Shown piece after piece: positions 1 through 64,000 of a DNA stretch of 64,000 nt. Under the pieces are notes generated by a model. It worked only from the letters and a program-made list of their open reading frames with translations. It was not told the origin of the DNA and made no database searches. The position numbers were made by a program, and so were the translations under genes. The stretch comes from a phage, in the sequence record PZ347775.1; one strand, given 5' to 3'. Numbering within the stretch: the stretch's first letter is position 1; each line of letters opens with the position of its first letter.

Positions 1-273
1 CATACCATTAACGGAAATCAATTTGTCAATAGAAAAGCCTCGCCATGCACCAAGCTCAACATCAAATACTGGAATCATATCAATAGATTCTTTCCGAGTA
101 GATTCAGTCAATTTACCGGTTTGCATAGTTGGCATAAAGTCAGCATCACGAGTGCCTTTCATAGTACGAATAGTACCATCAGACTTTTCAAAAACCACGT
201 TTGAAATACCCATGGACAATTTAGTTTTCAAAATTTCACGAATTGCTTGCTTCTGCTTAGTTGTCAGTTTCAT
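1..273 (-). CDS. hypothetical protein, 3' end cut by window edge
   Basis: Hand-read minus-strand frame (MKLTTKQKQAIREIL...) whose ATG abuts the stop of the next ORF at 274; runs off the window start; not in ORF track. Confidence 0.35.
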   Translation of the reverse strand, partial: MKLTTKQKQAIREILKTKLSMGISNVVFEKSDGTIRTMKGTRDADFMPTMQTGKLTESTRKESIDMIPVFDVELGAWRGFSIDKLISVNGM

Positions 274-510
274 TTATTTACCTATTACAGTTTTAATATG
301 GGTTGTTCCACGTTCTTTAAGAGTGGAAAGCAATTTTTGGCATTTTTCTAAATCAGATTTCCAACTATATGGTCTATCAATACAAACCCATTCTGACTTA
401 TAATACTGCTTCCATTTAGAGAAAAAATGTTTCTTATACTCTACAGCAAATGAAATATTCTCATTAGAATAAGAACTAATTGCTGTGAGTTGTACCAAAC
501 GAAATTTCAT
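274..510 (-). CDS. hypothetical protein (78 aa)
   Basis: ORF track; ATG overlaps cd stop (TAATG); same strand as flanking operon. Confidence 0.5.
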   Translation of the reverse strand: MKFRLVQLTAISSYSNENISFAVEYKKHFFSKWKQYYKSEWVCIDRPYSWKSDLEKCQKLLSTLKERGTTHIKTVIGK

Positions 511-1091
511 TATTCACCACAGAATTCGTTGATATTTTCCCAATTTAACTTATTCAAGTTTTTCTTAGGAACATTGAACACTTCAATACCTGCATTTCGC
601 AGAATATCATCCCAACCAGGTTTATTTTTATCATATGTTTCGCAATAAACCAGCTTTTTAATTCCAGATTGAGCGATCGCTTTTGCACAATCTGGGCAAG
701 GAGAAAGTGTTACATACATAGTAGCACCTTCAATTGAAGAACCGTTTCGCGCAGCAAACAAAATTGCATTTAGCTCAGCATGAATTTCATTTTTAGACGA
801 CCATTCAGAGTGAGCGCTGCGATGTTCTTTCGCCAAAACAAAACGATCAGTTGAACCAAACGATACACATTCGGGCTTATGACCTTGAATGATAGTATGT
901 TTAGGCTTATTCAGCAACCAACCTTGCTCAGCAGCATAATCACAACAGTTCACACCACCTGCCGGAGAACCGTTATATCCGGTAGAAATAATACGCCCAT
1001 TCTTTTCAATTACTGCTCCTACCTTCCAGGAGCAACATTTGGATTCTTGTGATACTAAATATGCAATTTGAAGTACTGTACTCGCTTTCAT
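510..1091 (-). CDS. cd: dCMP deaminase
   Basis: 193 aa; zinc deaminase motifs HAE...PCPDC; size and position as T4 Cd. Confidence 0.9.
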   Translation of the reverse strand: MKASTVLQIAYLVSQESKCCSWKVGAVIEKNGRIISTGYNGSPAGGVNCCDYAAEQGWLLNKPKHTIIQGHKPECVSFGSTDRFVLAKEHRSAHSEWSSKNEIHAELNAILFAARNGSSIEGATMYVTLSPCPDCAKAIAQSGIKKLVYCETYDKNKPGWDDILRNAGIEVFNVPKKNLNKLNWENINEFCGE

Positions 1092-1426
1092 TTCATAATC
1101 ACCAGATAAGCAGATTTAGCAGTTTCAACACGATAAATTTCATGACGAAGTTTAGTTATACTTTTAATAACAGAACTAATTATATTCTGCCCATCTTTAA
1201 AGCGGTTTTTCTTATCAATGAAAATTGCACCAGCCATCTTTTTGTGAAGCTCAACCGGATACTTCGTCACAATAATAGCATCATACACAGAAGGATGAAT
1301 ACTATTCACTAGAGTATCATTCATTAAAGTTATTCTAATGAACTGTGCTGTTTCAGAATCAAGCGCTCTATGATCGCCAGTATCGTTTTCAAGACAATTA
1401 TCAATTATATCAGTTAAATTCATCAT
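1088..1426 (-). CDS. hypothetical protein (112 aa)
   Basis: ORF track; ATGA-type overlap with neighbours; cd-pseT interval. Confidence 0.55.
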   Translation of the reverse strand: MMNLTDIIDNCLENDTGDHRALDSETAQFIRITLMNDTLVNSIHPSVYDAIIVTKYPVELHKKMAGAIFIDKKNRFKDGQNIISSVIKSITKLRHEIYRVETAKSAYLVIMK

Positions 1427-1659
1427 AGTACGCCATACACCCTTTGTGCTTCAACTAATCCATCAAAATCCAATTTGAGATGTGTTATTTGGTCACCATC
1501 ACCCGGATTCACAATTACTAATACTGAACGAGGAGTTTCGGTAATAACACGAACCGATGTTTCAGGAAATCGTTCAGAAACCTTATTTACTAATTCCTGA
1601 GCAAATAGTTTAACTTTTTCTTGGAATTCTTTAACAGTAATTGGTTTTTCGCTTAGCAT
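1423..1659 (-). CDS. hypothetical protein (78 aa)
   Basis: ORF track; tightly packed in minus-strand operon. Confidence 0.55.
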   Translation of the reverse strand: MLSEKPITVKEFQEKVKLFAQELVNKVSERFPETSVRVITETPRSVLVIVNPGDGDQITHLKLDFDGLVEAQRVYGVL

Positions 1660-2180
1660 GTTGATCCCAGCTCCTTACTTTCAACGTTTTTAACTAATTT
1701 GACAGAAACTAATTCGGCATCTTGGGTAATCATTACCGGGCCTTCTTCATACTCTTCAAGATATTCTAGAGCTTTCTTTTTAGCTTCTTCCTTCGTATCA
1801 GTTTGAGCATAGATATAAAACATACAACCAGTAATACCTACTACTTTCCACTTAATTTCTTTATCAGTTTTAATTTCAAATTTACTGATAGAGTCATCTT
1901 TTTGAACTTCTTCGAAAAAATAATATTCTGACATATAAGTAATTGAAAATAGCGGGCTATCTTTATAAGATTCGCCCATTACATCAACAGCTTTATACCA
2001 GCAATCGTCAATTTCGCGTTTAATGCTAATAACATTTTTCGCAGGATCTATTTTTACTTTAAATGAATTTTCCCCAATAAACTGAGCAATTCGTTTATTA
2101 GCCCCACAAGTTTCATTAAAAATATCTTTATATCCAGCTTTAAAGCGATAAACCTTATCTTCTTCAAACCATTTGCTCAT
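1653..2180 (-). CDS. hypothetical protein (175 aa)
   Basis: ORF track; preceded by early-promoter-like element and GAGGA SD. Confidence 0.6.
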   Translation of the reverse strand: MSKWFEEDKVYRFKAGYKDIFNETCGANKRIAQFIGENSFKVKIDPAKNVISIKREIDDCWYKAVDVMGESYKDSPLFSITYMSEYYFFEEVQKDDSISKFEIKTDKEIKWKVVGITGCMFYIYAQTDTKEEAKKKALEYLEEYEEGPVMITQDAELVSVKLVKNVESKELGSTC

Positions 2181-2210
2181 TTCAATTTCCTCATTTGTTT
2201 TGGTAGAGCT

Positions 2211-2240
2211 ATAATATCACAACTCTACCGTAAAGTAAAC
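2211..2240 (-). promoter_or_regulatory. sigma70 early promoter (GTTTAC -35, 18-nt spacer, TATTAT -10) overlapping a stem-loop
   Basis: Reverse complement reads GTTTAC-18nt-TATTAT upstream of ORF starting 2180; 7-bp inverted repeat ggtagag/ctctacc spans the -10. Confidence 0.5.
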
Positions 2241-2242
2241 TA

Positions 2243-2518
2243 TTAAATTGCTTTGAATTCTGATGTCTGCGATTCAAAACGAATATCGCCTTTGATAACT
2301 AACTCAGCATCAAGACCAAACACAACAATAATATGAGCAGAACCTGGATACAGAGTAATTGCAATAGAATCCACTTGGTCTGGAAGCAAAGCGTTCAATA
2401 CATGAGTCACTTGAGCGTGGATTCGAAGTTCAGCTGCATTATCAAGCTTTTCAAACATGTTATTAGCGATAATTTGGCTAAATACTACTTCTACGATTTT
2501 AGAATAAGTCGGAAACAT
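2243..2518 (-). CDS. hypothetical protein (91 aa)
   Basis: ORF track. Confidence 0.55.
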   Translation of the reverse strand: MFPTYSKIVEVVFSQIIANNMFEKLDNAAELRIHAQVTHVLNALLPDQVDSIAITLYPGSAHIIVVFGLDAELVIKGDIRFESQTSEFKAI

Positions 2519-2520
2519 AT

Positions 2521-2721
2521 TTACCTCACATAATTTTCTTCAAGCCAATCAATAACATCCAACGCATTATCAAAAGTTGAACCATCTACTTTGTCTTCTG
2601 TTTCATAATCAAGAACATCTAAGCCTACTCTTCCATCAACAATAGGCCATAGACAAAATAGATATTTCTTTTCTTTTTCAATTTTATCACAAAGTCGATA
2701 AATCTTTTCTATGTTATTCAT
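2521..2721 (-). CDS. hypothetical protein (66 aa)
   Basis: ORF track. Confidence 0.5.
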   Translation of the reverse strand: MNNIEKIYRLCDKIEKEKKYLFCLWPIVDGRVGLDVLDYETEDKVDGSTFDNALDVIDWLEENYVR

Positions 2722-2910
2722 AAGTTTTCCATGGTAAAGGCAGTTTAGTTTTCTTTACTGTTAGTTCAATATCAGGATTCTTTTCTCTTAATTTAAGGCA
2801 TTCCTCCCAAGCTCTTATTTCACTAGTGAATACACAAAATTGCCCATTACTAGTACCAACTAAACCACTATTTACAATAACAATAGACCAAGTTTCATGA
2901 TGCCACGCCA

Positions 2911-2911
<1 letters not shown>
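2714..2911 (-). CDS. hypothetical protein (about 65 aa)
   Basis: Track ORF 2714..2941 trimmed to internal Met (MAWHH...) so start overlaps pseT stop by 1 nt. Confidence 0.4.
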
Positions 2912-4136
<1,225 letters not shown>

Positions 4137-4139
4137 TTA

Positions 4140-4370
4140 TTATTTCTCAACCAATGATTGAATATAATCATGCAAGTCTTTAGATGCTTTACCCCACTTA
4201 TTTTGGTATTCATTTTTAAGATTAGCCCGAGATTGAGCTAATAAAACATCATTAGTTGGAGGTAAAGATTCTAACCGTTGAATCTGGCGTCCATAAATCA
4301 TTGCAGCCATCTCGGATTCATAAATCAATCCTTTGAGATGTTCAAATTGATGCCATGAAATCATTTGCAT
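4140..4370 (-). CDS. hypothetical protein (76 aa)
   Basis: ORF track. Confidence 0.5.
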   Translation of the reverse strand: MQMISWHQFEHLKGLIYESEMAAMIYGRQIQRLESLPPTNDVLLAQSRANLKNEYQNKWGKASKDLHDYIQSLVEK

Positions 4371-4660
4371 TTATCCTCTTTTAACTCTTGACGATAATAA
4401 CATATCATAGTTTTCTGATCATGTACATATCGTTTTACATCATTAAGCCAAATGCGAAATTCCTGGGAATCTTCAAATGGCATACCGACCCAAGCTTTAC
4501 CATCAATAACTTTAACTTGCCAAGATAGTTTAGCTTCATCATATGACTTTATTTGTACAGGCCAATTAGGATGAACTGTTTCTTTCTTTACTTCTAGAGG
4601 CTTTGTCGAACAACCAACTAGAAGACCAATAGATAATATTACTGCTGATAGTTTAATCAT
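4361..4660 (-). CDS. predicted lipoprotein (99 aa)
   Basis: N-terminal signal peptide ending in lipobox LLVGC. Confidence 0.55.
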   Translation of the reverse strand: MIKLSAVILSIGLLVGCSTKPLEVKKETVHPNWPVQIKSYDEAKLSWQVKVIDGKAWVGMPFEDSQEFRIWLNDVKRYVHDQKTMICYYRQELKEDKCK

Positions 4661-5010
4661 TTAGAAAGGTCCTGGATGTCTTCTGCGAACTTGTTGAAGG
4701 AGTTGTTGATTTGTTTTTCAACCAATCCTGGCTTATGAGCCACCACATCCGCCTTCTTTGCGTCTTTGCGCAGTTTTTCATTTTCACGCTCAATAGCAGC
4801 AATTGCCTCACGATTTTTATTATTCATCGCATCAATATAATTATACTGAATTCGCAAATTATCTAATGCTAAAGCGTTTTCATTGGCCGTTTTTGTAATT
4901 TCTACAACAGACGTTTCTAATCTTTCAATTTTACTTTTTAAAATTAAAGAAGTTCCGCCCAATGCAATTACAATTAATAGCAAGCCTGCTGTCGTATTAC
5001 TTAATTGCAT
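4657..5010 (-). CDS. membrane-anchored coiled-coil protein (117 aa)
   Basis: N-terminal hydrophobic helix followed by charged helical region. Confidence 0.55.
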   Translation of the reverse strand: MQLSNTTAGLLLIVIALGGTSLILKSKIERLETSVVEITKTANENALALDNLRIQYNYIDAMNNKNREAIAAIERENEKLRKDAKKADVVAHKPGLVEKQINNSFNKFAEDIQDLSK

Positions 5011-5504
5011 AAAGTTTTAATAACCTCTATAATATCGTCTTGAGAAAGACCGTTAATTAAAATATGATGTTCAGCCGGAGATTTAGAAATTTTAAAGCAT
5101 GCCTCAACATCTTCTGCCATATCTGATGCGCTACGATTTGGATTACTAATTCCAAGACGATGTTTTCCCGTCAAAGGATTAACGATGATATAGCATTTAC
5201 AGTTGTTAATATGAACATTAGGTTGAGTCTGATTAATGAACACATCACAATCATATTTCGCAAGCTGATTTTCTAAAAAGACTTTCATCTCCTCAACTGC
5301 ATCAGGAAGCATATCACGGGCTTGCTCAAGACGACGATTTCGATATTCTTTAATGGTCGTTTTCCGCTTGACTTGCTTAGCTAAATCTTTCTTAAGATCG
5401 GTGATATATCCAACTCGACGATTTCCTTTAAATACAGAAATCCCATCTGTAGTATCACCGTATGCTTCAACGACCATTTCAGTAGTAATAAGCTGTAAAT
5501 CCAT
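5001..5504 (-). CDS. alc: probable Alc (inhibitor of host transcription on cytosine DNA)
   Basis: 167 aa from second ATG (GAGGA SD 6 nt upstream); position between rnlA and pseT as in T4; no sequence recall, assignment by size and synteny. Confidence 0.55.
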   Translation of the reverse strand: MDLQLITTEMVVEAYGDTTDGISVFKGNRRVGYITDLKKDLAKQVKRKTTIKEYRNRRLEQARDMLPDAVEEMKVFLENQLAKYDCDVFINQTQPNVHINNCKCYIIVNPLTGKHRLGISNPNRSASDMAEDVEACFKISKSPAEHHILINGLSQDDIIEVIKTLCN

Positions 5505-5568
5505 CATAAAGTCCTCATGTTATGTCAGTAAGACTACTGTAACACAACACGAGGGACTTGTAAACAGC

Positions 5569-7156
<1,588 letters not shown>

Positions 7157-7163
7157 AATAAAA

Positions 7164-7179
7164 TGGGCCTTGCGGCCCA
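7164..7179 (-). promoter_or_regulatory. GC stem-loop with GCAA tetraloop in nrdB-denA junction
   Basis: tgggcc-ttgc-ggccca inverted repeat; on the mRNA a 6-bp stem with GNRA loop just upstream of the denA start. Confidence 0.4.
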
Positions 7180-7183
7180 CTCC

Positions 7184-8362
7184 TTAAAAATATTTTTTAA
7201 AACTCATCATAACTTTATCATCAACGTCATTATCAATCTGTGCTACAAGATAAGATGACAGTTCTACTTCTTGTGGCGCGGATTGAACATTATCAGAATT
7301 AAGATATTCACGAATCCAAGGATACGGATGTTTAACCGGAGCATCAGTAATTGGGCATGGAAGACCACACTGTTTCATACGAGATACAGTTAAGTAATCA
7401 ATAAAGCTCCACATGCTATTTGTATTTAATCCAGGAACATCGCCATCTTTAAATAAATGAACTGCCCAATCTTTTTCTTGGCGGTTAACTTCCATGAAAA
7501 TATCAACTGCTTCTTGTTCACACTCTTGAGCAATTTTAACCCATTCATCGCCATCAGTACCGGATTGAAGTTGACGAATAATATATTGGGTGCCTTTAAG
7601 GTGAAGCTGCTCATCACGTGCAATGAACTTCATAATCTTGGCATTACCTTCCATGATTTCCATGTTCTTATGGAAGTTAAAGGTACATGCGAAAGATACA
7701 TAAAAACGAATAGCTTCCAATGCGTTGATTACATGCAGGCAGAGGTAAAGAGATTTCATTAGTGCTCGTTTAGCTTCGGCTTCTTGTTTAATAGCTCGAT
7801 TTAAACGAAAATCAGCATCAGGAGATTCTTTAGCTAGTTCTACGAATTCTTTAGCATTTTCCCATTCACGGGTCTTCTTAAGAACATCATCGTAGTAGCG
7901 ACCAATGGACTCGGCACGTTTCATAATATCTTCATCTAATACAATCTCATCAAATACCTTTGACGGATCAGTATAAAGATTTCGCATAATATGAGTATAT
8001 GAACGGCTGTGAATAGTTTCGCTAAAAGTCCATGTAGCAACCCATGTATCAAGACTTGGGTCTGAAATTAACGACATAAGTACAGCAGATGGCGCACGAC
8101 CCTGAATGCTATCTAGAAGTGATTGATACTTCAGATTATTAGTAAAAATATCTTGCTGATATTGAGGAAGCTTGTTAAATTGTGCAGCATCCATCATTAA
8201 GTTTACTTCTTCAGGACGCCAGAAAAATGATAATTGCTTTTCGGTTAAATCTTCAAAAACTTTATGGCGTTGAATATCATAACGTGCAATACCAAGACCT
8301 GAACCGAAGAACATAGGTTCTTTTAAAACATCAACTGGATTTGTATTAAAAACTGTGCTCAT
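7184..8362 (-). CDS. nrdB: ribonucleotide reductase small subunit (intron-less)
   Basis: 392 aa uninterrupted ORF; size and position as class Ia NrdB of T4. Confidence 0.9.
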   Translation of the reverse strand: MSTVFNTNPVDVLKEPMFFGSGLGIARYDIQRHKVFEDLTEKQLSFFWRPEEVNLMMDAAQFNKLPQYQQDIFTNNLKYQSLLDSIQGRAPSAVLMSLISDPSLDTWVATWTFSETIHSRSYTHIMRNLYTDPSKVFDEIVLDEDIMKRAESIGRYYDDVLKKTREWENAKEFVELAKESPDADFRLNRAIKQEAEAKRALMKSLYLCLHVINALEAIRFYVSFACTFNFHKNMEIMEGNAKIMKFIARDEQLHLKGTQYIIRQLQSGTDGDEWVKIAQECEQEAVDIFMEVNRQEKDWAVHLFKDGDVPGLNTNSMWSFIDYLTVSRMKQCGLPCPITDAPVKHPYPWIREYLNSDNVQSAPQEVELSSYLVAQIDNDVDDKVMMSFKKYF

Positions 8363-8413
8363 AAATTTTCCGCTTAGTTAATAGATAGTGACTCGTCCGT
8401 GAGTCAAATTATA

Positions 8414-10678
8414 TCATAATTTACAGGATGAACAATCTTCAGCTTTTGGAGTTTCTATTTCATAATCATCAGTACCAGAACCATCGCGGGTATTATGATA
8501 ATAGAAATTTTTTCCGCCAAAATACCAAAAGTACAAAAGGTCATCAATCATTACAGACATTGGAACCTTTCCTTTTGGAAAAATCTGCGGGTCATAATAT
8601 GTATTCGCTGAAGCTGATTGACACACCCATTTAAGCATAATAGCTACTTGCGTAAGATAAGGTTTATTACCTTTCTTAGCTAATTTCCACGTATAATCAT
8701 AGAGGTCTATGTTATGCTCAATATTGGGCACGACTTGATTAAAGGAACCCTCTTTTGATTCTTTAACAGAGACTGGTCCACGTGGAGGCTCGATACCGTT
8801 TGTACTGTTAGAAACTTGGGAAGATGACTCACATGGCATAAGTGCTGATAATGTGCTATTACGGATGCCAAAGAGCTTAAGGTCTTCCCGCAGCGACGAC
8901 CAGTCACAAACGTATTTTGGAGCTGCGATTTGGTCAATCTTTTTATTGTACCAGTCGATAGGTAATTCGCCTCGAGACCAACGAGTGTCTGAATAATACT
9001 CGCAAGGTCCTTTTTCTTTGGCGAGCTTAATGGATGCTTTAATGAGTCCATACTGTAATCTCTCAAATAGTTCATGTGTTAAATCGTTAGCATCTTCATA
9101 AGAAGCAAAGTTACTTGCCAGCCAAGCTGCATAGTTAGTAACACCTACACCAAGATTTCGACGCTTTTTAGCTTTTTCTGCTTCAGGAACTGGATATCCT
9201 TGGTAATCCAAAAGATTATCAAGAGCACGAACTTGAACTTCTGCCAATTCATTAATTTTATCTTGGTCTTGCCAATCAAAGTTATCTAACACAAATGCAG
9301 ATAACGTACACAATCCAATTTCAGCATCAGGACTATTCACGTCATTTGTTGGAATAGCAATTTCACAACACAAGTTACTCTGACGAATAGGTGCCTTTTC
9401 ACGAATAAATGGAGTATAGTTATTCGTATTATCAATGAACTGTACATAAATCCTTGCTGTTCCTGAGCGTTCAGTCATGAGTAATTCAAACAGTTCACGG
9501 GCTTTAATACGCTTTTTACGAATATTAGGGTCTTTTTCTGCGGCTTCATATAATTCACGGAAACGGTCTTGGTCTTTAAAATAAGAATAATAAAGCTCGC
9601 CACCTATTTCATGTGGACTGAACAAAGTAATGTAGTCGTTCTTTCCAAAACGTTCCATCATCAAATCATTCAGCTGGACGCCATAATCCATATGACGGAT
9701 ACGGTTTTCTTCTACGCCTTTGTTATTTTTCAAAACGAGAAGATTTTCAACTTCCAAATGCCAAATAGGATAATAAGCAGTAGCAGCGCCGCCACGAATT
9801 CCACCCTGTGAGCATGATTTAACAGCAGTCTGAAAATGTTTCCAAAAAGGAATAACACCAGTATGACGCACTTCACCTGTGCCAATCTTAGAACCTTCGG
9901 CACGAATCATACCAACGTTAATACCAATTCCAGCGCGTTTGGAGATATATTCAACAATTGAAGCGGAAGCCTTATTGATAGACTTTAATGAATCACCTGC
10001 CTCAATAACAACGCATGAACTAAACTGTCGAGTCGGAGTACGACATCCAGCCATAATAGGAGTTGGTAATGAAATCTGTCGAGTAGATACCGCTTCATAA
10101 AAACGAATAATGTGTTTTAATCTATCAACAGGTTCATCTTGATGCAATGCCATTCCAATAGTCATAAATGCAAACTGTGGAGTTTCATAAATTTGACCAG
10201 TGGTTTTATCTTTAACTAGATATTTTTCTTTTAATTGCATCGCCCCGGAATAAGTAAATTCCATATCCCGCTCATGCTTAATTTTTGATTCTAAAAATGT
10301 AATTTCTTCAGCAGAATATTTTGACAACAGTTCAGGGTCATATTTACCTTCATTTACACAGTAAGAAATATGATCAATAAATGAACGTGGTTCATATTGC
10401 CCATAAACATGCTTACGAAGAGCGAACATTAAACAGCGAGCGGCTACGTATTGATAATCAGGCTCTTCAACTGAAATAGAATTCGCAGCAGCCTTAATTA
10501 CAATGGTTTGAATGTCATCAGTGGTCATTCCATCACGGAGATATGATTTAATATTTTCATATAATTCATAAGGATCTACAGATGTTCCTTCAGCTGCCCA
10601 GGATAAAACTTTAATAATTTTTTGCGGGTCAAAGCTCTGAGAAACACCACTACTTTTGATAACATTAATTAATTGCAT
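8414..10678 (-). CDS. nrdA: ribonucleotide reductase large subunit
   Basis: 754 aa; active-site region NLCCEIA; C-terminal Cys pair CSSCKL. Confidence 0.95.
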   Translation of the reverse strand: MQLINVIKSSGVSQSFDPQKIIKVLSWAAEGTSVDPYELYENIKSYLRDGMTTDDIQTIVIKAAANSISVEEPDYQYVAARCLMFALRKHVYGQYEPRSFIDHISYCVNEGKYDPELLSKYSAEEITFLESKIKHERDMEFTYSGAMQLKEKYLVKDKTTGQIYETPQFAFMTIGMALHQDEPVDRLKHIIRFYEAVSTRQISLPTPIMAGCRTPTRQFSSCVVIEAGDSLKSINKASASIVEYISKRAGIGINVGMIRAEGSKIGTGEVRHTGVIPFWKHFQTAVKSCSQGGIRGGAATAYYPIWHLEVENLLVLKNNKGVEENRIRHMDYGVQLNDLMMERFGKNDYITLFSPHEIGGELYYSYFKDQDRFRELYEAAEKDPNIRKKRIKARELFELLMTERSGTARIYVQFIDNTNNYTPFIREKAPIRQSNLCCEIAIPTNDVNSPDAEIGLCTLSAFVLDNFDWQDQDKINELAEVQVRALDNLLDYQGYPVPEAEKAKKRRNLGVGVTNYAAWLASNFASYEDANDLTHELFERLQYGLIKASIKLAKEKGPCEYYSDTRWSRGELPIDWYNKKIDQIAAPKYVCDWSSLREDLKLFGIRNSTLSALMPCESSSQVSNSTNGIEPPRGPVSVKESKEGSFNQVVPNIEHNIDLYDYTWKLAKKGNKPYLTQVAIMLKWVCQSASANTYYDPQIFPKGKVPMSVMIDDLLYFWYFGGKNFYYHNTRDGSGTDDYEIETPKAEDCSSCKL

Positions 10679-10995
10679 AAGTCCTCAACTTGAAAATCGT
10701 CTTTAAACAATCGGTTAACTATATGAGCTATTATATCACCATGACACGGCTTTGGTTTACATGTGCATCCTAGCCTCATTCCACGTAAAGGCTCTAAATG
10801 TGCTTTAGTTATTTCTCCGGATTTAATTCGACGTATAAAATCTTTTTTGAATAATTCAATGGCAGCCTCCCGGCTGCCAGCATCTTTACCGACGTAATTT
10901 CCCCAAAATGTACCACGGTGAATATTAACATCAAAGTCGGATTTATATTTATTCACTACCCGACATAGACGGCCCGCGTGGTAATAATTCGTCAT
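10669..10995 (-). CDS. hypothetical protein (108 aa) with Cys/His cluster
   Basis: ORF track; motif [12 protein letters not shown]; overlaps nrdA start by 10 nt. Confidence 0.55.
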
Positions 10996-11212
10996 ATTGT
11001 TTTTCCGTTAAAACAGTAATATCATAATAACAATCAGAAGAAGTTTTAACTGTAGAAATTTTATTATCAAAATACTCACGAGTCATTTTATGAGTATAAT
11101 ATTTTTTGCCATAAATGATAATAGGCTGTTCTGGTCCTGGAACTTCTAACTCGCTTGGATTAGGAAGTGTAAAAAGAACGACACCAGAAGTATCCTTAAA
11201 TCGTAAAATCAT
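10949..11212 (-). CDS. hypothetical protein (about 87 aa)
   Basis: Track ORF 10949..11224 trimmed to first ATG (MILRFK...) with GAGAGGA SD; overlaps previous ORF in another frame. Confidence 0.45.
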
Positions 11213-11235
11213 ATATCCTCTCAATTAAATTAAAA

Positions 11236-12096
11236 TTACACCGCCATCTTTCCTTTCAATACACCGTGGGACTGATAATCTTTGAGAACGAAATCCCGTG
11301 CTGTCATATATTCAGTTAACCAATACATTTGAGTTTCAGTATCGCATTGACTGAATCCATTAGGCCAATTAATACTGAGTTTGCATAGATCCATAGGAGT
11401 TCTATTTAATATCTCTTTGCATTGCTCAATATGGTTAGAATAAATGTGTGTATTACCACCCGAGAATACCAAATCGCCCGGAACTAGTTCACACATATCA
11501 GCAACAATATGTAAAAGAGCAGCATAACTCGCGATGTTAAATGGAAGACCGAGGAAAACATCTACCGAACGTTGATACCATTGGAGGTCAAGGTATCCGT
11601 TACGCACATTAAACTGATAGAACATATGACAAGGTGGTAATGCCATCTGCTTGAGTTCAGCTGGATTCCATGCCGACACAATTTGGCGTCTATCATTGGG
11701 AAATGTTTTAATACGATTAACAACTTCTACAATTTGATCTACACCACCAAAATCACGCCACTGTTTTCCGTAAATTGGACCAAGTTCACCGCTATGATAA
11801 CCTAAGTCTTTGGCCTGGTTTTCGTAGTTTTCATCCCAAATTGTTTTTCCTGCAATTAAAGATCCATGAGTACGTTGACGTAAATCATTTACGTTAGTAC
11901 TTCCTGATAAGAACCACAATAACTCAGAAATACATGCATTCCAGGCGAGCTTCTTAGTTGTTACTGCAGGAAAACCTTTAGTTAAATCCCAGCGTAATTT
12001 AGTACCGAACAAAGCAATTGTTCCTGTGCCCGTTCGGTCATCGGTTTCATAGCCATTTTCAAAAATGTTTTTAATTAAATCTTGGTATTGTTTCAT
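11236..12096 (-). CDS. td: thymidylate synthase (intron-less)
   Basis: 286 aa continuous ORF; catalytic Cys motif PPCH; ThyA-like throughout. Confidence 0.95.
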   Translation of the reverse strand: MKQYQDLIKNIFENGYETDDRTGTGTIALFGTKLRWDLTKGFPAVTTKKLAWNACISELLWFLSGSTNVNDLRQRTHGSLIAGKTIWDENYENQAKDLGYHSGELGPIYGKQWRDFGGVDQIVEVVNRIKTFPNDRRQIVSAWNPAELKQMALPPCHMFYQFNVRNGYLDLQWYQRSVDVFLGLPFNIASYAALLHIVADMCELVPGDLVFSGGNTHIYSNHIEQCKEILNRTPMDLCKLSINWPNGFSQCDTETQMYWLTEYMTARDFVLKDYQSHGVLKGKMAV

Positions 12097-12141
12097 TTAG
12101 TACCTTATATAAATTATAATACATTTTATGAAGCTAAATAA

Positions 12142-12489
12142 TCAATACGGTTTAGCATCAAATTTTCTTTCAACTTCAGGTGTGAAATATAATTCTTTAC
12201 CACGTTTGGAAAAGCGACCAATAATATGATAATTATTCTCATCAAACGTAATATTGCCAATATCCATAGCTTTCAACCAAATATCGATATTTCTGTCAAG
12301 CTTTATATCAAAATTCCAATACGGAGAACTATTACCGAAAATACTGCAAGCGGATTCAGTGAAACAACTGCTATAAATCTTGTCTTTAGGAACTACTAAT
12401 TGATAGACGCCTTTAATAAACTGAGGACCCTGCCATTTTGGTTGTTTCGCGTCTTTTTCTAATAGAATAGGGTAATAATTAAAATTCAT
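12142..12489 (-). CDS. hypothetical protein (115 aa) between frd and td
   Basis: ORF track; ATG start; no recognisable motif. Confidence 0.6.
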   Translation of the reverse strand: MNFNYYPILLEKDAKQPKWQGPQFIKGVYQLVVPKDKIYSSCFTESACSIFGNSSPYWNFDIKLDRNIDIWLKAMDIGNITFDENNYHIIGRFSKRGKELYFTPEVERKFDAKPY

Positions 12490-12508
12490 ATTTTCCGCCA
12501 GTGTTATT

Positions 12509-13338
<830 letters not shown>

Positions 13339-13346
13339 TTTATCTC

Positions 13347-13682
13347 CTAATATAAAGGATCGGGAACATATCCACTAGCTTTAATCATTTTAATTAATGT
13401 TAACATTCCTTTATTAACTGCTCGTGAAATTTCATCAAAAACTTCATCACTAAAAAGTTCTAACACGCCCTTCTGAACTTTTAATTTACAACCAACAATT
13501 TCGTCATCGCCTATAGTAAATTCGTTTCCGCCAATTCCACCGAAAAACTTAATTACGCCAGTTAACTGTCTTCCACGAGAATATGGGTCGTGTGATAAAG
13601 TAATATGAGTCACCCCAGGTACAGTTTTAAATTGGCAGCGAATGTTTACTTGGGAAATTCCAGTTACATGAATGTCAGACAT
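13347..13682 (-). CDS. hypothetical protein (111 aa)
   Basis: ORF track. Confidence 0.55.
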   Translation of the reverse strand: MSDIHVTGISQVNIRCQFKTVPGVTHITLSHDPYSRGRQLTGVIKFFGGIGGNEFTIGDDEIVGCKLKVQKGVLELFSDEVFDEISRAVNKGMLTLIKMIKASGYVPDPLY

Positions 13683-13692
13683 AATATTTTCC

Positions 13693-13935
13693 TCAAACAG
13701 ACTTTTTCACAGTTTTCCAATCAGCTTTAAACTGATCGACGTCAGAATGGTAAATCCAGAATCCTGCGCTTTCTCCATCTTCATAAAGAGGACATCCATC
13801 GCATTCATCTTCCCATCCCATATCACGCAAAAGACGTTCAGCTTTTTCAACAAGTTCAGAATCTTTACCGATGATATTAAAATACCATTTACCCCTAACT
13901 TCTGAATCTTTAATGCTCTGACGTTGTAATCTCAT
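13693..13935 (-). CDS. hypothetical protein (80 aa)
   Basis: ORF track; AAGGAG SD; early promoter upstream. Confidence 0.55.
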   Translation of the reverse strand: MRLQRQSIKDSEVRGKWYFNIIGKDSELVEKAERLLRDMGWEDECDGCPLYEDGESAGFWIYHSDVDQFKADWKTVKKSV

Positions 13936-13960
13936 TTTATTCTCCTTAGTTGATAGGGTA

Positions 13961-13990
13961 ATAGTATCACACTACTACCCTACTGTAAAC
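13961..13990 (-). promoter_or_regulatory. sigma70 early promoter (GTTTAC -35, TACTAT -10) with stem-loop
   Basis: Reverse complement GTTTAC-18nt-TACTAT; inverted repeat agggta/taccct within spacer. Confidence 0.5.
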
Positions 13991-14352
13991 TACTTTTTGA
14001 AAGTTTTTCGCAAAAGTTCAATGATTTCATCTACATTGTTTTCGTCAACAATGCAGTGAATTTTTGTTACGCCAGAAACCTTGTCTTCGACTTCATCTTC
14101 AGAAGTCGGTTCTTTATACTCACGAAAACAATGAAATTCATCTTCGCAGACGTTGAAGTAAAAATGCTTTCCATTGGCGCATTCTACGTGTTTTACTACT
14201 TTAAATCCATCAGCAAAGAAAACTTCTTTAACTTCAAACCATCCGCCATTTTCTTGAATAGCTTTAACTATTAATGAATTAGAACGCGGGCGATAATTAA
14301 TAAATGTATCAATAAGTCTTGGAACAAGTTCGTACTTTTTATCAATATACAT
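13990..14352 (-). CDS. hypothetical protein (120 aa)
   Basis: ORF track. Confidence 0.55.
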   Translation of the reverse strand: MYIDKKYELVPRLIDTFINYRPRSNSLIVKAIQENGGWFEVKEVFFADGFKVVKHVECANGKHFYFNVCEDEFHCFREYKEPTSEDEVEDKVSGVTKIHCIVDENNVDEIIELLRKTFKK

Positions 14353-14396
14353 TATGTTTTCCTCATTTTAATAGGGGCTTGATAGCCCCTCGATAA

Positions 14397-14627
14397 TTAC
14401 TGTTCAATCAATCCCATGTAAAATTCTGCATCTTCAGCATCCATACCATCACAGTATTCATTAGCCATAAATCGTTCAAGAACTTCTAAAGGACCTTCAA
14501 TAACAATAGAAAAATTGCAATAATTGGGATCATCATGAATACTTGTGATACTAAGTTCAGGATAACGATTACGAATAATTTCTTCAATATATTCAAAATC
14601 AACGATGTCAATATCAACTTTAGCCAT
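14397..14627 (-). CDS. hypothetical protein (about 76 aa)
   Basis: Track ORF 14397..14699 trimmed to internal Met (MAKVDIDIV) with AGAGGA SD so it no longer overlaps gene 32. Confidence 0.45.
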
Positions 14628-14640
14628 ATTATTTTCCTCT

Positions 14641-15564
14641 TTAATCATCAGCAGTATTGCCGATAGTTGTATAGTACCATAGGTCCGTGTCATCAGCACT
14701 AGATGAACTGCCAGAGCTTGAGCTCATAAAATCATCTTCAGTTTTTGTTTTGAAGTCATCAACATTGAATGCATCCAAATCATCAGCAACTTTATCGGCT
14801 TTCTTAGCAGCAGTTGCTGCGGCACCACCCATAGCAGCAGTTCCCATAACTTGACTGAACTTAGTGCTCAGTTCTTCAAACGATTTGAATTTATCTTTAG
14901 AAGTCATTTCAGAAAGGTCAACCATTTGTTCGAACAGTTCTTTCTGGAAAGATTCATCATCAATGTTTGGAATCGCAGATTGATTCAGGAATTTAGATTC
15001 GTCGTAGTTACTAAAACCAGAAACTTGTTTAACTTTCAATACAAAGTTAGCACCTTCCCACGGACAAGTTACATCAACCGGAGTTTCACCCATTTCAACA
15101 TCAACTGCAATCATTGCATTGATTTTATCCCAGATTTTCTTACCGAAACGGTATTTAAATACTTTACCTTCATTTTCTGGAGCAGCTGGGTCTTTTACTA
15201 CAAGAATGTTAGCCCAGTAAGAAGTTTTACGTTTAACAAGACCGTACTCTTTATTGTCAGTGTTATACAAATCATTTTTACTGATGTACTGACATACTGG
15301 ACAAGAATCGTAATCACCGTGGGTGGATGAACAGTTTTCAATATACCATTTACCATTTTTCTTGAAACCGTGATTTACAAGAATTGCGAATGGTGCTTGT
15401 TCATCATTTTTAGACGGAAGAAAACGAATTACTGCTTGACCGTTACCCGCATTGTCGAGTTTCAGTTTCCACTCGCCTTTATCTTCAGAAGAAAAACCAC
15501 CTTTATTTCCAGCCAGTTTAGCCATTTGTGCAGCGAGTTCAGCAGTAGATTTACGTTTAAACAT
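14641..15564 (-). CDS. 32: single-stranded DNA-binding protein gp32
   Basis: 307 aa; zinc-binding motif H...C...C...C ([12 protein letters not shown]); acidic C-terminus. Confidence 0.95.
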
Positions 15565-15640
15565 TTTTATTTCCTTTTTAATTTAATTAACAGTTGGTGC
15601 TATGACGATGTATGACCTCATAGCTGGTCAGTGAGATAAT
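15565..15640 (-). promoter_or_regulatory. gene 32 translational operator (A/U-rich leader, autoregulation site)
   Basis: mRNA leader reads ...UUAAUUAAAUUAAAAAGGAAAUAAAAAUG, the unstructured A/U-rich gp32 binding region known from T4. Confidence 0.6.
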
Positions 15641-15647
15641 TATAATC

Positions 15648-15655
15648 TATTTATA
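15648..15655 (-). promoter_or_regulatory. late promoter -10 element TATAAATA upstream of gene 32
   Basis: Exact TATAAATA on minus strand about 85 nt upstream of gene 32 start. Confidence 0.5.
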
Positions 15656-15663
15656 ATAAGCAA

Positions 15664-16317
15664 TTAATACTTGCAAGATTTCACAGTTTCAATGAAAACA
15701 CTTTTAGCTTTCTGTGAATCAATATTTAAAATTTTTCTATAAGCCTTTAACTTTATAGAATAATTATTCCAGACTAAATTATCAGTCTGTTCATCATGTT
15801 TATCGATTATATTTAAAAACGAATCAAGCAAGATAAACGTCTCAAACGAAATTATATTCGATTGAAGTAGTTTAAAAATATAACTTGATTGAACTTTTGG
15901 ATTATATTCAAAAATTTCTTTAAAAGCAGAAACTTCAACTTTTTTACTAAAATAATAAATGTTGCGAATATCTTCTTCAAACTTAAATTTAATTTGCTTT
16001 AAGCGTCCGATATATTCACGATAAAACACAAGTGCATCAGCGTCAGAGATGTCACCAATCCAAGCATCTTGGTTAGCAACCAGATTGCTTATAAAGATTA
16101 AAGCAAGTTCCTTTAATTTATATTTTTCTGATAACTTCTGGAAAAAATACTTATCCCTTCGCTTTTGATAAGCGGCATCAGACACCCGCATGCACCAATT
16201 ATACTTAATTACATCATACTTTCCATTCATATGTTGTTTTATCATTAAGTATAATTTATAAACTGATTTACCATCAATATATCTTTCACCACCAGCAGGC
16301 ATGCGGAGTTTAATCAT
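15664..16317 (-). CDS. 59: helicase loader gp59
   Basis: 217 aa, the T4 gp59 length; position between 32 and 33. Confidence 0.8.
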   Translation of the reverse strand: MIKLRMPAGGERYIDGKSVYKLYLMIKQHMNGKYDVIKYNWCMRVSDAAYQKRRDKYFFQKLSEKYKLKELALIFISNLVANQDAWIGDISDADALVFYREYIGRLKQIKFKFEEDIRNIYYFSKKVEVSAFKEIFEYNPKVQSSYIFKLLQSNIISFETFILLDSFLNIIDKHDEQTDNLVWNNYSIKLKAYRKILNIDSQKAKSVFIETVKSCKY

Positions 16318-16652
16318 AGTAGAAAATCTAATGTATTAGTTTTTTCACAACGAACAACAGAAGGACGTAAAAGATTTTCGTCGATAGCTTCTGACTGAAT
16401 TTTTTCAATTATACCCGAAGGAATAAATTTAGCAAATTGAGTTTCAGGAATAGAATTTTCTTCTAAGAATGCTGTTGTAGCTTCAAGATAACTCATTCCA
16501 AACTCTTCTACCATTTTTTCAATAATAAATCCATTTTCTTGACGGTCAAGAAGCTTTGCTATTTCATCCTTTTCTTTCTTAATTGAAAGTTCTTTTTCTG
16601 AAAGACCGGTCTCATCGACCGGACGAATATCATTTAGAGAAAACTGTGTCAT
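16314..16652 (-). CDS. 33: late transcription co-activator gp33
   Basis: 112 aa from MTQFSL; track start is a non-ATG codon 3 codons upstream; position as in T4. Confidence 0.8.
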   Translation of the reverse strand: MTQFSLNDIRPVDETGLSEKELSIKKEKDEIAKLLDRQENGFIIEKMVEEFGMSYLEATTAFLEENSIPETQFAKFIPSGIIEKIQSEAIDENLLRPSVVRCEKTNTLDFLL

Positions 16653-16899
16653 AAAGTTCAACTACCTCTTCAGTTTCAGCTTCAAACACATCACGGTTAT
16701 CTTTATGATACAAAGCTAATAGACGATTAAACATCTTACCATCAACGCCAAGTTCATCTTTAGCACGAATTCGAATATCTTTAATCAATTCATTATAACC
16801 AGAAATTTTCAATTTATGGTCAGATGCTTCTTTGATAAATTTGGCCAAGTCTTCGCCATGGATAGCTTCATCAAATTCAACCATTTCTTTTTTAGCCAT
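16630..16899 (-). CDS. dsbA: dsDNA-binding protein DsbA
   Basis: 89 aa; basic/acidic small protein between rnh and 33 as in T4. Confidence 0.65.
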   Translation of the reverse strand: MAKKEMVEFDEAIHGEDLAKFIKEASDHKLKISGYNELIKDIRIRAKDELGVDGKMFNRLLALYHKDNRDVFEAETEEVVELYDTVFSK

Positions 16900-16907
16900 T
16901 ATTCACC

Positions 16908-17825
16908 TCAAAATTCATTAATGCTATTAGTTAATTTAGAAAGACCCGCTTTTACAAAATATGAATAAATTTTGCCACGCGGTGGTAATTTATATGAATT
17001 ATAGTAATTCACGATGTTTGAAGCAATATTATCAGGAATATAATCGAAATCAATTAGAACTAAATTTTCTTTATATCGATTATATTCAGATTCAGTGAGA
17101 AGCACCTTAGCTTGCTCACGGTCATTAGCAATAGCTTCAACGATTGAAGTTTTCATTGAAGGAGTTCGTTCACCTTCAACTCTAGTAAACCAAAAGTCAG
17201 ATCGTACTTTAACTGAAGCAACGTTATCCTTTTTGTCACCTTTAAGGATTTTAGTCATACAGTCAATTTCAGCAGAACCGCTTTTAATTTTAACCCATTT
17301 CTTGTGCATCGGTGACCATTGCTTAACATTTGGATATTTGTGAAGTTGAGTAAAGTCACCATCCGATGAAATGATTAAAATCTTATGTCCTTCTAAAGAA
17401 AACTTTTTAACAAGAACAGCAATATGGTCATCTGCTTCATACTTATCAATATCCATAACAATGTATGGCATATAAGCTTTCAATTCATCTATAACTTTAT
17501 GGCTGGATTCAAAATAACCTTCCCAGTCCCAAGTAGATTCTTCTCGTGCTTTTCCGCGGTTTTTCTTATAATAATAAGCGAAATCACGACGCCAGTATCC
17601 AGATTTCGCGTTATCAATACACAATACAATTTTAGTGTATCCAAGAGTTTTTGCTTTTTTGACATTAAACTTAATTGAGTTCAATATCAAATGACGAACC
17701 ATTGATAAATTAATTTTTTCTTTATCTGGGAAGTTTACTAGAGCAGTTGAAAGCGCAATTTGACTAAAGTCAATTAAGCAGATTCCTTCTTTGTAATCTT
17801 CATCCAGCATCATTTCTAAATCCAT
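16908..17825 (-). CDS. rnh: RNase H (5'-3' exonuclease, FEN family)
   Basis: 305 aa from MDLEMM (track ORF starts 5 codons earlier at a non-ATG codon); acidic FEN active-site clusters. Confidence 0.9.
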   Translation of the reverse strand: MDLEMMLDEDYKEGICLIDFSQIALSTALVNFPDKEKINLSMVRHLILNSIKFNVKKAKTLGYTKIVLCIDNAKSGYWRRDFAYYYKKNRGKAREESTWDWEGYFESSHKVIDELKAYMPYIVMDIDKYEADDHIAVLVKKFSLEGHKILIISSDGDFTQLHKYPNVKQWSPMHKKWVKIKSGSAEIDCMTKILKGDKKDNVASVKVRSDFWFTRVEGERTPSMKTSIVEAIANDREQAKVLLTESEYNRYKENLVLIDFDYIPDNIASNIVNYYNSYKLPPRGKIYSYFVKAGLSKLTNSINEF

Positions 17826-17854
17826 ATGAACCTCGTTCAATTAGTGAGATTTCT

Positions 17855-17884
17855 ATTATATACCATCCGAATCTTAAAGTAAAC
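17855..17884 (-). promoter_or_regulatory. sigma70 early promoter for rnh (GTTTAC -35, TATAAT -10)
   Basis: Reverse complement GTTTAC-18nt-TATAAT immediately upstream of rnh. Confidence 0.55.
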
Positions 17885-17887
17885 AAG

Positions 17888-17895
17888 TATAAATA
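17888..17895 (+). promoter_or_regulatory. late promoter TATAAATA for tail fiber gene 34
   Basis: Exact TATAAATA 34 nt upstream of gene 34 ATG; GGAG SD follows. Confidence 0.65.
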
Positions 17896-17928
17896 CTTAT
17901 TATTGAAAACACAATAGGAGCCGGGAGA

Positions 17929-20900
17929 ATGGCCGAGATTAAAAGAAAGTTCAGAGCAGAAGATGGTCTGGACGCAGGTGGCGATAAAATAATCAACGTA
18001 GCTTTAGCTGATCGTACCGTAGGAACTGACGGTGTTAACGTTGATTACCTAATTCAAGAAAACACAGTTCAACAATATGATCCAACTCGTGGATATTTAA
18101 AAGATTTTGTAATCATTTATGATAACCGCTTTTGGGCTGCTATAAATGATATTCCAAAACCGGCAGGAACTTTTAATAGTGGACGCTGGAGAGCATTGCG
18201 TACTGATGCTAACTGGATCACAGTTTCATCTGGTTCATATCAATTAAAATCTGGTGAAGCTATTTCAGTTAACACTGCAGCTGGTAATGATATCACATTT
18301 ACTTTACCATCTACTCCAATTGATGGTGATACTATCGTTCTCCAAGACATTGGAGGAAAACCTGGAGTTAACCAAGTTTTAATTGTAGCTCCAGTGCAAA
18401 GTATTGTAAACTTCAGAGGTCAGCAAGTACGTTCAGTACTAATGACTCATCCAAAGTCGCAGTTAGTTTTAATTTTTAGCAATCGTCTGTGGCAAATGTA
18501 TGTGGCTGATTATAGTAGAGAAGCTGTAGTTGTAACACCAGCGAATACTTATCAAGCGCAATCCAACGATTTTATCGTACGTAGATTTACTTCTGCTGCA
18601 CCGATTAATATTAAACTTCCGAGATTTGCTAATCACGGCGATATTATTAATTTCGTCGATTTGGATAAATTAAACCCTCTTTATCATACAATTGTTACTA
18701 CATACGATGAAACGACATCAGTACAAGAAGATGGAACTCATTCCATTGAAGGCCGTACATCTATTGATGGTTTCTTGATGTATGATGATAATGAAAAATT
18801 GTGGAGATTGTTTGACGGGGATAGTAAAGCACGTTTACGTATCATAACAACTAATTCAAACATTCGTCCAAATGAAGAAGTTATGGTATTTGGTGCGAAT
18901 AATGGAACAACCCAAACAATTGAACTTCAGCTTCCAACTAATATTTCTGTTGGTGATACTGTCAAAATTTCCATGAATTACATGCGAAAAGGACAAACAG
19001 TTAAAATCAAAGCTGCAGGTGAAGATAAAATTGCTTCTTCAGTTCAATTGCTGCAATTCCCAAAACGTTCAGAATATCCACCTGAAGCTGAATGGGTGAC
19101 TGTTCAAGAATTAGTTTTTAACGGTGAAACTAATTATGTTCCAGTTTTACAACTTGCTTATATAGAAGATTCTGACGGAAAATACTGGGTTGTACAGCAA
19201 AACGTTCCAACTGTTGAAAGAGTTGATTCTTTAAATGATTCTACTAGAGCAAGATTAGGCGTAATTGCTTTAGCTACACAAGCTCAAGCTAATGTCGATT
19301 TAGAAAATTCTCCACAAAAAGAATTAGCAATTACTCCAGAAACATTAGCTAACCGTACTGCTACAGAAACTCGTAGAGGTATCGCAAGAATAGCAACTAC
19401 TGCTCAAGTGAATCAGAACACTACATTCTCTTTTGCTGACGATATTATCATCACTCCTAAAAAGCTGAATGAAAGAACTGCTACAGAAACTCGTAGAGGT
19501 GTTGCTGAAATTGCTACGCAGCAGGAAACTAATGCAGGTACTGATGATACTACAATCATCACTCCTAAAAAGCTTCAAGCTCGTCAAGGTTCTGAATCAT
19601 TATCTGGTATTGTAACCTTTGTATCTACCGCAGGAGCTACTCCAGCTTCTAGCCGTGAATTAAATGGTACAAATGTTTACAATAAAAACACTAATAATTT
19701 AGTTGTTTCGCCTAAAGCTTTGGATCAGTATAAAGCTACTCCAACACAACAAGGTGCAGTAATTTTAGCAGTTGAAAGCGAAGTAATTGCTGGACAGAGT
19801 CAAGAAGGATGGGCAAATGCTGTTGTAACGCCAGAAACGTTACATAAAAAGACATCAACTGATGCAAGAATTGGTTTAATTGAAATTGCTACACAAAGTG
19901 AAGTTAATACAGGAACTGATTATACTCGTGCAGTCACTCCTAAAACTTTAAATGACCGTATAGCAACTGAAAGTTTAAGTGGTATAGCTGAAATTGCTAC
20001 GCAAGTTGAATTCGACGCAGGCGTCGACGATACTCGTATCTCTACACCATTAAAAATTAAAACCAGATTTAATAGTACTGATCGTACTTCTGTTGTTGCT
20101 CTATCTGGATTAGTTGAATCAGGAACTCTCTGGGACCATTATACCCTTAATATTCTTGAAGCAAATGAGACACAGCGTGGTACACTTCGTGTAGCTACAC
20201 AAGTTGAAGCTGCTGCAGGAACATTGGATAATGTTTTAATAACTCCTAAAAAGCTTTTAGGTACTAAATCTACCGAATCGCAGGAAGGTGTTATTAAAGT
20301 TGCAACTCAGTCTGAAACTGTAACTGGAACGTCAGCAAATACTGCTGTATCTCCAAAAAATTTAAAATGGATTGTGCAGAGTGAACCTACTTGGGCAGCT
20401 ACTACTGCGATAAGAGGTTTTGTTAAAACTTCATCCGGTTCAATTACATTCGTTGGTAATGATACAGCTGGTTCTACGCAGGACTTAGAGCTATACGAGA
20501 AAAATAGCTATGCAGTATCACCGTACGAATTAAACCGTGTATTAGCAAATTATTTGCCGTTAAAAGCAAAAGCCGCTGACGCGAATTTATTAGATGGTCT
20601 AGATTCATCTCAGTTCATTCGTAGGGATATTGCGCAGACGGTTAATGGTTCACTAACCTTAACCCAACAAACGAATCTGAGTGCCCCTCTTGTATCATCT
20701 AGTACTGCTACGTTTGGTGGATCAGTTTCGGCAAATAGTACATTAACTATTTCTAATACTGGAACGGCAACTCGTCTGATTTTTGAGAAAGGACCTCAAA
20801 CTGGAACTAACCCAGTACAGACGATGACTATCAGAGTTTGGGGAAATCAGTTTGGTGGCGGTTCAGATACAACACGTTCTACTGTATTTGAAGTTGGTGA

Positions 20901-21798
20901 TGAAACGTCTAATCACTTTTATTCTCAACGTAATAAAGCTGGGAATATAACGTTTAGTATCAATGGTACTGTGATGCCAATAAATGTTAATGCTTCGGGT
21001 TCTTTGAATGCGAACGGCGTTGCAACATTTGGTAGTTCAGTTACAGCCAATGGTGAATTCATCAGCAAGTCTGCAAATGCTTTCAGAGCAATAAATGGCG
21101 ACTATGGATTCTTTATTCGCAATGATGCTGCTAACACCTATTTTATGCTTACTGCATCGGGTGATCAGACTGGTGGATTTAATGGATTACGTCCTTTATC
21201 TATTAATAATGCATCTGGTCAAGTAACGATTGGTGAAAGCTTAATCATTGCCAAAGGTGCTACTATAAATTCAGGTGGTTTAACTGTTAACTCGAGAATT
21301 CGTTCTCAGGGCACTAAAACTGCTGACCTATACACCCGTGCGCCAACATCTGATACTGTAGGATTCTGGTCAATTGACATTAATGATTCAGCTACTTATA
21401 ACCAGTTCCCAGGTTATTTTAAAATGGTTGAAAAAACTAATGAAGTGACTGGACTTCCATACTTAGAACGTGGAGAAGAGGTTAAATCTCCTGGTACATT
21501 GACTCAATTTGGTAACACACTTGATTCGCTTTACCAAGATTGGATTACTTATCCAACGACTCCAGAAGCGCGTACCACTCGCTGGACACGTACATGGCAG
21601 AAAACCAAAAACTCTTGGTCAAGTTTTGTTCAGGTATTTGACGGAGGTAACCCTCCACAACCATCTGATATTGGTGCTTTACCATCTGATAATGCTACAA
21701 TGGGGAATCTTACTATTCGTGATTTCTTACGAATTGGTAATGTTCGCATTATTCCTGACCCAGTGAATAAAACGGTTAAATTTGAATGGGTTGAATAA
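17929..21798 (+). CDS. 34: long tail fiber proximal subunit gp34
   Basis: 1289 aa; repetitive beta-rich fiber sequence; first gene of late plus-strand fiber module. Confidence 0.9.
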   Translation: MAEIKRKFRAEDGLDAGGDKIINVALADRTVGTDGVNVDYLIQENTVQQYDPTRGYLKDFVIIYDNRFWAAINDIPKPAGTFNSGRWRALRTDANWITVSSGSYQLKSGEAISVNTAAGNDITFTLPSTPIDGDTIVLQDIGGKPGVNQVLIVAPVQSIVNFRGQQVRSVLMTHPKSQLVLIFSNRLWQMYVADYSREAVVVTPANTYQAQSNDFIVRRFTSAAPINIKLPRFANHGDIINFVDLDKLNPLYHTIVTTYDETTSVQEDGTHSIEGRTSIDGFLMYDDNEKLWRLFDGDSKARLRIITTNSNIRPNEEVMVFGANNGTTQTIELQLPTNISVGDTVKISMNYMRKGQTVKIKAAGEDKIASSVQLLQFPKRSEYPPEAEWVTVQELVFNGETNYVPVLQLAYIEDSDGKYWVVQQNVPTVERVDSLNDSTRARLGVIALATQAQANVDLENSPQKELAITPETLANRTATETRRGIARIATTAQVNQNTTFSFADDIIITPKKLNERTATETRRGVAEIATQQETNAGTDDTTIITPKKLQARQGSESLSGIVTFVSTAGATPASSRELNGTNVYNKNTNNLVVSPKALDQYKATPTQQGAVILAVESEVIAGQSQEGWANAVVTPETLHKKTSTDARIGLIEIATQSEVNTGTDYTRAVTPKTLNDRIATESLSGIAEIATQVEFDAGVDDTRISTPLKIKTRFNSTDRTSVVALSGLVESGTLWDHYTLNILEANETQRGTLRVATQVEAAAGTLDNVLITPKKLLGTKSTESQEGVIKVATQSETVTGTSANTAVSPKNLKWIVQSEPTWAATTAIRGFVKTSSGSITFVGNDTAGSTQDLELYEKNSYAVSPYELNRVLANYLPLKAKAADANLLDGLDSSQFIRRDIAQTVNGSLTLTQQTNLSAPLVSSSTATFGGSVSANSTLTISNTGTATRLIFEKGPQTGTNPVQTMTIRVWGNQFGGGSDTTRSTVFEVGDETSNHFYSQRNKAGNITFSINGTVMPINVNASGSLNANGVATFGSSVTANGEFISKSANAFRAINGDYGFFIRNDAANTYFMLTASGDQTGGFNGLRPLSINNASGQVTIGESLIIAKGATINSGGLTVNSRIRSQGTKTADLYTRAPTSDTVGFWSIDINDSATYNQFPGYFKMVEKTNEVTGLPYLERGEEVKSPGTLTQFGNTLDSLYQDWITYPTTPEARTTRWTRTWQKTKNSWSSFVQVFDGGNPPQPSDIGALPSDNATMGNLTIRDFLRIGNVRIIPDPVNKTVKFEWVE
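19351..20260 (+). repeat. in-frame periodic repeats inside gene 34
   Basis: Exact 24-nt actgctacagaaactcgtagaggt at about 19357 and 19477; exact 20-nt atcatcactcctaaaaagct at about 19446 and 19556; protein motif TP.KL..R.ATE..RG.A.IATQ recurs about 7 times. Confidence 0.7.
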
Positions 21799-21806
21799 GA
21801 GGTATT

Positions 21807-22922
21807 ATGGAAAAATTTATGGCAGAGTTTGGACAAGGATATGTCCAAACGCCATTTTTATCGGAAAGTAATTCAGTAAGATACAAAATAAGTATAGCGG
21901 GTTCTTGCCCGCTTTCTACTGCAGGACCACACGTTAAATTTCAGGATAATCCTGTCGGAAATCAAACATTTAATGCAGGTCTTCATCTAAGAGTTTTTGA
22001 CCCTTCCACAGGAGCATTAGTTGATAGTAAGTCATATGCTTTTTCTACTTCAAACGATACTACATCGGCTGCTTTTGTTAGTTTCATGAATTCTTTGACG
22101 AATAACAGACTTGTTGCTATATTAACTAGCGGAAAGGTTAATTTTCCTCCTGAAGTAGTATCTTGGTTAAGAACCGCAGGAACGTCTGCTTTTCCATCTG
22201 ATTCTATATTGTCAAGATTTGACGTATCATATGCTGCCTTTTATACTTCTTCTAAAAGAGCTATTGCATTAGAGCATGTTAAACTGAGTAACAGAAAAAG
22301 CACAGATGACTATCAAACTATTTTAGATGTTGTATTTGACAGTTTAGAAGACGTTGGAGCTACGGGATTTCCTAAAAGAACATACGAAAGCGTTGAGCAA
22401 TTTATGTCAGCAGTCGGTGGAACTAATAACGAAATTGCACGTCTACCAACTTCAGCTGCCATAAGTAAATTATCTGACTATAATTTAATTCCTGGCGATG
22501 TTCTTTATCTCAAAGCACAGTTATATGCTGATGCCGATTTACTTGCGCTTGGAACCACAAATATATCCATCCGTTTTTATAATGCATCTAATGGATATAT
22601 TTCTTCAACACAAGCTGAGTTCACCGGACAAGCTGGGTCTTGGGAATTAAAGGAAGATTATGTAGTTGTTCCAGAAAACGCTGTGGGATTTACGATATAC
22701 GCACAAAGAACTGCACAAGCTGGTCAAGGTGGCATGAGAAATTTAAGCTTTTCTGAAGTGTCAAGAAATGGAGGTATTTCGAAACCTGCTGAATTTGGCG
22801 TCAATGGCATTCGTGTTAATTATATCTGTGAATCTGCTTCACCTCCGGATATAATGGTACTTCCTACGCAAGCATCGTCTAAAACTGGTAAAGTGTTTGG
22901 GCAAGAATTTAGAGAAGTTTAA
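21807..22922 (+). CDS. 35: long tail fiber hinge protein gp35
   Basis: 371 aa; GAGG SD; position between 34 and 36. Confidence 0.85.
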   Translation: MEKFMAEFGQGYVQTPFLSESNSVRYKISIAGSCPLSTAGPHVKFQDNPVGNQTFNAGLHLRVFDPSTGALVDSKSYAFSTSNDTTSAAFVSFMNSLTNNRLVAILTSGKVNFPPEVVSWLRTAGTSAFPSDSILSRFDVSYAAFYTSSKRAIALEHVKLSNRKSTDDYQTILDVVFDSLEDVGATGFPKRTYESVEQFMSAVGGTNNEIARLPTSAAISKLSDYNLIPGDVLYLKAQLYADADLLALGTTNISIRFYNASNGYISSTQAEFTGQAGSWELKEDYVVVPENAVGFTIYAQRTAQAGQGGMRNLSFSEVSRNGGISKPAEFGVNGIRVNYICESASPPDIMVLPTQASSKTGKVFGQEFREV

Positions 22923-22927
22923 ACTGA

Positions 22928-22950
22928 GGGAGCCTTCGGGTTCCCCTTTT
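22928..22950 (+). terminator. rho-independent terminator after gene 35
   Basis: gggagcc-UUCG-gguuccc hairpin followed by cttttcttt. Confidence 0.6.
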
Positions 22951-22953
22951 CTT

Positions 22954-22961
22954 TATAAATA
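22954..22961 (+). promoter_or_regulatory. late promoter TATAAATA for gene 36
   Basis: Exact TATAAATA 24 nt upstream of gene 36 ATG. Confidence 0.6.
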
Positions 22962-22984
22962 CTATTAAAATAAAGGGGCATACA

Positions 22985-23650
22985 ATGGCTGATTTAAAAG
23001 TAGGTTCAACAACTGGAGGCTCTGTTATTTGGCATCAAGGAAATTTTCCATTGAATCCAGCCGGTGACGATGTACTCTATAAATCATTTAAAATATATTC
23101 AGAATATAATAAACCACAAGCTGCAGATAACGATTTCGTTTCTAAAGCTAATGGTGGTACTTATGCATCAAAGGTAACATTTAACGGCGGTGTTCAAGTC
23201 CCATATGCTGTAAACAACACAAACCCATGCGGTATTTATCCAGGTAATGGTGATAATGCTACTTTTGCTGTAACAAATATCGATATTGTTTCGTGGAATG
23301 GTATTGGTTTTAAATCATCACAAGGTTCAGCAGACCGAACTGTTGTAATTAATGCACGTAATGGTGATATTAGTACAAAAGGCATTGTGATAGCAGTAGG
23401 TCAAGTAAAAAGTAACGCAGCTGCTCCTATAGAAGCTCGTGATCTTACTAGAAAGGACTACGTCGATGGAGCAATAAATACTGTTACGGCAAATGCGAAC
23501 TCTAGAGTGTTACGATCTGGTGACACTATGATAGGTAACTTAACCGCACCAAACTTTTTCTCACAGAATCCCGCATCTCAACCTTCACATGTTCCACGAT
23601 TTGACCAAATCGTAATTAAGGATTCTGTTCAAGATTTCGGCTATTATTAA
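22985..23650 (+). CDS. 36: long tail fiber distal connector gp36
   Basis: 221 aa as T4 gp36; between 35 and 37. Confidence 0.85.
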
Positions 23651-23658
23651 GAGGACTT

Positions 23659-26600
23659 ATGGCTACTTTAAAACAAATACAATTTAAAAGAAGCAAAACC
23701 GCAGGTGCTCGTCCTGCTGCTTCAGTATTAGCCGAAGGTGAATTGGCTATAAACTTAAAAGATAGAACAATTTTTACTAAAGACGATTTAGGAAATATCA
23801 TTGATCTGGGTTTTGCTAAAGGCGGGCAAGTTGATGGAAATGTGACTATCAATGGTCTTTTGAAATTAAACGGCGATTATGTACAAACTGGTGGAATGAC
23901 CGTAAATGGACCTATTGGTTCTACTGAAGGCATAACTGCAAAAGTTTTCAGATCTACACAAGGTTCATTTTATACAAGAGCCTCAAATGATACTTCCAAT
24001 GCCCATCTTTGGTTTGAAAATGCCGATGGCATTGAACGAGGCGTTATATATGCTCGTCCTCAAACTACAACTGACGGTGAAATACGTCTTAGAGTTAGAC
24101 AAGGAACCGGAAGCACTATTAATAGCGAATTCTATTTCCGTTCTATAAACGGCGGTGAATTTCAAGCTAACCGTATTTTAGCATCAGATTCGTTAGTAAC
24201 TAAACGCATTGCGGTTGATACTGTTATTCACGATGCCAAAGCCTTTGGGCAATATGATTCTCAATCTTTGGTTAACTATGTTTATCCTGGAACCGGTGAA
24301 ACAAACGGTATAAACTATCTTCGTAAAGTTCGCGCTAAAGCTGCCGGAACCATGTGGCATGAAATCTGTACAGCTCAGACTGGCCAAGCAGATGAAATGT
24401 CTTGGTGGACGGGTAATACTCCATCATCTAAACAATATGGTATTCGTAACGACGGCCGAATGGCTGGGCGTAATAGCCTTGCATTAGGTACATTCACTGC
24501 AGATTTCCCGTCTAGTGATTATGGTAACGTCGGTGTAATGGGCGATAAGTATCTTGTTCTCGGTGACACTGTAACTGGCTTGTCATACAAAAAAACCGGT
24601 GTATTTGATCTAGTTGGCGGTGGATATTCTGTTGCTTCTATTACTCCTGACAGTTTCCGCAGTACACGTAAAGCATTATTTGGACGCTCAGAAGATCAAG
24701 GCACAACATGGATTATGCCTGGAACCAACGTTGCCTTTTTATCGGTTCAAACACAAGCTGATGGAAACACTGCTGGAGACGGCCAGACACATATTGGCTA
24801 TAACTCAGGCGGTAAAATGAACCACTATTTCCGTGGTAAAGGCAAAACTAATATTAATACTCAAGAAGGCATGGAAGTTAACCCGGGTATTCTTAAACTA
24901 GTAACCGGTGCTAACAGTATTAGCTTTAACGCTGCAACAGGTAATATTGATTCTACATTAGCTTTTCGTCTTAATAAAGGTATAATTATTGATGGACCTG
25001 ATAATCAGGGATTCCAATTTAATGCTCCGACGGCTGTAGATGGTACTAGAAGCATATACTGGAATAGTGGCACACGCTCAGGTCAAAACAAAAGCCCTGT
25101 TACAGTTAAAGTGTGGGGTAATTCATTTAACGCATCTGGTGATCGTAGTCGTGAAACCGTTTTTGAAGTAGCTGATGGGCAAGGTTATTATTTTTACGCT
25201 CAACGTACTAATCCTGCATCAGGTCAAACGGTAGGTCCGGTTAACTTTAAATTTAACGGAACTGTCGAAACAGGTCATATCATAGGCCTTGGAAATATAA
25301 GTGCCTCCGGTACAGGTTCTTTCGGTGGCAATGTTACTATGTCTAACGGTTTGTTTGTCCAAGGTGGTTCTTCTATTACCGGCCAAGTAAAAATTGGTGG
25401 AACTGCTAATGCATTAAGAATTTGGAATTCCGAATATGGCGCTATTTTCCGTCGTTCAGAAGCCAACTTCTATATTATTCCAACCAATCAAAATGAAGGC
25501 GAAAGCGGAGACATTCACAGCTCTTTGAGACCTGTGAGAATAGGATTAAACGATGGCATGGTTGGGTTAGGAAGAGATTCTTTTATAGTAGATCAAAATA
25601 ATGCTTTAACTACTATAAATAGTAACTCTCGCATTAATGCCAACTTTAGAATGCAATTAGGACAAAATGCTTATATAGATATTGAGGCTTCTGATGGAGT
25701 TCGCCCAACGGGTTGTGGTTCCTTTGCATCTCAGAACGATGTAAACGTAAGAGCTCCAATTTATATGAATATAGAGCGTACTGCTACTTCTGAATACATT
25801 CCTATTGTTAAACAACGGTATGTAAAGGGTGATAGTACTTATTCTATTGGTACCTTAATTGCCCAAGGAGACTTCCGTGTCCATTATCACCAAGGTACTA
25901 GTACTACCGGAACCGATATAAGTTGGGAATTCCGTCGTACCGGTGACTTCCGCACACCTGGTAAAATTATTGCCGGTGCTGCTACTCTTGGTACTGATGG
26001 TAATATTACTGGTGGTTCTGGTAATTTTGCTAACTTAAACAGTACGATTGAATCACTTAAAACTGATATTGTTTCAAGTTATCCTATTGGAGCTCCGATT
26101 CCTTGGCCTACTGATACACCTCCTGAAGGTTATGCCATAATGGAAGGTCAAACATTTGATGTTGGCTTGTATCCTAAGTTAGCTGCGGTGTATCCTTCCG
26201 GCTCTCTGCCTGATATGCGCGGGCAAACTATCAAGGGTAAACCAAGTGGTCGTGATGTTTTGAGCGCAGAAGAAGATGGTGTTAAGGCTCATAGCCATAG
26301 TGCATCGGCTTCAAGTACTGACTTAGGTACTAAAACCACATCAAGTTTTGATTACGGTAGCAAAACGACTTCAAGCTTTGATTATGGTACTAAGACCAGT
26401 AATAATACTGGTGCTCATACGCATAGTTTGAGCGGTTCCACAAACACCGCCGGTGCGCACAGCCACACAAGCGCTCTTTATGCGGGCGATAGAGACTCTC
26501 CTGGTGGTAGTTCTGCAAGAGGATCCGCCGGTGGTGGTAATACGCTTGGAACTTCTTCTTCTGGGGCACATTCGCACTCTATATCTGGTACTGCTGCAAG

Positions 26601-26781
26601 CGCAGGCGCTCACGCACATACTGTTGGTATTGGTGCTCATACCCATACAGTTGGTATTGGTGCTCACACCCATTCAGTAGCAATTGGTTCACATGGGCAT
26701 ACAATAACTGTAAATAGTACAGGTAATACAGAAAACACGGTTAAAAACATTGCTTTTAACTATATCGTTCGTTTAGCATAA
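23659..26781 (+). CDS. 37: long tail fiber distal subunit gp37 (receptor-binding tip at C-terminus)
   Basis: 1040 aa; C-terminal His-rich HxH repeats and ...[11 protein letters not shown] end typical of T4-type gp37. Confidence 0.9.
26326..26403 (+). repeat. 30-nt in-frame tandem repeat (about 2.6 copies) in gp37 tip
   Basis: Period-30 repeat encoding [10 protein letters not shown] / [10 protein letters not shown] / GTKTSN. Confidence 0.7.
26620..26700 (+). repeat. 27-nt in-frame tandem repeat x3 (His-rich) in gp37 tip
   Basis: Encodes TVGIGAHTH / TVGIGAHTH / SVAIGSHGH. Confidence 0.7.
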
Positions 26782-26802
26782 GGAGAGGGGCTTCGGCCCC
26801 TT
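26781..26802 (+). promoter_or_regulatory. gene 38 split ribosome-binding site (SD + UUCG hairpin)
   Basis: AGGAG at 26781 then aggggc-UUCG-gcccct hairpin, AUG at 26809 (23-nt SD-AUG distance shortened by folding). Confidence 0.55.
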
Positions 26803-26808
26803 CTAAAT

Positions 26809-27360
26809 ATGAAAATATATCATTATTATTTTGACACTAAAGAATTTTACAAAGAAGAAAATTACAAACCGGTTAAAGGCCTCGGTCTTCCTGCTCATTC
26901 AACAATTAAAAAACCTTTAGAACCTAAAGAAGGATACGCAGTTGTATTTGATGAACGTATTCAGGATTGGATTTATGAAGAAGACCATCGCGGTAAACGG
27001 GCTTGGACTTTTAATAAAGAAGAAATCTTAATAACTGACATAGGAAGCCCGGTTGGTATAACTTTTGATGAACCCGGCGAATTTGATATATGGACTGATG
27101 ATGGTTGGAAAGAAGACGAAACATATAAACGCGTTTTAATTCGTAATAGAAAAATTGAAGAATTATATAAAGAATTCCAAGTATTGAATAATATGATCGA
27201 AGCTTCAGTTGCAAATAAAAAGGAAAAATTCTATTATCAAAACCTTAAACGGTTCTTTGCTCTTTTAGAAAAGCATGAGCATTTAGGTGGTGAATTTCCT
27301 AAATGGCCTGAAAAAGAATGGAAGCCTTGGTATAAGCGTTTATTCAGGAATTACGTATAA
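26809..27360 (+). CDS. 38: tail fiber assembly chaperone gp38
   Basis: 183 aa; immediately downstream of gp37. Confidence 0.8.
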   Translation: MKIYHYYFDTKEFYKEENYKPVKGLGLPAHSTIKKPLEPKEGYAVVFDERIQDWIYEEDHRGKRAWTFNKEEILITDIGSPVGITFDEPGEFDIWTDDGWKEDETYKRVLIRNRKIEELYKEFQVLNNMIEASVANKKEKFYYQNLKRFFALLEKHEHLGGEFPKWPEKEWKPWYKRLFRNYV

Positions 27361-27363
27361 ATA
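27356..27363 (+). promoter_or_regulatory. late promoter TATAAATA for holin t
   Basis: Exact TATAAATA overlapping gene 38 stop, 19 nt upstream of t ATG with AAGGAGG SD. Confidence 0.6.
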
Positions 27364-27381
27364 TCCTTAAAAGGAGGGTCT

Positions 27382-28038
27382 ATGGCAGCACCTAGAATAT
27401 CATTTTCGCCCTCTGATATTCTGTTGGGTGTTCTAGATCGCTTGTTCAAAGATAACGCTACCGGGAAAGTTCTTGCTTCCCGGGTAGCTGTCGTAATTCT
27501 TTTGTTTATAATGGCGATTGTTTGGTATAGGGGAGATAGTTTCTTTGAGTACTATAAGCAATCAAAGTATGAAACATACAGTGAAATTATTGAAAAGGAA
27601 AGAAATGCACGCTTTGAATCTGTCGCCCTGGAACAACTCCAGATAGTTCATATATCATCTGAGGCAGACTTTAGTGCGGTGTATTCTTTCCGCCCTAAAA
27701 ACTTAAACTATTTTGTTGATATTATAGCATATGAAGGAAAATTACCTTCAACAATAAGTGAAAAATCACTTGGAGGATATCCTGTTGATAAAACTATGGA
27801 TGAATACACAGTTCATTTAAATGGACGTCATTATTATTCCAACTCAAAATTTGCTTTTTTACCAACTAAAAAGCCTACTCCCGAAATAAATTACATGTAC
27901 AGTTGTCCATATTTTAATTTGGATAATATCTATGCTGGAACAATAACCATGTACTGGTATAGAAATGATCATATAAGTAATGACCGCCTTGAATCAATAT
28001 GTTCTCAGGCGGCCAGAATATTAGGAAGGGCTAAATAA
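27382..28038 (+). CDS. t: holin
   Basis: 218 aa; single N-terminal TM segment (VAVVILLFIMAIVWY) plus large periplasmic domain, T4 T-holin architecture. Confidence 0.85.
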   Translation: MAAPRISFSPSDILLGVLDRLFKDNATGKVLASRVAVVILLFIMAIVWYRGDSFFEYYKQSKYETYSEIIEKERNARFESVALEQLQIVHISSEADFSAVYSFRPKNLNYFVDIIAYEGKLPSTISEKSLGGYPVDKTMDEYTVHLNGRHYYSNSKFAFLPTKKPTPEINYMYSCPYFNLDNIYAGTITMYWYRNDHISNDRLESICSQAARILGRAK

Positions 28039-28311
28039 TTATTTGTTTGTATACATCTCTAGATATCGATATACACCCTCAAAACCCTCGTTGAATTCGT
28101 CGATGAGGGTTTTCTTATCTTCTTGAGTTAATTCAGAAACAATTTTACGGAATGAATTCTGATTTAACTTTCTACCTTCATGCGTTACTCCAATCTCATT
28201 CAGAAATGCAATAAAATTAGCACGATTCTCAACAATATCTTCTCTGGAAAATTTAATCAAAATAGACGCAACAGTAATAATTTCACGAACTGTATCAATG
28301 TTTTTATTCAT
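28039..28311 (-). CDS. asiA: anti-sigma70 factor AsiA
   Basis: 90 aa; position convergent with t and upstream of motA as in T4. Confidence 0.8.
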   Translation of the reverse strand: MNKNIDTVREIITVASILIKFSREDIVENRANFIAFLNEIGVTHEGRKLNQNSFRKIVSELTQEDKKTLIDEFNEGFEGVYRYLEMYTNK

Positions 28312-28472
28312 TAACTATACCACTCAATTAGTTGACTTTATTATAATATCATCAGACACTTGATTTGTAAACTGGTCTGTGTTATTTTCTTCAAAAATTT
28401 TTTCTACGAATTCTTTGAACGACTCACGTTCCTGAGCTACATTATGCTCGATTACCTTTTCAAGATTATGAC

Positions 28473-28751
28473 TCATTCGAAATAATCTTCAATTTCGTAA
28501 TCATGGACGTAAATCATTATAGTTTTTAATACATCATCAATACTTTTTCCTGGAGCTGGAATTACGTAAAAATATCCCGCCTTTGAGTTATCTTTATAAG
28601 TTCCAACCAAGAAATCATTATTCTCAAGATGTAGTTCTTCAACTAATTCATCGACAATTGAGTGGTATAAATTTGGTAGAAACTTATATAGCTTTTCTAG
28701 AATATCAATTTTGATTGTATATTGAACCACAGATTGAGAATCAATAATCAT
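28473..28751 (-). CDS. arn: probable Arn (anti-restriction, McrBC inhibitor)
   Basis: 92 aa acidic protein next to asiA as in T4; assignment by size and synteny. Confidence 0.55.
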   Translation of the reverse strand: MIIDSQSVVQYTIKIDILEKLYKFLPNLYHSIVDELVEELHLENNDFLVGTYKDNSKAGYFYVIPAPGKSIDDVLKTIMIYVHDYEIEDYFE

Positions 28752-28834
28752 AGACCTTCCCCTTATGTTTCTGTTTGCGATTAGATTCTTTAAACGCTTT
28801 CTTCTTATCCTTATGGACAGAAGCTCTATTAAAA

Positions 28835-29053
28835 TTATGTTTTGCGACTAAATTGTTCATAATGCTGAATTACCTCTCTTAAACATTTGCATGTGAATGA
28901 AAACTTTTTAGCTACACCACATTCAAATATATGTTCTCTTAAATCACGTGTGTCAGTATATCCCATCTCAACAATAAAATGCCGTATTAGATTTTTATCT
29001 TTATCATTGAGAGAATTAAAATAATCGGATTTTGAATTAATTTCCCTGGCCAA
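28835..29053 (-). CDS. hypothetical protein (72 aa)
   Basis: ORF track; apparent non-ATG start with AAGGTGA SD; Cys motif CGVAKKFSFTCKC. Confidence 0.4.
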   Translation of the reverse strand: MAREINSKSDYFNSLNDKDKNLIRHFIVEMGYTDTRDLREHIFECGVAKKFSFTCKCLREVIQHYEQFSRKT

Positions 29054-29333
29054 ATTGAATCACCTTCAGTTGACGTTTTAGTTCTTTTATCATTTCTTCG
29101 TTCATCGCAATATAAAGATCGCGTAAAGCGGGTTTTAGCATGTCATTTATTATAGAACTAAATGGACATACATAATCTTTTCCTACAAGCTTTTTAGTGA
29201 ATTCCATATCGCAGAACTTAAATCCCGGTTCATTGGCATAAATTCCCCATTTGGTTGACATCATTTTATTGGCATATTCCAATGCCTGGATTTGATTCAT
29301 AATTCCATCAATTTGAAACTTTTTAATATTCAT
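29037..29333 (-). CDS. hypothetical protein (98 aa)
   Basis: ORF track. Confidence 0.5.
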   Translation of the reverse strand: MNIKKFQIDGIMNQIQALEYANKMMSTKWGIYANEPGFKFCDMEFTKKLVGKDYVCPFSSIINDMLKPALRDLYIAMNEEMIKELKRQLKVIQFGQGN

Positions 29334-29794
29334 TAGTAAAGGTCCTCAGAGTAAAGTTCTTTTTCACTACCACCACGTTCAATACGTACTTGTCCAGCGT
29401 AAGTTGCAATAATCATTGCTTCTTCACGTGTCCAATAATTACTATATTGGTCAATAAATCCTTGGTCATCATCACAAACTTGCTGAGTAACTAATTGAGG
29501 TTTAACTACATCTAAAACTGCTGCCATATCTTTAGAATAATGACGAGCACCTGGAATAACAAGAGTTCGTCCATCTTTTAATTTAAAACGGTTGGCTGCA
29601 CAAACAATTCGTCGTTGATACTTTTGGTTTTCATCCCAGTATGCAGACTGCCAACAGATTTCAGGAACTTCTTTTAGAATATCTTCTTCTGCGCATTTAT
29701 AACCATGCGCTTTAAATTTTTCAGCAAGACTTTCTGGAGTTTCACGAGATAAAGGAACATTTAGCATTTTTAAACGATTAATAAATGGGTTCAT
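29333..29794 (-). CDS. hypothetical protein (153 aa)
   Basis: ORF track. Confidence 0.55.
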
Positions 29795-30120
29795 TTAAAC
29801 CATCCTTTAATACGCTGCCATAAAGTTTTCTGCTGAGCTTTGTTAACACCAATTGAGCGAATAACTGGTTGAGATTCTTGGAATTCTTTATAATCAGCCA
29901 GGTAAATTTCGTAAGCTGAATCTGTGAAGGAACTTATCGCTGCCATGAAATTATTGCGAATACCTACTGGAGCATCTTTACTTTCACGAATAATCATGTA
30001 TTTGCCAGTCTTAATCTTTACGATAGTTCCAAGATAAGCCCCGTGGTACCAGATGTCCCAACCCTCTTGAGTGGGTTCTGCGCAACGACGAAGTTCATTG
30101 ATAATTTCTAACTTGTTCAT
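29791..30120 (-). CDS. hypothetical protein (109 aa)
   Basis: ORF track. Confidence 0.55.
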
Positions 30121-30130
30121 TATTTATTCC

Positions 30131-30766
30131 TCACAGTTCAGATGCCACGATGATTACAGCTTCAATGTTTTCTGCCGAGCGTTTAATGTCAAGATACACA
30201 TTACCGTTTTTAGCGATTTTACATGACATTCCAATATCAGTAAATTTCTGAATATGATGTTCCATCATTTTGTATCCAAAAATTCGCATATTTCCATTGT
30301 TGTTAATTTCAAAATTACGAATTCCGTGAGTGCGTTTTTCTAAAATAGCGAGATAGTTACTACGATAAGTTTCAACCTTTTTAAGAACAAATCCATTTTC
30401 ATCTAAAAGTTTTAACATGAAGTCTTTATCTTCTTCCATATCAGAAGTAATCTCGCGAGCTTTACGAGTTGCTCGTTTTTTCAGTAGTTCCGGAGCATTT
30501 TCCTGTGCGTATAAAGTTGCTGCATTTGAAATAATATCCTGAGCTTCACCTGTAATGATTAATCCATCACCAGATTTCTCCACCAGGCCTTTTTTAATCA
30601 ATACCCCAATATTACTATTAACTACTGCATTACCTAAATCTGTATGCACCTCACGAACTTCTGCAGCTGTAATGAAATCTTTCTTAGCAATGGTAATTAA
30701 AATCGCAGCAGTTTTTTCATTCAGAACATCGTTAGAAGCTTTGATGATGTAAGTTACTTTAGACAT
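30131..30766 (-). CDS. motA: middle-transcription activator MotA
   Basis: 211 aa as T4 MotA; between asiA block and gene 52. Confidence 0.85.
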   Translation of the reverse strand: MSKVTYIIKASNDVLNEKTAAILITIAKKDFITAAEVREVHTDLGNAVVNSNIGVLIKKGLVEKSGDGLIITGEAQDIISNAATLYAQENAPELLKKRATRKAREITSDMEEDKDFMLKLLDENGFVLKKVETYRSNYLAILEKRTHGIRNFEINNNGNMRIFGYKMMEHHIQKFTDIGMSCKIAKNGNVYLDIKRSAENIEAVIIVASEL

Positions 30767-30854
30767 TTTCTAATCTCCGTAATTCTGTATCAGTAGTTGA
30801 TAGTTGTATAATACCACAGTATGCTTTGGGGGAGAGCCTCGGCTCTCCCTAAAA

Positions 30855-31004
30855 TTACTGCATGACTGTGATAACTGTCATGATAACACGTTGAATGCCG
30901 AACGCAAGAAGACCTCCTGCTACGGCTGGAACAACACCTAAACCCGCCAGTAAAATGCTACCAGATACTAATGCCGCGCTTGTAATACCTATAAATGGAC
31001 TCAT
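30855..31004 (-). CDS. small hydrophobic protein (49 aa)
   Basis: Hand-read ORF MSPFIGITSAALVSGSILLAGLGVVPAVAGG...; start overlaps gene 52 stop; below ORF-track size cutoff. Confidence 0.4.
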   Translation of the reverse strand: MSPFIGITSAALVSGSILLAGLGVVPAVAGGLLAFGIQRVIMTVITVMQ

Positions 31005-32329
31005 TTGATTTCCTCTAAATCTTTGGTGTATTCTGTAACTACATCAGTAGTTTTCCAATATTCGTTTTCTTCTTTCTTAGCTTTAGCTTCTTCAGCAAGT
31101 TTCTTTGCTTCATCAGAAGTCATATGAAAAATATTCATTCCGACTAGTTTATCAACATAAGAAGAATACATATCAATTTTAGAAAGTTCTTCGGTCAGTT
31201 CTTTGCGAGTTTTACCTTGCACAACAATTTCACCTGAAATTACTTTCTTAATGAAATGTGCCTTGGCAAAGGCTAAACGAAATGCTGATTCAGTTTCTTT
31301 GATTTTGTTATCAATTCGCTTTTGGACATAAGTTTTACGAACTTCAACAAAGTCTTTAATTAAATCAACTACGTTATCGTAAACTTGTAGCTTTCCTTTC
31401 TCATTAATAACAGTAATATTCTGGGAACGACGCTCAATCAACCCGAAGTCTTTCATGATTTTTGCATGGCGTTCTTCTTCGTTATCGCTCAAAGAATATT
31501 CTTTACGGAATTTAACTTTAAAGCCAAAGCCATGCTCACCACAAGCATCATCCCATGTAATGAAGCCTTTATCTTCAAGCGGGTCTAAGATTTTACTCAC
31601 ATAAGTTTCACGATCATACTTATACGGAATCTCAGTGATATTCATTTGAGTTCGTGAAGTAAACTTGTACGTTCCACGAATTTCATATTGACCGTCAATT
31701 TCAACGACTTCACCACGAAATTCTGGGAATTCTACCTTCGGTTTAGTTACTTTCTTTCCTTGAAGAGCTTGTAATACAGCTTTCTTAACAGAAGAAACGC
31801 TATGAGGAAGAATGTAAGTTGCATAACCAGTTGCAATACCGGAAACACCATTAAGAAGAACAGTAGGAATAATAGGCAAATAGAAAGCAGGAGGAATGTG
31901 TTCTTTATCTTGATGTACCGGAGCATATTCAGTATCTTTATATACACTATAGAAATTTTTACTTACACGAGCAAAAATATAACGACTTGCTGCTGCTTTT
32001 TGGACAGTACGAGAACCAAAGTTTCCTTGACCATCTAACAAAGGAAAGTTATTATTCCAAGTATTAGCCATCAAAGCCCCCGCGTCTTGCGCAGAGTTTT
32101 CACCATGATGATATCCAAGGTCAGCTACACCACCTGCAATAGAAGCGAGTTTGTGAAACTTATCTTTATTTCCTCGCGCCAAATCAAGAGCTCGAGCAAT
32201 AACAAATCGTTGGACTGGCTTAAATCCATCAATCATATTTGGAATAGCACGATTTTCAACCGTGTACATAGCATAAGCCAATGCTTCATTATCAATGATA
32301 CTTTTTAAATCGCGATTATTCAGTTGCAT
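31001..32329 (-). CDS. 52: DNA topoisomerase II medium subunit gp52 (GyrA-like cleavage domain)
   Basis: 442 aa; GyrA/ParC-like N-terminal cleavage core. Confidence 0.95.
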   Translation of the reverse strand: MQLNNRDLKSIIDNEALAYAMYTVENRAIPNMIDGFKPVQRFVIARALDLARGNKDKFHKLASIAGGVADLGYHHGENSAQDAGALMANTWNNNFPLLDGQGNFGSRTVQKAAASRYIFARVSKNFYSVYKDTEYAPVHQDKEHIPPAFYLPIIPTVLLNGVSGIATGYATYILPHSVSSVKKAVLQALQGKKVTKPKVEFPEFRGEVVEIDGQYEIRGTYKFTSRTQMNITEIPYKYDRETYVSKILDPLEDKGFITWDDACGEHGFGFKVKFRKEYSLSDNEEERHAKIMKDFGLIERRSQNITVINEKGKLQVYDNVVDLIKDFVEVRKTYVQKRIDNKIKETESAFRLAFAKAHFIKKVISGEIVVQGKTRKELTEELSKIDMYSSYVDKLVGMNIFHMTSDEAKKLAEEAKAKKEENEYWKTTDVVTEYTKDLEEIK

Positions 32330-32333
32330 AAAT

Positions 32334-32474
32334 TTACCATACTAGTGAATGTAGTGCCATAATAACATCAGAAATGAAAAGCACGACTTGAATTAATCCG
32401 AACATTACTCCATAATATAGTGCTACCAATAAAGCAGCAAGGGCTACTGAGTAGCCCAAGATTTTCTTAATCAT
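32334..32474 (-). CDS. small membrane protein (46 aa)
   Basis: Hand-read ORF MIKKILGYSVALAALLVALYYGV...; stop 5 nt from gene 52 start. Confidence 0.4.
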   Translation of the reverse strand: MIKKILGYSVALAALLVALYYGVMFGLIQVVLFISDVIMALHSLVW

Positions 32475-32625
32475 TAGTAGATAACAACACAAATGTTAAA
32501 TATGCACACATACCCTGAGCTAAAGCTTGCGAAAACACACTGCTGGCATCAATACAGATAGTTAAAACGCATGCTACTATCCAACAAATAAATGAAATAA
32601 CTCCTAATAATTTTGCAATATTCAT
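32467..32625 (-). CDS. ac: probable Ac (acridine sensitivity membrane protein)
   Basis: Hand-read 52-aa hydrophobic ORF MNIAKLLGVISFICWIVACVL...; between stp and 52 as in T4. Confidence 0.5.
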   Translation of the reverse strand: MNIAKLLGVISFICWIVACVLTICIDASSVFSQALAQGMCAYLTFVLLSTND

Positions 32626-32632
32626 ATTTTCC

Positions 32633-32713
32633 TCACTGGCGTCCGAAGACGCCTTTAGTTTTAAGATTGTTACGATAGAACTGCATCACGTGTTCGTTAT
32701 GGAAATTACTCAT
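32633..32713 (-). CDS. stp: Stp peptide (activator of host PrrC anticodon nuclease)
   Basis: Hand-read 26-aa [29 protein letters not shown]; start overlaps ndd stop; matches T4 Stp as I recall it. Confidence 0.7.
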
Positions 32714-33168
32714 TAATATGCCTGCAAAACAAATTTAAAGTTATCAGCCAACATACGGTTCATTTCTTCAAGTGTTTGATACTCAGAATGATGATTACGA
32801 GTAAACGCCAAAGCTAACTGACCCTTTCCAAATCCCGTCGTCAGAGGTTTCATCTTAGAAGCAGGCAAATAAAATACTGTATATGGAACATTGTTATTTG
32901 CAATAGTACGCGCAAGCTGAGATCGACGCTGGCGAATATGACTTAGAACTGCACTGAATCCTTGCTTAGAACGCTGATTACCTACATAAAATCGTGCAGA
33001 TACACACGGATTATCAAATGGACCGCCAAATTTGCTCACTAAAAAGTAAAATCCAGGTTTAGATAAAATATCTTTATGTGGAACTCCCAAAAACCATTCA
33101 CCGTTCTTGATTGTACCAATAACGGTAGCGCCTGCATTGTTCAGATCAGTAACAGTCATATATTTCAT
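32713..33168 (-). CDS. ndd: nucleoid disruption protein Ndd
   Basis: 151 aa from [11 protein letters not shown] (track ORF trimmed); AGAGGA SD. Confidence 0.8.
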
Positions 33169-33228
33169 ATTAATTTCCTCTAAATTATTTTCTACTCCAA
33201 GGCCGCATGAATACACACGGCCATTAAA

Positions 33229-33444
33229 TTAATCATCGCAGTCGACGCTTAATTCCCAGAACTCTTCTACAGTATAAGTTTCAGTATCATTTTCAATACA
33301 GAAACGTTCATTGCTGTTATTTGCTAAAGTAGCGTTAACTGTCATTTTCTCGCTAGTGCTTTTAAGAGGCGAAATACGAATTAACTGATCACCATTATCT
33401 AAGCAAAAAATTTCACCAACTTTTACATCTTTAAAGATTTTCAT
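33229..33444 (-). CDS. hypothetical protein (71 aa)
   Basis: ORF track. Confidence 0.5.
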   Translation of the reverse strand: MKIFKDVKVGEIFCLDNGDQLIRISPLKSTSEKMTVNATLANNSNERFCIENDTETYTVEEFWELSVDCDD

Positions 33445-33559
33445 AATTCACCTCAAGGAGTATAAAATCCAAATGCAGTTGTTGACCATCCCATCCAATA
33501 TGGGAAATTTGCACCAATGTAAAACATAAGAATATAAAACCAAATGCTTAGTAAATTCA

Positions 33560-33757
33560 TTATTTTACACCATTCCAAATTGTTTCAACCACAGATTTTA
33601 AGCCATTTTGGTGAATATCCATTCCGACAACTGCCATCAAATAGATTCCAACTACAACTGAACCTAAGGCAAAAATCAGCATGAAAATGAATAAAGCTGG
33701 AAAAATATTATCGAAAAACCATTCAATAAATGTAAAAGCACTGCGTTTACGCTTCAT
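33560..33757 (-). CDS. small membrane protein (about 65 aa)
   Basis: Track ORF trimmed to MKRKRSAF with GAGGA SD; two hydrophobic segments. Confidence 0.45.
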   Translation of the reverse strand: MKRKRSAFTFIEWFFDNIFPALFIFMLIFALGSVVVGIYLMAVVGMDIHQNGLKSVVETIWNGVK

Positions 33758-33764
33758 ATTTTCC

Positions 33765-33878
33765 TCACATAAATCCAAAGTAAGCGTTTAATACATCAAT
33801 CATTAAAACGATTGGGAATATACTCAAAACTACTAGTATTATAACTACATTCCATATAGCTTTAACAATATTTTTCAT
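33765..33878 (-). CDS. small membrane peptide (about 37 aa)
   Basis: MKNIVKAIWNVVIILVVLSIFPIVLMIDVLNAYFGFM; track ORF extends spuriously through promoter. Confidence 0.35.
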   Translation of the reverse strand: MKNIVKAIWNVVIILVVLSIFPIVLMIDVLNAYFGFM

Positions 33879-33906
33879 TTTCTGTTCCTCCGTAGTTGAT
33901 AAGATA

Positions 33907-33936
33907 ATAATACCACAGAGGAACAGTCTTGTAAAC
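33907..33936 (-). promoter_or_regulatory. sigma70 early promoter (GTTTAC -35, TATTAT -10)
   Basis: Reverse complement GTTTAC-18nt-TATTAT; conserved cassette-like downstream leader. Confidence 0.5.
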
Positions 33937-34121
33937 AACTTTTTTAAAAATATTCGTAATAAATGTGAATGCCAATCACTACTGCCGAAACTTGCGCAAC
34001 CCACCACGCACACGCAATAAGTACAGAATTCAAAATTTTCATAATAACCTCATCACAAAAGTAAATGTTAAACAAATTAATGGAATACTAATTAACCAAA
34101 TAAAACACCACCATAATGAAC

Positions 34122-34394
34122 TCATAGTTCAATCTCAGCGATTTTCATTTCATTACTACTAATAGACGCTTTAAGACTATCTGAAAGAATTACATTCCAG
34201 TGGTCATTCATATGACCATTAACTAAGCGTGTAATTTCTTCGGGAGTTGAAAAATAAGGCGTATCAGACTCCCAGTGCGATAGTCCCAAGCGAGTATAAA
34301 TCATACCTTCATCATCGCTAGAATATTCAACTGACACAAACTCATCAGTTATTTTATGCTTAGCGTAATAAAATTTAAATTTCATTTTACTCAA
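34122..34394 (-). CDS. hypothetical protein (90 aa)
   Basis: ORF track. Confidence 0.5.
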   Translation of the reverse strand: MSKMKFKFYYAKHKITDEFVSVEYSSDDEGMIYTRLGLSHWESDTPYFSTPEEITRLVNGHMNDHWNVILSDSLKASISSNEMKIAEIEL

Positions 34395-34597
34395 TAATCC
34401 GCTAAAAGATCGACGATTGCATCACGAAGACACTTATTCGCAATACGCTTAAGAGCAATTTCAGTTTCTGGAGCATTTTGAATAATCATTGAATTCAATT
34501 CAGCCTCAGCAAACTGAAGTTCTTTGACTAATTCAGCTTTATATTTTCCTTGCCCTTTCTTAGCTTTTGCTCGTTTTAATTCAGCTGTAGTAAACAT
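34391..34597 (-). CDS. hypothetical protein (about 68 aa)
   Basis: Track ORF trimmed to MFTTAELK; upstream part of track ORF is the promoter cassette. Confidence 0.5.
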   Translation of the reverse strand: MFTTAELKRAKAKKGQGKYKAELVKELQFAEAELNSMIIQNAPETEIALKRIANKCLRDAIVDLLADY

Positions 34598-34631
34598 TTT
34601 ATTCTCCAAATCCGCATCAGTTGATAGTTGT

Positions 34632-34661
34632 ATAGTACCACAGTCCTTGTGGTTTGTAAAC
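34632..34661 (-). promoter_or_regulatory. sigma70 early promoter (GTTTAC -35, TACTAT -10), cassette copy B
   Basis: Reverse complement GTTTAC-18nt-TACTAT; 43-nt downstream leader nearly identical to copy at 61964-62006. Confidence 0.55.
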
Positions 34662-34677
34662 CGTTTTGTGAAAATTT

Positions 34678-35235
34678 TTAAATGGAAAGATACCATCCGT
34701 TGTAGTTGCTTTTTCTTACAACTTTACGAAGGTCTTCTCTATCACCGATGAACTTCGGAGTGTACTGGATGACACCTGGATGAATTTCTTTAGTGTTGAA
34801 TATAATTATACAGTCAGCGACTTGGTGATTCAGAATGGGCCCTAGATTTATTCCAGAACCGTATGGATACTCTCCGCTGCATCCGGTTGTTACCGAAATC
34901 CAACGTGAGTCAGTTTGGTGTGTCTTAACTTCTACACGAAGCCCGCAATATCTTGGATGCGCCAATACATCCCATGCGTATGTATACGGGTCATTAACAT
35001 CCTCTTGGCCTTTGTTAACATACCCGCTCAGCCAATCTGCTACAAAAAACTCTGCATACACAGCGATACGGCATCTTTCGATAACTTCTGCTTTATCCTG
35101 ATTAGGATTTTGTTTTAAAGAGTATCTTGCTGTATCAGCAATTTTGACCTTCATTTCACTAGTCAAATCATTGTTCGATAGGGTAAATGTTGGAATCTGA
35201 AATAGTCTCTGTAAACCCGGATTCGTTTTCTGCAT
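34678..35235 (-). CDS. denB: endonuclease IV
   Basis: 185 aa as T4 DenB; adjacent to rIIB. Confidence 0.75.
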   Translation of the reverse strand: MQKTNPGLQRLFQIPTFTLSNNDLTSEMKVKIADTARYSLKQNPNQDKAEVIERCRIAVYAEFFVADWLSGYVNKGQEDVNDPYTYAWDVLAHPRYCGLRVEVKTHQTDSRWISVTTGCSGEYPYGSGINLGPILNHQVADCIIIFNTKEIHPGVIQYTPKFIGDREDLRKVVRKSNYNGWYLSI

Positions 35236-35300
35236 TAAACTTTCCTTTTACGTCGGAATCACTGATATTCATATAATAAATCATAGTTTCTCTTAAAACA

Positions 35301-35317
35301 AAAGGGCCGAAGCCCTT
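35301..35317 (-). terminator. UUCG-loop hairpin followed by U-rich tract
   Basis: mRNA aaagggc-UUCG-gcccuuu then uguuuu; lies 4 nt past stop of the 64-aa ORF. Confidence 0.5.
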
Positions 35318-35321
35318 TATT

Positions 35322-35516
35322 TTATTTGAATTGTGCAATTCTTTTCTCTAAACAATCTGCATAAGATTTCATTGAGATAAACTGCGAAAGCAGTAATTCT
35401 TGCTCGACTTCATTAATCGTTAGAAACTTTGTGCTTTCTAAAAATTTGCTTAGTGCATTAATTTTGAGCATTAATTGATCGTATTCTTCTTTTACTCGTG
35501 CTTGATAACCTAACAT
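35322..35516 (-). CDS. hypothetical protein (64 aa)
   Basis: ORF track; AAGGA SD; C-terminus ...IAQFK mirrors rIIB C-terminus ...TEQFK. Confidence 0.5.
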   Translation of the reverse strand: MLGYQARVKEEYDQLMLKINALSKFLESTKFLTINEVEQELLLSQFISMKSYADCLEKRIAQFK

Positions 35517-35530
35517 AATTTTCCTTAGTT

Positions 35531-35546
35531 AAGGGCCGAAGCCCTT
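35531..35546 (-). promoter_or_regulatory. UUCG-loop hairpin at rIIB 3' end (copy of the 35301 hairpin)
   Basis: Identical 16-nt aagggccgaagccctt; overlaps rIIB stop; precedes SD of the 64-aa ORF. Confidence 0.45.
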
Positions 35547-36483
35547 ATTTAAATTGTTCAGTAACGTCTTCAACTACTTCGTATTGGCAGGTACGCATTT
35601 TAGCATCGTTGTAATCAATCGGAATTGATACTACATCGCGAGGATGTACTTTAACTTTTACAACTCGGCTGGTTGAACTGCCAAAGTGACGAATATAAGA
35701 TTTAGAACACACATGCAGACCACGAGAACAAGTTTGTGTATCATCGTCATTCACACGAGTACGTGGCATTTTAACTACTTTACCAGGACTGTTATCAAAA
35801 GTATTTGAATGACAGTCAAAGTAATTACTGCGAACTACTTTCCAAGCATAGAAGTAACCGTCTTCTGTAATTTCAATATCGTTTGCTACCAAGAAATCAA
35901 AGAGTCGAGATACCGCTTTTTGGCTCGGGTTTTCTAACAGATTTTCCAAGAACGGAAAATAAAATTCAAAGTTTTCGCCTTTTTCCATCGAATCGAGAAT
36001 ACGATCAACTAAACCAGACCGCAATTCAATATTTTGATAGAACAAGCTTCCACCTTCAATTCGAACATCACCGGAAATATATTTTTCAACAGCGCGACGA
36101 ACGTTAATTTTTTGCGCCGCTTCTTCCAATTTATCTGCAACAAGCAGATTAAGAATTTCCTGGAAGTTTGAATGAGTATTAGGAGTTGCGTTATAAGTTA
36201 CACCGTCAACAGTAATTGAAATGAATTTTTTAGATGCATTCCAAATAATGTCAGATTTAGCAACTGGAGCAATAGCTGCATCGCTCTTAACTGTAACTGT
36301 AATGTCACCGCTAATGGTAACTTTGGAGCGCTCAGCTTCTTCAGCATTTTTCAAAACACGACGGATTGTGTCCACCGATACACCTTGCCAATCAGCCAAT
36401 TCCTGTTGGGTGTAATTACCACTTGAATACAGTTTGACAATTTCAGCTTGTTCGTTTTTGGTCAGGCATTTAATATTGTACAT
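35545..36483 (-). CDS. rIIB: rIIB membrane-associated protein
   Basis: 312 aa as T4 rIIB; immediately downstream of rIIA. Confidence 0.9.
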   Translation of the reverse strand: MYNIKCLTKNEQAEIVKLYSSGNYTQQELADWQGVSVDTIRRVLKNAEEAERSKVTISGDITVTVKSDAAIAPVAKSDIIWNASKKFISITVDGVTYNATPNTHSNFQEILNLLVADKLEEAAQKINVRRAVEKYISGDVRIEGGSLFYQNIELRSGLVDRILDSMEKGENFEFYFPFLENLLENPSQKAVSRLFDFLVANDIEITEDGYFYAWKVVRSNYFDCHSNTFDNSPGKVVKMPRTRVNDDDTQTCSRGLHVCSKSYIRHFGSSTSRVVKVKVHPRDVVSIPIDYNDAKMRTCQYEVVEDVTEQFK

Positions 36484-36494
36484 AATTTTCCTTA

Positions 36495-38672
36495 TTAGGC
36501 CGCAAGGGCCTTCATAGTTTTAGCGATTTGGGAAACTTCATCATCACTTAAAGAATTGCGATAACCGATGAAGTCGGAAACAATACGGAATTTCTTGGTA
36601 AACTCAGCAACCATTTTATCACTGTTTTTTAAAGCATTACGTGATAATTCATCAAAAAGATTAGTTACGGTCCAGATGTCATGACCGATGGTATCTTTTC
36701 CACCATTGAAATATACACCCCGCAATGAACTAACCATATTACCAAGGCGAGTATATTCTTCGGAAACTTCATCTGTACTGAAATATTTCATCATAAAATT
36801 AAGTTCAGGATACTTAATAATTTTATCAATATATCGCTGAGCTGAACTTGAATAACCTACATACTTATCATAATCTACATCGTCAAAAGCATCTACATAT
36901 AAATCACGCAGAGTTTCAAAAATACATTGGCACTGACCAAGTTCTTTTACCTTTTTCTGCAAAAGTGGACGAATAACATAAAATTCATTAATGCCAATAA
37001 GATTAGCCATACGGGTCAAAATACTCGTAGATGGATTACAAAGCGATGTAGTACCATCCATAGAGAAAATATCAGAACGATGCATATATGCTACATAACC
37101 AGTAATTTCATCTGCTTCTGATGTGAGCGTAAACAGTTCCTCTTTTTCCCAGCGCCCGTCTTTAATTTCAAACTTAAATGCAGTAGCAGTTTTAGGACGA
37201 GGAGCTGCGCTTTTTACTACCTTTGGAATATAACTTTTAACTAAAGCTTCGATTTCTGACAAATAATGAATGTTAACTTCATCACTTTCAAACATTGCCA
37301 TAATGTCAGGAAGCAAATCAATCTGCGATTCTACTTCTGGATTAATAAACAGAAGCCGCTCATTGTGATGAATATTTAAGGTGTTATTAAATTCGCTATC
37401 ATCTAATGCACGTGCTAATCCACGGACAATATTAACACGATTTTTAGTATTATCAATAACAATATTAATTTTTGACGTATTAATACCAAACAGACGATAG
37501 CTTGACGCAACGGCTGAAGTTTCATGGCTTTGCTTAATGCGTTTCAGTCGAGGGTCAAGATTTACTTCATACACAACCCCTGCATTGCATAACTTACTGT
37601 CAGGTTCAAACATACTCTGCATCTTTTTATATGACAGATTTTTAGTCGTGAATTTGACTGAATTGCTAATCATATAATCTCGGGCAGAATATCCCATCTT
37701 CATCAATTCACGGTATGTATGACGAGGAGATGTAGATTCTTTAAATCGTTTTACATCTTCATTAAACGCCTGCTCACTGAGCTCTTTAACACGCTCAATA
37801 ATATTTTTACGAGTACGATCATCTAGTGAAAGAGCCTCACGCGATGGGGCAATATCAAGTGAACCCATTGGAAACTTAATGTAATTCACTTCATTGCGGA
37901 TGCTTAACCAGTTACGATCTCTAATAACACCTTCGATAGGATAAACAATGCCGCCATAGATAGCATACAATCCACCGCGATCTGGCCAGTATCTTTCTGG
38001 ATTTACGCCGTAATAATCATCAAAATCCGGAAAATAATCAATTTCGCGGTCAAGACCGTTAATGATAGCCAAATCTTTGAATGGTCGCATAATATAAGAA
38101 ACTTCATAAGCAAAGTTTCTAAAGTCTTTTTCTTCAACTGGAACTACGATTTCAATACCAGTTTTATCATCTGGACCCATTTCTTTTACGAATGTAGGTT
38201 TAATCTGTGGACCATCACCATCCATGTAAGCTACATAACCACGAATTTCACCTTTATGATATGAAGTAATACTAAATGTATCAGTATAACTAAACGGAGA
38301 TTTAGAACCTAAACCAAATCCACCAATGAAATCATTAGATTCAGCCTTAGATGAACTAAAGTATGAATTATACAACCCAGGAGAATTATCATCACCCTGA
38401 ATATCAAAATCGCTCATACCTGGACCAAAATCTCGGCAAACAAATCGCGGATCTAATCGTCCTGGAACTTGAATGATAAATTTTTCAGGATTTCCATTAA
38501 GAGCATGGGCATCAATCATGTTGGTAATCAATTCACGGACTACTGCGCGAATCTTGTTTGTATACAAATCAGATGACAGAATTTTAAATACTTTAGGAGA
38601 CGCTGTGATGCTAAATGCTTTTGATTTAGAACCATTACCAAGAATTGTTTCTTTTTCAGTGGTGATAATCAT
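36495..38672 (-). CDS. rIIA: rIIA protein
   Basis: 725 aa as T4 rIIA; N-terminal GHKL-like region. Confidence 0.9.
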
Positions 38673-38682
38673 AATTTCCTCA

Positions 38683-38886
38683 TTAATTCATATTGCGTTT
38701 AATAACTTCAGCAACTTCTAGTAGTTCATCTTTAGTTGCGGTGTCGGATTGAATTTTATCTCTAATATCCTTAAAGCGGTTTTTAAACTCTTCGGCTTCT
38801 CCCATATCGAAAAAGCGTTGAATGATTCTATATTCTCGATGAACTGCTTTATCAAAAAGTTCTAAATTTACTTTATATGATTTCAT
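38683..38886 (-). CDS. hypothetical protein (67 aa), rIIA.1-like
   Basis: ORF track; between gene 39 and rIIA. Confidence 0.55.
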
Positions 38887-38911
38887 TTCAATATCCTCAT
38901 TTGCCCAATTA

Positions 38912-38941
38912 ATTATACCACATCCTTGTGGTAAAGTAAAC
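38912..38941 (-). promoter_or_regulatory. sigma70 early promoter (GTTTAC -35, TATAAT -10)
   Basis: Reverse complement GTTTAC-18nt-TATAAT; -35 overlaps gene 39 stop; ccaca/tgtgg stem in spacer. Confidence 0.55.
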
Positions 38942-40758
38942 TATTGGCTCATCCATTCTTTACGAAGGTCAGCATTATCTCCCATAAGCATTTCAAAAAG
39001 CTCTTTCCAGTTCTCAGGAAGTTTAACAACATCATATACTGGATTTTGAATCATCTCACGATATTCAGATTTTTCCAAAGAGCCAAGTCCTTTAATATAA
39101 CGGATGCTATGTTTAGGTAGAGCATCTTTGGCACTCTCATATTCAGCGACTGTATAAAACCATTCTTGTTTTTTACCGACCTGAGCGATGATTACAGGAG
39201 TTTTGACAAAGCGAATTCTTCCTTGTTCAAACAGTTCTGGCCAATTACTAAAAAATCCGAGCAGAGAAGGATAAATGCTTCCTAGACCATCATGGTCAGC
39301 GTCAGTCATAATGGCAATATTGTGATAATTCAAGTTTTCGGCTTTTTCACCAAGAACTAATCCAGTGATTGCGCAAATATCAAACAGTTCTTTGTTTTTA
39401 AGCATATCAGCATAAGACATACCCCAACTGTTGAGAACTTTACCACGCAATGGATAACCACCATGAAGTTCTTTATCACGAACATCAATAAGATATCCGA
39501 TAGCAGAATCACCCTCAGTCAAGAAAAGAGTAGTATCAGCATCTTTACCGCAAAGATTCGCTTTAATATGTTTATGAACCTTAGCTTTAGAAGCCTTTTT
39601 AGCTGCTTTAGTTTCTGCTGCTTTTTCTGCCGCCAATTTACGAGCCAAAGCAGCTTCAATAATTGGCATTAAAATTGCTTCATTATTTAAAATAGCACGT
39701 GAAATCTTTTTAGCATCAAGCTGAATATGACTACGAATTTCACCAAATGGAGAAGTCAAACGCTCTTTAGTTTGAGAATCAAATCGCATGTTTTTCATAT
39801 CACGAACAAACATAACGATAGTCAAACATTCTTTAACACGTGCTTTAGTTACATCAATTTTGAACTTACGTTTGATTTGTGGAATAAGGTCTTCACAAAT
39901 ATCATCCATAACACAGTCAATGTGATGGCCACCATTCTTAGTATGAATGTTATTAACGTATGTTAATTGACGAAAACCGTCGGGTGAACGACCGACCGCA
40001 ATAGAACAGTTTTCCTGTTCTTGAACGATAGCATGCTCATCATATTGGCGTGCATATTTCTTAAAATTACCCTGAACCTTTTTACCGTTAAAGGTAAATT
40101 GAATATCAGGATAAACTACTGCAAGTGTCTGGAGACGATCTAGTGTAATGTCAAGATAAACTTGAGATAGCTCATTAGTTTCAAATGACATAAAATCAGG
40201 AATGAAAGTAACGCGAGTTCCTTTCCATTTTCCAGGAATATCTTCCCATGATTTATTTTCCATGCCATTTGAACAACGAACTACAATATTATTTTGACCA
40301 TCGCCAGTTTCACCGACAAACATCACAGAAAAAATGTTAGTTAAACTAGAACCAACACCGTTCATACCGCCAGTGACGCGTTCTTTGTCATCACCGAAGT
40401 TACCACCTGCTTTTGGAATAGTCCAGGCAGCAACAGGACCAGGAATTTCTTCACCAGTAGGTGTTTTAACCATCGCTTGTGGAATACCACGACCGTTATC
40501 TTCAACTGTTACTTGATTGTTTTTAATAGTAACATTAATTTTATTCGCGAATTTAAACTTAGTACGAATACCTTCATCTACTGAGTTATCGATAATTTCA
40601 TCAATAAGCTTAACAAGACCAGGTACATACTGAACACTTTCCCATTTACCAAACAGAAAGCGCTCATGCATTTCATTAGCAGAAGAACCAATGTACATGC
40701 CGCTACGCTTTTTGATATGTTCAATATCGCTCAGAATTTTAATTTCATTCTTAATCAT
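38941..40758 (-). CDS. 39: DNA topoisomerase II large subunit, uninterrupted (gp39 with gp60-equivalent C-terminus)
   Basis: 605 aa from MIKNEIK; GHKL ATPase motif VEDNGRGIP; C-terminal about 115 aa (IAIMTDADHDGLGSIYPSLL...) is the segment encoded by the separate gene 60 in T4. Confidence 0.95.
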   Translation of the reverse strand: MIKNEIKILSDIEHIKKRSGMYIGSSANEMHERFLFGKWESVQYVPGLVKLIDEIIDNSVDEGIRTKFKFANKINVTIKNNQVTVEDNGRGIPQAMVKTPTGEEIPGPVAAWTIPKAGGNFGDDKERVTGGMNGVGSSLTNIFSVMFVGETGDGQNNIVVRCSNGMENKSWEDIPGKWKGTRVTFIPDFMSFETNELSQVYLDITLDRLQTLAVVYPDIQFTFNGKKVQGNFKKYARQYDEHAIVQEQENCSIAVGRSPDGFRQLTYVNNIHTKNGGHHIDCVMDDICEDLIPQIKRKFKIDVTKARVKECLTIVMFVRDMKNMRFDSQTKERLTSPFGEIRSHIQLDAKKISRAILNNEAILMPIIEAALARKLAAEKAAETKAAKKASKAKVHKHIKANLCGKDADTTLFLTEGDSAIGYLIDVRDKELHGGYPLRGKVLNSWGMSYADMLKNKELFDICAITGLVLGEKAENLNYHNIAIMTDADHDGLGSIYPSLLGFFSNWPELFEQGRIRFVKTPVIIAQVGKKQEWFYTVAEYESAKDALPKHSIRYIKGLGSLEKSEYREMIQNPVYDVVKLPENWKELFEMLMGDNADLRKEWMSQ

Positions 40759-40785
40759 CACTTATCCTCGTTTGATTTCGGGAAT

Positions 40786-40812
40786 ATTATACTCCGGTAA
40801 TCATAAAGCTAA
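40786..40812 (-). promoter_or_regulatory. candidate MotA-dependent middle promoter upstream of gene 39
   Basis: Minus strand reads aGCTTTA (MotA-box-like, one mismatch) - 12 nt - TATAAT, then GAGGA SD and gene 39 ATG. Confidence 0.3.
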
Positions 40813-40827
40813 AGGCCCGAAGGCCTT

Positions 40828-41088
40828 TTATTTAAAACGGATAGTCGAATCCTTGAAGAATAGACCAGAACATACGGTTCCTTCTACTTTCTGCCCTGTA
40901 GGTCCAATAGCACGAAATCCAGTATGCTGGAAATCATTTTCAGAGCAACCGAACCAATTATATCCAGTGATTTCAATATTAGTAAAACCACTTGAAGACA
41001 AAACTTTGGTTGCATTATCAGCATCAGTACATCCTACTAAAGATACTGCTAATACTAATGCCGCGATAGAACGATTAACATATTTCAT
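40828..41088 (-). CDS. predicted lipoprotein (about 86 aa)
   Basis: Track ORF trimmed to first ATG MKYVNRSIAALVLAVSLVGCTD (signal peptide + lipobox). Confidence 0.5.
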   Translation of the reverse strand: MKYVNRSIAALVLAVSLVGCTDADNATKVLSSSGFTNIEITGYNWFGCSENDFQHTGFRAIGPTGQKVEGTVCSGLFFKDSTIRFK

Positions 41089-41092
41089 AATT

Positions 41093-41464
41093 TCACTCAA
41101 ATTTAATGGCTTGAAGGAGACTAATAATTCTTAAGCGACTTCTTTCATCTTTAACTGTAAAAGAAAGAGGGTCACCAGATTTCATAGTGATGGTGCATCC
41201 AAAATCAAAATCTTCTGTAACTTCTTCGAAGAAGTCAAATTCTTCATCATAAATTAGAACATTACTCTGAAAACTGTGAAGAATTTTTCCATCATTTCCA
41301 GATGCTGTACTAATCATTGTAACATTATGGCCTTTCATATCTTCAACGATAAATTCGCTTGTAGATATTACGGCATTAATAGAACCATTCCTATAAATAG
41401 AAGAAAGCAGATATTTCTTTTCTTCACCTTCGCGAACACGATATTTCTTACCGATTTTAAACAT
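41093..41464 (-). CDS. hypothetical protein (about 123 aa)
   Basis: ORF track trimmed to first ATG (MFKIGKKYRV). Confidence 0.5.
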   Translation of the reverse strand: MFKIGKKYRVREGEEKKYLLSSIYRNGSINAVISTSEFIVEDMKGHNVTMISTASGNDGKILHSFQSNVLIYDEEFDFFEEVTEDFDFGCTITMKSGDPLSFTVKDERSRLRIISLLQAIKFE

Positions 41465-41466
41465 AA

Positions 41467-41643
41467 TCACCCTTTAAGTAAGTCGTAAAATCCACCATTC
41501 ACATGCTTAGGAGCAGAAGGCAGACGAGTAGACAAACGATGACATTTAGGGCAAACATCATTTTCTCGTTCAGAAATCTTTTTAATTTTTTCATATTCAT
41601 GCCCACAATCTTCGGATTGGCATTTATAATCATACAATGGCAT
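41467..41643 (-). CDS. zinc-ribbon protein (58 aa)
   Basis: Hand-read ORF MPLYDYKCQSEDCGHEYEKIKKISERENDVCPKCHRL...; CxxC-17-CxxC. Confidence 0.45.
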   Translation of the reverse strand: MPLYDYKCQSEDCGHEYEKIKKISERENDVCPKCHRLSTRLPSAPKHVNGGFYDLLKG

Positions 41644-41645
41644 AA

Positions 41646-42065
41646 TTATTCCTTAAAGTGTGCTTTCAACATCTGATACAAGGACCATGCCTGTTCATTA
41701 TTTTCAATAGTAACTTTCATGACTGGGAATTCTGTGAAATCTTCTATTTGTTCTTGCTCTTCCTGCTCTTGTTCTTCAGATGCCTGGTATGGATTTTCCA
41801 CTTCATCAAAGAACCCAGCTTCGTTAGTAGAAAGCCAGATAAAGTTTTCGTCAAGGATATCACCATGTGTTGCATATCCAACTGTGCCAGTAGATGTCAC
41901 AATTTTAGTAGGACGCCCGTAATAGTCCACATCTAAAATTTTAAAAGGTTCCATACCTAAACGTCGTGCATAGATTCCGTTATCAGTATGGTCTTTAATA
42001 AAATTTTCTTGAGCTTGTTTATTTTTAAATTGATACCATTTATTAACTTCAAATCTAATAGCCAT
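41646..42065 (-). CDS. hypothetical protein (139 aa) with acidic EQEQEEQEQ tract
   Basis: ORF track. Confidence 0.55.
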
Positions 42066-42280
42066 TAATAAATTTCCTTCCAGTAAGTTGTGCCATCTTC
42101 AGTAATTTCACGGAATACACCGTAAATTGGTTGTTTATCGCCGACTTTCTCATACACATAAACCGAAGTCAAGTGAGTAAACTTAACAGTATGTTCCTTT
42201 TGAACCACTACCAAATCTGGATCAAATAATACATCTTCAAATTCGTCATTAGTGCAGTTCTGAACAATTTTACGTTTCAT
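42065..42280 (-). CDS. hypothetical protein (71 aa)
   Basis: ORF track. Confidence 0.5.
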
Positions 42281-42293
42281 TACAATTTCCTCA

Positions 42294-42563
42294 TTAATTG
42301 AACAGTGGAGCGATGCGTTTCAGAAGAGTAGCAGCACCTTTGGCAAATTTTACATCATGAAAAACAGTTTCTTCTTCCGTTACAACACGAACTTTAATGT
42401 TTTCACAATCCCAATTTTTACGAACAATCTTCAAAAGCTGCAGTAAATCTTTACATTCAGCAATATCGATAACACATCCACGAGAATCTTCCATTATCGC
42501 ACGATAACCATAAGCCATACCATAATCGTTGAAAGATTGTTCGATGATAATTAAGTTTTCCAT
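42294..42563 (-). CDS. hypothetical protein (about 89 aa)
   Basis: Track ORF trimmed to first ATG MENLIIIEQ. Confidence 0.5.
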   Translation of the reverse strand: MENLIIIEQSFNDYGMAYGYRAIMEDSRGCVIDIAECKDLLQLLKIVRKNWDCENIKVRVVTEEETVFHDVKFAKGAATLLKRIAPLFN

Positions 42564-42591
42564 TTTATTCTCCAAGTTGTTTTCTGTATCA

Positions 42592-42660
42592 GTAGTTGAT
42601 ATTGATATAGTACCATAATCAACTACTGATGTATATAGTTTTATGAAAAAATTTTAAACT
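42592..42660 (-). promoter_or_regulatory. promoter/stem-loop cassette with 11-bp inverted repeat
   Basis: cagtagttgat...atcaactactg inverted repeat enclosing TACTAT; GTTTAA and TATATA motifs upstream; same leader family as other cassettes. Confidence 0.4.
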
Positions 42661-42670
42661 TTATGCAAAT

Positions 42671-43090
42671 TTATGCTAAAGCTGCTTCGCACCATTTTTT
42701 AATTTGGAATTCAGGAACTACCATGAACTGGCCTGCAAAAACAATATTGTAGAGCTTGACGCCATCTTCTACCCAACGGTCCGAAATAAAACCAGCGACT
42801 TGATTCGTTGTCCACGGAGTTCCATCTGTTGCCGCCGCAATTGTGAATTTATGGTCTTTTACAACTAAAACTGAAGAACAAAGTTTCCATTTAAATGCGC
42901 TTTCTTCTGGCTCAATGAATTGGCTTGAGACATAACCAATGTTACCATCAGCGTCACGAACTTTAACCTCGTTACGACCAAAAACTGGATCACTTACAGA
43001 AAGAACTTCAACCAGCTTTCCTGCAACTTTAGAACGAGAAGCAACGGATACATATACGTAATCACCAGTAGAGAGATTTACAATATTCAT
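42671..43090 (-). CDS. MotB-like paralog (139 aa)
   Basis: Shares blocks with next ORF: GKLVE, EVKVR, WVEDGVKLYN.VF.G...V.PE. Confidence 0.6.
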   Translation of the reverse strand: MNIVNLSTGDYVYVSVASRSKVAGKLVEVLSVSDPVFGRNEVKVRDADGNIGYVSSQFIEPEESAFKWKLCSSVLVVKDHKFTIAAATDGTPWTTNQVAGFISDRWVEDGVKLYNIVFAGQFMVVPEFQIKKWCEAALA

Positions 43091-43106
43091 AATAATTCCT
43101 TAAACT

Positions 43107-43595
43107 TTATGCATAGAGAGCTTTGCTATAGTGTTTAATCCAGCTTTCAGGAATGACTTTGTATGTTCCTAAAAATACCACATTATACAGCTTAACACCG
43201 TCTTCTACCCACTGATCGGTAATGTATGCGCACATAGCACGAGTATAAACAGCCACACCATCATCTTTGATAAATTTAAATTCACAAGGAGCAATGAACT
43301 TAATAGCCTGACCGAGTTTCCACTTAAAGTCTACACCTACATGCGAAGTATCAATCGTTTCAATTCCTTTAGCAGGAACAGCTTTCAAAAACGCAGACTC
43401 AAGAAATTTCGCACGAACATAGCCAAACTGAGGTTTAGACTTTCCATCTTTAGGAATGATACGCACTTTTACTTCAGAATCTTCATCTTTAACACCATGT
43501 TTAAGCTGAATGCTTACAATTTCGACCAATTTTCCTGCTGCTTTAGAACGTGATTTATCAGATACACGAGCAATTTCACCAATATTAATAATCAT
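43107..43595 (-). CDS. motB: probable MotB (modifier of transcription)
   Basis: 162 aa as T4 MotB; early promoter upstream; paralogous to 42671..43090. Confidence 0.55.
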   Translation of the reverse strand: MIINIGEIARVSDKSRSKAAGKLVEIVSIQLKHGVKDEDSEVKVRIIPKDGKSKPQFGYVRAKFLESAFLKAVPAKGIETIDTSHVGVDFKWKLGQAIKFIAPCEFKFIKDDGVAVYTRAMCAYITDQWVEDGVKLYNVVFLGTYKVIPESWIKHYSKALYA

Positions 43596-43639
43596 AGTTA
43601 TCTCTCACTTGTTAAAAAGATTTTATACTCCACAGGACC

Positions 43640-43669
43640 ATTATACTCTGGTCCCAAGAGTTTGTAAAC
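43640..43669 (-). promoter_or_regulatory. sigma70 early promoter (GTTTAC -35, TATAAT -10)
   Basis: Reverse complement GTTTAC-18nt-TATAAT upstream of 43595. Confidence 0.55.
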
Positions 43670-43827
43670 TATTAATTCAAAATAGCTACCACTGCACTAC
43701 GAGGTACTACGCTAAAATCACCTGCATGAACAACGTTCAGAAGTTCAACACGATAAATTTTCATTTTATTATCCTCAGTAGCTATGGTGTTATAATACCA
43801 TAACTAACCGAGGAAGTAAACAACTTT

Positions 43828-44511
43828 TTATCGTTTTGTTGGAAGGGATAGAGGATCGCAATCTTCCTCTGACGGAGCATCTTCAAGACCCATAGCATAT
43901 CGCAAAGCATACTTCATCATCAGGATGTCTTTCGCACAGTCATGAATAGAATCATGTGCAACGAATCCATCTAAAGTTCCCTTTGGAAGAGGACATGTGG
44001 TCATATCACGAACAAGCAAAAGTGCTTCAATTCTAGTACGAATATCACGTTGATTCCAGAATTTACATGGTTCTAACTTAAATGTATCAAGCTCATTCTC
44101 AGAAACGCCATTAAGACGTTGAATATCGCGAATGAGATCGACTAAAATTGGAAAATCAAACGACATTCCACGGCACCAGCCTTGAGATTTCCAAGGATCG
44201 ATGTTATGTGCATTGATGTAATCATTAAATTTTGCAATACCATCGATAGTGCTTACATCTTCATCTGATGGCGCAATATTTTTTCGAGCTTCAGGAGACT
44301 GATTTTTCCACCATTCGATAGTGCTTTTAGTAAAAAGACGATGTCCTTTTTGGCTTTTTAAATCAAACTTGATTTTAATGCCGCGTGAAACTAATTCATC
44401 AAAGGATTCAACTACTTCTGGGTTAGGGTCAAAGGCAATAACAGCTAAGTCAATAACAGCTGCTTTTTCACCGCTTCCCATTGTTTCAAAATCTATAATA
44501 AAATCAAACAT
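43828..44511 (-). CDS. dexA: exonuclease A (DnaQ-like 3'-5' exonuclease)
   Basis: 227 aa as T4 DexA; DEDDh-like N-terminal motif DFETMG. Confidence 0.8.
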   Translation of the reverse strand: MFDFIIDFETMGSGEKAAVIDLAVIAFDPNPEVVESFDELVSRGIKIKFDLKSQKGHRLFTKSTIEWWKNQSPEARKNIAPSDEDVSTIDGIAKFNDYINAHNIDPWKSQGWCRGMSFDFPILVDLIRDIQRLNGVSENELDTFKLEPCKFWNQRDIRTRIEALLLVRDMTTCPLPKGTLDGFVAHDSIHDCAKDILMMKYALRYAMGLEDAPSEEDCDPLSLPTKR

Positions 44512-44753
44512 TAAATTTTCCTCGCTAAATCGCGAATTTGACCTACAGTATAATCTTGGATATAAACTTTATTAATGGGCTCATCAATAAATTTTGCCAT
44601 AGATTCAATATCTTTTTGTATCTCTTCAAGACTGTATACTATCTTTAAAGCTTTTTCGCGAATAGTAACATTATCAGGTCCTGAATTTTCTTGAATGACA
44701 GCTTTAACATTTGTCATAAGAGATTTAAACTGCTGCAAACTTAATTCAATCAT
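44511..44753 (-). CDS. hypothetical protein (about 80 aa)
   Basis: Track ORF trimmed to first ATG (MIELSLQQF). Confidence 0.45.
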   Translation of the reverse strand: MIELSLQQFKSLMTNVKAVIQENSGPDNVTIREKALKIVYSLEEIQKDIESMAKFIDEPINKVYIQDYTVGQIRDLARKI

Positions 44754-45006
44754 TAATAACCGCCTTATAAAGATGGCTAATTTCACCTAAAACATAATCA
44801 CTGATTGTAACAGTTTTCACTTCACCACAAAAGAATTCTAACGCAATCAAATCTCGTTCAATTTCTTCCAATTGAAGCATTAACTTGCCTGATTCAATTT
44901 TCACGTTTTTGCGATTTTTACTATAAGCTATTTCATATATTTCGCTCACTTTATCTTGAAGTAGATAAAACTGGTCTTTAGTTATTTCCACGAATAGCTT
45001 CCTCAA
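44746..45006 (-). CDS. hypothetical protein (86 aa), start uncertain
   Basis: ORF track; apparent non-ATG start. Confidence 0.4.
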   Translation of the reverse strand: MRKLFVEITKDQFYLLQDKVSEIYEIAYSKNRKNVKIESGKLMLQLEEIERDLIALEFFCGEVKTVTISDYVLGEISHLYKAVIND

Positions 45007-45012
45007 ATTTAA

Positions 45013-46332
45013 TCATACATAAAACACATCATAACGACCACGTGTTACACCAACATAAAGAAGCTGCTGAGCCAATTCAGCATCTGCATAATGGATACAA
45101 GGCGTATAGATAAAAGCACGGTCTACAGACATGCCCTGAGCTTTGTGGAATGTTGATGCAGGAAGTGCTTTCACTTTACTAAACTGTGATTTAGCATCCC
45201 AAAAATCACTCCATGGAGCTTTTCCACCTTTATTCCAATTTTTATAAGTTTCTGCCGTTTTACCTAAAAATAAGTTAAACTTATACAGCTCTTCATCAGA
45301 TGAAATTATTTTAATCTTTTCACGATAATATTCATCATCGCCGTAAGTTTCTACTGTTAAATCCCAATGACGAATTAGATATTCTCCAGGAACACCACGA
45401 GCTTTAACAAATGTTGATGTATACTCTGCTTCTATAATACGAACTAATTGTCCGTTATTAAAAATAATTTCTGACACAGGCTTTCCATCAATTTTATATG
45501 TTTTAATTAGTGGTTCCTGCATTACAATAATTTCACCAACGATAAAATCTTTATCAGTTTCAAAAATCTTTTTACGAATAATGCTATTTAACTTGTCAAC
45601 AGATTTATTCGTAAATGCCATTACACGATTTTCAAACAAATCATCTAGTGATTTTACGATTGAAAAATAATTTACCATAAAATCGCGTAAAGCGGTATCA
45701 CCAGTAAATCCACGTACTCCATGTCCGTCAACAATTTTATCATAAATCCACTTACCATTACGAACATCAGTAGCTACATCAATAATAGGAGCATTACTGC
45801 GTTTAACTTCAGTGAGTTCACACTGATAAAAATCTTTATGTGTAAAGAATGGACTGATATAAGCAGTGTTTTCTCCTGGGTCAACAGGTCTAATTTGCTT
45901 ATTATCGCCTATTCCAATTATAGTACACCATGGCGGGATAGTTGAAAGCAAAATTTTAAATAGCTTTCTATCATACATTGACACTTCGTCGCAGATTAAT
46001 ACCCTGCATTTAGCCAAATCCGGTACTTCTTTTTGCTCAAAAAGAACGTTTTCTTCGTATGTTACTGGGTTAATTTTGAGAATACTGTGAATAGTACTCG
46101 CTTCTTTCCCTGACAGTTTTGAAAGAATCTTTTTAGCTGCATGAGTAGGAGCTGCTAAAATAATGCCAGTTTCGCCTGTAGATATTAAGGCTTCAATGAT
46201 GAACTTAGTAAGAGTAGTCTTACCAGTACCAGCAGGTCCATTAATAGTTACATGATGTTTCTTTTCTTTAATAGCCCTCATAACGATGTTAAAGGCATTT
46301 TTCTGGCCTTCTGTCAAATCATCAAATGTCAT
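45013..46332 (-). CDS. dda: DNA helicase Dda (SF1B)
   Basis: 439 aa; Walker A GPAGTGKTT; T4 Dda size. Confidence 0.9.
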   Translation of the reverse strand: MTFDDLTEGQKNAFNIVMRAIKEKKHHVTINGPAGTGKTTLTKFIIEALISTGETGIILAAPTHAAKKILSKLSGKEASTIHSILKINPVTYEENVLFEQKEVPDLAKCRVLICDEVSMYDRKLFKILLSTIPPWCTIIGIGDNKQIRPVDPGENTAYISPFFTHKDFYQCELTEVKRSNAPIIDVATDVRNGKWIYDKIVDGHGVRGFTGDTALRDFMVNYFSIVKSLDDLFENRVMAFTNKSVDKLNSIIRKKIFETDKDFIVGEIIVMQEPLIKTYKIDGKPVSEIIFNNGQLVRIIEAEYTSTFVKARGVPGEYLIRHWDLTVETYGDDEYYREKIKIISSDEELYKFNLFLGKTAETYKNWNKGGKAPWSDFWDAKSQFSKVKALPASTFHKAQGMSVDRAFIYTPCIHYADAELAQQLLYVGVTRGRYDVFYV

Positions 46333-46640
46333 CGTAAATTCCCTGCAATTGGTATACTAACAATACGCCCAGTATCTAAAATTCGCCGATATAATCTTTG
46401 TGTGTCTACATCAGGCTTAACATGTTTAACTTCTATTTTATTAAACCAAAACTTGCGTGGAGTCTCAACTAATCTCGGAATTCCCATACCTAAAGCTAGT
46501 CGATACTGCTCTTTAAGAGTTGTAAAAACTTTATCGGCAATCTCCCTTTCAAAAAATACAGCAGGACGATGTTCATCAAGAGGAACAGGCACCGCAAATC
46601 CATCTTTATCTCTATACACTATCGCATATACATAAAACAT
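46329..46640 (-). CDS. hypothetical protein (103 aa)
   Basis: ORF track; ATGA overlap with dda. Confidence 0.55.
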   Translation of the reverse strand: MFYVYAIVYRDKDGFAVPVPLDEHRPAVFFEREIADKVFTTLKEQYRLALGMGIPRLVETPRKFWFNKIEVKHVKPDVDTQRLYRRILDTGRIVSIPIAGNLR

Positions 46641-46641
46641 A

Positions 46642-47388
46642 TTATCCTCGGATAAGTTTAAAAATTGAACAATTTAGCGGGTATCCTCTTTTCAGTTTAA
46701 GTTTATCAATAAAAGACAAGTTTTGATACCGCTCTACACCTTGAATAATTTTATCACACATATCATATTGCATTTCTGCTTCTGACAACTTTTTCACAGT
46801 TTTCCAATCCGAGCCTTTAAGAAGAACGTTCAATTTAACAACTTCAGCGCCTTCTGCTATACGAGAACCATCAATACGAGCTTTGAGTGCTACAATCGTT
46901 AGCTTAATGTCAGAGGTTTGTTTTGATTTAGAAAGCTGAGAAATGTGTTCAATTCGGTTTTCGCGTTTTTTCTGTATAGCTTTAATTTGATTATAAGTCT
47001 TTTTGATTTTAGCCCATTTCTTTTCATCTAAATTTAGTTTATGAACTTTTTTCGCAGATGAACGACCAATTCGTAAAGCAAACAAATCACGCTTTTCAAT
47101 CAACTCTTCTAAAGTATAATCAGAACGAAATGTATTGTACTTTTTCTTTACTGCAATAACATTCCCTTTAATGTATCCAACGTTATTATCAAAACGTTCT
47201 AATGATAATTTCTCTCCTTCAATACGATTATCAAAAGGTTCTCCCGAGTAAGCGCAAACTTTCTGATCTAAAATGTTCTTAATGTAATTGAAGTCTAAGT
47301 TAAAATCTTTAGAACGTCTTTTGGCAGATGCCTGAGTATGCTCTAAACGACGTGTAATTTTACGAATTTGATTTTTAGACAGTTTCAT
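46642..47388 (-). CDS. srd: probable Srd (sigma-like regulator)
   Basis: 248 aa basic protein between dda block and modA as in T4; assignment by synteny. Confidence 0.55.
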   Translation of the reverse strand: MKLSKNQIRKITRRLEHTQASAKRRSKDFNLDFNYIKNILDQKVCAYSGEPFDNRIEGEKLSLERFDNNVGYIKGNVIAVKKKYNTFRSDYTLEELIEKRDLFALRIGRSSAKKVHKLNLDEKKWAKIKKTYNQIKAIQKKRENRIEHISQLSKSKQTSDIKLTIVALKARIDGSRIAEGAEVVKLNVLLKGSDWKTVKKLSEAEMQYDMCDKIIQGVERYQNLSFIDKLKLKRGYPLNCSIFKLIRG

Positions 47389-47418
47389 ATTTTTCTCACG
47401 GACGGGTTAACTACTTAT

Positions 47419-47448
47419 ACTATAACATTTTTACTTCAGCTTGTAAAC
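47419..47448 (-). promoter_or_regulatory. sigma70 early promoter (GTTTAC -35, TATAGT -10)
   Basis: Reverse complement GTTTAC-18nt-TATAGT upstream of srd. Confidence 0.5.
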
Positions 47449-47504
47449 AACTTTATGAAAAATGCTTTAAAACTTTCATGGTATAATGAATCTAAGTCCT
47501 TCCA

Positions 47505-48107
47505 TTATAGATTAAATCCTTCAAAATCAAGAGTATAGATAGTGTATGTTGAATACTTTTTATACTCGTATCTATCCGCAATTCTAAATACACTTCCAGC
47601 TGGTATCATTACTTCCTGTTCATCTGAAACTAATTCCATATTACGATAACGATGGCTATCCGGAAATTTAAAACTCGGACTATATTCTTTACAACGTAGA
47701 GCTTTTATAGCATACTCCTGAAAATTAAATACCATAGGAGCTTTGAATTCAAAAATAACTTGTGTGTTGTATTCTAATCCAGAAGCAAAATGCAGAGCTA
47801 TATTTTTATCATATGAAGCTGATACTACTTTATCGAATGTAATAATATCAATTCCTTGATTTAACACCTGTTTAGTCTCAACTGGAACACCTCTCCAAAG
47901 AGGTTTATCGTTTGGAACCAAACGAGATTTGATTATTTCATTTAACCAAGAATGATCGTCTGGCTTATTAGTAATACAATGAATTAAAAGTTCAATTTCA
48001 GATAAATTAAATCCTTCAGAAAGTAATTCTTCACGAATAGAAGCACGCACCGATGCATCCATTGATTTTATTTTAAAATCTTTTAATTGCATTGCTGAAT
48101 ATTTCAT
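47505..48107 (-). CDS. modA: ADP-ribosyltransferase ModA
   Basis: 200 aa; paired with adjacent 211-aa paralog sharing ...E.....IP.G... C-terminal core; T4 modA-modB arrangement. Confidence 0.7.
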   Translation of the reverse strand: MKYSAMQLKDFKIKSMDASVRASIREELLSEGFNLSEIELLIHCITNKPDDHSWLNEIIKSRLVPNDKPLWRGVPVETKQVLNQGIDIITFDKVVSASYDKNIALHFASGLEYNTQVIFEFKAPMVFNFQEYAIKALRCKEYSPSFKFPDSHRYRNMELVSDEQEVMIPAGSVFRIADRYEYKKYSTYTIYTLDFEGFNL

Positions 48108-48739
48108 TCAACTACCTCAATATCATACACTTTAAATGTTCCAAACGAATCATGTAATTTTTCTTTTGAAATAGAAGTTATTTTATACTTTCCAATTGGA
48201 ATCATCCATTCTTGTTCACGTACAATCATCATTAAGTTATCAGTACGTTCTGAATCTAATCCATCAGTATCTTCATATGTATACTTAAACTCAGTATTAG
48301 GAGAAGAAAGTATAATATCGCTGATATGGTCAGAGTAATTAAAAGCTTTATCAGTTTTTAAGCGAAGTACTATTTCAGTGAAATATTCAGCATAGGAAAA
48401 AGAACACGCTGTATGCAAACTAGTAGTAAATGAATCTACTCTGTTCGTTGAAAACACTTCTCCAACTTGTAAATCTTTAATGAGTTCTTTTGTCGATTTT
48501 GATATACCACGATATAACTGATAAGGTGATTCAGTTAAATGCTTTTTAATGATTTTATTCAACTGCCGATGAAGAGCTTCATTCTTTTTGGCTTCCATAC
48601 ATTGCCAAAGAATTGACTGTTCAAAGTCAGTAAATTTTTCACAGACCTTTTTATACATATCATATTGAAAATCGACACTTTCAGCTTTTATAGATAACTG
48701 TTCAACATCTGCGAGATTAATAATCATGATAGCCTCCAT
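48104..48739 (-). CDS. modB: ADP-ribosyltransferase ModB
   Basis: 211 aa; ATGA overlap with modA. Confidence 0.7.
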   Translation of the reverse strand: MEAIMIINLADVEQLSIKAESVDFQYDMYKKVCEKFTDFEQSILWQCMEAKKNEALHRQLNKIIKKHLTESPYQLYRGISKSTKELIKDLQVGEVFSTNRVDSFTTSLHTACSFSYAEYFTEIVLRLKTDKAFNYSDHISDIILSSPNTEFKYTYEDTDGLDSERTDNLMMIVREQEWMIPIGKYKITSISKEKLHDSFGTFKVYDIEVVE

Positions 48740-48753
48740 ATACTTCAGAAGCT

Positions 48754-48783
48754 ATCATATCATTGTTAGGAAGGAAAGTAAAC
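48754..48783 (-). promoter_or_regulatory. sigma70 early promoter (GTTTAC -35, TATGAT -10)
   Basis: Reverse complement GTTTAC-18nt-TATGAT upstream of modB. Confidence 0.45.
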
Positions 48784-48794
48784 AACTTTTTGAA

Positions 48795-48977
48795 TTATTT
48801 TGCCCAGGGAGCCCAGGGCGGAGGGTCAAGATGGTATGAAGCTAGTTCTTCTAGAAGAGCATCTGGGGCTTCAATTCCATAATTCTGTAATACTATACGG
48901 TACTCTTTCTTATAATCACTAGAATCATTCTGGATATTCGTAGAATGATTATCTTCTAACATCTCAAATAAATCCAT
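48795..48977 (-). CDS. hypothetical protein (60 aa)
   Basis: ORF track. Confidence 0.45.
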   Translation of the reverse strand: MDLFEMLEDNHSTNIQNDSSDYKKEYRIVLQNYGIEAPDALLEELASYHLDPPPWAPWAK

Positions 48978-48985
48978 ATTAATTC

Positions 48986-49456
48986 CTAGCGATAAAAACC
49001 AAAATAACGATTAGTTTCAATAATCTTTCTTTCTTCTTCGGACATTCTCCAGCGTAGTCCAACATCAAAATGAGCCCAGACCATCTTAACAAATGCATTT
49101 ATATCTTTAATATCTTCAATAATGAATGTTTTACTTTTAGAAGGTTGACTCGCTAATTTAACTTTATCGTCTTCAAACAGGTCAAAAAGACCATATTCAT
49201 GAGCTCTTTTATAGCCTTTAATAGTTAAAGCTTCAGAAGAAGAAAATGGTGAATCAGTATTCTGCAAAATATCTTCAGTATGCTTTATAATTAGAATAAC
49301 ATTTTCTGGATATTTTCTTTCTTTTATATCTTTAATTAAAAGATCCGGATTTTCTGCTAAAGGAATAATTAATGAGCACTTTTTATCAAGTGTATTTACT
49401 GATTTACCTTCTTTGGACATAAATTCTATTGAATAATGTTTTGCTACTTCAATCAT
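48986..49456 (-). CDS. hypothetical protein (156 aa)
   Basis: ORF track. Confidence 0.55.
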
Positions 49457-49609
49457 GTGATTTCCTCTTGCCTACTAATGGGCCGTCAGGAATTTTGTTT
49501 TCCTGGATATATTTCTCATTTTCTTCCATCATTTTACTGCCAATTTTAAGAAGCAAATCCAATGCTTCATTTGCTTTAGCCTTGGCCTCTTCTAGCGTCA
49601 TATCTCTGT

Positions 49610-49813
49610 TCACGATTTATCCCCATAGATGTCTCTCATCAATTTAAGCGCTGAGCGTTCTAATTTCTTTTCTTTCTCAACGCTAATCATTGATTTCATC
49701 CATTCTTCTGATTCGTTCTGCATTTCTTTATTTGCTTGTTCAACCCAACCATCATCAATGTACATTGAGTTTGGTCTATTGAACCATTCAAACATTTTCT
49801 TCAGAACTTTCAT
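49610..49813 (-). CDS. hypothetical protein (61-67 aa)
   Basis: ORF track; alternative start at internal Met would remove overlap with upstream gene. Confidence 0.45.
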
Positions 49814-50285
49814 TTGTTTTACCTAAAACAACAGTAGGAGCATCATCAAATTCATGAATTTTTAGCAAATTTGGATGTAAACTATTCCACACAGAAGAAA
49901 TAAAGTATGATAAAGCATCTTCGTCCACAATTATAAATTTATTTCCTTTATCTATTTTCCAACTATATACTGAATCGTACGAATAAAAAGATAAAGGTTC
50001 ATCATTATATTTTTCTGTGTTAACATTAATGTATTCTGATTTAGTAAATGCTTCAATTGCTCTAAACGGAATATTTGGTACAGTTTCAATAATACCAATC
50101 TTTTTAAGTTTTATTTCAGCATCTTCTGGAACTGGCATTGAAACAAAATTTTCTACGAGATACATTGGGTCACAATAACCCTTATCAATCATTACTGCTA
50201 CTGTAATTGGAATATCTTTAGCAAACGCCATGCTATCACTGCTAATATACATTTCAAACAAAATCGCTTCCATAATTTTCCTCAA
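49788..50285 (-). CDS. hypothetical protein (165 aa)
   Basis: ORF track. Confidence 0.5.
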
Positions 50286-50623
50286 TCACAAGATGTAGAT
50301 GAACAACTAGAATCACAAGAACTTCCACACGAATCGCCCGTCCATACATGAACAGGAACATTAGTGTCATATGAATCAGAACTAGACTGCGTATTCTGCG
50401 TATTAGATGATGTAGTAGGTGTTGACCAGCGCCAAGGATTTTTATAATATTCTTGGGCTTCTTCATAAGTCATAGTAACTGCTTCTACTGTTCCATCTCC
50501 CATATAAACATATTCAACTACAGTTAAAGGAAGGTAGTCATTTGAAATAGGAACTACACCTTCCCCAGGAGTCGTAGAGAAAAAATCCGTAAAGAAGCTT
50601 TTAAACCAATTAAAGATAAACAT
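50282..50623 (-). CDS. hypothetical protein (113 aa) with Cys/Ser-rich C-terminus
   Basis: ORF track; C-terminus [18 protein letters not shown]. Confidence 0.5.
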
Positions 50624-50829
50624 TACAAAAAGCCTCTCTTGAATTCGACTTGCTTCTCGCCATAATCATATCGAATCTCTGCATTAAATTCGACAGAACC
50701 ATCTGCGTACATCATAAATGAATGCACAACAACTTCTGTAGACCATGGCTGTAGTTCATATTTCTTCATTACATGCCGTGAAATGATAATATCTAAATCT
50801 TCATTTGGTTTAATCCAGCGATTTAACAT
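50623..50829 (-). CDS. hypothetical protein (68 aa)
   Basis: ORF track; early promoter upstream. Confidence 0.5.
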   Translation of the reverse strand: MLNRWIKPNEDLDIIISRHVMKKYELQPWSTEVVVHSFMMYADGSVEFNAEIRYDYGEKQVEFKRGFL

Positions 50830-50855
50830 AGTGCTCTCCTCTATAAGATAATTTT

Positions 50856-50885
50856 ATTATACCATACTCATTTTGGAAAGTAAAC
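50856..50885 (-). promoter_or_regulatory. sigma70 early promoter (GTTTAC -35, TATAAT -10)
   Basis: Reverse complement GTTTAC-18nt-TATAAT. Confidence 0.55.
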
Positions 50886-50894
50886 CGGTAAAAT

Positions 50895-50920
50895 GAAAAA
50901 AGGACTCCCGGAGGAGTCCT
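50895..50920 (-). terminator. rho-independent terminator after soc
   Basis: mRNA aggacucc-UCCG-ggaguccu hairpin followed by UUUUUU. Confidence 0.65.
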
Positions 50921-50925
50921 TGAAA

Positions 50926-51171
50926 TTATTCACCAGTTACTTTCCACAAATCTTCGTTTGCAGTAATCCATTCAGTACGTTGATTTTCTTCATATACTGT
51001 AGAATATGCTGCTTTTTCTGAAGGGAATGTCTGGTAATGAGAGCCAGAAATTTTGTGAACGTCAGAATAAAGAGGGAAAGCTACAGAAATTTCCTTTCCT
51101 TCAATTTTCTTATTTCCATCTAATTTTTGCTCAAATGTTTTGATATTAACATAACCGCGAGTACTAGCCAT
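50926..51171 (-). CDS. soc: small outer capsid protein Soc
   Basis: 81 aa; followed by strong terminator; position as T4 soc. Confidence 0.75.
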   Translation of the reverse strand: MASTRGYVNIKTFEQKLDGNKKIEGKEISVAFPLYSDVHKISGSHYQTFPSEKAAYSTVYEENQRTEWITANEDLWKVTGE

Positions 51172-51187
51172 GTAATTCTCCTTTTAT

Positions 51188-51397
51188 TTAAATTACATGA
51201 CTATTTATAATAAATTCTTGCGGAACGCTAAAATATCCAATTTTAGTTAATATAACAACATCACCGTTAATAACTACCGGAGAATAATCGGCTGGAGCAT
51301 TAAACTTCCAATGAGCTCTAATATTATATCCATCAGAACCAAATGCTCGACTAGCCGGTCTCCCGGCTTTTTGCCATGCATAAAAATCAAATTTCAT
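51188..51397 (-). CDS. hypothetical protein (69 aa)
   Basis: ORF track. Confidence 0.45.
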   Translation of the reverse strand: MKFDFYAWQKAGRPASRAFGSDGYNIRAHWKFNAPADYSPVVINGDVVILTKIGYFSVPQEFIINSHVI

Positions 51398-51594
51398 TTT
51401 GAATGCTCTATAATTAATTTTAAGGCTTCTTCATGCACCTTACCTAATTGTATATGTCCAGTTTTAATTGTGTAAGCTTTGTGGAGCTGATTAGATAAGA
51501 GCTCACATACGAGCTCCTTGTCATAATTTTTAAATAGCTGGTCAATACGTTTCTTGTGGGCTTTCTTAAGCTGGCGTTTATTTAAACGAGCCAT
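51394..51594 (-). CDS. hypothetical protein (66 aa)
   Basis: ORF track. Confidence 0.45.
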   Translation of the reverse strand: MARLNKRQLKKAHKKRIDQLFKNYDKELVCELLSNQLHKAYTIKTGHIQLGKVHEEALKLIIEHSK

Positions 51595-52112
51595 TAATAA
51601 CCTCGGTCTTGACGAGCGAAGTTTTCAGCATTTTTCAGATAATAAAGTTTAAAGATTTCTTCAGCCGTAAGACCAAGACCTTGGAACATGTTCAGAACGA
51701 AATGAAGAATATCAATCATTTCGAATTTAATTTCCAACTGGTCTTGTGGAGACAAATCAGTAATTAGAGTTTCACGGCGTTCACCATGTTGAGCTTTCCA
51801 AGGCTTCCATACAGCAGATGCATCTTTTTCGCCATTGCTCATACCGCCAAGAGATGTCAGAAGTTCACGGAATTCATCGTCAATATAATCTTTCTGATTA
51901 CGTAGCCAATCAACAACTTCACCAGCAGTAGCCAAATCATCAGGATGACGATTATATTCAGGTTTATCTTTAGCTAAACGAACTTGCAGAGATTTCTGCA
52001 TATCAAGCATAACCTGCAGCGGGTCTTTTTCATCACAGAGAATATCCCAGTATTCATTTTGAGCTTTATCAGCGCCTTCGATCAGATGACTACATTCGTT
52101 GAAATGTGGCAT
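51594..52112 (-). CDS. 56: dCTP pyrophosphatase (dCTPase-dUTPase)
   Basis: 172 aa; MazG-like all-alpha NTP pyrophosphatase features; position as T4 gene 56. Confidence 0.8.
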   Translation of the reverse strand: MPHFNECSHLIEGADKAQNEYWDILCDEKDPLQVMLDMQKSLQVRLAKDKPEYNRHPDDLATAGEVVDWLRNQKDYIDDEFRELLTSLGGMSNGEKDASAVWKPWKAQHGERRETLITDLSPQDQLEIKFEMIDILHFVLNMFQGLGLTAEEIFKLYYLKNAENFARQDRGY

Positions 52113-52113
52113 G

Positions 52114-52764
52114 TTATTTTTCCTTTCTTATGAAGTTTTCTATCATATGTCTATAGCAGATATTAGGATAACCTGCCTTGACAGCTATTTTATTAAATTT
52201 TGTGCGCTTAGGTCTATTATTATAAACCCATAATTCATAAAGCGCATCATAACTATTCCATATTTCTCCTCGCCTAGGATTTGGTAAACCGTATCGAGGC
52301 GAATTTTTACCGCTAAATCTTCCTTTTCGGGCTTTACTCATATTAGCCTTGGCTTCATCGGATATAATTTTACCTTTATGAGCTAGACGCATTTTGGCTT
52401 TAGTTTCTTCTGGGGTCTTTTTGCCTTTAATCCATGACGGCTTGCCATATCTAGGATTATTTTCACCCGAGAAAAGAACAGAGTTTTGGATTTTAAGAGT
52501 TTCTATTAATCTACTTGTTAATTTAACACCTTTATTATATCGCATTAAATTTACAGCATAATGCAATCCTCTCACATCTGGATATATTTTAGTTAATAAT
52601 CTATGAGCTATAAAATGCTCACGCGCAGTTAACTCAACAAGATTGTTTTTGTCATCTGCTCCTCCTATACATCTAGGAATTATATGATGGCGTTCTTTAT
52701 ATCCGCCAAGATGCCGGCATTTAGCTTTTGTAATTAAAGCCGAGTAAATTTTTTGGTAATTCAC
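52114..52764 (-). CDS. HNH homing-endonuclease-like protein
   Basis: 216 aa; HNH motif ERHHIIPRCIGGADDKNNLVELTAREHFIAH; basic repeats NPRYG...GKK; apparent GTG start with AAGGA SD. Confidence 0.7.
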   Translation of the reverse strand: MNYQKIYSALITKAKCRHLGGYKERHHIIPRCIGGADDKNNLVELTAREHFIAHRLLTKIYPDVRGLHYAVNLMRYNKGVKLTSRLIETLKIQNSVLFSGENNPRYGKPSWIKGKKTPEETKAKMRLAHKGKIISDEAKANMSKARKGRFSGKNSPRYGLPNPRRGEIWNSYDALYELWVYNNRPKRTKFNKIAVKAGYPNICYRHMIENFIRKEK

Positions 52765-52834
52765 ATATATCCTTTCAATTCATTGGTTAGTAGATTAATT
52801 ATACAATAAATATATAAAGCAATAAGGAGGATAT

Positions 52835-53035
52835 ATGGTACAAAAATTAATGGCACTTGTTAATGCCATCAAAGGTAATAAAAAACGTATAGCTTTTACT
52901 ATTTCTGCTATGATAGGAATTTTACTTTGGAATTTTGTTTTATCGCCAGTTGCTATTGCTCATGGCGTTAGTATTCCAGTAATTACTCTTGATACATTCG
53001 TAGATTTAGCATTTGCTTTAGTTGGGTTAATTTAA
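52835..53035 (+). CDS. small hydrophobic protein (66 aa), opposite strand to neighbours
   Basis: ATG preceded by AAGGAGG 7 nt upstream; two hydrophobic segments; convergent with gene 61; no clear promoter. Confidence 0.35.
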   Translation: MVQKLMALVNAIKGNKKRIAFTISAMIGILLWNFVLSPVAIAHGVSIPVITLDTFVDLAFALVGLI

Positions 53036-54060
53036 ATCTTAGCATATTTAGATAGCCGCATTTTAGCCATCAACCCTTGGGCAATATTATTTTTCATATA
53101 TTCCATAATTTGTTCAGGGGTTGCACCTTCCTTTCTAATCATATCATTAACATCTTTTGATTTCCAGGGAGATTTGTCCCAAAACATAACCCTTTCTCCT
53201 GCATCAACTAATTTAGTCATTCGTTTAATAGTGTCAGGATGACGAGGTTCATTATCTAAAACCCATACACGTCTATCTTTAAATGGAACAATTTCTAGGT
53301 CTAATTGACCACCCGTAATAGCTATACCATTTTCAATAAAAAGCGAATCTATAGGTCCTTCTAGAACATATACATCACCATCTTTAACCCGTTCAACACC
53401 ATAGATTTTTGTTGCCTCAGGATAAGCTTTGATGGTGATATATTTTTGGGGAGCATCTTTCTTTAATGCACGCCCTTGAAAAGACTCAGCTTTTCCATTA
53501 GCATTATAAATTGGAATAACAAGACGAGGCTCAGGTATTTCCTTTTTGTATGTTCCTGGTGCTATACTATTAACTAATTTAGGCCATTCGGTTGTAAACC
53601 AAAGATATTTCCATTTGTCCTTTGGAATACAACGAGCTTTTACGTATTTTATAATTGGATGGTCTTCCGCCAGTTTATCTAATCTAACACATGACGGAAG
53701 AGATTTAATTATTTTCTTCTCAGGTTGTTTAGGAAGTTCTTTAGGTTTTTCTACTGGACGACTTTTACCTTTTTCTTTTCTTATTTCAAAGATATACTCA
53801 CGATATAAATCGGGTTCAAACTCCTTTAAATATATTCCGATTGGTGCATGATAGTTGCAGTTATAACAATGAATATTTCCTTCATTATTATCGCCATAAT
53901 ACCATCCACGGGCTTTATTTTGGTCGGTTTTTGAATCTCCACAAACAGGGCATCTAAACCGCAATTTAAAAGTTGAACTATTATTTACTTGTGTGAATTT
54001 AGGTAAATGAGCTAATGCACGATATGCAAACTCATTATCAATCCAAGGTATTGATGACAT
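53032..54060 (-). CDS. 61: DNA primase gp61
   Basis: 342 aa; N-terminal zinc ribbon CPVCGDS...CYNC; T4 primase size. Confidence 0.9.
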   Translation of the reverse strand: MSSIPWIDNEFAYRALAHLPKFTQVNNSSTFKLRFRCPVCGDSKTDQNKARGWYYGDNNEGNIHCYNCNYHAPIGIYLKEFEPDLYREYIFEIRKEKGKSRPVEKPKELPKQPEKKIIKSLPSCVRLDKLAEDHPIIKYVKARCIPKDKWKYLWFTTEWPKLVNSIAPGTYKKEIPEPRLVIPIYNANGKAESFQGRALKKDAPQKYITIKAYPEATKIYGVERVKDGDVYVLEGPIDSLFIENGIAITGGQLDLEIVPFKDRRVWVLDNEPRHPDTIKRMTKLVDAGERVMFWDKSPWKSKDVNDMIRKEGATPEQIMEYMKNNIAQGLMAKMRLSKYAKI

Positions 54061-54228
54061 TTTTACTCTTCTTTTTCTTTAGATTCCTCTTTTTTCTTTT
54101 TAGGAATCTGTTCAGGACCTTTATTTACTACAGCGCCTGATGTTGTTCCAGTGGAGATATTTTCAGGATTACCACCTGAATCTCCAGCTACCATATCTTC
54201 TTTGATAAATTCTTTATATGTTTTCATA

Positions 54229-54855
54229 TTAACCTCTATTCATAAAAGCATTAAAAATTTGGTCATCAATAGAAACATTCACTTTAGACTGTTTTTCTGA
54301 TGGTAATTCATATCCACATATTACAATTTTGTGATCAATATCAAAATACACAGAAGCAATATGATTAATGATGTTTTCAGTAAAGTCTAAATCAACATCA
54401 ATATCTTTTTGACCACAGCCCAAAGGATAAATAATGCGAGTAATTCGATTATCTTTAACAAAGATTCCACCGACATACTCTGTGCTGCGTTTAAAGTCTA
54501 CACGCCGACGAAATGAAAAATATTCAGGCTCTTTATGAGCTCGGCTCATAGGACACAACGAGTAACTAGAATAAGAAATGTCAAATCCTACGCCTTCAAT
54601 ATGAGCCAAATTATCATGATTAAACCAATTATAATCGTACGCCAAGTCCATTAGATTATAATATGTAAAAGGCACCGGATTAACGTCATTAGTCACAAGC
54701 ATGTAATTAGCAACTGCTATAATTTCATTGTTTTTAACGAATACAAACCGTGATTGATGCGAATGACCTGGACCCGCGTTTTCACGATTAATGATATAAC
54801 ACTGGGCACCTTTATATTTGTATGTATCTTTGCACTTGTGCATTTGGTAAAGCAT
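54229..54855 (-). CDS. hypothetical protein (208 aa)
   Basis: ORF track; 61.x region. Confidence 0.55.
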   Translation of the reverse strand: MLYQMHKCKDTYKYKGAQCYIINRENAGPGHSHQSRFVFVKNNEIIAVANYMLVTNDVNPVPFTYYNLMDLAYDYNWFNHDNLAHIEGVGFDISYSSYSLCPMSRAHKEPEYFSFRRRVDFKRSTEYVGGIFVKDNRITRIIYPLGCGQKDIDVDLDFTENIINHIASVYFDIDHKIVICGYELPSEKQSKVNVSIDDQIFNAFMNRG

Positions 54856-55148
54856 TATTCACCTACCACTTCAGCGACGATATTTTTATTATTAAAGTTT
54901 TTATCGCAATATAGAACATAATTATACTGCATTACACCACCAGACTTAAGCTGTTTTTGCACTTCAGCTTTCATTTCAGGACGATCACGCTCAACGATAT
55001 TCATAATATCTGCTTCAATTTGAGTTTCAACTTCAGTCTGATCTGCAGTCATAGACCACTCACACAAATCTTTATCATATCCTGCCATAGCAGGCTGAGC
55101 AGCGCAAGAAGATAAAGCAAAAATTGCAGCAAAGATAAATTTTTTCAT
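54855..55148 (-). CDS. sp: probable Spackle (periplasmic superinfection-exclusion protein)
   Basis: 97 aa with cleavable signal peptide (MKKFIFAAIFALSSCAAQPAMA); size and locus as T4 Sp. Confidence 0.6.
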   Translation of the reverse strand: MKKFIFAAIFALSSCAAQPAMAGYDKDLCEWSMTADQTEVETQIEADIMNIVERDRPEMKAEVQKQLKSGGVMQYNYVLYCDKNFNNKNIVAEVVGE

Positions 55149-55251
55149 GATAATCTCCTCAGTAGTTTATGTTTATAGTATCTCAATTTTCAACAAAAGT
55201 AAACACTAGTAGAAGCAAACAGACAAATTACAATAATTGGTGATTTCAGTT

Positions 55252-55443
55252 TCATTCTTCTCCTCCATGTTGATGAACATATTCTTTTTCAAGTCTAGAG
55301 CACAAGTTTTCATATTCAACTAATAAAAATGAATCAAGTGCGTTATTTCTATGCTGACACCGTTCTTGTAAAGAATCCATCTCTGAACGTTGTTCTTGTG
55401 TTAATAATTGATAACCTGATACTTTAGACATTTTGTTCTCCAT
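55252..55443 (-). CDS. hypothetical protein (63 aa)
   Basis: ORF track. Confidence 0.45.
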   Translation of the reverse strand: MENKMSKVSGYQLLTQEQRSEMDSLQERCQHRNNALDSFLLVEYENLCSRLEKEYVHQHGGEE

Positions 55444-55495
55444 TTACTCGTTTGTTTTGATAGGTCTATAATAACATGTTTAAAACAAAAGTAAA

Positions 55496-55750
55496 CTATT
55501 TTATTTCCTCAAGTTCGTTAATCAATAAAAGTTCTCTGACGCTAAAAATAAAGAAAAATGTGTTCCCATCAACCAGAGCATGACCGCTAATAGAACACCC
55601 TCTGCGGAATTTAGAAACTTCACAATCTAGAACTGTAAAGGGTTTTAATCCTATGACTTTAGCTGTGCGTCTATTCAGTTCACAACCACTCGCGAATTTT
55701 TCCAAATCTTCTTCTGATTTAAACTGATATTCTCTATTAACTAGCATCAT
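55496..55750 (-). CDS. hypothetical protein (84 aa)
   Basis: ORF track; promoter cassette upstream. Confidence 0.5.
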   Translation of the reverse strand: MMLVNREYQFKSEEDLEKFASGCELNRRTAKVIGLKPFTVLDCEVSKFRRGCSISGHALVDGNTFFFIFSVRELLLINELEEIK

Positions 55751-55781
55751 TTTCTTTTCTCCGCGATTAGCTGATAGAATT

Positions 55782-55811
55782 ACTATAACACAACTCTATC
55801 AGCTTGTAAAC
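55782..55811 (-). promoter_or_regulatory. sigma70 early promoter (GTTTAC -35, TATAGT -10) within 9-bp-stem hairpin
   Basis: Reverse complement GTTTAC-18nt-TATAGT; inverted repeat agctgatag/ctatcagct. Confidence 0.5.
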
Positions 55812-55813
55812 TA

Positions 55814-56071
55814 CTATTTTAAAACTTCTGTATAATCACATGTTACAAACTGTTTCTCTAACTTGACGATTTTACGAAAGTATCTTTTGCATTGGCGAAT
55901 CTGCCGCTTTGTAGGGCGCACAGCAAACTTAATAAATTCCACTCGACCAAATGGAGGGCTTTCTTCTGCTGGAATATCTAATACCAATTCCCACGTATCT
56001 GCGATAAGTGCTTTGAATTGAGTATTTTTCCTGACGTTATACGGAGTAGGTTTAAATAAAACAATATGCAT
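55814..56071 (-). CDS. hypothetical protein (about 85 aa)
   Basis: Track ORF 55814..56113 trimmed to internal Met (MHIVLF) to avoid 41-nt overlap. Confidence 0.45.
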   Translation of the reverse strand: MHIVLFKPTPYNVRKNTQFKALIADTWELVLDIPAEESPPFGRVEFIKFAVRPTKRQIRQCKRYFRKIVKLEKQFVTCDYTEVLK

Positions 56072-56072
56072 A

Positions 56073-56255
56073 TTATCCTCGGCAATCCACTTCACATACT
56101 TTCTTGTCATCAATGAAAGCTTTAACTAATGCTTTATTAACTTCAGCATATTGAGTAGTAGCCCATTGAACGTCATCTTTCATCATTGTGATTTCTTTAG
56201 TAAACATGCTTTCATTCTTAAACCACCCCATAAAAACTACTTTTACCAATTCCAT
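56073..56255 (-). CDS. dmd: possible Dmd (antitoxin against host RnlA/LsoA)
   Basis: 60-aa ORF directly downstream of gene 41 with its own early promoter, matching size and locus of T4 61.5/dmd; sequence not verified. Confidence 0.45.
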   Translation of the reverse strand: MELVKVVFMGWFKNESMFTKEITMMKDDVQWATTQYAEVNKALVKAFIDDKKVCEVDCRG

Positions 56256-56284
56256 AAAAATCTCCTCATTTAACCAACAAGACT

Positions 56285-56314
56285 ACTATACCATAGTCTT
56301 GTCGGCTTGTAAAC
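56285..56314 (-). promoter_or_regulatory. sigma70 early promoter (GTTTAC -35, TATAGT -10)
   Basis: Reverse complement GTTTAC-18nt-TATAGT; agacta/tagtct stem. Confidence 0.5.
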
Positions 56315-57741
56315 TAAAATTTTAATTCATTTGCCAAAGCATCTAACTGAGCTCGAGCGGATTCGTTTCTTTGATAGCGATTCTGTTCAGCCTGAATCTG
56401 CTGTGAACCTGCTACTTCGTTCACTTCAGTTGGAGTAGAATCTTGTTCAATTTCTACCCATTTCTGATTTCCTTTTTGAACACCCATCAAAAACTTATTC
56501 CATTTATTCTTATCACCGTATCGTGATTTGATTTGCTTAATGAGTTGTTGTTCAGCAGCTGCTAACTCCTCGGTTTCAATGACCGCAAGCATAAAATCGG
56601 CTGTTGCTGGAAGACCGGCAGATTCTGCAATATCGCTCATGTTAACATCAGAAGAATCCCAAGCTTGTTTACCAACCTGTGCTGCAGTCCAAAGAACAGT
56701 TTCGGTTTCAACAGCCAGAGCACGCAATTCCTCTGCGATAGCTTTAACAGTTGTGTAACTATTTTCTGAATAAACTCTAATGCGGCAAGATTTACAAATA
56801 CCTAGATAGTCGACAATAATGATTGTTGGAACAAAATTCTTCTTGAGCTTCAATTCGTTTAAAAGCGATCGAAATGTATTAGCGTCTGCTCCACCAGTAG
56901 GATATTGCTTAACGATTAAACGACCGAGAGTAGATTTCTCACGCCATTTTTCCATCTTTCCTTTATACTCAGCGTAAGAAATATGCCCATCATCAATGTC
57001 ATCAAGAGAAACATCAAGCATATTAGCATCAATACGTTTAGCACAGACTTCTTCAGCCATTTCCATGGAAATGTAAAGAACATTATGTCCGAGCTGCAAA
57101 TAATCTGCTGCCAATGAACACAGACCTAATGACTTACCAACGTTAACACCAGCCATTAAAACGTTCAGTGTTCCAGTTTCAGCTCCGCCTTTAGTAATTT
57201 TATTTAGAATTTTGAGTTTAAATGGAACCTTACGAGCTTTATTCATATAAGATAGCCAACGTGCTTCGTAGTCATCCATCCAATCATGACCAACGTAACT
57301 ATCAAATGAAATTGATAATGCTTGGCGCATGATGTCAGGAATAGCACCTACATCCGGCATTTTCTTATTGCGTTTTTCCGGAGGAAGCTCAGCATTGGTT
57401 TGAATTTCAATTATTTTAGATGTGGCGTTAAACATCGCCCTTTGCTGAACATATTTTTCTGTTTCTTTTACTAACCAGCTGTGGTCTTCCGGAGAATCGG
57501 CCAGTTTTGAAATAAGTGTTTTTATACCAGAATATTCTGTTTCAGTAAATGAACTATTTTCTAACGCAACATTTAACGCATTAATAGATGGAACGCTATG
57601 ATACTCGTTAACATGAGATTTAATTAATTTGAATGTATTTTTAGCTGGACCACTTTCAAAATATTCTGAATCCATATATGGCCAAACTTTTGAAAAATAA
57701 GCTTGATCAAATATGAGATGAGAAAGAATAATTTCTACCAC
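56314..57741 (-). CDS. 41: replicative DNA helicase gp41 (DnaB family)
   Basis: 475 aa; Walker A GVNVGKS; DnaB-like. Confidence 0.95.
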   Translation of the reverse strand: MVEIILSHLIFDQAYFSKVWPYMDSEYFESGPAKNTFKLIKSHVNEYHSVPSINALNVALENSSFTETEYSGIKTLISKLADSPEDHSWLVKETEKYVQQRAMFNATSKIIEIQTNAELPPEKRNKKMPDVGAIPDIMRQALSISFDSYVGHDWMDDYEARWLSYMNKARKVPFKLKILNKITKGGAETGTLNVLMAGVNVGKSLGLCSLAADYLQLGHNVLYISMEMAEEVCAKRIDANMLDVSLDDIDDGHISYAEYKGKMEKWREKSTLGRLIVKQYPTGGADANTFRSLLNELKLKKNFVPTIIIVDYLGICKSCRIRVYSENSYTTVKAIAEELRALAVETETVLWTAAQVGKQAWDSSDVNMSDIAESAGLPATADFMLAVIETEELAAAEQQLIKQIKSRYGDKNKWNKFLMGVQKGNQKWVEIEQDSTPTEVNEVAGSQQIQAEQNRYQRNESARAQLDALANELKF

Positions 57742-57750
57742 ACTTACTCC

Positions 57751-58113
57751 TTAAAAGAATTTAAATTTTTTCTTTGACCTTTTATTAAATGCATCTTGTA
57801 GTTGCATTGTAATACATTTTTCTACATGAGGAGCTAACTCAGCTTTTCTTTCTTGGTCAAGAACAGCAAAGTCCATTACGACTTTTCCATCAACCCAATC
57901 TAATTTTGTCACATACACAATGTGTGTAGAACCGTCTTCTAGTTTAATGACAATCTCCTGGATAACATTTTCCATGGCAGATTTAATTATCTTAAGAGAT
58001 TCATTAAAAAGACGTTCTTTTCTTTCTTCTTCCCCCTCCGAAGAGGGGGATTCATCGATAATTTCTAGATCTAAATCTAAATCATCTTTATTCATTAAAT
58101 TCTTCCATATCAC
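57751..58113 (-). CDS. 40: probable gp40 (head vertex assembly chaperone)
   Basis: 120-aa ORF (start uncertain, overlaps uvsX 3' end) between uvsX and 41 as T4 gene 40. Confidence 0.55.
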   Translation of the reverse strand: MIWKNLMNKDDLDLDLEIIDESPSSEGEEERKERLFNESLKIIKSAMENVIQEIVIKLEDGSTHIVYVTKLDWVDGKVVMDFAVLDQERKAELAPHVEKCITMQLQDAFNKRSKKKFKFF

Positions 58114-59269
58114 TTAACTGATCTAGGTCAGTTTCTAAATCAGCTGCTGATTTACTTTTACTTTCTGGAGATTTAAATTTTTCAACCTTTGAGTTAATCA
58201 ATTCATCAACTTCAGCTTCAACAATTTCATTACTATCAATAGCACCTAACTGATAAGCGCGTTTAATAGCATCTCGGAATGGTTGATGCTTAAATAAAGG
58301 ACCCCAGAATGTAGTGCAATTGGTATCTTTTGCACGCCAAGATTTTTCTTCGCGAATCATCTCGCCGGTTTCTTCATCAAGAAATTCACGAGCATACCAA
58401 CCATTTTTAGGTTTTACTACAAATCCTAGTTCAAGAGCCATATCTAACAATCCAGAATAAGGATCGATACCACCGTCAAATTTAACATCAATAAAGAATT
58501 TACTTTTTTCTTTGACGGTACGAGATTTTTCTACATTTAGAACAAATTGATACCCCTGAAGATCAGAACCATCTTTAATCTGACGCTTACCGATAATGAA
58601 TACAGTATCAGCTGAATACATTACGCCTGTACCACCTGTCATCACGGTTTTACTAAACATTTCAATTGTTTCAATTGTGTGGTTAACCGCAACACATGGA
58701 ATATTTTTAATGCTAAAATAAGGAGTAACAATACGGAATAATGACTTCAGTGATTTAGCACGAGTCATATCTGCCACAGATTTTTCATTCAAGGCATCTT
58801 CCGTTTCTTTCTTAGAAGCCATATTACCGATTGAGTCGATGAATACAATAACTTTTTCACCGCGCTCAATAGCTTCAAGCTGATTCACCATATCAATTTT
58901 CAGTTGTTCAACTGACTGGATTGGTGTATGAATTACTCGTTCCGGGTCAACTCCCATGGATCGCAAATAAGCTGGAGTAATACCAAATTCACTATCATAA
59001 AATAGACAAACCGCGTCAGGATATTTGTTCAAATACGCCGCAACCATAGTCAAAGACATATTTGATTTAAAGTGTTTAGAAGGACCTGCAAAAATGGTTA
59101 AACCAGACTGCATACCACCATCAATCGCGCCGGAAATAGCGATATTGAGCATTGGGATTTTTGTACGGATTACATCCTTTTCATTAAAGAATTTAGATGT
59201 AGTCAGTTCAGCAGTCATTTTAGAAGTGGAAGCTTTAATCAAACGGGATTTTAAATCTGCAATAGACAT
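58088..59269 (-). CDS. uvsX: recombinase UvsX (RecA/Rad51 family)
   Basis: 393 aa; Walker A GPSKHFKS; RecA core. Confidence 0.95.
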   Translation of the reverse strand: MSIADLKSRLIKASTSKMTAELTTSKFFNEKDVIRTKIPMLNIAISGAIDGGMQSGLTIFAGPSKHFKSNMSLTMVAAYLNKYPDAVCLFYDSEFGITPAYLRSMGVDPERVIHTPIQSVEQLKIDMVNQLEAIERGEKVIVFIDSIGNMASKKETEDALNEKSVADMTRAKSLKSLFRIVTPYFSIKNIPCVAVNHTIETIEMFSKTVMTGGTGVMYSADTVFIIGKRQIKDGSDLQGYQFVLNVEKSRTVKEKSKFFIDVKFDGGIDPYSGLLDMALELGFVVKPKNGWYAREFLDEETGEMIREEKSWRAKDTNCTTFWGPLFKHQPFRDAIKRAYQLGAIDSNEIVEAEVDELINSKVEKFKSPESKSKSAADLETDLDQLSDMEEFNE

Positions 59270-59346
59270 TCATTTTTTCCATAGGCATCATTATATTTTC
59301 CTCACTGGTTAAAGATAGAGTAATTATAACACAATAAATTTAGGCA

Positions 59347-60195
59347 TTAATCAACCGCTATTGGATGAATAGCATTAAACTTATGAAACGCTTCTGATTT
59401 TTCTTTGCGTGAAACACACATGCGAAGAACCTTTAATGGCTCGTCTTCTTCACCTAATGATTTTCGTTTTTCAATATTAGAAGTTTTCCAACGAGCTTGC
59501 TCTGGAAACTCTCTATTGATTTGCTCAAGAGCTCTATTATGTTTTGAATTACTACGAATTGAACTACATCCACCGGGGGCTTGTGCTTTTCCAGATACAA
59601 CTAGATATTTGAACAAGGCCAAATGCGGATAACCTTGATTAATTAAATTGAGAAATGCATACATATCTTCGCATAAATCAATTTTTCCATACCCAATTTG
59701 TTCTGTTGTAAGTTTTCCTAAATCATACCAGGTATTCGTGAATCCGTATGAATTTTCACGATAATTACCCCAAGATGAAGTAATTTTAAAAATAGGTAGA
59801 CGAGCATGACCATGATAATACCCGCAATCCATGGCATCTTCAACGTATTGAATCAATTCATAGAACTGTTCACGAGTTAACTGATTAATTTTATCTACGC
59901 AGCGACGATCATCTTTCTTTCGCATTGAACTCATACGAATAGTAGTATCATCATCAATCATCCAAATTCGTTGACCTGCATACATATCAGTAATTGCTTT
60001 ACGAGTTCCAGCAATTCCATTAACATCATCAGGAATAGTTATAATTTTAGCCCTAGACCCGTAAGCGTCATAATAAGCTTTTTCTTCATGTTCACGTACT
60101 ACAATATGAGGTTCATAATCAGTCGGAAACATATCAAGGGCAGAAACTGCCCCTACGCGTTGATAGCTTGGAATTACGAATTGAATCATTTCCAC
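59347..60195 (-). CDS. glycosyltransferase (GT-A fold, DxD)
   Basis: 282 aa; N-terminal FVIPSYQR and DxD motif WMIDDD; sits where T4 carries beta-gt but looks unrelated to it. Confidence 0.55.
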   Translation of the reverse strand: MEMIQFVIPSYQRVGAVSALDMFPTDYEPHIVVREHEEKAYYDAYGSRAKIITIPDDVNGIAGTRKAITDMYAGQRIWMIDDDTTIRMSSMRKKDDRRCVDKINQLTREQFYELIQYVEDAMDCGYYHGHARLPIFKITSSWGNYRENSYGFTNTWYDLGKLTTEQIGYGKIDLCEDMYAFLNLINQGYPHLALFKYLVVSGKAQAPGGCSSIRSNSKHNRALEQINREFPEQARWKTSNIEKRKSLGEEDEPLKVLRMCVSRKEKSEAFHKFNAIHPIAVD

Positions 60196-60926
60196 TCACC
60201 GTTATAATCTTTTTTCGCAATATGGGTTTCGCCAGTTTTCCACCAATGGTCAACCAAATAAAAATGACGGGAATACACATGAAGGCTCCCGACATTCCAT
60301 ATAATGGAACCTGCTTTATACTGACGAGTTGAATCACCTGCATTCAAATCAGATACTAATTTATCTAGTACGTATTTTTGCCATGCATAATCATTACGGA
60401 ATCCGAAGACCACGTCATTTGAACGCATGTTAACCACTGCATTAATTTTCTTATCACGAATCAGGTACTGTACTGTATTAGTACACATGAAATCTGACAT
60501 GCCATCTTTATTGTAGTCAAATTGCATGGATGGACGAGTATAAATCATGATACCACGTCGAGAATCAGGATTTTGACCAAGTTCAGCTAAACACATATCA
60601 TATTGGGCATAGTTATCTTCTGACCAGATGGCCCAACCATAATTCGAGTTAATTTCGCCTTTAGAAGATGCTACCTGCTGCCAAATCTTTGGTGTTTCAC
60701 CTGGAATATCTTTAACAAACAGACTTTGAGACTTATACCATTCAAGTTCACGCTGAATGTATTCATCATTAAGAGCGCCAAAAATAAAAGGTTCATCTGC
60801 TACAAATGATGCACCAATAATTTCAATAGTTTTAACCCCGGTTTTATCAATTACGAAATCTTTTTCCTTTAATGCAAGACCCAAATCAAGACGGATTTCT
60901 TCAACTGTCATATAATCGTTAATCAT
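60186..60926 (-). CDS. 42: dCMP hydroxymethylase
   Basis: 246 aa as T4 gp42; thymidylate-synthase-like fold. Confidence 0.9.
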   Translation of the reverse strand: MINDYMTVEEIRLDLGLALKEKDFVIDKTGVKTIEIIGASFVADEPFIFGALNDEYIQRELEWYKSQSLFVKDIPGETPKIWQQVASSKGEINSNYGWAIWSEDNYAQYDMCLAELGQNPDSRRGIMIYTRPSMQFDYNKDGMSDFMCTNTVQYLIRDKKINAVVNMRSNDVVFGFRNDYAWQKYVLDKLVSDLNAGDSTRQYKAGSIIWNVGSLHVYSRHFYLVDHWWKTGETHIAKKDYNGEWK

Positions 60927-60933
60927 TTAAACC

Positions 60934-61083
60934 TCAATTGATGCATTCATATTTAATTTGTAACAGTAATAAACTCCAACCTATAATAAGTGGCGGAATC
61001 ATAAGAGGAACTGTTACGCTATAGTATATACTTATTATAATCATTAAGATTAAAAGCAATACTGCTAAAATTTTGCTTTTCAT
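60934..61083 (-). CDS. small membrane protein (49 aa)
   Basis: Hand-read ORF MKSKILAVLLLILMIIISIYYSV...; ATGA overlap with imm stop. Confidence 0.35.
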   Translation of the reverse strand: MKSKILAVLLLILMIIISIYYSVTVPLMIPPLIIGWSLLLLQIKYECIN

Positions 61084-61331
61084 TCCTTCTCTCTGATGAT
61101 AATTACTTGATTTGGCTGTGTTGACTTTTTAGTTTCACCGGCAATTGACCAAATAAATGTAATAAACCAACCAATGATTGACCAGTTAAACAGTAAAGAT
61201 GTGAAAAAGATTCCTACTGTCGATTTTGACCCACGCATCAAGGCGATGAACCAAGGAAGCATGTATATAATAATAGCCAACACGCCTGAAACTAAAACCA
61301 TAAAAATTGAACCTGCTACTAAAGTTTCCAT
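61080..61331 (-). CDS. imm: immunity (superinfection exclusion) membrane protein Imm
   Basis: 83 aa, two TM helices; between 42 and 43 as T4 imm. Confidence 0.7.
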   Translation of the reverse strand: METLVAGSIFMVLVSGVLAIIIYMLPWFIALMRGSKSTVGIFFTSLLFNWSIIGWFITFIWSIAGETKKSTQPNQVIIIREKE

Positions 61332-61338
61332 GTTTTCC

Positions 61339-61719
61339 TTACTTAGTCAAATTTTTTACACATGAATTATAAGAATTTACTACATACTCCATCGGAGCAT
61401 TTTTACCGGTACGCCATTGGTAATTATTAGCCCAATTTGCCCAAAGTTCAGCACAGTAGTTTTCAATTTTTTCTTCACGCGTAATCACATCTGAATTACG
61501 ATATGCTTGTGCAGATTCATCTGGACGAATAGCTTCGTCAAAATTCGCCTGCATTTGTTCTACTGTCTGTTTTGGAGCCTCTTTATAACACTTGACGTTA
61601 GGATTATAAAATTTGCTTGAACAGTTTACAATTTTTCCTACATCAGACTGATTTACTACTGGTCCTTGAGCTACACATCCAGTAAGACCCAATGCAATAA
61701 CCAAAATAGCGATTTTCAT
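61339..61719 (-). CDS. predicted lipoprotein (126 aa)
   Basis: Signal peptide + lipobox ALGLTGC. Confidence 0.55.
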   Translation of the reverse strand: MKIAILVIALGLTGCVAQGPVVNQSDVGKIVNCSSKFYNPNVKCYKEAPKQTVEQMQANFDEAIRPDESAQAYRNSDVITREEKIENYCAELWANWANNYQWRTGKNAPMEYVVNSYNSCVKNLTK

Positions 61720-61729
61720 AATAATTTCC

Positions 61730-61966
61730 TCAAATACAAGTAGTAATTACTCCAGTAGTGCTTACACAGGTATTACCTAATTGAACACCCAGCGTTCCAT
61801 TAGTATTCATATGAAGATTATCATCAATTTTTGTTGATACTTTACCATTCATGTGAATAATAGTATTAGATTCAATCACATTCTGAGTGTCATTTTCAAT
61901 ATCAATAAATGGAACAGTTGCTAATGCAACTAAACACACTGCTAAACAACCATAAACAATTTTCAT
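61730..61966 (-). CDS. secreted/membrane protein (about 78 aa)
   Basis: Track ORF trimmed to MKIVYGCLAVCLVALATVPF (signal-like N-terminus); upstream track residues are promoter cassette. Confidence 0.45.
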   Translation of the reverse strand: MKIVYGCLAVCLVALATVPFIDIENDTQNVIESNTIIHMNGKVSTKIDDNLHMNTNGTLGVQLGNTCVSTTGVITTCI

Positions 61967-62000
61967 TTTATTCTCCAAATCCGTATCAGTTGATAGTTGT

Positions 62001-62030
62001 ATAGTATCATGGAAGAACGGGAATGTAAAC
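62001..62030 (-). promoter_or_regulatory. sigma70 early promoter (GTTTAC -35, TACTAT -10), cassette copy C
   Basis: Reverse complement GTTTAC-18nt-TACTAT; leader nearly identical to copy B at 34595-34637. Confidence 0.55.
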
Positions 62031-62112
62031 AGTTTTGTGAAAAAATTTTTAATGAATTTACAGGACCTAGAATCATCTATTTTTCCTAAGTATAGATTTA
62101 TATTACTTGTAT

Positions 62113-62135
62113 GAAAAAGGGACCCGGAGGTCCCT
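62113..62135 (-). terminator. rho-independent terminator after gene 43
   Basis: mRNA agggacc-UCCG-ggucccu hairpin followed by UUUUU. Confidence 0.65.
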
Positions 62136-62147
62136 AGATTTATTCTA

Positions 62148-64000
62148 TCAGCCAAACAGGAAGTCTAACGAAGCTTTTTCCTCATAGTCCATACCTGCCG
62201 ATTCACACATACCCGCAAGCGGTTTAACAAACGATTTTTGGAACAAAGTTGAGTAGTCAATCCAAGACAGCACGTCAGAACGAATTTCTTTTGGAAGTTC
62301 CGTACCCGATGGCCAAGCAATGCACTTGTCACCAAATGGATTTCCTTCACGTAATGGAAGAACCATTACCTTATTTCCATCCAAAATTGGAGCTACACCT
62401 AAACCGCTAACAGCTCGACGATAAGTTAGCACACCACGAATATGGAACGGACATTTAAATCCTGGCCAACCTTTATCATCATATTTCGCTATATCGTTCG
62501 CAGTTTTTACTTCAGCAATAACTTTATAGTCAAGTTGACGATATTCTTTCTCAAAGTTCTTGTAGTATTCTTGGACAGACTCTTCGCCTTCCTGAAGAAT
62601 ACGACGAATACTTTCTTCGAGAGCTTCTTGTACTGCTTTTGGTGTTGAGCTCTGCTGAGTTTCCATACCCATGATTTTTAGATGCGGTTCGGCAAATCGC
62701 TTATCTTCCATATCATAAACGTTCAGAGCATAACGTTTTTTCGCTTTCCAAAATCCACCAACGCCCTTTGAACCAAGCGGAGGGCAAGAAATAGCTTCAC
62801 GGTCCATATGCATCAGATGCTCGCGGTTATTCATATAATCACATAACTCACGATATGCAACATCAATCATAGGTTCCATCTTTTTCTTACCAAACTGATT
62901 CATGAATTCAACTAAATCATTTTGTTCTTTAAAGCGATCAAGACCTACTTTTTCAATAACTTTATCTACACAAACATATACCGAATCAGTATCACCTGCT
63001 GCGATGAAATCTTCACCATTAGTTCCACATACTTTATTCAGATATTCATTAATTTTGCGAGCAATCCACTGAATACCAACTTGTCCAAAAATCGTGATAG
63101 CAGTAGCATTTCGCAAATCATAGTAGCGGAAATGAATATTACCAAGAGCACCATAAAGACTGTTGATAAGAATTTTACGGTTCAGCTGATTTGTGTTAGC
63201 AAGTGTAGCTGCTTTTTCACATTCTTCAATCAAACTATTGAGAACAGATTCAGTATAATTCGATAGTTCATTTAAGAAATCATCACTGAACTTAACATAT
63301 CGTTCAACTTCAGGTTTAGTTGAACAGGACCCTGCACCTTTCATAATAATCTTTTTAATAGCTTCGGCATTCATTTCTTCGGCGAACATTTTCTTTTTCC
63401 AATCTTTACGCTGGAAAAATACTTTAGCGATTTCCTTTGGAATGATACCTTCTTGATGCTTATCATACATCCATCCATTCGGAGAACATGAATACTCATC
63501 ACTTGGCTTAGGAGCTGTTCCTGCGATATATTCATGAATTGGATGAACTTTAAACTGTCCACGAATAGTCTCAGGACTAATGTTAACCTGACGAATAATG
63601 CTAGGATACAGAGACGTCAAGTCAAAACTCATAATGTATCGACGAGCAATTGGTTTAGGTTCAAACACAAATGCACCCGGAAAACTCTGTTTAACGTGTG
63701 AACCTTGTTGAGGAATAACCTTATGTTCACTTTTCAACGAGTTAAAAATAATAGCATCCCAAGTTTTAATAGGACTCATTACACCAGAAAAAGGCATTTT
63801 AGCATAATAAGACATACTTAAAACTAGATCGATAAACCCACGAATTTTATCAATTGCTTGAACTGATTCTACGTCAATAATGTTATAACTAATGTATCGT
63901 TGATGATTAGTCTCACGAAGTTTATTAATAGGACCATCGTACGGCAATTTACCTTTTTTGGTTTCATGTTGAGCAACTGATTCCAAAGAGAATGATGGCA
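62148..64000 (-). CDS. 43: DNA polymerase gp43, C-terminal part (5' end beyond window)
   Basis: Family B polymerase motifs DLTSLYPSII (motif A) and AGDTDSVYV (motif C); frame continues to window edge. Confidence 0.95.
   Translation of the reverse strand, partial: PSFSLESVAQHETKKGKLPYDGPINKLRETNHQRYISYNIIDVESVQAIDKIRGFIDLVLSMSYYAKMPFSGVMSPIKTWDAIIFNSLKSEHKVIPQQGSHVKQSFPGAFVFEPKPIARRYIMSFDLTSLYPSIIRQVNISPETIRGQFKVHPIHEYIAGTAPKPSDEYSCSPNGWMYDKHQEGIIPKEIAKVFFQRKDWKKKMFAEEMNAEAIKKIIMKGAGSCSTKPEVERYVKFSDDFLNELSNYTESVLNSLIEECEKAATLANTNQLNRKILINSLYGALGNIHFRYYDLRNATAITIFGQVGIQWIARKINEYLNKVCGTNGEDFIAAGDTDSVYVCVDKVIEKVGLDRFKEQNDLVEFMNQFGKKKMEPMIDVAYRELCDYMNNREHLMHMDREAISCPPLGSKGVGGFWKAKKRYALNVYDMEDKRFAEPHLKIMGMETQQSSTPKAVQEALEESIRRILQEGEESVQEYYKNFEKEYRQLDYKVIAEVKTANDIAKYDDKGWPGFKCPFHIRGVLTYRRAVSGLGVAPILDGNKVMVLPLREGNPFGDKCIAWPSGTELPKEIRSDVLSWIDYSTLFQKSFVKPLAGMCESAGMDYEEKASLDFLFG

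Follow-up and report, generated by a model that had tools for sequence, protein, structure and literature searches.

Paired in-frame tandem repeats in the gp37 of a T4-type phage align with the two limbs of the receptor-binding needle stem

The window analysed here is a stretch of 64,000 nucleotides of phage DNA (sequence record PZ347775.1). The list of open reading frames and their translation place in it, on the plus strand at positions 23659-26781, gene 37, coding for the long tail fibre's distal subunit. Its product counts 1040 amino acids, compared with 1026 for T4 gp37, and the locus is 97.8% identical to that of phage ECO07P3 and approximately 92% identical to that of T4. The reading frame is flanked by homologues of T4 gp36 and gp38, with the T4T annotation of the syntenic genes as basis. 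Immediately downstream, gene 38 (26809-27360, plus strand) encodes a T4-type, Tfa-like tail-fibre assembly chaperone of 183 amino acids, which is 96% identical to T4 gp38 and matches PHROG 105 (tail fiber assembly) with an E-value of 4e-43. Homology and synteny thus bear out the identification of the gene as a T4-type gp37, which had been made in an initial annotation from the DNA letters and their reading frames. In the T2/T6 type of distal fibre, gp37 lacks the C-terminal needle and is capped by a gp38 adhesin of about 260 amino acids (PMC3157838); this type is ruled out here, gp38 being the 183-residue T4-type chaperone and gp37 carrying the full needle. Rfam and tRNA scans of the 64-kb window gave no matches.

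The needle can be followed along the C-terminal part of gp37 (all coordinates on the plus strand). The N-terminal part of the collar domain (D10; residues 811-858, positions 26089-26232) aligns to the T4 structure 2XGF and is matched by Pfam PF07484 (Collar) with an E-value of 1.2e-10 and 41.6 bits, against a curated cut-off of 24. The first HxH motif, H878-S-H880 (26290-26298), stands at the base of the ascending limb and is aligned with H883/H885 of T4. The ascending inner rung (26401-26466) is made of HxH#2 (H920-H922), a 14-residue unit and HxH#3 (H934-H936); Pfam PF03335 (Phage_fiber), a 14-residue repeat, matches residues 915-928, and this unit was thus already modelled in Pfam. The tip subdomain, predicted to be the receptor-contact region from its alignment to residues 932-959 of the T4 tip, covers residues 937-970 (26467-26568), that is, the 34 residues between HxH#3 and HxH#4, and is a hypervariable block among relatives. 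The descending inner rung (26569-26619), with HxH#4 (H971-H973), a 14-residue unit and HxH#5 (H985-H987), mirrors the ascending 14-residue step in all homologues. The C-terminal return into the collar (26701-26778) has an invariant length across homologues, 29 residues past the last HxH. The HxH spacing in the window, 42, 14, 37 (from HxH#3 to HxH#4), 14, 9, 9 and 9 residues followed by the 29-residue tail, is that of a T4-type needle, and the needle histidine columns are invariant in an alignment of 69 sequences. An AlphaFold2 monomer model of the last 260 residues, based on a 69-sequence alignment, had a mean pLDDT of 56.7 and a pTM of 0.29, with only the collar confident.

The needle contains two in-frame tandem repeats. 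The first, a 30-nt array in the ascending stem limb (26326-26415, plus strand), encodes 10-residue units at residues 890-899 and 900-909 and a degenerate third at residues 910-919. TRF reported it at 26332-26389 with 1.9 copies, 85% matches and a score of 88. In the frame that starts at 26326, the first two units agree at 24 of 30 nucleotides, and unit 3 resembles the others in its first third only. The second, a 27-nt array on the descending limb (26620-26700, plus strand), encodes TVGIGAHTH (residues 988-996, HxH#6), TVGIGAHTH again (997-1005, HxH#7) and SVAIGSHGH (1006-1014, HxH#8). It was reported by TRF at 26608-26688 with 3.0 copies, 83% matches and a score of 85, and also with 2.6 copies, 86% matches and a score of 100. 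In frame from 26620, its units 1 and 2 are identical at 25 of 27 nucleotides, both differences being synonymous. None of 2000 codon shuffles of gene 37 reached 24/30 at a period of 30, nor 25/27 or 45/54 at a period of 27, the shuffle maxima being 23, 20 and 34, respectively. The two arrays are the top-scoring tandem repeats of the whole 64-kb window, in which the tandem-repeat scan found no other array comparable to them. TRF, translation and codon shuffles therefore confirm that the in-frame repeats of 30 and 27 nt described in the initial annotation are real.

The position of both arrays in the needle was deduced from the comparison with T4 gp37. The last 260 residues of the window gp37 match the chain of PDB 2XGF with a phmmer E-value of 9.8e-97 (query residues 134-393 to chain residues 2-242). 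Within the stem, the only gaps are one of 10 residues on the ascending limb and one of 9 residues on the descending limb, MAFFT being in agreement with HMMER. The T4 spacing is 32, 14, 37 (again from HxH#3 to HxH#4), 14, 9 and 9, so that the needle carries eight HxH motifs in the window versus seven in T4, the number of 9-residue steps being three (two in T4) and that of 10-residue units two and a half (one and a half in T4). The 27-nt array thus adds an HxH motif, as had been supposed. Each array has one unit more than in T4, and the repeat number is therefore not that of T4 gp37, an identity which the initial annotation had itself named as evidence against its reading. According to PMC6957217, D11 of T4 gp37 consists of a stem (residues 882-931 and 960-1009) and a tip (932-959), D10 includes residues 1010-1026, the needle contains seven Fe whose histidine ligands are described as structural, and the receptor contacts are residues on the tip surface. 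Both arrays of the window align to this stem. Their placement near the C-terminus of gp37 holds in the sequence, whereas their assignment, HxH motifs included, to a tip that binds metal and receptor is not supported.

The same source gives G921-F970 and H929-G964 as contacts between the two limbs in T4, which imply an antiparallel register with i+j = 1891-1893. Relative to T4, the two indels are located at about 900/901 and 992/993 by MAFFT (sum 1893) and at 902/903 and 988/989 by HMMER (sum 1891). Both sums fit the T4 register and the two indels therefore lie opposite each other, an argument which presupposes that the register is constant along the stem and relies on gaps whose exact place within a repeat is ambiguous.

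To relate the two limbs across the family, the first ascending HxH gap was compared with the number n of 9-residue HxH steps on the descending limb in 196 distinct complete homologous tails. The gap equals 12+10n residues (±1), with n from 1 to 6, and the tails are distributed in the classes (gap, n) as follows: (22,1) in three tails, (31-32,2) in 98, (41-42,3) in 84, (52,4) in eight, (62,5) in one and (73,6) in one. Unit numbers that differ between the two limbs occur in none of the 196 tails, and no class is off-diagonal. The inner 14-residue steps are symmetric as well (0/0 in 73 tails, 1/1 in 118 and 2/2 in three, plus one 12/12 case). The sole exceptions to the ladder, P0096 and P0019, have lost one histidine each, with lengths preserved. 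Since the sequences are related and the distance from one limb to the other is at most about 300 nt, part of this perfect association could reflect co-inheritance; the 11 outer/inner step combinations observed require a minimum of about 10 independent paired changes, far below 196. As the ascending unit has 10 residues and the descending one 9, the limbs are matched in units and not strictly equal in length. With no mismatched tail among the 196, it appears that a change confined to one array is not tolerated, and a change of copy number on one limb is, judging from these sequences, probably not viable. The change of copy number envisaged in the initial annotation is thus not free in this survey, in which the two arrays never differ in unit number. 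The form with eight HxH motifs is common and not special to this phage, being found in lambda Stf, GiZh, JQD51, F2, AV117, ECO07P2, ECO07P3 and others. The description of T4 as the minority form rests on 14 Straboviridae tails read directly, and the matches in IMG/VR and in the protein databases are mostly prophage Stf proteins, with fewer T4-like gp37.

Taken together, these data lead us to propose, with a probability that we put at roughly 85%, that the gp37 needle stem consists of repeating rungs to which the two arrays contribute the matching halves, the repeats having a structural role and receptor specificity being located in the tip between them. As in T4, each of the three intertwined chains would leave the collar, run up the needle as the ascending limb, form the receptor-binding tip and come back as the descending limb, which would provide, in the part of the stem near the collar, an HxH pair every 9 residues; the two histidines from each of the three chains would form one octahedral metal (Fe) site. 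The ascending limb would provide there a 10-residue unit without histidines. With one step and one unit more than in T4, the needle of the window is predicted to be one rung longer, by about 2-3 nm, and to hold eight metal ions per trimer versus seven in T4. Since the limbs must stay in register, units would be gained or lost only in pairs. The mismatch between units of 10 and 9 residues could be accommodated if the ascending strand follows an outer, longer path. As a secondary role, the conserved repeat DNA may offer a patch of homology for swaps of needle modules between phages.

In another reading, close to the one initially given, the arrays would belong to the receptor-binding tip, the HxH motifs would take part in both metal and receptor binding, and independent slippage of each array would tune tip length and host range in the manner of a contingency locus. 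The difference in copy number from T4 is in agreement with it, and the first two units of the 27-nt array, identical at 25/27 nucleotides, are a possible substrate for slippage. Duplications in T4 gene 37 have also been reported to bring Yersinia into the host range (PMC7002106, citing Tetart et al. 1996); as cited there, they only show that repeat-mediated rearrangements in this place can matter. However, both arrays align to the T4 stem and not to the tip 932-959, the iron-binding histidines of T4 are structural in the description cited above, and unequal limbs occur in 0 of 196 distinct tails. Furthermore, the six closest phages (ECO07P2, ECO07P3, AV117, JQD51, GiZh and F2) share the copy numbers of the window, yet their tips differ. 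The free and independent variation in copy number of a contingency-type hypervariable repeat is thus not what these tails display. As far as location is concerned this reading is largely refuted, and overall we regard it as very unlikely.

The relatives also inform on the origin of the allele. The window is identical to ECO07P3 over 25755-26404, with the first difference at 26405, whereas the last upstream difference from AV117 and ECO07P2 lies near 26381 and a single nucleotide differs from AV117 over 26405-26808. From these difference positions, the gp37 allele reads as a mosaic, of ECO07P3 type up to 26404 and AV117-like from 26405, and the recombination junction between the ECO07P3-like backbone and the AV117/ECO07P2-like needle module is placed at 26383-26404 (plus strand), inside the 30-nt array. 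The right-hand junction falls at 26707 or further on, within the invariant 3' end. The whole combination of an ECO07P3-type shaft and collar with an AV117/ECO07P2-type needle is found in no single database record. At the apex of the tip, a patch (26487-26516, plus strand) differs by 11 nucleotides and 6 amino acids from JQD51, GiZh and F2, which have SNNSPGTGSI there, the flanks being identical. An exact-pattern scan of viral_contigs for this patch gave no match. It recurs in the GenBank phages ECO07P2 (100%) and AV117 (99%), and its ready-made presence in both points to recombination. An origin by a diversity-generating retroelement, whose substitutions would affect only the adenines of a template repeat, was rejected: besides changes of A, the differences from JQD51 comprise G>A, C>A, C>G and also T>C.

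A junction inside an array raises the case where the repeats would be kept mainly as DNA recombination linkers ('His boxes' or conserved motifs) for the exchange of tip cassettes between phages and prophages. The position of both junctions, the one within the 30-nt array and the other in the invariant 3' end, is in agreement with such a function, as is the occurrence of the needle family in Tequatrovirus, Mosigvirus, Gaprivervirus, lambda-like and P2-like phages. Earlier work describes exchange taking place at motifs that adhesins have in common (Tetart et al. 1996 and 1998, as cited in PMC3157838). The term 'His box' itself was not found in the papers listed by our literature search. What is conserved is nevertheless the amino-acid sequence, synonymous differences between phages being numerous, and the invariant histidines coordinate iron in the T4 structure (PMC6957217). 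The strict pairing of 10- and 9-residue units is also a constraint of protein geometry and not of DNA. As the main reason for the repeats, we consider a linker function very unlikely; it is best seen as a secondary role, compatible with the paired structural rungs proposed above.

Finally, it is hardly credible that the periodicity arises by chance or as an artefact of low complexity, or that it belongs to an overlapping gene in another frame or strand: Gly, Ser, Thr and His are abundant in the region, and two overlapping reading frames were mechanically listed (26371-26673, minus strand, 100 amino acids; 26453-26680, plus strand, 75 amino acids), but both ideas are refuted by the 0/2000 codon shuffles that reach the observed repeats, by the conservation of the gp37 frame, with its invariant His and Gly columns, in hundreds of homologues, and by the match of this frame with the solved structure 2XGF.

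Under the structural reading, the receptor-binding needle of the window gp37 is an ordinary one of T4 type, with the common length of eight HxH motifs, assembled by recombination from modules already present in databases; the arrays are a known kind of structure and the paired-rung rule is a modest by-product of the analysis. A wider proposal could be issued, which we hold to be doubtful: (i) the paired-rung rule may hold as a design constraint, so far unreported, throughout the gp37/Stf needle family; (ii) needle length may be tunable in iron-stapled rungs and set, by paired indels or module swaps, to the depth of the receptor under O-antigen or capsule; and (iii) the additional rung relative to T4 may be adaptive and not neutral. 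The practical bearing is on the engineering of tail fibres and the prediction of host range. It is the tip (residues 937-970, especially the patch 943-954), and not the repeats, that should be examined for specificity, and the length of the needle could probably be changed only by the paired gain or loss of one 10-residue ascending unit and one 9-residue descending HxH unit. Needle swaps among T4-like, lambda-like and P2-like phages have natural crossover points in the repeat DNA. Each extra rung would add one bound iron per fibre, with 48 predicted per virion versus 42 for six fibres, which bears on the proposal that phage tail fibres act as iron ligands (PMC11705849).

Among known systems, T4 gp37 (2XGF, residues 785-1026, with the D10 collar and the D11 stem and tip) resembles the window protein from end to end, in the collar, the 14- and 9-residue HxH spacing, the 37 residues from HxH#3 to HxH#4 and an identical C-terminal stretch of 26 residues. 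The window differs from it by the additional 10-residue ascending unit and 9-residue descending HxH unit, and by a tip sequence unrelated to that of T4, the tip being, in needles of T4 type, the part that binds OmpC and/or LPS. The gp37 proteins of the Escherichia phages AV117 (Mosigvirus), ECO07P2, ECO07P3, JQD51, GiZh and F2 have the same repeat numbers as the window, ECO07P3 differing by a 55-residue tip from another family. The T4 cases of Tetart et al. (1996, 1998), as they are cited, are similar in that the rearrangement passes through conserved repeats of short length near the C-terminal end of gene 37, a mode which the junction of the window fits; the difference is that the window presents a module swap and not a new duplication. 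The C-terminal part of phage lambda Stf, together with its prophage homologues, has the same ladder (42, 14, tip, 14, 9, 9, 9) with near-identical units, the same C-terminus and a tfa chaperone gene downstream, whereas its tip is longer and unrelated, with 48 residues between HxH#3 and HxH#4, and the needle is carried on another N-terminal fibre shaft in a siphovirus context.

The window derives from a T4-like phage genome of the Tequatrovirus type, in which six + strand ORFs over 17929-28038, of 1289, 371, 221, 1040, 183 and 218 aa, correspond one-to-one to T4 genes 34, 35, 36, 37, 38 and t (T4T annotation). Over 10 kb, this fibre locus shares 97.8% identity with the Escherichia phages ECO07P3 and ECO07P1, against about 92% with T4. 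Both tandem arrays are located in gene 37 (23659-26781, + strand), which encodes 1040 aa (1026 aa in the T4 counterpart). TRF placed the 30-nt array at 26332-26389 with a score of 88 and the 27-nt one at 26608-26688 with scores of 85-100; they are the top-ranked tandem repeats of the whole window. Three other short repeats were found at 4087-4126, 31081-31120 and 44432-44461, with periods of 21, 21 and 15, some 2 copies and scores of 53-57. Read in frame from 26326, the 30-nt array consists of three 10-aa units, the first two sharing 24 of 30 nt, and from 26620 the 27-nt array reads TVGIGAHTH, TVGIGAHTH and SVAIGSHGH, with 25 of 27 nt equal between units 1 and 2 and both changes synonymous. 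None of 2000 codon shuffles of gene 37 attained the observed unit-match values of either array. The arrays and coordinates of the initial annotation are thus confirmed.

The same annotation had placed both arrays in the receptor-binding tip, and the comparison with T4 contradicts this assignment. The last 260 aa of gp37 align end-to-end with the crystallised T4 gp37 fragment 2XGF (E 9.8e-97), and outside the variable tip only two gaps appear, both in T4, in agreement with MAFFT. The 10-aa gap faces one unit of the 30-nt array and the 9-aa gap one TVGIGAHTH, so that copy number differs from T4, with one unit more per array in the window. The spacing of the HxH (histidine-pair) motifs after the collar is 42, 14, 37 (the tip), 14, 9, 9, 9 in the window, giving eight motifs, and 32, 14, 37 (the tip), 14, 9, 9 in T4, giving seven. 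In T4, the collar D10 (residues 811-881 and 1010-1026) receives as an insertion the needle D11 (882-1009), in which residues 932-959 form the tip and 882-931 together with 960-1009 the stem, and the receptor contacts described are residues on the tip surface (PMC6957217). By alignment to this T4 stem, the 30-nt array lies on the ascending limb and the 27-nt array on the descending limb, with the predicted tip (aa 937-970) between them, so that both arrays are near the C-terminus in sequence yet outside the receptor-binding tip. The 27-nt array does add one HxH motif, as had been proposed, but in the stem. Seven iron atoms, whose ligands are histidines from three chains, are described along the T4 needle and called critical for folding (PMC6957217); a structural, metal-binding role is likewise predicted for the histidines of the arrays.

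The T4 contacts G921-F970 and H929-G964 (PMC6957217) give an antiparallel register with i+j = 1891-1893. MAFFT places the two indels against T4 at residues 900/901 and 992/993 (sum 1893), and HMMER at 902/903 and 988/989 (sum 1891). Assuming a constant register, and given the ambiguous placement of gaps inside repeats, the two extra units would lie opposite each other. Since the T4 needle measures about 150 Å by EM (PMC3004832), and each limb of the stem has roughly 50 residues, one such pair, or rung, would lengthen the needle by about 2-3 nm. An AlphaFold2 monomer model of the last 260 aa was poor (pLDDT 56.7).

Homologous C-terminal tails were collected from four sources, namely 120 proteins of a 90%-clustered protein database, 150 representatives at 50% identity, 80 viral contigs and 14 GenBank phages; 196 of the 211 distinct tails were complete and parseable, n being the number of 9-residue steps of the descending limb. 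Over these 196 tails the first ascending HxH gap equals 12+10n residues, ±1: it is 22 for n=1 (3 tails), 31-32 for n=2 (98 tails), 41-42 for n=3 (84 tails), 52 for n=4 (8 tails), 62 for n=5 and 73 for n=6 (one tail each). No mismatched class was found among the 196 distinct complete tails, which are non-independent, the limbs lying within about 300 nt and being co-inherited; outer and inner steps occur in 11 numerical combinations, which need roughly ten paired changes, with none surviving unpaired. The tip-adjacent 14-residue steps are also mirrored between limbs (0/0 in 73 tails, 1/1 in 118 and 2/2 in 3). Only two homologues, P0096 and P0019, are apparent exceptions to the ladder, each having lost a single histidine with lengths kept, and the long forms carry the expected count of FDY-type units (five in P0169). 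These data indicate that a rung is made, per chain, of one 10-aa ascending unit and one 9-aa descending HxH unit, and that a copy change on one limb alone is probably selected against. The ascending limb having one residue more per rung, its strand may take a longer, outer path. As a generalisation, this rule of paired rungs is useful. At the extremes of the needle family, P0225, P0231, P0255, P0169, P0214, P0045 and P0220 have one to six 9-aa rungs, some with the inner 14-aa rungs doubled on both limbs; P0220 is the sole parsed protein whose inner steps are both 12 (12/12), a compensatory length change.

The window matches ECO07P3 at every position over at least 25755-26404, then diverges fully until 26706. 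AV117 differs by one nt over 26405-26808 and ECO07P2 is identical over 26405-26654, their last upstream difference from the window lying near 26381. Because these differences end there and the ECO07P3 identity stops at 26404, the left crossover falls in 26383-26404, where the third 30-nt unit begins, and the right one in the invariant 3' end. From sequence comparison, gp37 is thus recombinant, ECO07P3-like up to 26404 and AV117-like (Mosigvirus) from 26405 to the gene 38 start, implying a needle module swapped across Tevenvirinae genera. The matched ladder was kept through the swap because n = 3 in both parents. Given the position of the left crossover, the repeats also serve as homology patches for needle swapping, in line with exchanges at conserved adhesin motifs reported earlier (as cited in PMC3157838).

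Specificity probably depends on another segment. The window needle differs from those of JQD51, GiZh and F2 solely by 11 nt (6 aa) in a tip apex patch at 26487-26516 (gp37 aa 943-954), where these phages have SNNSPGTGSI and the window another 10-aa stretch, between identical flanks of 143 nt on the 5' side and 292 nt on the 3' side. The same patch is present in ECO07P2 (identical; isolated on E. fergusonii) and AV117 (99%). It corresponds by position to T4 apex residues 938-949, which include residues shown to be critical for receptor binding (PMC6957217). Host range is probably determined by this patch, which resembles the outcome of micro-recombination or of strong diversifying selection.

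Between the gp37 stop and the gp38 ATG (26809), a hairpin rich in G+C and capped by a UUCG loop, GGGGCUUCGGCCCC, was observed at 26782-26811 (MFE -15.6 kcal/mol and z = -2.8 over 26776-26815). An AAGGAG Shine-Dalgarno-like sequence precedes it and the start codon follows it, these two being some 22 nt apart. The hairpin is unchanged between the window, ECO07P3, JQD51, GiZh and T4, and may act to bring the SD near the AUG and/or serve as terminator or stabiliser. Over the whole window (1-64000), ARAGORN found no tRNA gene and no Rfam family reached the gathering threshold. The topoisomerase II large subunit is a single unbroken ORF of 606 aa (38941-40761, - strand), with residues 2-474 99% identical to T4 gp39 and residues 493-606 sharing 100% identity with the portion of T4 gp60 that follows the bypass. 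Neither the gene 39/60 split of T4, nor its mobA homing-endonuclease insertion, nor its 50-nt translational bypass (T4T annotation) is therefore present in this phage.

In every respect accessible from sequence, gp37 matches the T4-type needle, by 2XGF homology, collar domain, HxH ladder and the downstream gp38-type chaperone, which shares 96% identity with T4 gp38. A T2/T6-type distal fibre was rejected, as that type carries a gp38 adhesin and the window a T4-type gp38 chaperone. The eight-HxH form is not unusual: the 42, 14, [tip], 14, 9, 9, 9 ladder is common to lambda Stf, GiZh, JQD51, F2, KMB23, SHBML-50-1, p000v (Mosigvirus), VR25 (Gaprivervirus), ECO07P2, ECO07P3 and AV117, and the Pfam model PF03335 'Phage tail fibre repeat' describes the 14-aa unit (match at aa 915-928). 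The gp37 of the window is a new mosaic allele whose repeats are a known, family-common structure. The shorter ladder is that of Citrobacter phage Moon and of T4, whose gp37 has one 10-aa ascending unit and one 9-aa HxH unit fewer.

Follow-up and report, generated by a model that had tools for sequence, protein, structure and literature searches.

What do the four small genes between the anti-restriction gene arn and the transcription activator gene motA do for T4-like phages, and are they tied to anti-restriction at all? The interval was analysed here in a 64,000-nt stretch of phage DNA (PZ347775.1; the window), which comes from a Tequatrovirus and shares 99.1% identity with vB_EcoM_G50; this phage and RB27-type phages are nearer to the window than T4 itself. 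An initial annotation had placed ORFs of 72, 98, 153 and 109 aa between arn and motA, and their coordinates, on the minus strand throughout, proved exact. These four genes are real, but they do not account for the whole gap, as a conserved 39-aa ORF of the DUF7230 type (28741-28860) had been missed. The genes of the locus are as follows.

28473-28751, minus strand: arn (context), Pfam DM_Arn (E = 6e-52), placed last in the "arn operon" and encoding a DNA mimic that inhibits McrBC
28741-28860, minus strand: 39-aa ORF, DUF7230 (E = 1.6e-11; score 44.6 bits, cut-off 27), PHROG 1359
28835-29053, minus strand: arn.1 in its long form, 72 aa, TTG start, PHROG 4452
29037-29333, minus strand: arn.2, 98 aa, Pfam PF26819, PHROG 1844
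29333-29794, minus strand: arn.3, 153 aa, Pfam PF26092 "T4_Y16D", PHROG 839
29791-30120, minus strand: arn.4, 109 aa, Pfam PF26821, PHROG 1594
30131-30766, minus strand: motA (context), activator of middle transcription; 10 nt separate its stop codon from the arn.4 start downstream

Each of the four ORFs at 28835-30120 has its orthologue in T4 (arn.1, arn.2, arn.3 and arn.4, respectively), so that they are already known, conserved genes. Protein identity with T4T is 94-98%, and order and orientation between motA and arn are the same. The PHROG families are identical to those of T4, and near-identical homologues of Arn.2, Arn.3 and Arn.4 carry the same Pfam families. Stop-free stretches of at least 72 codons on the minus strand cover 99.8% of the interval, while the mean coverage is 4.6% in shuffled versions (n = 1000), none of which reached 95% (0 of 1000), so that the tiling of ORFs is far beyond chance. 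Moreover, protein-level homologues of all four exist in other Tevenvirinae genera at 32-82% identity. The genes are translationally coupled: arn.4 and arn.3 share ATGA at their junction, arn.3 and arn.2 share TAATG, and the last 17 nt of arn.2 overlap the arn.1 start. A Shine-Dalgarno sequence (GAGGA, AGGA, GAGGA and AAGGTG) is found upstream of each of the four starts. The products are mutually unrelated, small and predicted to be soluble, with one family of its own for each.

Two of the gene models differ from the reference annotation. In T4 and T2, only the last 43 codons are annotated as arn.1, while the form in the window is 72 aa long. This long form matches PHROG 4452 over residues 1-72 of 72 (the 43-aa form is PHROG 6212), and residues 1-72 are covered by tblastn in 803 of 808 phage records. 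The N-terminal 29 residues are kept at protein level across six genera, the long-form start position is ATG in homologues of four other genera and GTG in Jiaodavirus, and Met30, the start of the short form, is Leu in most homologues of other genera. Because of these conserved residues, the ATG/GTG starts elsewhere and the variable Met30, the TTG-started 72-aa arn.1 is the correct gene, and the T4 43-aa form is a truncation. Similarly, the T4 reference gives arn.4 only 68 aa compared with 109 aa in the window, although the Arn.4 N-terminus is the best-conserved stretch of its family. Conserved reading frames thus support the longer form of both genes.

The fifth small gene is conserved between arn.1 and arn, overlapping the 3' end of arn.1 by 26 nt and the 5' end of arn by 11 nt. 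Its 39-aa product is strongly basic (net charge +9), and the ORF stays intact in some 18 sequence variants, which come from several genera and share the consensus MNNxVAKxDFNKxxxHKDKK…RKQKHKGK. It is omitted from the T4T and T2 annotations.

As the initial annotation had proposed, the setting is one of host takeover: arn.1-4 lie on the motA-to-arn transcription unit, with takeover genes on both flanks. No MotA-box middle promoter was found in 28,000-32,300 (the nearest ones lie upstream of gene 52), and sigma70-like matches in the region are no more frequent than expected by chance. A dedicated promoter upstream of arn.4 was rejected on these two grounds. In T2, ArcZ and RNase E control the arn transcript post-transcriptionally, and the arn.2 mRNA is the main phage partner of this host sRNA (bioRxiv 10.64898/2026.06.19.733364). 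The corresponding short signals in the window are listed below.

28978-28982, minus strand: GCATT, described as a putative RNase E motif in the T2 preprint; the annotated arn.1 ATG follows 11 nt downstream
29040-29049, minus strand: CCAGGGAAAT, complementary over all 10 nt to the ArcZ seed AUUUCCCUGG
29061-29066, minus strand: AAGGTG, Shine-Dalgarno sequence of arn.1, 7 nt upstream of the TTG start, read from the sequence

Both features by which the T2 preprint recognises the ArcZ-regulated "arn operon", the stretch complementary to the seed, located where arn.2 ends, and GCATT, are thus present in the window. The complement occupies arn.2 positions +285 to +294, which in the long arn.1 ORF fall on codons 2-5; GCATT lies inside the same ORF, overlapping codons R24, H25 and F26. 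The ArcZ sequence was confirmed with Rfam RF00081 on an E. coli locus. Long-range RNAduplex predictions of ArcZ against the operon were uninformative, and the 10-nt complement was taken from the sequence itself. For T2, the pairing site and what it does have been reported, with the 70 nt upstream of the short arn.1, annotated as intergenic in T4 and T2, used as such (bioRxiv 10.64898/2026.06.19.733364). Since arn.1 has 72 codons, this "70-nt intergenic region" is coding sequence, and ArcZ pairs with arn.1 codons 2-5.

Neither profile searches nor structure prediction (Arn.3 and Arn.4), both proposed at the outset as checks, yielded an assignable function. Scans of all four proteins against Pfam-A, NCBIfam and PADLOC returned nothing significant, the best being sub-threshold chance matches, and PDB sequence searches with single sequences and profiles gave no match. 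Fold searches with the confident models of Arn.3 and Arn.4 retrieved no solved anti-defence protein, nucleotide sponge or enzyme. Marginal scores (3-12% sequence identity) were obtained with the structural-genomics proteins YkuJ and 1ylx and with RWD/UBC-like alpha+beta sandwiches; the best of these matches have no known function of their own, so none can be transferred. The view that the products have no recognisable motifs holds for functional motifs, but not for families: PF26092, PF26819 and PF26821 exist, as does a sharp signature in Arn.3.

No functional study of arn.1-4 was found in the literature, T4 toxicity screens included, and a June 2026 preprint states that their functions are unknown (bioRxiv 10.64898/2026.06.19.733364). 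They are therefore conserved T4 genes without a documented function, unrelated to takeover or otherwise. In the HIDEN-SEQ data (T4 on E. coli K-12), arn.1-4 are non-essential, with 95-100% of TA sites hit, and Arn is dispensable in the laboratory too, whereas the flanking motA and asiA are essential (2 of 53 TA sites hit in motA). This is the pattern expected of accessory genes. All four were scored "Not Fit" by CRISPRi-ART. In the published transposon data, mutants of arn.1-4 were not depleted in the presence of RexAB, RnlAB or DarTG1 (log2FC 0.00 to 0.20; adjusted p = 1). The genes had initially been put forward as candidates for anti-defence or host shutoff; they are genuine and dispensable, but neither these mutant data (RexAB, RnlAB and DarTG1) nor the profile, PDB and fold searches, which matched no defence profile and no solved anti-defence protein, link them to either role.

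The distribution of the genes also bears on the assumed link with arn. In the Tevenvirinae loci sampled that bear motA and asiA, arn.4, arn.3 and the 39-aa ORF are found in every one, arn.1 in most and arn.2 in some, while arn itself occurs only in T4/T2/T6-type loci. The motA-asiA interval varies by genus (two lack arn.2, most have something else in place of arn, and additional ORFs occur as insertions), and arn.4 adjoins motA or lies one small ORF away. Generally, arn.1-4 travel with motA and asiA and not with arn. Most loci with arn.4 and arn.3 have no arn, so that the case for a connection with the anti-restriction gene is one of weak guilt by association. The ubiquity of arn.4, arn.3 and the 39-aa ORF, set against an arms-race role, fits a housekeeping-like auxiliary role at least equally well. 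Net charges are +2 for Arn.1, +3 for Arn.2, -3 for Arn.3, +4 for Arn.4 and -10 for Arn. DNA mimicry of the Arn, Ocr or ArdA type was considered for Arn.1-4 and rejected, given charges of -3 to +4 and no match to DM_Arn or another mimic family.

Arn.3 is the most widespread of the four. It consists of a three-helix N-terminal extension followed by the family core at about residues 58-153 (window 29336-29623), with the signature RH…QGFxD…R…Q…LxSExLY reaching to the C-terminus; all signature residues are present in the window protein. PF26092 was not returned by the Pfam-A profile scan, and membership comes from annotated homologues: the family is assigned to a cluster 97% identical to the window Arn.3 and to each of the 120 homologues listed. 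When a profile was made from the window Arn.3 and its homologues, it found 3414 cluster representatives, nearly all viral, and the family is present in 1585 phage records across Straboviridae, Ackermannviridae, Stephanstirmvirinae and jumbo phages. Outside Tevenvirinae, the other arn genes do not accompany it. One match, in a MAG, was obtained in a search of representatives of 185,579 cellular species, with stringent T4-like patterns that distant homologues may escape. The family is almost only found in virulent phages.

In the confident model of Arn.3, the core folds into a compact domain of beta-beta-alpha-beta-beta-alpha topology. Its two predicted helices are each immediately preceded by an invariant arginine (one of them in the R-H pair), the Q-G-F-x-D and Q residues are invariant, and an invariant S-E-x-L-Y tail ends the chain. 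Based on where these polar and charged residues fall on the predicted monomer, we tentatively propose that Arn.3 binds or processes a phosphate-bearing ligand, which may be a nucleotide-type small molecule or an RNA or DNA end. As a guess, the protein would probably be oligomeric, with the tail closing the site.

The genomic surroundings of Arn.3 are rows of small uncharacterised ORFs (92 loci, 65 independent groups), among which no recurrent neighbour was seen at BLAST level. Ten longer members (244-434 aa) were inspected for domain fusions, and their extra regions gave no Pfam match. Several structural ideas for this family were tried and discarded. For example, a SpoVT/AbrB-MazE swapped hairpin for the "GRxLVIP" motif received hhalign probabilities of 0.4% and 0.1% against AbrB and MazE sequences, and no Pfam SpoVT_AbrB match was found. 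No signal was obtained for an internal duplication of the core into two hairpin-helix halves. Apparent tandem paralogues were mostly single-linkage artefacts, with true second copies in two loci only.

In the 72-aa product, Arn.1, the initial annotation had noted a C..C..C cluster. The three cysteines are there (C45, C55 and C57), but C55 is variable, and only C45 and C57 are invariant. H41 is invariant as well, and H64 is near-invariant, with Tyr in one natural variant, across two phage families; a T5-like Serratia phage has a 94-aa homologue, with the other arn genes absent nearby. Because of this conservation, H41-x3-C45…C57-x6-H64 is a possible zinc site. Arn.1 might be a helical, mildly basic mini-protein held together by this His2Cys2 site, and it might bind nucleic acid or a protein partner; both suggestions are of low confidence.

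Arn.2 is the narrowest family, with only 23 homologous clusters, all from T4-like phages. It is absent from Kanagawavirus and Marfavirus loci. Its nearest cluster (96% identity) carries PF26819, and PHROG 1844 matches it end to end (E = 1e-49). It may be a lineage-restricted add-on, a tentative suggestion. Arn.4 is found in 56 clusters, from T4-like phages only, with PF26821 in the nearest one (96% identity) and an end-to-end match to PHROG 1594 (E = 2e-54). In the predicted structure, residues 1-83 form a helix, a five-stranded sheet and two more helices, and a flexible linker then leads to a C-terminal helix, which is conserved, basic and amphipathic (…W-x-x-I-K-x-W-F-K). An alpha/beta sandwich that ends in such a tail could serve as a protein-binding adaptor or inhibitor, a low-confidence proposal.

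From the above, we regard arn.1-4 as encoding independent accessory proteins, each probably acting on a host component and bringing a gain only in particular hosts or conditions, a reading to which we give about an even chance. The payoff would be counter-defence or fine-tuning of takeover, bound to host or condition. Each protein is a family of its own with a different phyletic range, so the families are separate, and it is unlikely that the four are parts of one machine or helpers of Arn. An anti-defence role is plausible, though unsupported. A more ambitious reading, which we consider unlikely, would have Arn.3 found a new-fold class of counter-defence proteins, nearly confined to virulent phages and present in thousands of their lineages, that sequester or chemically alter a phosphate-bearing host molecule (e.g. 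an immune signal of nucleotide type, or an RNA end that is damaged or tagged), and would make Arn.1 a new zinc-stabilised mini-protein whose start is overlapped by ArcZ. Also rather improbable is a role outside defence, in which arn.1-4 are auxiliaries of sigma appropriation by MotA/AsiA or of early-to-middle expression (RNA polymerase, transcripts or ribosome). This would fit the presence of arn.4, arn.3 and the 39-aa ORF in every sampled locus with motA and asiA, arn-less genera included, the position of arn.4 at or near motA, the basic character of Arn.1, Arn.2, Arn.4 and the 39-aa protein, and the post-transcriptional control of the transcript by ArcZ and RNase E (bioRxiv 10.64898/2026.06.19.733364). 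However, profile and PDB searches detected no domain that binds DNA, RNA or RNAP; Arn.3 is also common where MotA is absent, as in Ackermannviridae, jumbo phages and an Alteromonas phage; and all four are fully dispensable while motA and asiA are essential in the HIDEN-SEQ data.

Lower in our ranking, with little probability, is the idea that Arn.3 takes part in RNA or nucleotide end-processing, e.g. with a phage phosphoesterase, kinase and ligase in the repair of tRNAs that host anticodon nucleases have cleaved. In Phapecoctavirus ESCO5, the genes right after the homologue encode a phosphoesterase, RNA ligase and ATPase; a Metallophos phosphoesterase comes directly after it in two unrelated metagenomic phage contexts, with PNKP on one contig; one GenBank homologue is labelled "putative tRNA processing enzyme"; and the invariant Arg/His/Arg set would suit phosphate binding. 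Against this, in an iterated HMM search the phosphoesterase is adjacent in only 3 of 65 independent groups and 3-4 kb away in two more, the T4-like gene does not lie beside pseT, rnlA or rnlB, and no similarity to Tpt1, 2H, HD or other RNA-end enzymes emerged from the fold search. It is quite implausible that arn.1-4 help Arn against McrBC or other modification-dependent (Type IV) restriction, as the name "arn operon" implies. They do share a transcript with arn (bioRxiv 10.64898/2026.06.19.733364), and many GenBank and UniRef homologue records are labelled "anti-restriction nuclease", but these labels have spread from gene names and not from tests. Furthermore, arn is confined to T4/T2/T6-type loci while arn.4, arn.3 and mostly arn.1 occur in all the other sampled Tevenvirinae loci, none of Arn.1-4 is acidic like the DNA mimic Arn, and the T2 ArcZ phenotype, which is suppressed by mcrC deletion, was ascribed to Arn alone (bioRxiv 10.64898/2026.06.19.733364). 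That some ORFs, above all the TTG-started one, are chance frames or annotation artefacts is hardly credible. The T4/T2 annotation, with 43 arn.1 codons behind an intergenic 70 nt and a 68-aa arn.4 in the T4 reference, would agree with it, but the Arn.1 N-terminus conserved in six genera, its ATG/GTG starts elsewhere and variable internal Met, the well-conserved Arn.4 N-terminus and an open-frame coverage unmatched in 1000 shuffles all argue against it.

Independent accessory proteins remain our preferred reading. Among virulent phages none is better studied than T4, and still about half of its genes lack a known role; the arn block is typical of them. The corrected gene models (arn.1 with 72 and not 43 aa, arn.4 with 109 and not 68 aa, and the extra 39-aa gene) matter for current functional work. 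Since the genes, except the patchy arn.2, are present in arn-less loci with motA and asiA, the "anti-restriction nuclease" labels are unfounded, and the assumed tie to anti-restriction is weakened by the distribution. Arn.3 is the best target, with its 3414 representatives, sharp signature, confident model, lack of a structural relative and near-absence from cells. Its function, once found, would annotate thousands of phage genes.

Compared with known systems, Arn.1-4 share with Arn the operon, the small size and the dispensability in the laboratory. They are not related to it in sequence, and they differ from it in charge (Arn has a pI of 4.5 and a net charge of -10) and in phyletic range. 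His2Cys2 zinc sites can bridge two helices, e.g. in the HCCH motif of HIV-1 Vif. Arn.1 has four conserved potential ligands in the same order, H…C…C…H, and the i/i+4 and i/i+7 spacings would place each ligand pair on one helix face; however, spacing and context are unlike those of such sites, and Arn.1 is not homologous to them. Small phage anti-defence proteins with solved structures comprise nucleotide-signal sponges, signal-degrading enzymes and DNA mimics. In a comparison from general knowledge and not from a computed match, Arn.3 resembles this class in size, restriction to phages, dispensability and a dense set of conserved, pocket-like polar residues.

By the gene names used in ime09 and T4T, the four open reading frames (ORFs) at 28835-30120 are arn.1 to arn.4. 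They are T4 genes already known. The region shares 99.1% identity over 1.5 kb with Escherichia phage vB_EcoM_G50; RB27, ime09 and many further Tequatrovirus genomes show 96-97% identity, and 683 phage records match the region.

Genes from gene 52 to asiA, named after ime09 and T4T except for the 39-aa ORF
31001-32329, minus strand: gene 52
30855-31004, minus strand: motA.1
30131-30766, minus strand: motA
29791-30120, minus strand: arn.4
29333-29794, minus strand: arn.3
29037-29333, minus strand: arn.2
28835-29053, minus strand: arn.1
28741-28860, minus strand: 39-aa ORF without a name, Pfam DUF7230
28473-28751, minus strand: arn
28324-28476, minus strand: asiA.1
28039-28311, minus strand: asiA

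The next gene after asiA is the holin gene t, on the plus strand. Between motA.1 and motA, directly 3' of the motA.1 stop, lies an inverted repeat rich in G and C (GGGAGAGCC-GA-GGCTCTCCC, about 30830-30849, minus strand) with no T-run after it; it may serve as an element of RNA processing or stability, or as a pause site before motA.

On the minus strand, 99.8% of 28835-30120 lies within stop-free stretches of 72 codons or more. When these bases were shuffled 1000 times, the mean coverage was 4.6%, and no shuffle reached 95%. The four genes lie head to tail with stop/start overlaps (ATGA, TAATG and 17 nt), a Shine-Dalgarno sequence precedes every start, and every product has protein-level homologues with 32% to 82% identity in other Tevenvirinae genera (Jiaodavirus, Kanagawavirus, Winklervirus, Marfavirus, Karamvirus and one divergent Tequatrovirus). 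These are real, conserved and translationally coupled genes, and their conservation excludes the explanation that the ORFs are not genes at all. The four ORFs of the initial annotation are present as described, but the count between arn and motA is five.

The fifth ORF, of 39 aa (MNNLVAKHNFNRASVHKDKKKAFKESNRKQKHKGKVYDY), overlaps both the 3' end of arn.1 and the 5' end of arn, and carries no annotation in the T4T and T2 records. It matches Pfam DUF7230 with E = 1.6e-11, exceeding the curated cut-off, belongs to PHROG 1359, and is uninterrupted in about 18 sequence variants across genera (consensus MNNxVAKxDFNKxxxHKDKK…RKQKHKGK). The product is very basic, with a net charge of +9. Several longer PHROG families resemble it within its first 25-29 residues only.

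For arn.1, the TTG-started 72-aa form is the right gene model and the 43-aa annotation of T4 is a truncation. Homologues start at the long-form position with ATG (JK45, Kanagawavirus, Winklervirus, Marfavirus) or GTG (Jiaodavirus), and the internal Met30, the annotated start in T4, is replaced by Leu in most of these homologues. Moreover, conservation in Arn.1 is among its strongest at the N-terminal motif DYFNSLN…K…I…FI-x-E-x-GY, and a good Shine-Dalgarno sequence (AAGGTG) precedes the TTG by 7 nt, so the 72-aa length first proposed is borne out. The cysteine cluster noticed in this product holds for C45 and C57, which are invariant, but not for C55, found in T4-type phages alone. H41 is also invariant and H64 has one exception, giving H-x3-C…C-x6-H; the i/i+4 and i/i+7 spacings would put each pair on one helix face, an arrangement which would suit a candidate His2Cys2 zinc site bridging two helices.

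The window retains the exact target of the host small RNA ArcZ, CCAGGGAAAT, at 29040-29049 (minus strand), complementary at every position to the ArcZ seed AUUUCCCUGG; the seed was checked on an E. coli locus with Rfam. In the corrected model this site corresponds to codons 2-5 of arn.1, just past the TTG start and its Shine-Dalgarno sequence. sRNAs usually influence translation initiation from such a position, and ArcZ may act in this way on arn.1. A putative RNase E motif, GCATT (28978-28982, minus strand), lies inside the codons for R24-H25-F26. A full-text literature search found one study only on arn.1-arn.4, a T2 phage preprint of June 2026, in which arn.4-arn.3-arn.2-arn.1-arn form a single transcript and ArcZ base-pairs at the arn.2 3' end (+285 to +294), shielding the transcript from RNase E (bioRxiv 10.64898/2026.06.19.733364). 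The reporter constructs of that study contain a "70-nt intergenic region" upstream of the annotated arn.1, which is coding sequence in the corrected frame. Ribosome traffic on arn.1 may also be part of the RNase E effect.

The conserved form of arn.4 is 109 aa long and intact in T4T and the window, and the T4 reference genome entry is 207 nt (68 aa); in screens designed on that entry, the shorter form was the target. The N-terminal 40 residues of Arn.4 are its best-conserved part, with most of the invariant positions of the family. Arn.2 has the narrowest range of the four (23 clusters), and its gene is missing from the Kanagawavirus and Marfavirus loci examined. No family match for Arn.1-Arn.4 was found in the copies of Pfam-A, NCBIfam and PADLOC searched, and no sequence relative in PDB. 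A newer Pfam release, seen via a large protein collection, has families for Arn.3 (PF26092), Arn.4 (PF26821) and Arn.2 (PF26819); the name of the first, T4_Y16D, comes from an uncharacterised T4 protein.

Arn.3 is the stand-out of the four. Searched with a profile, 1.84 billion representatives yielded 3414 members at E <= 1e-3 (1355 at E <= 1e-10), and the domain was found by tblastn in 1585 phage genomes, covering Straboviridae, Ackermannviridae, Stephanstirmvirinae, jumbo phages of Erwinia, Serratia and Pseudomonas, and one Alteromonas phage. Among 185,579 bacterial and archaeal species (one genome each), there was a single match, in a MAG, to stringent patterns that distant relatives may escape. 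The family core has 83-95 residues, preceded in T4-type proteins by about 45 further residues of helical extension; the N-terminal regions of longer members have no recognisable match. Diverse minimal members share an invariant R-H pair, Q-G-F, one Arg, one Gln and the L, E and Y of L-x-S-E-x-L-Y, which is the chain end in every minimal member compared; the Ser and second Leu of this motif are nearly invariant, as is the Asp that follows Q-G-F. In the AlphaFold model, which is confident (pLDDT 88 overall, 92-98 in the core), the core runs beta-beta-alpha-beta-beta-alpha and then into a C-terminal tail, and R84-H85 and R123 each stand immediately ahead of a predicted helix. On this predicted monomer, these residues and the other invariant polar ones together suggest a candidate site where a ligand carrying phosphate could bind.

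No recurrent neighbour of Arn.3 was found in 65 independent locus groups. The single suggestive context is a phosphoesterase directly beside the gene in 3 of the 65; it follows the Arn.3 homologue in the arrangements of L019 (Escherichia phage ESCO5, 3426-5672), L013 (2950-4008) and L014 (8001-9051). Genes for an RNA ligase and a small ATPase continue the row in ESCO5, which looks like an RNA-repair cassette. In two Ackermannviridae loci (L018, Salmonella phage Se-G, and L020, Shigella phage ChubbyThor; 1-3773), the homologue is just downstream of two topoisomerase II subunit genes, echoing the T4-like order gene 52 … arn.3, though these phages lack motA. Two phage contigs, L032 (IMG/VR UViG 2974741249) and L084, each hold a pair of paralogues close together: in one the copies, of 162 and 165 aa, are adjacent, and in the other they have 96 and 93 aa and stand three genes apart. 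In L092, L095 and L098 (IMG/VR), MORN-like ORFs of repeated GxxxWYxNGKRHREDGPA units lie beside a minimal 88-aa homologue, and a 56-aa chimeric ORF, which combines an N-terminus of this repeat type with the final 30 residues of the homologue, suggests local recombination.

Over all loci compared, arn is confined to T4/T2/T6-type phages; comparison of L004, L006-L009 and L032-L120 with window 28473-28751 detected it nowhere outside such loci. Other Tevenvirinae genera sampled have different small ORFs in its place, from the 39-aa ORF to asiA; one of them, in Kanagawavirus, is labelled "inhibitor of MrcBC restriction" but has no tblastn similarity to Arn. Every sampled Tevenvirinae locus with motA and asiA has arn.4, arn.3 and the 39-aa ORF, most have arn.1 and some arn.2. 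Outside Tevenvirinae, Arn.3 occurs without the other arn genes, and a T5-like Serratia phage carries a 94-aa Arn.1 homologue with none of the others nearby. This co-occurrence pattern indicates that the four genes are separate modules on a common transcription unit and that McrBC does not account for their conservation. The "anti-restriction nuclease" labels on homologues in many records come from gene names only.

In the laboratory, T4 can do without its orthologues of the four genes, as two genome-wide T4 screens show in their supplements. All four are "Not Fit" in CRISPRi-ART (PMC11879866). In HIDEN-SEQ transposon sequencing (bioRxiv 10.1101/2025.11.20.689424), they are non-essential, with insertions at 13/13 (arn.1), 21/22 (arn.2), 33/34 (arn.3) and 16/16 (arn.4) TA sites, and motA (2/53) and asiA (7/23) are in the essential class. 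In the same data set, insertions in the four genes are not depleted on any of three defence hosts, with log2FC of 0.00 to 0.06 on RexAB, 0.15 to 0.20 on RnlAB (positive control dmd, -4.06) and 0.04 to 0.18 on DarTG1 (positive control 30.3, -7.25). The initial annotation saw candidates for anti-defence or host shutoff: uncharacterised accessory genes they are, but an anti-defence role is unsupported, and none of the four is needed against these three systems. The T2 preprint states twice that their functions are unknown and only "conceivably" counter-defence (bioRxiv 10.64898/2026.06.19.733364).

The most likely reading, about as probable as not, is that these are independent accessory proteins, each acting on a host component and useful only in some hosts or conditions. 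Arn.3 might then bind or process a phosphorylated ligand, Arn.1 might be a helical binder, possibly zinc-stabilised, Arn.4 could be a protein-binding adaptor and Arn.2 a lineage-specific add-on; each specific mechanism is tentative and much less probable than the general picture. Besides the non-gene explanation excluded above, there are three main rivals. Co-distribution with motA and asiA would fit genes auxiliary to the MotA/AsiA expression programme, but the genes are dispensable and Arn.3 is present in phages without MotA. Arn.3 may alternatively take part in RNA or nucleotide end-processing, to which a few neighbourhoods only point. The main interest lies in the large, structurally orphan, virus-restricted Arn.3/T4_Y16D family and in the gene-model corrections. 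The third rival, that the four products are helpers of Arn, is disfavoured by both distribution and charge: Arn, a DNA mimic, is acidic, whereas Arn.1-Arn.4 are mildly basic or near neutral.

Follow-up and report, generated by a model that had tools for sequence, protein, structure and literature searches.

The closest described counterpart of the locus studied here is the ndd cluster of bacteriophage T4, in which ndd.1, ndd.2, ndd.2a/ndd.3, ndd.4, ndd.5, and ndd.6 are annotated (NC_000866, T4p269-T4p275). These genes are already known from the T4 reference annotation, from PHROG and Pfam families, and from recent genome-wide T4 screens, and Kutter et al. 2018 (PMC6071114) gave the products of ndd.1-ndd.6 as unknown. 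All T4 ndd.x RNAs belong to the early class and the ndd.1 protein was found early by mass spectrometry; the ndd.2-ndd.6 proteins were never detected in T4 proteomics (class NA) (PMC9697503 supplement), and the proteomics authors put detection gaps down to small size or low expression. In T4, all ndd.x genes were scored as 'Not Fit' by CRISPRi-ART (PMC11879866 supplement) and as 'Non-essential' by HIDEN-SEQ (bioRxiv 10.1101/2025.11.20.689424 supplement), and knock-down or transposon insertion carried no fitness cost. Moreover, the sa-delta-9 phage, from which the whole region is deleted, is viable with a yield of 50% (PMC6071114). The ndd genes go unmentioned in the CRISPRi-ART and HIDEN-SEQ main texts and in the anti-defence preprint of Ojima et al., and in the phiR1-RT toxicity screen ndd itself served only as a control. 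In the literature searched, no ribosome profiling study of T4 was found, and the DUF and PHROG identifiers of the array gave zero matches.

Other small proteins acting at membranes offer further comparisons. AcrZ, MgrB, and MgtS are bacterial small membrane-protein regulators, and the ndd peptides are likened to them by mechanism, as analogues and not as homologues. Type I toxins such as Hok, TisB, Ibs, ShoB, and Ldr are hydrophobic single-helix peptides of 19-50 aa, as are the ndd peptides in kind, and T4 Imm, Sp, and rI/rIII/t are small early or membrane-associated proteins that act at the envelope. A precedent for the mechanism is T4 Ac (51 aa), which shares with the ndd peptides its size, one hydrophobic helix, the same genomic neighbourhood, and the early class, but has zero sequence similarity to any of them. 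Expression of Ac by itself makes E. coli sensitive to acriflavine, and the protein is a proposed binder or blocker of AcrAB-TolC (bioRxiv 10.1101/2025.06.30.662393; also PMC13250531).

The window, that is, the whole stretch of 64,000 nucleotides of phage DNA that was analysed (PZ347775.1), contains six consecutive minus-strand ORFs at 33229-34125. An earlier note on this DNA had counted six or seven, and every peptide start that it quoted was found (Table 1). Sequence comparison showed this array to be the already-annotated ndd.1-ndd.6 cluster of a T4-like phage (Tequatrovirus), an identity that the earlier note had missed. Its DNA is more than 90% identical to 499 phage records, it occupies the place between denB and ndd with gene order (ndd.6 to ndd.1) and strand as in T4, and its proteins are 89-100% identical to the T4 products. 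PHROG families 2183, 4135, 2401, 3098, 5011, and 8851 were matched with E-values of 1e-17 to 1e-38, and these are the families assigned to the T4 genes (PMC11879866 supplement). In the case of the layout, the earlier description needed adjustment. Stop and start codons were said to overlap throughout, but only two of the five internal junctions do so (ATGA at ndd.6/ndd.5 and TAATG at the 65-aa gene/ndd.2); two others are gaps of 7-8 nt, and the ndd.5/ndd.4 junction is a 65-nt gap with a promoter. The array is also not directly adjoining denB, as two ORFs (68 and 87 aa, 34122-34597) intervene. Beyond the flagged region, the presence of ac and 52.1 at 32334..32625 on the minus strand shows that the cluster of small membrane proteins reaches past it.

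Table 1. Positions of the array genes, neighbouring genes, and predicted regulatory elements in the window
Feature	Position	Strand	Description
early promoter, T4-type	34632..34660	(-)	TTTACA-N17-TACTAT, TG before second hexamer; 9/12 matches; predicted
orfB	34391..34597	(-)	68 aa, soluble, lysine-rich; PST ORF269 homologue; phrog_4535; within variable slot
orfA	34122..34385	(-)	87 aa, soluble; PST ORF268 homologue; phrog_2390
ndd.6 orthologue	34039-34125	(-)	28 aa, one hydrophobic helix; phrog_8851
ndd.5 orthologue	33944-34042	(-)	32 aa, one hydrophobic helix; phrog_5011; start overlaps ndd.6 stop (ATGA)
early promoter, T4-type	33907..33936	(-)	GTTTACA-N17-TGgTATTAT; 10/12 matches, TG present; inside 65-nt ndd.5/ndd.4 gap
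hairpin, 15 bp	33882..33926	(-)	5' arm 33926-33912, 3' arm 33896-33882
ndd.4 orthologue	33765-33878	(-)	37 aa, one helix; phrog_3098
65-aa gene	33560-33757	(-)	DUF7248 (PF23906); phrog_2401
ndd.2 orthologue	33453-33560	(-)	35 aa, zero charged residues, 34% aromatic; phrog_4135; start overlaps 65-aa gene stop (TAATG)
ndd.1 orthologue	33229-33444	(-)	71 aa, soluble, acidic; phrog_2183
ac	32467-32625	(-)	52 aa, small hydrophobic; neighbouring gene
52.1	32334-32474	(-)	46 aa, DUF7396, small hydrophobic; neighbouring gene

The ORFs could also be read as chance or decaying frames in T-rich intergenic DNA, carried in early read-through RNA and giving no functional product. Hydrophobicity alone is weak evidence in such DNA, as 24% of the 25-80-aa ATG-ORFs in the window reach a GRAVY of at least 0.7 and are thus equally hydrophobic. 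This reading also accords with the undetected ndd.2-ndd.6 proteins and phenotype-free knock-down in T4, and with lesions in single isolates: the T4 reference is frameshifted, one T2 record contains a stop codon, and fusions occur. However, ATG-ORFs of at least 28 aa fill 91% of the 897 bases, which exceeds every one of 2000 dinucleotide-preserving shuffles (mean 25%, maximum 76%), and Shine-Dalgarno duplex energies of -5.2 to -9.5 kcal/mol were obtained at five of the six starts against a background mean of -1.7. The in-frame pN/pS of 0.05-0.14 for five of the six ORFs indicates purifying selection, and this is confined to the named frame, the two alternative frames giving values of at least 0.57 (undefined when pS was zero). 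Moreover, Gaprivervirus and Dhakavirus have ndd.6, ndd.4, the 65-aa gene, and ndd.1 in the same order (41-64% identity); among the first three, there are invariant W, C, and P residues and the stop/start overlaps are preserved. The DUF7248 tail is retained in very distant members. The chance-frame reading is consequently close to refuted.

The relatives used for comparison were taken from annotated GenBank records instead of IMG/VR. The frames were intact in the 16-18 sequences read and in about 494-596 records by tblastn. The earlier note had tied its reading to conservation of the frames in related phages and to translation signals; since the frames are kept in approximately 500 related phages, partly in other genera, and translation signals are found in the sequence, the reading as genes is supported. 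Taken together, five genuine single-pass membrane micro-proteins (28, 32, 37, 65, and 35 aa) and a soluble, acidic protein of 71 aa were shown to be encoded. Coding on the other strand was rejected because the antisense ORFs are not conserved, their start codons being lost or stop codons gained in relatives. A non-coding RNA reading was likewise rejected, as Rfam models scanned over 32200-35600 produced nothing beyond a chance TarB match (E = 0.5). Tandem duplication was rejected because no paralogy emerged when the peptides, Ac, and 52.1 were compared in 21 pairs, with shuffles as the reference; the value for ndd.4 and the 65-aa protein (p = 0.017 uncorrected), produced by a common IWN motif, fails multiple testing.

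The ndd.6 product is identical to that of T4 in 26 of 28 residues (pN/pS 0.14) and is present in 594 phage records. It has a C-terminal Arg, and a W, a C, a P, and a further C are conserved across genera; the orthologues in Gaprivervirus and Dhakavirus are 42-48% identical and have the same NTGA overlap. Its Shine-Dalgarno site is weak (-2.7 kcal/mol), and given this weakness the gene must, as predicted from the sequence, depend on translational coupling. In ndd.5, 31 of 32 residues match T4, pN/pS is 0.05, nine of the ten variable sites are at codon position 3, and a GAGG site gives a duplex energy of -6.3 kcal/mol. It occurs in 494 records (490 at 90% identity or above), all with host names typical of T4-like coliphages, and was not found in the five other-genus loci. 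Of all the array peptides, ndd.4 (596 records) is the most widely conserved, with orthologues in other genera that are 58-64% identical, an N-terminal MKNIVK, and a conserved SIFPIV.MID; 33 of its 37 residues are those of T4, and PF26889 is precomputed on its relatives. Its Shine-Dalgarno duplex energy is -9.5 kcal/mol, and its pN/pS within Tequatrovirus is 1.42, a value from 8 variable sites only, at which the changes are conservative. The T4-specific upstream ATG is missing here, giving 37 aa compared with 42 aa in T4. For ndd.2, identity to T4 is 33 of 35 and pN/pS is 0.14, with 519 records that include 25 weak Klebsiella-phage matches. Lastly, ndd.1 (69 of 71 residues identical to T4; pN/pS 0.09; orthologues in other genera 51% identical) has a GRAVY of -0.42 and a net charge of about -8, and is a hydrophilic acidic protein, not a membrane peptide.

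Where the T4 reference lists 'ndd.3' and 'ndd.2a', the phage here has an intact 65-aa gene. The two T4 entries are a single 65-aa gene broken by a 1-base gap, which was seen only in the T4 reference lineage. The intact protein matched PF23906 at 71.9 bits (cutoff 27), residues 6-63 aligning with profile positions 4-57 of 58, and its pN/pS is 0.08. It comprises a basic N-terminus (MKRKRS), one long hydrophobic helix, and the conserved tail NGLKSVVETIWNGVK; these parts correspond to DUF7248, described from a 23-member alignment as having a basic N-terminus, a single transmembrane helix, and a tail GLKxVxExxWxG. The AlphaFold2 model (mean pLDDT 80) contains a short N-terminal helix (4-17) and a long helix (19-64). 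A search of IMG/VR with this protein gave 5 loci, and word-indexed protein searches returned T4-like relatives only. The tail weakly resembles the WNGIK repeats of tape-measure proteins.

A strict early-promoter pattern gave 10 matches in the window where 0.5 were expected, and every one lies on the minus strand. The first of the two promoters considered here follows the denB stop directly, fits the PST/T4 consensus TTTACW-N17-TAYWAT (PMC4122927), and heads the unit orfB-orfA-ndd.6-ndd.5. The orfB gene has a GGAG site with a duplex energy of -6.4 kcal/mol, and the orfA stop overlaps the ndd.6 start (ATGA); the structure model of OrfA was unreliable and gave no fold match. Both genes are missing from T4 and in phage PST also lie between denB and ndd.6, a slot of which the content differs between phages. 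Comeau et al. 2014 treated the same locus as an example (PMC4122927, Fig. 6A). Since PST carries the ndd.6 and ndd.5 sequences unannotated within a 243-nt unannotated gap, the difference between T4 and PST is an insertion or deletion of orfB and orfA, not an exchange of ndd.4/.5.

The second promoter is preceded by an A-tract and overlaps a hairpin, of which the 5' arm lies within the promoter spacer and the 3' arm holds the GGAGG site of ndd.4; the inferred transcription start falls in the loop. The hairpin has a folding energy of -23.2 kcal/mol (z = -4.6), and none of 200 shuffles was equally stable. In 16 Tequatrovirus sequences it persists through G-U wobble changes. Five phages of other genera also have it, their stems differing in sequence and one G-C pair being replaced by a compensatory U-A pair. 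Pairs were counted per group by script, as the cross-genus DNA alignment put two stems in different columns. An AT-rich tract, a sigma-70-like early promoter, a stable stem-loop, a Shine-Dalgarno site, and an ATG thus lie within about 100 bp, as in the promoter-early stem-loop (PeSL) defined by Arbiol et al. 2010 (PMC2839356). The promoter and hairpin are accordingly described as a putative PeSL-type cassette, resembling the known ones in the A-rich tract, the early promoter, the stem-loop over the spacer and -10 box, and the flanking small variable genes. It differs in that its 3' stem arm doubles as the ndd.4 Shine-Dalgarno site and in having no U-run downstream, and the terminator scan gave no flag. 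The PeSL authors read such stems as transcription attenuators (PMC2839356); given the Shine-Dalgarno site in the 3' arm and the missing U-run, it seems no less likely here that translation is masked on read-through RNA. On RNA arriving from upstream, the hairpin would hide the ndd.4 start, and RNA from ndd.4's own promoter would begin in the loop and leave the Shine-Dalgarno site free.

The array had been described as very hydrophobic peptides of 28-71 aa with one or two TM helices. This holds for five products (GRAVY 0.72-1.81), which are small membrane peptides, and fails for the 71-aa ndd.1; each of the five has one hydrophobic segment, a single uncharged stretch of 21-35 residues with a mean Kyte-Doolittle hydropathy of 0.7-2.8. 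By rule-of-thumb calculation, they fit single-pass small proteins (up to about 65 aa, one helix of about 20 or more residues). The overall explanation, to which we give a probability of roughly 0.6, is that the ndd cluster encodes membrane micro-proteins expressed from two early units and serving as accessory modulators of host inner-membrane proteins; by analogy with the neighbouring Ac, this function is our best guess. The promoter at 34660 would drive orfB, orfA, ndd.6, and ndd.5, with ATGA coupling at orfA/ndd.6 and ndd.6/ndd.5, and the promoter at 33936 would drive ndd.4, the 65-aa gene, ndd.2, and ndd.1, which are separated by 7-8 nt gaps or joined by a one-base overlap. Both would be immediate-early units, an expression and function assigned to them from what the sequence displays. 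In the first minutes of infection, the peptides would enter the host inner membrane, where the positive-inside rule predicts N-in/C-out for ndd.4, ndd.5, and the 65-aa protein and a C-terminus inside for ndd.6. Each peptide may then bind and alter one host or prophage membrane protein or process. Such accessory genes would be dispensable on laboratory strains, selected in nature, and swapped as promoter-flanked cassettes.

Of the roles suggested earlier, namely, membrane remodelling, superinfection exclusion, and small toxins, none is either borne out or dismissed by the computed results. Homology to Imm/Sp, holins, type I toxins, or defence proteins was not found with PHROG, Pfam, and PADLOC. 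Defence and anti-defence families were rejected, as PADLOC returned nothing meaningful. The labels 'outer membrane protein', 'periplasmic protein', and 'naphthalene 1,2-dioxygenase' carried by database homologues were rejected as guides to function. An outer-membrane protein would need a signal peptide and a beta-barrel, and the dioxygenase a Rieske/oxygenase domain; the peptides here are single hydrophobic helices of 28-37 aa in which no Pfam domain was found, and the labels look like propagated localisation guesses or errors. The earlier suggestion of small toxins, namely, host-lethal 'monkey wrenches' that depolarise or permeabilise the inner membrane like TisB, Hok, and Ibs, fits the size and hydrophobicity of the peptides but is very unlikely. 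No toxin family was matched in PHROG, Pfam, or PADLOC, neither an antisense RNA partner nor an Rfam element was found, and no ndd.x gene is specifically reported as toxic in the literature searched. Unlike type I toxin genes, the ndd genes belong to an operon of a lytic phage, with early promoters and Shine-Dalgarno sites of the ordinary kind. In addition, T4 depends on an energised membrane for most of its cycle.

A role in superinfection exclusion or inter-phage competition, blocking DNA entry or lysis from without as Imm and Sp do, is quite unlikely. Early expression and membrane location are what Imm-type proteins need, single-phage laboratory assays would show no phenotype, and the 65-aa tail, periplasmic only by the positive-inside rule, has its weak WNGIK likeness. 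However, that likeness is to a short amphipathic motif and its score sums 9-10 repeats, and PHROG and Pfam scans returned only families of unknown function, with no Imm, Sp, or other exclusion family among them. The ndd peptides are also much shorter than Imm, Sp, and rI/rIII/t, with one helix, almost no soluble part, and no homology to them, and T4 exclusion is already explained by imm and sp.

Alternatively, one or more of the peptides might drive the T4-induced phospholipid shift, in which phosphatidylglycerol synthesis rises and phosphatidylethanolamine synthesis falls, through membrane-bound enzymes of lipid synthesis or their regulation. The stimulation is lost in the sa-delta-9 deletion mutant, which lacks 52.1, ac, stp, ndd, ndd.1-ndd.6, and denB, and phosphatidylglycerol stimulation is likewise gone in rII-delta-DD2, a deletion that overlaps it in part. 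Earlier authors dated the responsible protein to the first 5 minutes of infection (PMC6071114); the early ndd.x RNAs and membrane-type products agree with this. However, the effect is mapped only to about 3.4 kb that also contain denB, ndd, ac, and 52.1, and the strains compared had several further mutations. In addition, the peptides resemble no lipid enzyme or regulator in PHROG and Pfam scans, and indirect explanations are listed in the review (PMC6071114). We therefore regard this alternative as unlikely.

Within the preferred reading of accessory modulators, a more specific and doubtful proposal combines several parts. The peptides would be target-specific micro-inhibitors, each directed against a different inner-membrane machine of host or prophage, such as a transporter, a defence sensor, or the entry route of a rival phage. 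In one sub-module, soluble OrfA would be translationally coupled to the 28-aa Ndd.6 helix, which may act as its membrane anchor; an orfA-ndd.6 fusion occurs in one metagenomic contig. In the other, the invariant DUF7248 tail GLKSVVExIWNG, for which an extracytoplasmic location is predicted, would serve as a docking motif and possibly mimic tape-measure-protein repeats. The promoter/Shine-Dalgarno hairpin would, moreover, limit ndd.4 synthesis to the immediate-early minutes. No description of the two sub-modules was found in the literature searched.

As a discovery the array is of little weight, as the genes were already listed and screened. The T4 reference can be corrected: 'ndd.3' is no gene, 'ndd.2a' represents the truncated end of the 65-aa DUF7248 protein, and the conserved ndd.4 has 37 aa. 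Selection on the peptides and their partial conservation across genera make them worth targeted experiments, which proteomics and laboratory-strain fitness screens cannot replace. An old question is also narrowed, in that the gene for T4 phosphatidylglycerol stimulation maps to this deletable region.

The 1.3 kb around the array matched 499 phage records at >90% DNA identity, nearly all of them T4-like phages of Escherichia, Shigella, and Yersinia, with Shigella phage SH-1 as the best match (98.5%). The T4 reference carries, on its minus strand, rIIB, denB.1, denB, ndd.6, ndd.5, ndd.4, ndd.3, ndd.2a, ndd.2, ndd.1, ndd, stp, ac, 52.1, and gene 52, and the gene order in the window was the same. 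Therefore, the array was identified as the ndd.1–ndd.6 cluster. Protein identity to T4 was 26/28 for ndd.6, 31/32 for ndd.5, 33/37 for ndd.4, 33/35 for ndd.2, and 69/71 for ndd.1, while the product of a 65-aa ORF was identical over 40/40 residues of its ndd.2a part. The array is already known and annotated, and it is no surprise to a T4 specialist.

Features of the array and its surroundings (window coordinates)
Feature	Position	Strand	Remark
gene 52	31001-32329		
ac and 52.1	32334-32625		52 aa and 46 aa
ndd	32713-33168		
ndd.1/ndd hairpin	33201-33222	-	9 bp, GC-rich
Array	33229-34125	-	ndd.6 28 aa, ndd.5 32 aa, ndd.4 37 aa, 65-aa ORF, ndd.2 35 aa, ndd.1 71 aa
65-aa gene	33560-33757	-	DUF7248 (PF23906)
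DUF7248 tail	33563-33607		NGLKSVVETIWNGVK
Base absent from T4 NC_000866	33752		codon 3 of 65-aa ORF
ndd.4 N-terminus	33843-33878		KNIVKAIWNVV
ACG at T4/RB59 upstream ATG	33879-33896		
ndd.4 hairpin	33882-33926		15 bp, in ndd.5/ndd.4 gap
Hairpin 3' arm	33896-33882		holds ndd.4 GGAGG site
Hairpin 5' arm	33926-33912		equals promoter spacer
Early promoter	33936-33907	-	strict pattern, inside ndd.5/ndd.4 gap
orfA stop/ndd.6 start overlap	34122-34125		NTGA
denB–ndd.6 variable slot	34122-34660		
orfA	34122-34385	-	87 aa
orfB	34391-34597	-	68 aa
Second promoter-like site	34660-34632	-	extended -10; just after denB
denB	34678-35235		
Promoter at 43820	about 43759-43820	-	

The earlier note had described six or seven consecutive minus-strand ORFs, and six were found to fill the array. 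ORFs of at least 28 aa take up 91% of it, compared with a mean of 25% and a maximum of 76% in 2000 dinucleotide-preserving shuffles. The description of the products as very hydrophobic held for five of them, each with one uncharged stretch of 21–35 residues, and failed for ndd.1, which is without such a stretch; given its GRAVY of −0.42 and net charge of about −8, ndd.1 is therefore a soluble acidic protein. Likewise, the claimed back-to-back arrangement with overlapping stop/start codons applied to two of the five internal junctions, ndd.6/ndd.5 (ATGA) and 65-aa gene/ndd.2 (TAATG), while gaps of 7, 8, and 65 nt separate ndd.4/65-aa gene, ndd.2/ndd.1, and ndd.5/ndd.4, respectively; another ATGA overlap, orfA/ndd.6, is external to the array. 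Hydrophobicity alone is weak evidence here: T makes up 39% of the coding strand, and a GRAVY of 0.7 or more occurs in 24% of all 25–80-aa ATG-ORFs in the window. No paralogy was found when the array peptides were compared with one another. Between ndd.1 and ndd, a hairpin (GGCCGUGUG/CAUGCGGCC) identical in T4 was observed without a U-run after it, and a folding energy of −16.8 kcal/mol (z = −2.7) was obtained for the 71-nt region. In addition, ac and 52.1 (DUF7396) are two further small hydrophobic genes with an 8-nt overlap; 52.1 shows 83–93% identity across genera and is conserved far better than the ndd peptides.

The array ORFs are genes, as four lines of evidence show, namely translation signals, selection, intact frames, and cross-genus conservation. 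The anti-Shine-Dalgarno duplex energies were −6.3, −9.5, −6.2, −5.2, and −6.9 kcal/mol for ndd.5, ndd.4, the 65-aa gene, ndd.2, and ndd.1, respectively, against a mean of −1.7 for 246 other nearby ATGs, just 14% of which reached −4 or lower. The Shine-Dalgarno sequence of ndd.6, whose start codon overlaps the orfA stop, was weak (−2.7 kcal/mol). In the alignment of 16 Tequatrovirus sequences, pN/pS in the named frame was 0.14 for ndd.6, 0.05 for ndd.5, 0.08 for the 65-aa gene, 0.14 for ndd.2, and 0.09 for ndd.1, while the ratio in the two other same-strand frames was 0.57 or higher, and undefined where pS was zero. Moreover, variable sites were enriched at codon position 3 (e.g., 24/31 in the 65-aa gene). 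The exception was ndd.4, with a pN/pS of 1.42 on just 8 variable sites, conservative changes, and very low synonymous diversity. The frames were intact in all 16 sequences save three lesions: a 1-base gap in the 65-aa gene of the T4 reference, a GGA to TGA change at codon 45 of the same gene in the T2 record (PV648363; L008, 2501-2695), by which the conserved tail is lost, and a 2-nt insertion at the ndd.6 end in one IMG/VR contig.

The earlier note would have been refuted by a lack of translation signal and of conservation in related phages, and these frames proved to be conserved. Using tblastn, each peptide was found in 494–596 phage records, almost all at full length, and the order orfA, ndd.6, ndd.4, (65-aa gene), ndd.1, ndd recurred in five phages of other genera (Gaprivervirus SP18, TH57, and UPEC07, Dhakavirus dhaeg, and the unclassified CUA3). 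Across genera, ndd.6 was 42–48% identical, ndd.4 58–64%, the 65-aa product 41%, and ndd.1 51%, with a value of 77% for ndd.1 over just the first 26 residues in CUA3, whose record is gapped. The ndd.6 orthologues retain W-C-x-I-W...I-P-x-I-C. ndd.5 and ndd.2 were not found in these five loci. No conservation was seen for the antisense ORFs, and the Rfam scan returned no RNA family. Among the rival explanations, only the view that the ORFs are non-functional is close to excluded.

On sequence comparison, a 1-base gap divides what is a single 65-aa DUF7248 gene into T4 ‘ndd.3’ and ‘ndd.2a’. Loss of the base in NC_000866 yields ‘ndd.3’, a 26-aa out-of-frame product (4049-4129 of the T4 locus L001) and a PHROG singleton (PMC11879866 supplement), while ‘ndd.2a’ is the final 40 codons read from an internal ATG (L001 3933-4055). 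A 56-nt probe over the site had ungapped matches in three records alone, X75802, AF158101, and NC_000866. The remaining 324 matching records all fell in the 95–99% identity band, and among the matches listed every row spans 57 nt, including re-sequenced T4 (OZ209023, OZ209057) and T4T (HM137666), and therefore contains one extra base. OZ209023 has an annotated 198-nt CDS at this gene. The T4 gap arose through a sequencing error or as a stock-specific mutation.

The 65-aa protein is a full-length DUF7248 member, and searching 1.84 billion representative proteins with a profile added approximately 20 small proteins (47–76 aa), including those from T4-like phages of Serratia and Kosakonia. Common to all of these are an N-terminus of basic character, a single hydrophobic helix, and the conserved tail GLKxVxExxWxG. 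AlphaFold2 predicted helices at 4-17 and 19-64 (mean pLDDT 80). The tail matched, weakly and repeatedly, the WNGIK-type repeats of 820–976-aa proteins resembling tape-measure proteins, of which P0018 and P0026 carry 9–10 tandem xxVWNGIK repeats; homology was set aside in favor of an amphipathic-motif resemblance. The tail also resembles the ndd.4 N-terminus (p = 0.017, uncorrected), and both likenesses may reflect a shared amphipathic-helix pattern and no more. Shigella phage Sf25 has a natural fusion protein of 62 aa (P0007), in which residues 1-31 of ndd.4 run in frame into the C-terminal half of the DUF7248 protein; it bears both PF26889 and PF23906.

In the case of ndd.4, the annotated 42-aa T4 start (MEEQKM...; L001 about 4251-4265) uses an ATG confined to the T4/RB59 group; the window has ACG there, as do the other Tequatrovirus sequences read, and this codon falls within the Shine-Dalgarno site and the hairpin arm. 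Translation from the conserved start yields 37 aa. Many RefSeq/GenBank records label this 37-aa product ‘naphthalene 1,2-dioxygenase’, and homologues of ndd.2, ndd.5, and ndd.6 carry the label ‘outer membrane protein’. Such labels misfit single-helix peptides of 28–37 aa and are thus propagated annotation errors.

The array genes sit in two promoter-headed units. The window contains 10 matches to the strict T4 early-promoter pattern GTTTAC-N15-19-TATNAT, where chance predicts 0.5. All 10 are on the minus strand, which fits a single long early-transcribed region, and every T4 ndd.x RNA was classed early by Wolfram-Schauerte et al. 2022 (PMC9697503). The ndd.4 hairpin folds at −23.2 kcal/mol (z = −4.6; 0/200 shuffles fold as well) with no U-run after the stem, and 14–15 of 15 pairs are kept in 16/16 Tequatrovirus sequences, with changes via G-U wobble. 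At the same place, the stem of the five other-genus phages differs in sequence (CATCTCCAGTGG pairing with CTACTGGAGATG) and likewise joins spacer and Shine-Dalgarno site; one change in it, from G-C to U-A, is fully compensatory. The hairpin is conserved across three genera by wobble and compensatory changes. The combination of A-rich tract, early promoter, stem-loop, Shine-Dalgarno sequence, and ATG is a PeSL in the naming of Arbiol et al. 2010, who interpreted PeSL stems as attenuators (PMC2839356). Through the hairpin, read-through RNA from upstream would mask the ndd.4 start codon region; RNA from the local promoter, starting approximately 7 nt after the -10 box, would begin in the loop, lack the 5' arm, and be translated. 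Another promoter in the window, at 43820, has this design too, its spacer CCTCGGTTAGTTATGGT pairing with the downstream ACCATAGCTACTGAGG, which holds a Shine-Dalgarno sequence (−23.7 kcal/mol).

Phages vary in the genes they carry between denB and ndd.6: orfB and orfA in the window, UFV-AREG1, and PST; orfA alone in most relatives read; orfB alone in T2; in PhiZZ6 and phage 132, an 87-aa gene so divergent that blastn does not align it with orfA; and neither in T4 and RB59. The orfA stop overlaps the ndd.6 start (ATG, TTG, or GTG) in all genera examined (junctions L016-L020), and orfA-less phages such as T4 retain an 8-codon remnant, MKIAEIEL, ending in ATGA over the ndd.6 start. In one protein from a metagenome, P0051 (115 aa), orfA and ndd.6 are fused in frame, which suggests that ndd.6 is the membrane anchor of a two-part module; the single contig behind it is possibly an assembly error. 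Comeau et al. 2014 used this same locus as an example of PeSL-mediated exchange and drew ndd.4/.5 as exchanged for ORF268/269 (PMC4122927). PST has an unannotated ndd.6 and an unannotated 243-nt gap with room for ndd.5; therefore, the exchange looks like insertion/deletion plus missing annotation.

The array genes are dispensable on laboratory hosts: CRISPRi-ART scored every ndd.x gene ‘Not Fit’ (PMC11879866 supplement), HIDEN-SEQ classed each as ‘Non-essential’ with 86–100% of TA sites hit, and one conditional table in its supplement lists no ndd.x effect (q = 1.0) (bioRxiv 10.1101/2025.11.20.689424). The ndd.1 protein was detected early, ndd.2 to ndd.6 were undetected, and the 5-kDa P39249 (Ndd.4 in the table) was cited as an example too small for LC-MS (PMC9697503). 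Kutter et al. 2018 stated the ndd.1 to ndd.6 products as unknown. According to the same review, the sa-delta-9 deletion, spanning 52.1 to denB, abolished T4 phospholipid-synthesis stimulation with the yield still 50% of wild-type, and many immediate-early small genes of this sort are ‘monkey wrenches’ that are non-essential to the phage and in some cases lethal to the host (PMC6071114). Rival proposals for the peptides are superinfection exclusion, a role in lipid synthesis, and membrane toxins. Expression of Ac, the ndd neighbour, alone sensitises E. coli to acriflavine, and Ac was proposed to block AcrAB-TolC (10.1101/2025.06.30.662393; also PMC13250531).

Useful by-products of the analysis are the corrected T4 gene models for ndd.3/ndd.2a and ndd.4, the conserved promoter/Shine-Dalgarno hairpin, and the conserved orfA-ndd.6 coupling. 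The array consists of real, selected, early-transcribed genes encoding five single-helix peptides and one soluble protein. The overall explanation, genuine ndd.1–ndd.6 genes whose peptides act as modulators, is given a probability of roughly 0.6; its identity and coding claims are held with high confidence, while the modulator mechanism is tentative. By this mechanism, the peptides would insert in the inner membrane within the first minutes of infection, where each would modulate a membrane component of the host or of a prophage, in the way proposed for Ac, and this action would confer a conditional advantage on natural hosts.

Follow-up and report, generated by a model that had tools for sequence, protein, structure and literature searches.

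A repeated, predicted early-promoter and leader cassette in front of two unrelated small genes of a T4-like phage

Why should two small genes that have nothing in common, 27 kb apart in the same phage genome, be preceded by almost the same promoter and 5' leader? The question arises at the end of denB in the 64,000-nt stretch analysed here (the window), which belongs to a Tequatrovirus, i.e. a T4-like phage. The original prediction saw in this pair the signature of promoter-early stem-loop (PeSL) cassettes, mobile elements that mediate module shuffling. We think it quite probable that the two copies, called A and B in the following, are Tequatrovirus early expression cassettes, dispersed as repeats that shuffle small ORFs by homologous recombination, in agreement with the PeSL "linker" model.

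Copy A lies on the minus strand directly after denB (34678-35235), a gene whose identity comes from annotated relatives. Its AT-rich, UP-element-like block TTTAAAAATTTTCACAAAACG (34661..34685) overlaps the stop codon of denB (TAA, 34678-34680) and leads into the −35 hexamer TTTACA (34655..34660; in the T4 form GTTTAC, 34656-34661). There follow a 17-nt spacer AACCACAAGGACTGTGG (34638..34654), in which an inverted repeat, ACCACA/TGTGGT, is found together with the TGn of an extended −10, and the −10 hexamer TACTAT (34632..34637). Judging from the usual 7-nt distance, transcription would start near the A at 34625. The initial transcribed region and 5' leader (34598..34631), delimited by alignment of the family copies, is a type-1 short variant with one ACT less. 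It runs into a Shine-Dalgarno sequence that is also a RegB/S1 target, GGAGAATAAAA (34597..34607), with the predicted cut between 34606 and 34605. The gene behind copy A is a 68-aa ORFan, ORF68 (MFTTAELKRAK..., 34391..34597, minus strand), of PHROG 4535 and of unknown function. At its junction with ORF87, the second gene of the module (34122..34385, minus strand; an 87-aa ORFan of PHROG 2390), local alignment to the leader reveals its tail once more in degenerate form, GCGGATTATTGAGTAAAATG (34383..34402, minus strand), which forms with the true leader tail of copy A direct repeats on either side of ORF68.

Copy B, also on the minus strand, is found between gene 43 and imm. The intrinsic terminator of gene 43 (AGGGACC-TCCG-GGTCCCT then TTTTT, 62118..62135), detected by terminator scan and folding and annotated as such in phage SA21RB, stands 89 nt upstream of the copy B −35. 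The construction is again an AT-rich, UP-element-like block TAAAAATTTTTTCACAAAACT (62030..62054), a −35 hexamer TTTACA (62024..62029), a 17-nt spacer TTCCCGTTCTTCCATGA (62007..62023) and a −10 hexamer TACTAT with TG upstream (62001..62006); the promoter scan returned TTTACA-17-TACTAT for A and B alike, in each case with a TG ahead of the −10. The copy B spacer has no hairpin and is of the 'GTTCTTCC' class, common to imm.1, e.8 and ndd.4 of T4. A transcript would begin near 61994 on the minus strand. The type-1 short leader (61967..62000) differs from that of copy A in one base (A vs G), and the Shine-Dalgarno and RegB/S1 motif GGAGAATAAAA is matched exactly at 61966..61976. The cargo is ORF78 (61730..61966, minus strand), a 78-aa ORFan of PHROG 4189, after which comes imm.1 (61339-61719). 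The N-terminus of the 78-aa protein is hydrophobic (MKIVYGCLAVCLVALATVPF), which is consistent with a putative secreted or membrane protein.

The likeness of the two copies is uneven along their length. Pairwise alignment of the minus strand at 34595-34637 and 61964-62006 gives 42 identical positions out of 43, in a stretch that begins with the −10 box, includes the Shine-Dalgarno sequence and ends in the ATG (TACTATACAACTATCAACTGAT[G/A]CGGATTTGGAGAATAAAATG), where 100 shuffles lead one to expect none; a repeat search recovered the same pair as 46 nt at 96%. The repeated leader of about 43 nt that had been claimed is therefore real, and so is the sharing of the GTTTAC −35 and its flanks: the two sites 34656-34674 and 62025-62043 carry the UP/−35 block TTTTCACAAAAC[G/T]GTTTAC without deviation, and 23 of 28 positions are identical between the segment 34655-34682 and its copy B counterpart. 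The spacer from TTTACA to TACTAT has only 5 of its 17 bases in common, i.e. chance level. It had been described as 18 nt long and wholly different; the difference stands, but the length had been counted from GTTTAC; counted as usual from TTTACA, it is 17 nt. The 60-nt flanks match at 15/60 positions upstream and 11/60 downstream, and therefore homology starts in the AT-rich block and stops exactly at the ATG. Near-identity is confined to the −10/leader half, the promoter halves being of different spacer lineages. The proteins encoded downstream (68 aa and 78 aa) are unrelated, as was stated originally: BLASTP gave no alignment between them, and they fall into different PHROGs, both of unknown function and without Pfam match. 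It is thus confirmed that two unrelated small genes sit behind a nearly identical 5' leader and what is predicted to be a strong early promoter.

Both copies display the pattern of T4 early promoters: GTTTAC occupies about −36 to −31 downstream of an UP element, and TGn precedes a −10 box whose positions −11 and −7 are A and T. This early promoter (Pe) class is reportedly also treated by Liebig and Ruger (1989) and Miller (2003). From their sequence, A and B would be very strong promoters for the host sigma-70 polymerase, of the T4 early class. T4 early promoters have been described as UP/−35/TGn/−10 promoters (Hinton 2010, PMC2988021) with a GTTTAC −35 (Nolan 2006, PMC1524935). That class is defined by recognition by RNA polymerase, whereas the cassette adds to the same signals a conserved transcribed leader that reaches the ATG.

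The leader is about 28 nt long, and its ribosome-binding site, GGAGAAUAAAA, coincides exactly with the sequence published as optimal for cleavage by RegB/S1. At 34597-34607 and 61966-61976, GGAGAATAAAA reproduces this T4 optimum and fits the consensus GGAGRAYARAA (Durand et al. 2006, PMC1702504; PMC3014915); as in the known sites, it lies in an early translation initiation region and is predicted to be single-stranded. The element GGAGAATAAAATG has four exact occurrences in the window, all four at cassettes, against 0.01 expected. We infer that RegB cleaves at copies A and B. The regB gene is assumed to be present in this phage because of its wide distribution among T4 relatives (PMC3014915), its locus lying outside the window (at about 62 kb in T4). 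In the available part of the text of Durand et al. (2006, PMC1702504), cleavage at the copy A and B sites was not found. The presence of an optimal RegB/S1 site within the common ribosome-binding site had escaped the original prediction.

The pair belongs to a larger family. The core TAYTATACAACTATCAACT is found at five sites in the window at <=3 mismatches, three of them exact, against 0.04 expected; T4 has at least nine copies, six exact and three degenerate. The repeat search gave seven cassette copies within the window. A scan of IMG/VR for the exact leader yielded no more than 5 loci, not enough for an analysis of populations, and GenBank phage records were used instead; there the notion of a dispersed cassette was borne out by 2,555 matching places in 544 records, about 4.7 per genome. 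In the family alignment, homology sets in at the AT-rich block and ceases at the ATG. All other members placed in the window are on the minus strand. One, at 13933..13994, has a GTTTAC promoter and a short leader ending in GGAGAATAAAATG. Another, the frd.3 leader (14625..14685), has kept only the −10 box and leader, which a 117-bp deletion joined to the end of gene 32. The motA member (30764..30860) combines the common −10/initial transcribed core with a type-3 leader and is devoid of UP and −35, a terminator stem being fused to its spacer; motA itself is early in T4 omics data. The member at 42561..42658, before an 89-aa ORF preceding cef, has a type-2 leader also ending in GGAGAATAAAATG. Finally, the repeat search located a member (33889..33944) that is oriented like copy A and lies about 725 bp further downstream, and these two bracket the ORF68-ORF87-ndd.6/.5 block.

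Orthologous copies in T4 stand before imm.1, ndd.6, motA, nrdC.10, nrdC.8, e.8, frd.3, cef and denV. Outside the genus, Moonvirus CF1 and Gelderlandvirus STML-198 have a single copy, identical to copy B at 45 of 46 bases over the −10 and leader, before a gene native to those genera and within flanks that are otherwise unalignable. The Moonvirus copy is followed by a 59-aa ORF, which showed no homology to ORF68.

Comparison of the T4 copies with each other reveals a mosaic. The spacers of nrdC.10 and frd.3 are 100% identical and their leaders 56%, while the nrdC.10 leader is 100% identical to that of copy B. At e.8, a spacer of the imm.1 class (77%) is joined to a cef-type leader (97%), and imm.1 and ndd.4 agree at 94% in the spacer and 58% in the leader. 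Spacer types and leader types are, by these alignments, reassorted among cassette copies. The state of the ACT indel agrees between copies A and B in 8/8 genomes, the variant of BCPShso_001 being ambiguous; reading this concordance as concerted evolution or gene conversion was set aside, because shared descent (T4 and PYPS2T are possibly sisters) or ACTACT slippage could explain it.

The genes behind the cassettes change as well, and the denB-ndd and 43-imm regions that hold copies A and B are variable between relatives. Among 10 genomes compared at the copy A locus, all four combinations of presence and absence of ORF68 and ORF87 occur. ORF68 is missing from ZN18, PYPS2T, BCPShso_001, Shfl2 and T4, and ZN18 has in its place a hybrid leader tail GGAGAGTAAAATGAAATTT; of ORF87, T4 and T2 retain only the last 8 codons (MKIAEIEL and stop). 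The junctions are at the ATG, in the degenerate leader tail and at the direct repeats AAT(A/G)AAATGAAA. The copy B locus is found in three states, namely ORF78 followed by imm.1, imm.1 alone (the 78-aa ORF is missing from T4 and BCPShso_001), and another leader with an 83-aa ORF (T2). Two states exist at the locus preceding cef, with the 89-aa ORF in some genomes and remnants of 11-20 codons in others. The proposed tie to module shuffling is upheld in this respect, since the genes behind both copies have been inserted, deleted or replaced in relatives with junctions at the cassette.

These observations are best accommodated if the two unrelated genes share a cassette because it is a dispersed repeat on which T4-type homologous recombination acts. 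Crossovers in the invariant core TGGTACTATACAACTATCAACT would reassort promoter halves and leader halves, and crossovers in the leader tail (...GGAGAATAAAATGAAA) would lead to insertion, deletion or replacement of small ORFs. "Mobile" most likely means, in this case, ordinary homologous recombination between repeated cassettes. An ORF behind the cassette would be expressed, from transcription to translation, during the first minute of infection, until the RegB cut inside the Shine-Dalgarno sequence inactivates the mRNA functionally. The function of the cassette, promoter activity included, is predicted from its sequence and from the T4 literature on orthologous or paralogous sites.

The construction is in large part known. 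The closest counterparts are the PST/T4 PeSLs, which, in the accessible part of their description (Comeau, Arbiol & Krisch 2014, PMC4122927), come from the same genus and have the same consensus TTTACW-N17-TAYWAT, an AT-rich upstream block and a Shine-Dalgarno sequence with ATG at the 3' end; they are also repeated and lie between genes in hyperplastic regions, where the neighbouring small ORFs vary from one close relative to the next. The AT-rich upstream block reads TTTAAAAATTTTCACAAAAC in copy A and TAAAAATTTTTTCACAAAAC in copy B. Both copies close with GGAGAATAAAATG, so that the element terminates in the Shine-Dalgarno sequence and the ATG of the gene that follows. The legend of fig. 6A in the same article illustrates a PeSL exchange in the denB-ndd region (ndd.4/.5 vs ORF268/269), a few hundred bp from copy A. 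Within that accessible text, the leader as a RegB site and the reassortment of spacer and leader types are not described.

The stem-loop is where the agreement is partial. The original assignment to PeSLs holds for the promoter, the Shine-Dalgarno/ATG end, the repeat family and the gene turnover at the cassette, while a clear stem-loop exists for copy B only. PST/T4 PeSLs, as far as the accessible text goes, have it just upstream of the promoter (PMC4122927). That of copy B, the 7-bp GC-rich terminator with its T-run, is 89 nt away, and copy A has no convincing one: the terminator scan found no terminator-like site there, and its two 6-bp hairpins, one at the end of denB and one in the spacer (the latter of −7.2 kcal/mol), are not significant against shuffles (z = −1.55 and −1.33). 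In the T4 paralogues before motA, frd.3 and nrdC.10 the terminator directly abuts the UP block.

PeSLs of RB49 and phi1 (Arbiol et al. 2010, PMC2839356) are likewise composites of promoter and stem-loop that end in Shine-Dalgarno/ATG and serve as "linkers" whose homology allows ORFans to be inserted, deleted or replaced; their promoter and terminator activity and the occurrence of mini-circles were demonstrated by experiment (PMC2839356). However, they have near-perfect TTGACA/TATAAT boxes and G-run/C-run stems, with no sequence similarity to the present cassette, and the T-even early-promoter repeats have been called "not homologs ... but analogs" of them (PMC2839356). The repeats of T-even internal-protein genes (Repoila et al. 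1994, as summarised in part in Arbiol 2010, PMC2839356) are also early-promoter-based and bound variable small genes, and were proposed to confine shuffling to their loci, although these are other loci, ipI-III. The pair is real and the PeSL reading is supported, being already known; T4 early promoters, PeSLs and the RegB consensus are re-observed here, and no new kind of element is described.

The strongest competitor is that A and B are independent promoters whose likeness is due only to selection, purifying or convergent, in favour of sensitivity to RegB and of maximal transcription and translation early on, without exchange and with no role in shuffling. The best-conserved blocks are indeed known functional elements (UP, −35, TGn/−10 and GGAGAAUAAAA), and extra consensus regions are known in T4 early promoters (PMC2988021). 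Part of the conservation must be due to strong selection, acting on the promoter and on the translation signals. However, identity covers positions without known function (ACAACTATCAACTGATRCGGATTT), other active early promoters of the same genomes have quite different leaders (types 3 to 5), and discrete spacer and leader haplotypes are reassorted. Moreover, the breakpoints of gene indels fall in leader tails, and the match of 45/46 persists in other genera despite the unalignable flanks. In our opinion, selection as the whole explanation is improbable, and recombination, not selection alone, would maintain the identity of the copies.

A second group of ideas gives the core a more specific role. 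One of them is that the 22-nt core TGGTACTATACAACTATCAACT, with its imperfect palindrome, is a recognised exchange site, either bound or nicked by a phage protein or recombinogenic through R-loops that the promoter drives, giving an integron-like capture of genes and a promoter-only unit movable between genera; such intergeneric movement might be suggested by the single Moonvirus and Gelderlandvirus copies, but we find this very unlikely. The related proposal of a site-specific system, in which a phage protein recognises the core or the palindrome TATCA-ACT(ACT)-TGATA and catalyses excision and integration, seems to us highly unlikely. It can draw on the short palindrome within the invariant core, on the same 13-mer, inverted, in the spacer of the copy preceding cef, and on the possible helper protein suggested by Arbiol (2010, PMC2839356), with mini-circles detected in RB49/phi1. 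Nevertheless, the junctions are at varied short homologies (core, leader tail, ATGAAA repeats) and not at a single fixed site, the short variant carried by both window copies has lost the palindrome, and T4 recombination needs only patches of homology <50 bp (Singer 1982, cited in the accessible part of Arbiol 2010, PMC2839356). Integron cassettes and lambdoid "morons" are comparable as small gene units with expression signals that are added to variable regions, but the present cassette has no associated integrase or attC-type site, unlike integron cassettes.

A structured leader RNA was also considered and rejected. Across six constructs, folding energies deviate from shuffled controls by z of only −0.5 to +0.45. 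The leader alone has a minimum free energy of −1.5 kcal/mol, with GGAG unpaired and no stable fold; together with >=30 nt of coding sequence the energies are no better than those of shuffles (z 0.16 to 0.45). The Rfam 15 covariance models gave no match at E <= 1 over 34300-34900 and 61650-62250. It is thus extremely unlikely that the two genes are controlled jointly through a structured or trans-regulated RNA, be it a riboregulator, the target of an sRNA or an operator bound by a protein, with conservation unrelated to recombination, even if a near-identical 34-nt leader before unrelated genes suits a common trans-acting regulator, of which RegB/S1, acting on the last 11 nt, is one, given this lack of structure and of Rfam matches and the loss of the sole candidate hairpin, UAUCA-ACUAC-UGAUA (−1.9 kcal/mol), from the short variant at both window copies.

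In the preferred reading, by homologous recombination between dispersed repeats, the cassette would let T4-like phages add, drop or swap small accessory genes while leaving the neighbours undisturbed. A gene that lands behind it would be expressed at once and then silenced by the cut in the ribosome-binding site, if the RegB prediction holds. For phage engineering, it offers a compact, roughly 90-bp module predicted to turn a gene on immediately and then off.

There is also a use in annotation, since public records omit these promoters or run spurious ORFs across them. No promoter is annotated at the copy A or B sites in the records of relatives. A coding cause for the conservation of the leader, be it a small ORF or an in-frame N-terminal extension, was rejected, as such frames start upstream of the promoter, where A and B share no sequence. 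An example of a small ORF drawn across the cassette is the one of 37 aa at 61963-62076, which is annotated in WL-3 and T2.

The likeness between the two minus-strand early promoter-leader cassettes, copies A and B, is real and far beyond chance. Minus is the strand of early genes in the window, and the copies were placed by means of annotated relatives and the T4 reference. Copy A lies directly 3' of denB, whose TAA stop codon (34678-34680, minus strand) falls inside the AT-rich block of the promoter, and copy B sits in the interval from the gene 43 (DNA polymerase) terminator to imm.1/imm. Hundreds of genomes of Tequatrovirus (T4-like coliphages) match 2-kb segments at both sites, with up to 98% identity. 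The original prediction had described a near-identical leader together with a common -35 and flanking block, and pairwise alignment bears this out: 42 of 43 positions are identical from the -10 box to the ATG (34595-34637 and 61964-62006; TACTATACAACTATCAACTGAT[G/A]CGGATTTGGAGAATAAAATG), which none of 100 shuffles equalled, and 23/28 in the UP/-35 block (34655-34682 in copy A). The spacer (34638-34654 in copy A) does differ, with 5/17 identity, but it counts 17 nt from TTTACA to TACTAT, not the 18 proposed. Identity is 15/60 in the upstream flank and 11/60 in the downstream one; the homology begins in the AT-rich block and ends exactly at the ATG. Protein comparison found no relationship between the 68-aa product encoded behind copy A (ORF68) and the 78-aa product behind copy B (ORF78), in keeping with the claim of unrelated genes; both are ORFans, assigned to PHROGs of unknown function and lacking a Pfam match. 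Since the segment identities and the unrelated proteins were confirmed, that description was accurate.

In each copy the promoter is TTTACA-17-TACTAT; an A/T-rich block precedes it, and a TG lies two bases before the -10 box. This is the UP/-35/TGn/-10 architecture of T4 early promoters, which outcompete host promoters for sigma-70 RNA polymerase (PMC2988021); the T4-specific -35 is GTTTAC (PMC1524935). If transcription started about 7 nt past the -10 box, the leader would be about 28 nt long. Its last 11 nt before the start-codon UG, GGAGAAUAAAA, are identical to the sequence that Durand et al. (PMC1702504) reported as needed if the T4 endoribonuclease RegB, together with ribosomal protein S1, is to cut efficiently, the RegB consensus being GGAGRAYARAA (PMC3014915). 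Exact GGAGAATAAAATG occurs four times in the window, in all four cases at early-promoter cassettes, and the regB gene lies outside the window. Cleavage by RegB would be expected at copies A and B. Given the early-promoter architecture and the RegB-type ribosome-binding site, the cassette may act as a portable unit that provides immediate expression and then shut-off by a RegB cut in the Shine-Dalgarno sequence. A structured or trans-regulated leader, RegB/S1 on the last 11 nt excepted, is not supported; structure prediction gave nothing significant (z-scores of -0.5 to +0.45 against shuffles), and no Rfam family matched the leader.

A repeat search of the window returned seven cassette copies, and the core TAYTATACAACTATCAACT is present five times at up to 3 mismatches (three exact; 0.04 expected). 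Six T4 sites have the exact core (upstream of imm.1, nrdC.8, nrdC.10, e.8, motA and ndd.6); at three others, those of cef, denV and frd.3, it is degenerate. The proposed search across T4-like genomes, performed with a 96-nt copy A query, found 2,555 matching sites across 544 phage records; a genome usually has 4-6 of them. Alignment of 14 copies revealed a common UP block (AAAAATTTTTTCACAAAACnGTTTACA), extended -10 (TGGTACTAT) and initial transcribed sequence (ACAACTATCAACT), 3' of which several discrete leader types follow. In many paralogues (T4 motA, frd.3, nrdC.10) a GC-rich terminator hairpin with a T-run abuts the UP block, and this terminator-promoter composite is the arrangement that defines promoter-early stem-loops (PeSLs). 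No relative that was inspected has the early promoters annotated. Annotated small ORFs or N-terminal extensions cross cassette B in WL-3 (L017 964-1077), T2 (L010 2143-2250) and SA21RB (L020 731-1078), and are probably annotation artefacts.

The window's motA cassette (30764-30860, minus strand) is about 39 bp shorter than in T4/T2: the T-run, UP element and -35 are gone, so that the terminator stem GGGAGAGCCGAGGCTCTCCC is joined directly to the spacer and extended -10 (TGGTATTAT); motA expression may therefore depend on the TGn/-10 promoter or on read-through. In Yersinia phage ZN18 the elements are similarly fused, and there is an additional 75-aa gene that has a cassette to itself. In cassette E, ahead of an 89-aa ORF before cef, ATCAGTAGTTGAT in the spacer and ATCAACTACTGAT in the leader are exact reverse complements (42589-42658, minus strand), which makes a 13-bp inverted repeat around the -10 box.

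Copies A and B have a common leader and different spacers because spacer and leader classes are reassorted among cassette copies, as seen in pairwise identities. The spacer of T4 nrdC.10 is 100% identical to that of frd.3, whereas its leader is 56% identical to frd.3 and 100% to copy B; T4 e.8 combines a spacer 77% identical to the imm.1 class with a leader 97% identical to the cef type; T4 imm.1 has a spacer 94% identical to ndd.4 and a leader 58% identical to ndd.4 and 96% to T4 copy A. One leader type, type-1, is combined with any of three spacer classes; conversely, spacers of the 'GTTCTTCC' class are combined with three types of leader. This reassortment places the crossovers in the invariant -10/initial-transcribed core. 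For an indel of one ACT unit in the leader, A and B agree in 8/8 genomes, namely those in which each locus has a type-1 leader (both long in T4 and PYPS2T, both short in the other six). It is a weaker signal, compatible with gene conversion, on which we do not rely because shared descent or repeat slippage would fit equally.

The genes behind the cassettes also vary among the ten genomes compared. Downstream of denB and copy A, ORF68, ORF87 (87 aa) and ndd.6 follow in the window, ime09, Killian and WL-3; ORF87 and ndd.6 in ZN18, PYPS2T, BCPShso_001 and Shfl2; ORF68, an 8-codon remnant and ndd.6 in T2; and the remnant and ndd.6 in T4. Where ORF68 meets ORF87, the sequence (GCGGATTATTGAGTAAAATG) is a degenerate leader-tail copy, and thus ORF68 has direct repeats on both sides. 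The T4/T2 remnant MKIAEIEL consists of the start codon region plus the last ORF87 codons, with a join spanning the repeats AAT(A/G)AAATGAAA. Those last eight codons look like a former leader tail and gene start absorbed into the coding region. At the start of T4 imm.1 (L003 ~27013-27056), the 18-nt AATGAAATGAAAATCGCT is identical to the ORF87 3' end in the window (34122-34150) and other phages. After gene 43, copy B is followed by ORF78 and imm.1 in the window, Shfl2 and WL-3, with an 85-aa form in Killian and ZN18 and a 78-aa sequence variant in PYPS2T, and directly by imm.1 in T4 and BCPShso_001; T2 has the same promoter half with an nrdC.8-type leader and an unrelated 83-aa ORF. The cef-proximal cassette precedes the 89-aa ORF in some phages and remnants of 11-20 codons in others. 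The predicted tie to module shuffling is supported by the spacer/leader mosaicism and by this cargo polymorphism with junctions at the cassette.

Single copies per genome occur in Citrobacter phage CF1 (Moonvirus), where the cassette is complete including the terminator (L023 501-589), and in Salmonella phage STML-198 (Gelderlandvirus), with -10 and leader only (L022 501-548), matching copy B at 45/46 bases over that stretch. Both precede a 59-aa ORF (MITAEQIKEM...) 3' of the RNA polymerase ADP-ribosylase gene. No DNA-level alignment links their flanks to the window, and tblastn with the product of the adjoining gene found no match there. Because these single copies front a 59-aa ORF confined to Moonvirus-like, Gelderlandvirus-like and allied phages, the comparison suggests that the cassette passed between genera as promoter only.

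The phenomenon is already in the literature, as T4 early promoters, PeSLs and the RegB consensus. Arbiol et al. (2010) described the PeSLs of RB49/phi1 as an AT-rich region, sigma-70 promoter, stem-loop, SD and ATG, demonstrated promoter and terminator activity and mini-circles, proposed them as recombination linkers for ORFan shuffling, and termed the T-even early-promoter repeats analogues, not homologues (PMC2839356). Comeau et al. (2014) extended the name to PST/T4, with consensus TTTACW-N17-TAYWAT, and illustrated the swap of ndd.4/.5 for other ORFs (PMC4122927), an exchange whose site is immediately downstream of copy A. Copies A and B have the promoter, AT-rich block, SD/ATG end, repetition and association with ORFans and indels; the stem-loop is clear but distant in copy B and unconvincing in copy A. 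On these features, and with that reservation for copy A, the predicted PeSL assignment largely holds, and we file both as T-even-type PeSLs or, equivalently, T4 early promoter-leader cassettes. A dedicated site-specific exchange mechanism seems unlikely, having no positive evidence: the short homologies at which junctions occur are of several kinds, and the window carries a variant whose core palindrome is broken. Nor is selection alone a sufficient explanation, as it does not account for haplotypes that are discrete and reassorted, for identity where no function of the positions is known, or for the indel junctions. To the published picture of T-even-type PeSLs we make modest additions: the ribosome-binding site common to A and B matches the RegB optimum exactly, the spacer half and the leader half are shown to have been reassorted, at either locus the gene indels are traceable to leader-tail repeats, and the cassette is found as a singleton in two other genera.

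Other repeats in the window, diverged in-gene direct repeats of 33-68 nt (families D2 and D6; 19330-20255, plus strand), are unrelated to cassettes A/B and are probably repeated domains of a tail-fibre gene. Close to the end of gene 32 (ssDNA-binding protein; 14641-15564, minus strand), the window carries a clean 117-bp deletion relative to T4 (14625-14700, minus strand). It looks rare or unique, since none of the 11 full-length matches listed, of 499 matching phage records, has it, each of the 11 aligning in two pieces over ~278 bp where the window has 161 bp; it could also be an assembly error. Gene 32 thereby loses its final 7 codons, its stop codon and its terminator hairpin, and the frd.3 early-promoter cassette loses the UP element, the -35 and the spacer. 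The gp32 C-terminus is consequently altered and no longer ends in ...DDTDLDDLLNDL*; its new tail is encoded by the former -10 box and leader.
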